Source: Chthoniobacteraceae bacterium
Lineage (GTDB): Bacteria; Verrucomicrobiota; Verrucomicrobiia; Chthoniobacterales; Chthoniobacteraceae
Assembly: GCA_031409655.1 (NCBI GenBank)
Contig: JANNXQ010000236.1
Coordinates: forward strand, 1 to 11,741
Direction: 5' to 3'
Length of the DNA stretch: 11,741 nucleotides
Position 1 is the first letter of the stretch, and every line of letters begins with the position of its first letter. Shown piece by piece: positions 1-11,741 of the stretch. The notes beneath the pieces were generated by a model. That model was not told where the DNA came from. It made no database searches and saw only the letters and a list, made by a program, of their open reading frames with translations. Made by a program: the position numbers and the translations under genes.

Positions 1-31
1 TGGTTTTCGTTCGCTACACCGGGCTAAAGGT

Positions 32-69
32 GGGGGGCCCCCCCCCCCCCCTGTACCAAACTGGGGGGG
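32..69. other. Low-complexity homopolymer cluster (G6, C14, G7)
   Basis: G6 at 32-37, C14 at 38-51, G7 at 63-69, at the window edge. Confidence 0.6.
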
Positions 70-91
70 TGGGCGCCCCGACTCCTTGCAC

Positions 92-1897
92 CTACACTTC
101 GAGCAGCGGCGGCTCCCAGGCCACGCGCAGCACGCGATTACCGAGTTCCGCGCGGAAGATGATCGTCCCTTGCGGGGATGCGGCGATCTGACACTGCAAG
201 GTGTGTGCGCCTCCGGTGACTGGAGGCAGGCCGCGCACGATGAAGGACCCCAGATCCCGCGGCTCGAGCGCCGAGCCCATCTGGCCCTGCTGAATCGGCA
301 CGCGCGTCTCGGCGCGGCCATCCGGCGGCACCCGCCAGGGGAATTTTCCCTCCAGTGGCAGAGGCCGCCCGGCATGGAGCACCACGGCGCCGTCGCCATC
401 CACGATCCGGAGGAGGATCGGCCGGGCGATCACGCCCGCTTTCAGGAGTTCGATCTTCGCGCCGCTTTCCACGAGGTGGCCCTCCCAGAAGTCGATGGTC
501 GAGGCCGCGGCCTGCTTGAATTCATCCGGCGCCCCTTCCGCCGAAGCGGCCATGACGAGAGCGGCGATCGCCTCCCGCTGCTTTCCCGCGCTCTTCAGGG
601 CCTGCGCGTAGTTCCAGTTGAGGCGCGGAGAAAATTTTCCCGACGAGACCAGCGGATCGATCTCCTCGACGAGCCGCGCGGAGTCCTTGCGCTGACCGAG
701 GATCGCGCAGAAATGAAGGATCGCTTCCTCGGCCTCAGGCGCGATTTCCCGCGCTCGCTCGGCATGGCGCAGCGCCGCCGGAAGGTCGCCCCGATCGCGC
801 GCCATGGCGCTCGCGATGAGCATCGGCATCCAGGCGTTTCGCTGCTCGCCGAATTCCACCACTTTCAATTCGGTATCGAGGCTCTTGGGATCCGCCGCGA
901 CCCCAAACTTCAGCCCGATCGCTGCCTGCACGTTCGGATCGAGTTCGAGCGCCTTCTCCAGGGCCGCCGTCTCCGCAGCCGTCTCGCCCGCCGCGTTGCA
1001 AGTCTGCGCCAGATGCATCCAGCCCCCGGCCTCTTTTGGGTGCGCCTCGGTGAATTTCGTCGCCGCCTTGCGCGCCTCTTCGTGCCGCCCCACGTGCCGG
1101 TAACCGGCCGCCAGCGCGAGCAACGCACGACCGTCGTCAGGCCGCAATTCCAGGAGCATGTGGAGCGCTTGAATGGCGACCTCCGGCGCAAATCCGTCGC
1201 GCAACAACTGCTCGGCAAAAGCCTGCAACTGATCCGGATTGGCCGCGAGATGCGGGACCTGCTGCGCCGCCATCCGCGCAAAACCCGGCAGGTCGAGATA
1301 GGCGATGGACTTCGGATCATTCGGATCGCGCTGAATCCGCACCATCGCCCGCATAGCCGCGAGCCCGTCGAGCGCTGCGGAGTCGTTCGGCACCACGCGC
1401 AGGGCATTTTGAAAGGCCACCACCGCCTCATCCCGACGACCTTCCGCAGCGAGCGTCGAGCCCAGATTCACCCACACAAAACCAAACCGCGGCACCTGCT
1501 CCGCCACGGTCGTGTAGAGGGCAATCGCCTCCTCCACCTGGCCATCGTGCCGGAGGACATGCGCGCGGTGAAACTTCGTGAAAATCGTGCCGGGGTGGAT
1601 CTTCTCGATCGCATCGAGAAGCTCGCGCGCTTTGGGAAATTCATTGTCCTCGAGCGCCTCCGCGAGATCATCGAAATGCTCCGACGCCTTCAGAAAATCC
1701 GTCCATGGCGCCGTCGCCTCCGCCCCGAGATCTTCGACCGCATTCAGGAGCAAGCCGGCATCGAAAGGCGACTGCTCCGCGAGCTTCGGATCGGAATCAC
1801 CGGGCCACGGGATGCGGTGCGGCAGCCCATAGAGATCGAGTTCCCAGGCATTGCAGTCGATCCATTGAACAGCGGCGGCGGGAGTGGGTGTATCCAT
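92..1897 (-). CDS. TPR-repeat protein (601 aa) with C-terminal Hsp70/DnaK substrate-binding-domain-like beta module
   Basis: ATG at 1897 (MDTPTPAAA) follows the thrC stop; the longer ORF start at 2221 overlaps thrC. TPR-like repeats, e.g. VWVNLGSTLAAEGRRDEAVVAFQNALRVVPND and GWMHLAQTCNAAGETAAETAALEKALELDPN. Residues ~490-585 contain IQQGQ...LGSFIVRGLPP...G...QG, resembling DnaK VLQGE...LGQFNLDGINP. Confidence 0.85.
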   Translation of the reverse strand: MDTPTPAAAVQWIDCNAWELDLYGLPHRIPWPGDSDPKLAEQSPFDAGLLLNAVEDLGAEATAPWTDFLKASEHFDDLAEALEDNEFPKARELLDAIEKIHPGTIFTKFHRAHVLRHDGQVEEAIALYTTVAEQVPRFGFVWVNLGSTLAAEGRRDEAVVAFQNALRVVPNDSAALDGLAAMRAMVRIQRDPNDPKSIAYLDLPGFARMAAQQVPHLAANPDQLQAFAEQLLRDGFAPEVAIQALHMLLELRPDDGRALLALAAGYRHVGRHEEARKAATKFTEAHPKEAGGWMHLAQTCNAAGETAAETAALEKALELDPNVQAAIGLKFGVAADPKSLDTELKVVEFGEQRNAWMPMLIASAMARDRGDLPAALRHAERAREIAPEAEEAILHFCAILGQRKDSARLVEEIDPLVSSGKFSPRLNWNYAQALKSAGKQREAIAALVMAASAEGAPDEFKQAAASTIDFWEGHLVESGAKIELLKAGVIARPILLRIVDGDGAVVLHAGRPLPLEGKFPWRVPPDGRAETRVPIQQGQMGSALEPRDLGSFIVRGLPPVTGGAHTLQCQIAASPQGTIIFRAELGNRVLRVAWEPPLLEV

Positions 1898-1974
1898 GGG
1901 TAAAAATGTATTTGGGGGCCGAGGCGGGCGGGAGGCTCGCGTGAAATCGGGATTTTGACACCCGGAATTTTCCG

Positions 1975-3069
1975 TCAACCGATGAGCCCCATGATGGCGC
2001 TCTTCTCGGCTTTGCAGGGGATGACGCTGCCGCACTGTTCGCGGGCGATGTCGGGGTCTTTGAGGCCGTGGCCAGTGACGGTGCAGACGATGCGGCTGCC
2101 TTCGGGGATGGTCGGGAAGACGCAGCGGTCGCAGCGCTCGGCGCTGTGGCATTTGAAAAGTCCGGCGATGCTCGCGGCGCTGGCGGGTTCGGCGAAGATG
2201 CCTTCTTTCATCGCGAGCCACTGCTGCGCGAAGAGGATCTCGGCGTCGGTGACGATGTCGATGCTGCCGCCGCTCTCGCGGATCGCGCTCGTGGCCAGAT
2301 CCCAGCTCGCGGGATTGCCGATGCGAATGGCGGTGGCGATGGTTTCGGGTTTCTCAACCACTTTGCCGAAATAAATCGGTGCGCTGCCGGCAGCTTGGAA
2401 GCCGGCCATCCGCGGACGTTTTGTGGCTTTGCCGAGCTTGAAAAATTCGTCGTAGCCGAGCCAGTAGGCGCTGATGTTTCCGGCGTTGCCGACGGGGAGC
2501 ACGTGGACATCGGGCGCGTCGCCAAGTTCTTCCACGATCTCGAAGCTCGCGCTCTTCTGGCCTTGGAGACGGTCGGGATTGATCGAGTTGACGATCGAGA
2601 TCGGCTCCGTCTCGCCGATCTCGCGGACGAGCCGCAGGGCGTCGTCGAAGTTCCCGTCGATGGCCACGACCTTCGCGCCGTACATGAAGGCTTGAGCGAG
2701 TTTACCAAAGGCGATCTTGCCGGCAGGCAGCAGCACGATGCAGGCGACATTCGCCCGTGCGGCATAGGCGGCGGCGGCGGCGCTGGTGTTGCCGGTGCTG
2801 GCGCAAATCACGGCCTGCGCCCCGCGCTCGACGGCCTTGGAAAGTGCCACGGTCATGCCGCGATCCTTGAAGGAGCCCGTGGGATTCAGCCCCTCGTATT
2901 TGATATAGACCTCGCACCCGCGGCCGACGCGCTCGCTGAGTTTCGGCGAAAAGATCAGCGGCGTGCTGCCCTCATTCAGCGACACAAAGGGCGTGGCCTC
3001 CGTGACCGGCAGATACTGCTGCCATCGGGCCATCACGCCGCGATCGTGGAGTGGGCGGAATGGTTTCAC
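1975..3069 (-). CDS. thrC: Threonine synthase (short fold-type II PLP form)
   Basis: [15 protein letters not shown] (PLP lysine), [50 protein letters not shown]; directly downstream of hom. Start uncertain (GTG 3069 or 3072, or ATG 3033). Confidence 0.95.
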
Positions 3070-3080
3070 CACACTGCTCT

Positions 3081-4376
3081 TCACGAAAAATTCTCCACTC
3101 GCAAGACCTGCGGCGCTTTCTTCACGCATCCCAGCGCGCTGATGCGCTCGATGGCCCGCTGCATCTGGCCATGGGTCGCATCGTGGACCATGAGCACGAG
3201 CGAGGCGTCTTCACCTTCCTCGGACTCGGGCTGGATCATGGAGGAAATGCCGATGTTATTTTCGCCCAAAATACCGGCGACCTGGGCGAGCACGCCGGGA
3301 CGATCCTTGACGGAGATGCGCAGGTAATACTGGGTGCTGATCGCATCGAGCGGCTTGCACTGGCCGTAGAGCCCGTGCGGCATGAAGCCGCAGTCGCGCC
3401 GTGGCGATTGCAGGGCGAGCGCGGCCTCGGCGAGATCGGAGATCACGGCGCTGGCCGTCGGGTCCTGGCCGGCGCCGCGGCCGTAGAAGAGGGTGTCGCC
3501 GACGACGTCACCATGCACGGCGAGGGCATTGAAGACGCCATTCACCGAGGCGAGCACGTGGCTCTTTTTGATGAGCGTGGGATGCACGCGGACCTCGATC
3601 TGTCCCTCGGTGTCGGCCTTAATGATGCCGAGCAATTTGATGCGGTAGCCGAGGTCGTCGGCAAAGGCGATGTCGCTCGCGCGGATTTTTTCGATGCCTT
3701 CGACATAGATTTGTTTGCAGTCGATCCAGGTGCCGTAGGCGAGGGAGGCGAGGATGACGGCTTTGTGCGCGGCGTCCCAGCCGTTCACGTCGAGCGTGGG
3801 ATCGGCCTCGGCGTAACCGGCAGCCTGCGCTTCCGCGAGCGCGGCTTCAAAGCTCAGCCCGGCCTCGGTCATCCGGGTGAGGATGTAGTTGCTCGTGCCG
3901 TTGATGATCCCGTGGATGGAGGTGATGTGATTGGCGATGAAACCTTCGCGGATGGCCTTGATGATCGGGATGCCACCGGCCACTGCAGCTTCGAAGAAGA
4001 CGGGGACTTTCTTCGCGGTTGCGGCGTCGAAGATTTCTTTTCCGTGCTCGGCGAGCAGCGCCTTGTTGCCGGTGACGACCATCTTGCCGCGCTCGATGGC
4101 TCCGAGGATGAATTCGCGCGCCTCTTTCAATCCGCCCATAAGCTCGACGGCGATCTGCACCGCCGGATCATCGAGCACGTCCTGCCAGCGCGTGGTGAGC
4201 ATCTCGGGCGGCACCGCGACATCGCGAGCGCGGGCGGCGTCGCGCACGGCGACTTTGCGGACCACCAGCTCGAGGCCGAGCCGCTCCCGGAGCAGGGCAC
4301 GATTGAGCGTCAGATGCTTGAAGACACCTGCGCCGACATTCCCGAGGCCTGCTAGTCCGATGCCGATTTGCTGCAT
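3081..4376 (-). CDS. hom: Homoserine dehydrogenase with C-terminal ACT domain (431 aa)
   Basis: [11 protein letters not shown]ossmann motif, [55 protein letters not shown]-like [25 protein letters not shown] at 4376 (MQQIGIG). Confidence 0.96.
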
Positions 4377-4390
4377 AAAAAGGGGCGCGA

Positions 4391-4420
4391 AGTATCGAGC
4401 ACGGCCCGAGCCCGAAGCAA
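4391..4420 (-). promoter_or_regulatory. Candidate sigma70 promoter for hom-thrC
   Basis: Minus strand TTGCTT-N18-GATACT, ending 14 nt before the hom ATG; the -10 box is imperfect. Confidence 0.35.
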
Positions 4421-4522
4421 GGTGAGACTTCGCGACGAATGCGTGACGTGGACGGGACGGGCCTCGGGAAGAAAGGGCGAACGCCCTCACCCACCTCGCT
4501 TCCAAGCCCCCCGCAAACACCA

Positions 4523-6049
4523 TCAGTAGCTCTTCGCCCAGATCACACGGCAGGCGCTGGGCTTGCCGCTGAAAGGACACACGCCGGACTCCGCGGCGAG
4601 CGCATCCGGGATGCAGCGGATGGTGACTTTGAGGTCTTTCTTGATCTGCTCCTCGACCTCGCGCGAACCATCCCAATGCGCGAGCGCGAAGCCGCCGTGC
4701 GCCTCGGGCTTGGCGGCATTTTTCGGGGTAAAGAATTCGTAGAAGGCGTCCTTGCTGTCGATCGGTACGGTGTTCGCGTCGCGATACGCGGTGGCCCGGG
4801 CGAGCAGCGAATCCTGAATGGACTGGAGCACGCCGGCGACGCTGGCCACGAGATCCGCAGCGAAGGGAAATTCCTTTTCCTTATGCCCACGATCCCGCCG
4901 GGAGACGGCGACGGTACCTTTCTCAAGATCGCGCGGGCCCAGCTCGATACGAATCGGTACGCCTTTCTTGATCCACTCCCAGCTCTTCGTTCCACCGCCG
5001 ATGTCGCGCTTATCCACTTCGATGCGGATCGGCTCGCCGGCAAAGGTCTGCGCGCGCAACTCGGCGGCGAGTTTGTCCACCGCCGGGAAAACGGTGTCAC
5101 GCATTTCAGGCTTCGGCGCGACGGGGATGATGACGATGTGCGCCGGCGCGATGCGCGGCGGGAGGACGAGTCCGTCGTCATCGGAATGCGCCATGATCAC
5201 CGTGCCGATGAGCCGCGTGCTCACGCCCCAGCTCGTAGTCCAGGCGAGCTCCTGTTTGTTTTCGCGGGAGAGAAATTGGATGCCGCTGGCCTTCGCAAAA
5301 TTCTGCCCGAGGAAGTGCGAGGTGCCGGCCTGGATAGCCTTCCGATCCTGCACCATGGCCTCGATGCACAGGGTCTGCACCGCGCCGGGGAAGCGCTCGC
5401 TCTCGCTTTTTTCTCCGGTGAAGACGGGCAGCGCCAGATACTCGCGGGCGAAAGTTTCATAGACCCGTAGCATCTGCTCCGTCTCGGCGACCGCCTCCTC
5501 GGAAGTCTCGTGCGCAGTGTGCCCTTCCTGCCATAGGAATTCCGCGGTGCGCAGGAAAAGGCGGGGCCGCATTTCCCAGCGGACGACGTTCGCCCACTGA
5601 TTGATGAGGATCGGCAGATCGCGATAAGACTGCACCCACTTCGCATAGCTCGCGCCGATGATCGTCTCACTCGTCGGCCGCACCACCAGAGGCTCCGTGA
5701 GCTGGGCGGAAGGCGCCGGACGCAGCCCGCCCGCGCCATCAGACTCCAGCCGGTGATGCGTCACGACCGCGCACTCCTTGGCGAAGCCCTCCACGTGCTC
5801 CGCTTCCTTCGCGAGATACGAGAGCGGGATGAAAAGCGGGAAGTAGGCGTTCTTGTGCCCGGTCTCCTTAAACATCCGATCGAGCACCCGCTGCATGCCT
5901 TCCCAGATCCCGTAACCCCACGGCTTGATGACCATGCACCCGCGCACATCGGAATTCTCCGCGAGATCCGCCGCGCGGACGACTTGCTGATACCACTCGG
6001 GACAATCCTGCTCGCGAGTAGGCGTGATGGCGGTCTGTGGCTGGCTCAT
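4523..6049 (-). CDS. proS: Proline--tRNA ligase, archaeal/eukaryotic-like type without INS editing domain (508 aa)
   Basis: EWYQQVV, VRGCMVIKPWGY, YFPLFIP, EHVEGFAKE, RPTSET, QWANVVRWE, FLRTAEFLWQEGHT, QAGTSHFLGQNF, SWGVSTRLIG, GVPIRIELGPRD, C-terminal AKSY; ATG at 6049. Confidence 0.97.
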   Translation of the reverse strand: MSQPQTAITPTREQDCPEWYQQVVRAADLAENSDVRGCMVIKPWGYGIWEGMQRVLDRMFKETGHKNAYFPLFIPLSYLAKEAEHVEGFAKECAVVTHHRLESDGAGGLRPAPSAQLTEPLVVRPTSETIIGASYAKWVQSYRDLPILINQWANVVRWEMRPRLFLRTAEFLWQEGHTAHETSEEAVAETEQMLRVYETFAREYLALPVFTGEKSESERFPGAVQTLCIEAMVQDRKAIQAGTSHFLGQNFAKASGIQFLSRENKQELAWTTSWGVSTRLIGTVIMAHSDDDGLVLPPRIAPAHIVIIPVAPKPEMRDTVFPAVDKLAAELRAQTFAGEPIRIEVDKRDIGGGTKSWEWIKKGVPIRIELGPRDLEKGTVAVSRRDRGHKEKEFPFAADLVASVAGVLQSIQDSLLARATAYRDANTVPIDSKDAFYEFFTPKNAAKPEAHGGFALAHWDGSREVEEQIKKDLKVTIRCIPDALAAESGVCPFSGKPSACRVIWAKSY

Positions 6050-6074
6050 AGGGTGGTGCGGAGAAAGGGCGCGC

Positions 6075-6103
6075 AAACTAGACGCCGCGAACCCGCCGGG
6101 CAA
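6075..6103 (-). promoter_or_regulatory. Candidate sigma70 promoter for proS
   Basis: Minus strand TTGCCC-N17-TAGTTT, ending 25 nt upstream of the proS ATG. Confidence 0.55.
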
Positions 6104-6119
6104 GGCGCGGCTTCCGAGA

Positions 6120-6702
6120 CTAAGGAATGGGCGGCAACTCTTCGCCACCCGTCAGACGATATGCGCGGAGCAGTTCCTCCCATTGTGCGTGCAAACCGAG
6201 ACGCTCGATATGTTGCCCGGTCCATTTTCGTGACTGCTAACATGAATCGCATGTCATCAATGTGCTTGTCCTGCTCGCCTTCGCGGAAGAACTCCAGCTT
6301 GCGGAGCAGGACATACTCCGGTGGAGCGATCCAGACTTCGGCGCTCCCGAAAGGAACTCGGCGGCGATGCTTCATCGCCCAAAGATGCAGCGGGTCTCGA
6401 ACGACAAAGAACAAGTCTGCCCTAAACCCACTCTGGTGATGGTAAAGATTGAGACACCCACGGGCACCGCGGAACATCTCCGTGACGAGGGCCTCCGTGG
6501 GTGGGACGTAATAGTGCTCGCAGGGAAAAGCATCTCGAAAGAGCGCAAGTTCAGGAACCGTCAGGAGAATTACGAGGTCGATATCGTGCGTGGTGCGAAT
6601 CAGTCCATAGAACCCGGCACCGACTGAGCCCGTAACGCAGTAAAAAATGCCCGCCTGCTCGAGCGGGTCGAGGAAGACTCCAAACGGCTCAGGAAACGCC
6701 AT
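6120..6702 (-). pseudogene. MenT1/AbiEii-like nucleotidyltransferase (putative toxin), apparently frameshifted near 6215
   Basis: ATG 6702. Pol-beta NTase motif YCVTGSVGA...RTTHDIDLV, ADLF, and IAPPEYVLLRKL...KHIDDM. After DRA (6216-6214) a plausible helical end QHIERLGLHAQWEELLRAYRL...IP* continues in another frame (6215-6120), while the open frame runs on to 6046 across the proS promoter. Confidence 0.65.
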
Positions 6703-6874
6703 AGAGCATTCGCTCCCGGATTTCGCGCTCGATTTCCGCATCGGTCCATTCGGGGTGCTGGGCGGAAATGCCGCACTTGAGCATCTCACGGCCGGCCCGC
6801 TGGAATGCAGCCAGGCGTTCCAGCTTCTCGGTGGGAGTCATCCGGCGATATCCGTCGATCTGCACTGGATGCAT
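6689..6874 (-). CDS. Small helical protein (61 aa; 84 aa if started at 6943), putative MenA1-like antitoxin
   Basis: MHPVQIDGYRRMTPTEKLERLAAFQRAGREMLKCGISAQHPEWTDAEIEREIRERMLYGVS; overlaps the NTase start by 14 nt. The alternative ATG at 6943 overlaps the upstream stop (ATGA). Confidence 0.7.
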   Translation of the reverse strand: MHPVQIDGYRRMTPTEKLERLAAFQRAGREMLKCGISAQHPEWTDAEIEREIRERMLYGVS

Positions 6875-6939
6875 GGGCTCATGAGCAGAATAATTCCTCG
6901 GCTTGCGAACGAGGTGACGCAGGTGTGGATCGAGGAGTT

Positions 6940-8058
6940 TCATAGGCTTCTTAGAAACTTACCAAAGAACTCCACCCCGCGCTCCAAATCTTCCACCGCG
7001 AGGTACTCGTCCACGGTGTGCGCCTGGGCGATGGAGCCGGGGCCGAGAGCCACGGCGGGCATGCCTTTCTCGGCAAAGAAACATGCGTCGCAAAACCACG
7101 GGGCGCCGATCGGTTTTGCGCCGCATTCGCCGAGCCTGGCGATGAGCGGGTGCGCGGGATCGGTGTAGAGCGGCGGGGCGGCGTCGGCGGAGACTTCCAC
7201 ATCGGGGCAGACCTGGCGCAGGCGCTTGCGGAAGCCGGAGATGAGGCCGGGCTGAAAATGCGCGGGGACGAAGCGCATATCGACGCTGGCCTCGCAGGAG
7301 TCGGGGATGATGTTCGTCTTCGAGCCGCCGGCGATGGTGCCGATGCTGAGCGTGGAGCTGCCGAGCACGGGGTGCGTCTGCGCGGCGAATTCGGCGGCGA
7401 ATTCCGTGCGGACGACTTCGAGCACCGAGAGCATTTTCACGATGGCATTGTCGCCGAGATCGGGACGCGCGGCGTGGCCGGCTTTGCCGTGCGTCTTGAG
7501 CAGGAGAAAGGCGGAACCTTTGTGCGTGTACACGACATCGAGCCCGGTGGGTTCGCCCACGATCACGAAGTCGAAACGCTCCTCGGACGCCAGCGCGCGG
7601 GAGCCGTGCTGCGCGGCTTCTTCGCTCATCAGGCCGGCAAACCAGATCTCGTGTCCGAGGGTTGCGAGTCGGTCGCGATTTTCGCGCAGCGCCCAGAGCA
7701 TCGTGGCCATGGAGCCCTTGGTGTCGCTCGCGCCGCGGCCCCAGATTTTGCCGTCGCGCAGGTCGCCGCCAAAGGGGTCGATGCTCATCCCGGCCACGCT
7801 CACGGTATCGGTGTGCGGGGCGAAAAGGACGCGCGGTTTGCCGGGGCGATCCCCCGGCCAGTGGGCAACGATGTTCGGGCGATCCGGCAGCACCTCCCGC
7901 AGCTCGGCGTGCGCACCGAGGCTTCTGAGATACTCCACGAGCCACTCGGCGATCCGCTTTTCTCCCACTCCGGTCGTGCCGGGATGCCCGTGCGGATTTA
8001 CGCTCGGGATGCGGATGAGCGTCTGCAGGAGTTCGACGACGTTATGCGGATGGCTCAT
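6940..8058 (-). CDS. M20-family metallo-hydrolase, ArgE/DapE-like deacylase (372 aa)
   Basis: LIRIPSVNP, HTDTV, GRGASDTKG, SEE, GEPT, GKAGHAARP, NIIPD, GPGSIAQAHTVDE: full set of M20A metal ligands. Substrate cannot be assigned from sequence alone. Confidence 0.9.
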   Translation of the reverse strand: MSHPHNVVELLQTLIRIPSVNPHGHPGTTGVGEKRIAEWLVEYLRSLGAHAELREVLPDRPNIVAHWPGDRPGKPRVLFAPHTDTVSVAGMSIDPFGGDLRDGKIWGRGASDTKGSMATMLWALRENRDRLATLGHEIWFAGLMSEEAAQHGSRALASEERFDFVIVGEPTGLDVVYTHKGSAFLLLKTHGKAGHAARPDLGDNAIVKMLSVLEVVRTEFAAEFAAQTHPVLGSSTLSIGTIAGGSKTNIIPDSCEASVDMRFVPAHFQPGLISGFRKRLRQVCPDVEVSADAAPPLYTDPAHPLIARLGECGAKPIGAPWFCDACFFAEKGMPAVALGPGSIAQAHTVDEYLAVEDLERGVEFFGKFLRSL

Positions 8059-8185
8059 CGCAAGGTCAGCGGTTGGAAAGCGCTGGATCGCTGGCCAGCA
8101 GCGAATGGCCGGATAAGGCGAAGCAACAGAGCGCAGCGGGGAGTCTCATGCGTTCAGCATTTCCGTCCGCCGCCCGAAGTCGAGA

Positions 8186-9133
8186 TCACTTCCGCATCGT
8201 GCGGTACCAATCCACAAATTTCGGGATGCCTTCGGCGATTTTCGTCGTCGGCGCGTAGCCGAGCAGGCGGCGCGCTTTGTCGATGTTCGCGTAAGTCAGC
8301 GGCACGTCACCGGGCTGCTCCGGCATCCGTTTGATCTCGGCCTTTTTCCCCAGCGCCCGCTCGATGGAAGCGATGAGCTCACTCAGCGTCGTGGTCTGAC
8401 TTTCGCCAAGATTAAAGACATCGCACAGCGCCCCCTCGTAGTGGAGGCAAGCGGTGATGCCCTGCACGATGTCGTCGATGTAGGTGTAGTCGCGGCGCGT
8501 CGAGCCATCGCCAAATTGCTGGATGGGCCGCCCTTCATCGATCGCCCGGGTGAAGGAATGGATCGCGAGGTCGGGCCGTTGCCGCGGGCCATAGACGGTG
8601 AAGAAACGCAGGCTGATCGTCCGCATTCCGTAGAGGTGCGAATAGTTGGAGCAAAACTGCTCCGTGGCCATCTTCGTCGCCGCGTAGGGCGAGATGGTCT
8701 GGTTGATGAGCATGTCTTCGCTGAAAGGGGCCGTCTTGATCACGCCATAGACCGACGAACTCGATGCCGAGATAAACCGCGGCACCCCCTGCACCCGCGC
8801 CGCTTCCAGCAGATGCCATGTCCCGGTGATATTCGTGTCGATGTAAAGCTTCGGATCCTTGATGGAAGGCCGCACGCCAGCGCGCGCGGCGAGGTGGATG
8901 ATGACCTCCGGTTGCTGCTCGCGGACGATGCGTTCCACTTCGGCCCCGTCCCGCAGATCCGCTTCGTAGATGGGCACCTGCTTGGCAAAGGCGCCGACGT
9001 TCGCGCGCTTGATGGCGGGGTCGTAGAATTCGTTGAAATCGTCCAGCACGCTCACGGCATGGCCCTCCGCGAGGAGTCGTTCGACCAGATTGGAGCCAAT
9101 GAACCCGGCTCCGCCGGTCACGAGAATTTTCAT
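8186..9133 (-). CDS. NAD-dependent nucleotide-sugar epimerase, UDP-glucuronate 4-epimerase-like (315 aa)
   Basis: MKILVTGGAGFIGS, HLAARAGVRPS, ASSSSVYG, YAATK catalytic motif, LRFFTVYGPRQRPDLAI, TRRDYTYIDD, QPGDV. Confidence 0.93.
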   Translation of the reverse strand: MKILVTGGAGFIGSNLVERLLAEGHAVSVLDDFNEFYDPAIKRANVGAFAKQVPIYEADLRDGAEVERIVREQQPEVIIHLAARAGVRPSIKDPKLYIDTNITGTWHLLEAARVQGVPRFISASSSSVYGVIKTAPFSEDMLINQTISPYAATKMATEQFCSNYSHLYGMRTISLRFFTVYGPRQRPDLAIHSFTRAIDEGRPIQQFGDGSTRRDYTYIDDIVQGITACLHYEGALCDVFNLGESQTTTLSELIASIERALGKKAEIKRMPEQPGDVPLTYANIDKARRLLGYAPTTKIAEGIPKFVDWYRTMRK

Positions 9134-9139
9134 AGAGCC

Positions 9140-9169
9140 ACCGTAGCGAACTGCGGAAAACGCGGGCAA
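9140..9169 (-). promoter_or_regulatory. Candidate sigma70 promoter giving a leaderless epimerase mRNA
   Basis: Minus strand TTGCCC-N18-TACGGT-N6-ATG. Confidence 0.5.
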
Positions 9170-9295
9170 GCGAAAGTTCCCCCCTGCCAAAAAAGCCCGA
9201 AAGGCCTAATCAATGCATGGATCATCGTCCCCGGCTTGTTTCCCGGTTGACACACAAAATGCCGGGTGAGATGAACCACCCCCTCAACTCCTTAT

Positions 9296-10000
9296 ATGGC
9301 CGACGAACCCTCCATTACCCCCCCCGAAGACGAAGCCGCCAAGGCCGAGACCATCCGGATCACCCTGCCCCCAAAAGGGGACCAACCGGTGAAGCGCGAG
9401 ACCGTGCGCATCAATCTGCCCGGCAAGCCAGCGGAGTTGTCGGGTCCGGGAACGTCTTCAGCGCCGAAGAAAGAGACGACTAAGATCGCCGTCGAAGGCG
9501 GTCTCACCCCGCCGCCGCCCCCAGGGCCTGCCGGAGCCAGGCCTTTCGTCCCCGGCGCCAAGCCCGGAGCCCCAATGCCACCCCGCCCGCTCGGTGCCAG
9601 CGGCGCGGCTCCACCGCCGAAGCCCCCATCTTTGGGCGCGCGCCCCATGGCCCCGCTCAAGCCTGCCGGCGCGCCTTCCGCCCCGCTCGCGCCCAGAGCA
9701 GCCGAGCCCGTCAAGGCCGCCCAGCCAAAGAAAGAAACCGCCCGCATCACCCTGCCACCCGAAGGCGCCAAGGTCGGAATGCCCAAGGCCACGGTGAAGA
9801 TGCAGCAGACCCAGCCGCTCGTCCGCCAGCCCTCCACCGTCCAAGCCTCACCCGTGATCCAGCAGGCCGCCCTCTCCATGTCCCCGGTCTCCGAAGGGCC
9901 GGACAGCGGCACCACCATCATGAGCATCGCCGCCTTCGTCTTTTCCCTCGCCGCCCTCGGCCTTTCCTTCTGGGCCTACAGCGCTTCTGGCGTGCAGTAA
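9296..10000 (+). CDS. Proline-rich, largely disordered protein with repeated KxETx[RK]I motifs and a C-terminal transmembrane anchor (234 aa)
   Basis: Codons mostly end in G/C like the host genes. Motifs KAETIRITLPP, KRETVRINLPG, KKETTKIAV, KKETARITLPP. Hydrophobic tail IMSIAAFVFSLAALGLSFWAY followed by 6 residues; no N-terminal signal peptide. Confidence 0.85.
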   Translation: MADEPSITPPEDEAAKAETIRITLPPKGDQPVKRETVRINLPGKPAELSGPGTSSAPKKETTKIAVEGGLTPPPPPGPAGARPFVPGAKPGAPMPPRPLGASGAAPPPKPPSLGARPMAPLKPAGAPSAPLAPRAAEPVKAAQPKKETARITLPPEGAKVGMPKATVKMQQTQPLVRQPSTVQASPVIQQAALSMSPVSEGPDSGTTIMSIAAFVFSLAALGLSFWAYSASGVQ

Positions 10001-10031
10001 ATTTAACCCTCCTTCCGCAACCTCTCCATCT

Positions 10032-10361
10032 ATGGCCAGCGCCAACGTCCTCACCATCACCGACGCCAACTTCCAAACGGAGGTCCTCGAGAGCGACAAG
10101 CCCGTGCTCATCGACTTCTGGGCGCCATGGTGCGGACCATGCGTGCAGCTCGCCCCGATCATCGACGAGATCGCGGAAGCCCGCTTGGGCACCGCCAAAG
10201 TCGGCAAGGTAAACGTGGACGAAAACGGCACCATCGCCGGAAAATTCCGAATCAACTCGATCCCCGCGCTGCTCTTTTTTAAAGGCGGCGAAGTCCGCGA
10301 TCAGCTCGTCGGCCGCGTGCCGAAGGCGGAGATCCTGGCAAAGCTCGACGCGCTGGCCTGA
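10032..10361 (+). CDS. trxA: Thioredoxin (109 aa)
   Basis: PVLIDFWAPWCGPC active site, KVNVDEN, cis-Pro motif SIPALLFFKGG. Confidence 0.96.
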   Translation: MASANVLTITDANFQTEVLESDKPVLIDFWAPWCGPCVQLAPIIDEIAEARLGTAKVGKVNVDENGTIAGKFRINSIPALLFFKGGEVRDQLVGRVPKAEILAKLDALA

Positions 10362-10530
10362 CCCACCGGGAGCGCCGCGGCGGGTGATCGGGGATGGAAA
10401 TCCGCTGCTGGCGAGGATCGTTGGTATCGAGAATCACCTGGCTCCCTTCCTGATTTACGGGCCGATCGCCGAAATTCCAGCCGAGCAGCTTGATCAAGTC
10501 TGCCCCGGTCAGATCGCGCGGCAACTTCAT
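10362..10530 (-). pseudogene. hicA: Truncated HicA-family mRNA interferase remnant
   Basis: MKLPRDLTGADLIKLL...QEGSQVIL...RISIPDH matches the HicA pattern, but the catalytic GSH reads GSQ. Similarity appears to shift frame (ALPVG, resembling LRVG) and ends at the trxA stop; the C-terminal helices are missing. Confidence 0.75.
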
Positions 10531-10733
10531 GCTCCCACCAGCCCTTCGTCACGCACCAGGTGCAACCGAATCGCCGAAGGCTTGGGCTGGTCGAAAAAAT
10601 AAGCGCTCACCGCTTCTTTGACGTTGGCCCGCAATGCATCCCAAGTGTCTCTCTGAGTGAATATGTCGCGGGATAGCCACTCGCCCACAAACCCGCCATC
10701 GGCTTCCTGAGTAGTGCTGAAAAGGACTTCCGT
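10527..10733 (-). pseudogene. hicB: Short HicB-family antitoxin remnant with mutated start (ACG)
   Basis: Not in the ORF track. The frame reads (T)EVLFSTTQEADGGFVGEWLSRDIFTQRDTWDALRANVKEAVSAYFFDQPKPSAIRLHLVRDEGLVGA*. Its TGA overlaps the hicA ATG (ATGA). No ATG/GTG/TTG lies between the upstream in-frame stop and the ACG. Confidence 0.75.
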
Positions 10734-10960
10734 TTCCCCGAGGCAGCAGAGAGCCGCACCGGAAACAAGCTGACCAATCTTTCACCACGAAGTTCAGGTT
10801 GCTCGCCGTTCCCGCGGCCACCCTTCGCGCTGCGTGCGGCGGGCGATGTCGCTCCGCTCCATTCCCCGCGCAAAAAAGTGGTGTTCCCAAGTCCTCCACT
10901 TGGCAACGACGGTGGAAAATTGGATCGATCAGTCAAGAATTGTCGCCTGACCCGTACTTC

Positions 10961-11344
10961 CTAGGAGGCCGTTGGTTGTCTTGGGAAATAACGCACATTC
11001 GGAAGGTCCTTGAAGTGCTCGTCCTGCGTCCAGAGAGTCGCTTCGTGGCGCATCGCCGTCGTGTAAATGATGCTGTCTGCCAGCGTCAGCGGATGGCGCG
11101 CAGCCTCCAGCGCCAGCGCACAATCCAAGTCGATAAGTTGGCCACCCTGCATCATGCTGGCGACTTGGAGCGCGTCATCCTCGCCACGCTCCCGAAGAAC
11201 CTTCTTGAAGACCTCGTAAATGGAAATGGCCGGCACGACAAGGTTCTCAGCGTCCTCAATGGCACATGCGAACAACGGCGCGCGGTCGCTGTCCGTGAAG
11301 TATTCGAGCCAGCCGGATGAATCAACGACATTGGCAGCGCTCAC
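10961..11344 (-). CDS. vapC: VapC-family PIN-domain toxin (127 aa)
   Basis: VVDSSGWLEY, IYEV, LADSII, LWTQDEHF: the acidic PIN residues are present; ATGA overlap with the antitoxin. Confidence 0.92.
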   Translation of the reverse strand: MSAANVVDSSGWLEYFTDSDRAPLFACAIEDAENLVVPAISIYEVFKKVLRERGEDDALQVASMMQGGQLIDLDCALALEAARHPLTLADSIIYTTAMRHEATLWTQDEHFKDLPNVRYFPRQPTAS

Positions 11345-11547
11345 AGGCGGTCGTCCTCCCGTTCGATGGTCGTGTCCATGCCACGGAGGAAGCCCCGCAT
11401 CTGCTGAATCGGGCGAACGGGAATGAATTCTACTCTGTTGGCGTAGCGCAAAACACGGAGCTTCTCGCCTGCCGTGAGATGCAGTGCCTCACGAATGGCC
11501 TGTGGAATGACAACCTGAAACTTGGGTGAGAGCGTGACGGTATCCAT
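11341..11547 (-). CDS. vapB: AbrB/MazE/SpoVT-family antitoxin (68 aa)
   Basis: MDTVTLSPKFQVVIPQAIREALHLTAGEKL swapped-hairpin signature; directly upstream of the PIN toxin. Confidence 0.92.
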   Translation of the reverse strand: MDTVTLSPKFQVVIPQAIREALHLTAGEKLRVLRYANRVEFIPVRPIQQMRGFLRGMDTTIEREDDRL

Positions 11548-11588
11548 ATCGATGCGGGTATCGTATGACGATTCTCTTATCGATGCAA
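11548..11588 (-). promoter_or_regulatory. vapBC promoter overlapped by a dyad-symmetric operator
   Basis: Minus strand TTGCAT (11588-11583)-N17-TACGAT (11565-11560). Symmetric array ATCGAT-N6-ATCGT-N3-ACGAT-N6-ATCGAT at 11548-11584. Confidence 0.7.
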
Positions 11589-11689
11589 GCGCGCGAATCG
11601 GCCTAGACCTTATGGCTGCCCTCTCTGTGAGCGTCCCGTTTTCTGAAAAAGAGAAGCGGTGTGCTTGAAGGAGTGGCGAAGCGCGGGTT

Positions 11690-11707
11690 GCCCGGATAAA
11701 TCCGGGC
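11690..11707. repeat. Perfect short inverted repeat (REP-like hairpin)
   Basis: GCCCGGAT-AA-ATCCGGGC. Confidence 0.45.
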
Positions 11708-11741
11708 CTTGCCGCAGATGCGGGAGCACCGCCGGAGCGGC

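Follow-up and report, generated by a model that had tools for sequence, protein, structure and literature searches.

The peptide-binding domain of Hsp70 is normally treated as inseparable from the ATPase. The open (ATP-state) form of this substrate-binding domain (SBD) ordinarily needs a docked ATPase domain and usually trapping mutants. The precedents for the protein described here, Ssz1 and FAP363, are eukaryotic. Ssz1, a member of the ribosome-associated complex (RAC), is described as having a lidless, allosterically uncoupled SBD-beta in a low-affinity, ATP-like state that is completed by extra strands from its partner, and in yeast RAC the Leu-Pro motif of Zuo1 is described as binding this lidless SBD as a pseudo-substrate (PMC7083937). 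FAP363, from Chlamydomonas cilia, is reported to carry an HSP70-like globular domain and, as an adaptor, to link two molecules of RIB43a (PMC7590530); its N-terminus consists of Mn repeats (PMC10973386, PMC8144581). The mirror case, an Hsp70 without a peptide-binding domain, is reported from bacterial GAP1-N2 systems (PMC7159879). TPR co-chaperones of the Hop/Sti1, CHIP, and Tom70 type have no SBD of their own and interact with Hsp70 in trans.

The window analyzed here, a stretch of 11,741 nucleotides from a Chthoniobacteraceae bacterium, encodes on its minus strand (92..1897) a 601-amino acid protein, P0001, in which TPRs are fused to an Hsp70 SBD-beta; the assignment draws on the ORF, Pfam, a structural model, and a 71-sequence alignment. 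The beta-rich segment quoted in the initial annotation is present in this ORF (window 1897-92, minus strand, 601 amino acids). A full-length AlphaFold2 model, for which 23 sequences were used (mean pLDDT 92.5, pTM 0.79), places a small N-terminal module first, followed by a helical solenoid to residue 471 and, beyond it, strands only. By conservation and model, the unclassified N-terminal module spans residues 9-72 (1682..1873, minus strand). The TPR solenoid comprises residues 73-470 (488..1681, minus strand), as judged from Pfam TPR families, the model, and fold matches; the Pfam TPR matches are confined to residues 78-451, and a beta hairpin is inserted within the solenoid at residues 182-203 (1289-1354, minus strand), where the full-length model has it at 185-202. 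Structural superposition and family columns define a conserved extension at residues 471-491 (425..487, minus strand), so that the homologous unit, which includes this extension (window 487-425), begins slightly before the segment marked in the initial annotation. Hydropathy revealed neither a signal peptide nor a transmembrane helix, and the protein is probably cytoplasmic. An NCBIfam search returned nothing above the cut-off.

Residues 492-595 (113..424, minus strand), equivalent to DnaK 397-500, form a complete, eight-stranded, lidless Hsp70 SBD-beta homologue, as profile, model, and fold matches confirm. This identity, proposed by eye in the initial annotation, is faint when the domain is compared alone and strong once its family is included. 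The C-terminal piece alone matched Pfam HSP70 at E 0.25 (9.6-10 bits, below the 20.6 gathering cut-off) and PDB chains at a best E of 0.063, with Hsp70-family chains accounting for 14 of the 19 listed matches. By comparison, a profile built from the C-terminal domains of 18 homologues reached the DnaK SBD at E 4.5e-8, and the best 60 of its 71 rows were all Hsp70 SBDs. Pfam HSP70 gave a weak match in 12 of the 18 family members (best E 2e-4), and an Atlas feature search with the domain ranked HSP70 first (0.93, 181/256 features). An AlphaFold2 model of the isolated residues 471-601, built from 18 sequences, was helix-free (pLDDT 92.8) and contained the eight SBD strands, at 494-498, 501-507, 515-522, 530-537, 547-555, 566-573, 578-585, and 591-595. 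Combining AlphaFold with Foldseek, as the initial annotation had suggested, recovered the Hsp70 SBD fold: the best match to this model had E 1.7e-6 and TM 0.70, and all listed matches were Hsp70s. VIA aligned the model to an Hsp70 SBD at Z 13.2 (rmsd 2.6 Å, 110 residues). In a wide VIA search, the seven best chains (Z 6.1-12.1) were Hsp70-family members plus one ciliary chain, and the first unrelated fold appeared only at Z 5.2.

The domain shares the eight-stranded sandwich of ATP-state Hsp70 SBDs (4b9q, 7krt, 5nro; BiP 5o4p, 5e84) in an ungapped register. Structural end points (486=391, 594=499; 4r5l, 4e81, 1dky) put the residue numbers at a constant 95 above those of E. coli DnaK, and because of this offset W521 corresponds to F426, which bears out the earlier placement of a Trp at that pocket position. 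A single-sequence HMMER alignment that shifted strand 1 by two residues was set aside in favor of the structural register. DnaK residues 410-492 were taken from the family-profile alignment to DnaK, and labels for positions outside that alignment and the cited papers are those we presume to apply. Identity to DnaK is about 13-15%, and the counterparts of DnaK P419, Q442, G443, L454, G455, F457, and A488 are near-invariant in the family. Family-specific features include an aromatic-rich core (F519, W521, F581, W594) and an invariant C569. The roles assigned to DnaK I401, T403, M404, F426, A429, Q433, V436, and I438, and to D148, D393, K414, N415, Q442, L454, D481, and L484, follow published accounts (PMC4664246, PMC6017645).

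Beyond the SBD-beta itself, several hallmarks of an Hsp70 are missing, and the initial annotation was correct that neither an ATPase domain nor a lid is present. A profile search among proteins of 231-2000 amino acids retrieved 80 homologues, of which 70 are 585-608 amino acids long, 10 are shorter and probably partial, and none exceeds 608. TPR Pfam matches occur in 76 of the 80, which shows that the TPR-SBD architecture noted earlier is conserved, and PF00012 (HSP70) matches occur in none. No actin-like ATPase domain was found by Pfam or in the model, in which residues 1-470 are TPR or helical, and no helical lid (SBD-alpha) follows residue 471. The chain stops 6 residues past strand 8. Among the homologues, the protein ends within 8 residues of the domain in 78/80; in the other two rows, a spurious first domain had been taken. 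The hydrophobic interdomain linker ending in D393 is also absent, with columns 484-488 reading V/I, H, variable, A/S, and G, and DnaK K414 and N415 are replaced by A and G. A C-terminal assembly artefact was ruled out by the common stop of a second copy and by the homologue ends, and a split Hsp70 was rejected, as the genome contains no ATPase-only Hsp70 partner beyond MreB. Twenty short homologues (67-219 amino acids) lie mostly on contigs under 3.1 kb and are probably fragments; three are on contigs over 10 kb. Word-based searches retrieved the TPR-SBD family only, though its profile matches DnaK weakly. Because the ATPase domain, linker, lid, and arch (see below) are all lacking, the protein works at most like an uncoupled Hsp70 SBD and is not a member of the Hsp70 family.

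Residues 1-71 had no NCBIfam match, and an Atlas search with residues 1-215 returned generic TPRs only. In the model, the N-terminal module consists of two short strands plus helices. Its near-invariant residues are W12, W18, L25-P26, and P30-W31-P32; L25 is kept in 112/117 sequences and P30, W31, and P32 in 113/117, the remaining sequences having gaps there. The module is a candidate built-in ligand or partner-binding surface. Structural matches to the solenoid are TPR proteins only, with many scoring equally: for residues 218-332, Hop TPR1 reaches Z 16.4 (rmsd 1.7 Å), a score that many unrelated TPRs share. This fold is what the protein has in common with Hop/Sti1, CHIP, and Tom70-type co-chaperones. 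The Hop/CHIP-type dicarboxylate clamp (K/N/N/K/R) is absent from the TPRs at the positions we take to be equivalent: 222/226/261/291/295 are D, A, A, variable, and H, and 106/110/144/174/178 are F, H, N/H/S, variable, and G.

We compared the conformation of the 471-601 model with known structures by VIA realignment of 996 Foldseek chains, for which only end points are reported. The best 13 rows were all ATP-state, restrained, or AMPylated Hsp70s, at Z 11.1-13.2 and a best rmsd of 2.5-2.6 Å over 109-110 residues, whereas isolated or closed SBDs reached Z 10.6 at most, although in the ATP-state rows the ATPase domain contributes a few extra aligned residues. Two ATP-state rows, 6asy (9.7) and Sse1 2qxl (9.5), were exceptions and scored no better than closed SBDs. 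The domain is thus predicted to resemble the open SBD more than the closed one, a preference that comes from a single 18-sequence model and to which a lidless SBD may default in prediction. In the 13 top rows, the first aligned pair joined residue 481/482 to DnaK 148, BiP 178, or Ssb 155, which means that modeled residues 481-482 superpose on ATPase-domain residue 148 of DnaK in ATP-state structures. In the docked state, D148 is described as forming bonds to Q442 and to the backbone of L484 (PMC4664246, PMC6017645). The corresponding family columns are well kept: residue 482 is hydrophobic in 115/117, residue 483 is E in 95/117 and Q in 13/117, Q537 (=Q442) and L549 (=L454) are invariant, and L484 has a conserved counterpart. 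In DnaK numbering, the D481 position is D/E in 91% (weighted), although it is Q in the protein of the window, and G482 is kept in 91%. Extension residues 481-483 would therefore sit where D148 docks on Q442 and L484, latching the ATPase-facing surface and holding the domain open. In this respect, the earlier suggestion that the TPRs replace the ATPase domain is imprecise, as the extension rather than the repeats is predicted at the place of the ATPase domain. A mutual-information coupling analysis on 117 sequences was discarded, being dominated by phylogeny and gap columns.

We tabulated the peptide groove in 117 distinct full-length family sequences, using DnaK numbering. The I401 position is L/I/V and the I438 position V/I in all 117; the F426 position is W in 96, F in 17, L in 3, and Y in 1; and the V436 position is V/T/A in 109. 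The central pocket (I401, T403, F426, V436, I438) thus keeps its hydrophobic character while being bulkier at 403 and 426. Replacements include T403 to L (98/117), Q424 to F (117/117), V425 to P (111/117), and S427 to R/K (117/117). The arch is lost, with M404 replaced by D/P/E in 100/117 and the A429 position variable, and the Q433 peptide contact is kept in a single sequence of the 117. Loop L3,4 has the DnaK length in 42/117, including the protein of the window, and is two residues shorter in 20 and three shorter in 55. Given the lack of conservation in the arch, Q433, and L3,4, selection is not maintaining a generic DnaK-style clamp. The groove would then either bind a particular segment weakly or be filled; the retained pocket hydrophobics are also core residues and so need not mean binding, and the bulkier pocket-lining residues could fill the pocket.

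Of these outcomes, we tentatively favor the first, at a probability of about 0.42: an ATP-independent adaptor in which an open, low-affinity SBD-beta groove is mounted on a TPR scaffold and serves a dedicated partner. The scaffold ends in a DnaK-related SBD-beta that has neither ATPase domain nor linker nor lid, and the extension is predicted to keep that SBD-beta in an open, ATP-like shape. The open groove would likely bind a hydrophobic segment of the putative partner at low affinity and without ATP, while the TPR part and the N-terminal module may hold the rest of that partner. Weak peptide binding by a lidless, uncoupled SBD-beta is described for Ssz1 and lidless DnaK (PMC7083937).

Close behind the adaptor, and a possible though doubtful reading, is that the groove is sealed and that a captured fold, having given up the binding of extended peptides, caps the TPR solenoid structurally or gives it a flat surface for protein contacts. 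Consistent with sealing are the bulkier pocket residues, the missing arch and Q433, and the reduction of L3,4 to a short turn in 75/117; the domain is also as conserved as the TPR body and no more so (mean top-residue frequency 0.62 versus 0.59-0.65), and the HSP70-like globular domain of FAP363 is reported to bridge filaments (PMC7590530). Against sealing, the V436 position is aromatic in 0/117, V436F being reported to abolish DnaK binding (PMC4664246), and the loop retains DnaK length in 42/117. The model also fits the open state, in which the loops splay anyway, and the edge of the groove carries a nearly invariant motif specific to the family, F519-P520-W521-R522.

A more elaborate form of the open-groove idea is unlikely. 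It would make the protein an ATP-free mini-Hsp70 in which the extension, by mimicking the D148 latch, locks the SBD in its open form and the solenoid bends round to place the N-terminal Leu-Pro in the groove as a built-in pseudo-substrate; partner binding to the TPRs would displace Leu-Pro and gate client capture, placing the Ssz1/Zuo1 logic in one polypeptide.

The genomic context bears on what the protein might serve. Upstream on the same strand are thrC, encoding a threonine synthase-like PALP enzyme (1975..3084, start approximate, minus strand), and hom, encoding homoserine dehydrogenase (3081..4376, minus strand); no sigma-70 promoter or terminator pattern was found in the interval between thrC and the gene. 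Neighborhoods were counted at 64 loci, 63 of them with gene calls and many cut by contig ends. The gene resides mostly in a hom-thrC-lysC operon: a threonine gene lies within 5 kb in 38/63 loci (thrC 32, hom 27, lysC 20), with thrC directly upstream in 27, lysC directly downstream in 15, and gaps mostly below 120 bp. In the remaining 25, no threonine gene was seen. Because a 97% complete genome without the TPR-SBD gene (G021) has hom-thrC-lysC contiguous, the gene looks to have been inserted into a pre-existing operon, and its linkage reads as a single insertion. Near the 64 loci we found no Hsp70 (one MreB-like match), no GrpE, and one J-domain protein, and none of the 36 recurrent neighbor families scanned, of 46 in total, was a chaperone. 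The chaperone queries, which covered Hsp70, GrpE, and J-domain proteins, gave 25 matches in the protein's own genome, which encodes DnaK, GrpE, and four J-domain matches.

The presence of that DnaK machinery, together with the report that the lidless, uncoupled Ssz1 SBD-beta relays nascent chains to another Hsp70 (PMC7083937), leaves some room for a general ATP-independent holdase that passes unfolded proteins to DnaK/DnaJ. This role is nonetheless rather improbable: Hsp70 and GrpE are missing from the 64 loci, many of them truncated, and a J-domain protein is near one locus only, no scanned neighbor family is a chaperone, the TPRs lack a carboxylate clamp, the gene is confined to one clade, and broad client binding should preserve the arch, which is lost. 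The initial annotation had offered a holdase or a peptide-recognition adaptor; the adaptor stays a live option, the holdase is weakened by the unconserved arch and L3,4, and a link to the DnaK system is not supported by the neighborhood counts (0/64 Hsp70, 0/64 GrpE, 1/64 J-domain) or by the TPRs, which have no Hop-type clamp. More improbable still is a role devoted to assembling or regulating the enzymes of the threonine pathway, Hom, ThrC, and LysC, for which the frequent linkage (38/63 loci, with 27 thrC upstream and 15 lysC downstream) speaks, but the operon of G021 stands without the gene, a single insertion would explain the association, and 25/63 loci have no visible threonine gene. Least credible is that the protein works in trans, docking as an SBD or a decoy onto the ATPase domain of either DnaK or some ATPase-only Hsp70, since, despite conserved counterparts of the ATPase-facing Q442, L454, D481, G482, and L484 and the reported occurrence of ATPase-only Hsp70s in other bacteria (PMC7159879), the extension is predicted to occupy that very surface, K414/N415 have become A/G, the hydrophobic linker and D393 are lost, and the genome has no ATPase-only Hsp70 beyond MreB.

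Set against the described systems, the family protein differs from DnaK and other Hsp70s in lacking the ATPase domain, linker, and lid, in its unconserved arch and L3,4, and in its fusion to TPRs. Ssz1 (5mb9, 6sr6) matches the domain model at Z 8.1-9.4 and resembles it in presenting a lidless SBD-beta in an ATP-like state, which for the TPR-SBD protein is a prediction; Ssz1, however, retains an ATPase domain, though a non-hydrolyzing one, and its partner on the ribosome is a J-domain protein, whereas the TPR-SBD protein has no ATPase domain and no J-domain link. Residues 269-385, at the C-terminus of chain 6u42_5F (PDB 6U42), match the model at Z 8.3; the chain is probably FAP363 and probably without an ATPase domain. 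FAP363 is alike in placing an HSP70-like domain on a repeat protein, yet it is eukaryotic and microtubule-bound, has Mn repeats instead of TPRs, and showed no sequence link, so that the two are most likely independent captures. The Hop-type co-chaperones, although they share the TPR fold, carry their clamp where this protein has none. No account of the family or of a TPR-SBD fusion was found in the literature searched, mostly the main texts of open-access papers; the architecture is conserved and apparently undescribed.

The distribution of the gene is narrow. Of the 151 genomes in the window's family, 105 gave a strong domain match, with E no higher than 4e-35 (a hand count), 25 more matched only at about 1e-6, and 21 gave none. 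Frames of 650-700 amino acids account for most of the weak matches; three exceptions in short frames were checked and rejected, as they were ordinary DnaKs broken by frameshifts or contig ends. A single query found the gene in 0/24 genomes from other families of the order, and 0/400 other genomes of the phylum matched at E 1e-12. Within the family, almost every genome of some genera has the gene and other genera lack it, which makes it a clade marker in Chthoniobacteraceae. Most of the named records belong to Chthoniobacter or Chthoniobacteraceae, among them C. flavus Ellin428, in whose draft sequence the gene is spread over two frames. Only two genomes (G000 and G506) gave two strong rows; the gene is otherwise essentially single-copy. 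A second, diverged copy in the assembly of the window (contig C166) is 93.6% identical over its 266 amino acids and ends at the same stop. Across residues 471-601, 33 synonymous but only 5 non-synonymous codon changes separate these copies, which shows purifying selection on the domain. Among the three Hsp70s of the genome that were scored, canonical DnaK was best (28.2 bits versus 11.9 and 3.0), and because it is the best-scoring paralogue we infer that the domain derives from it, probably by one capture from dnaK in the ancestor of the clade. Atlas also lists HSP70-type clusters of 118-139 amino acids in Planctomycetota and Bacillota, which may be fragments or other free SBDs.

The finding concerns a narrow taxonomic range, and the role of the protein in Chthoniobacteraceae is putative. 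Even so, a conserved, confidently folding bacterial SBD-beta without ATPase or lid shows that this part of Hsp70 can be taken up as an independent module. Should the latch in cis prove real, the protein would offer a natural and soluble model for the open, ATP-state SBD and a direct test of whether the D148-Q442/L484 contact suffices to hold that state.

Beyond the TPR-SBD gene, the genome encodes an Hsp70 in a 535-aa frame that adjoins a GrpE-like gene (L040, G000:C131:41770-46293, on contig C131 of the same assembly; and L111). This Hsp70 has both an ATPase domain and an SBD-beta, but its C-terminal helix is short and does not form a full lid. In the ESM Atlas, clusters of 118-139 aa HSP70-type proteins from Planctomycetota and Bacillota, together with DUF5716_C, scored 0.90-0.93 against the SBD-beta domain; these may be further examples of an SBD-beta that stands free or lacks its lid, or else fragments.

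The assembly also holds a second copy of the TPR-SBD gene (L037, G000:C166:1-798; 93.6% identity), which is 5'-truncated by the start of contig C166 and followed by mqnD-like and crcB-like genes, an order shared with close relatives. This copy probably represents a related strain that was co-assembled (contamination, 5.26%). Past the stop codon of the TPR-SBD gene (positions 1-91 of the window), the contig terminates in long G and C runs that do not align with the C166 copy and look like poor-quality contig-end sequence. Among the 64 loci compared, only that of the C. flavus Ellin428 draft (L067:5001-6744) has the gene split over two frames; the break, near residue 140, is either a draft error or a genuine lesion.

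Elsewhere in the window, two small genes occupy the interval from proS to the M20 peptidase gene (6046-6943, minus strand). A Pfam search with the longer returned no match, and from inspection by eye we take the pair to be a candidate nucleotidyltransferase-like toxin-antitoxin system. A PIN-domain gene assigned by domain match (10961-11739, minus strand), with a small upstream partner that appears AbrB-like by eye, forms an ordinary VapBC-type pair. A proline-rich, low-complexity protein of 234 aa (9296-10000, plus strand) carries short T-x-R-I-x-L-P repeats and a C-terminal hydrophobic helix; its only Pfam match is weak (DUF7156, E 0.34).

Several loci of the threonine-pathway operon (L058, L065, L068, L070, L075, and L098) have hom and thrC separated by an inserted small gene of 70-90 aa, of the type at locus L121, which shows that the hom-thrC operon has taken up passengers repeatedly.
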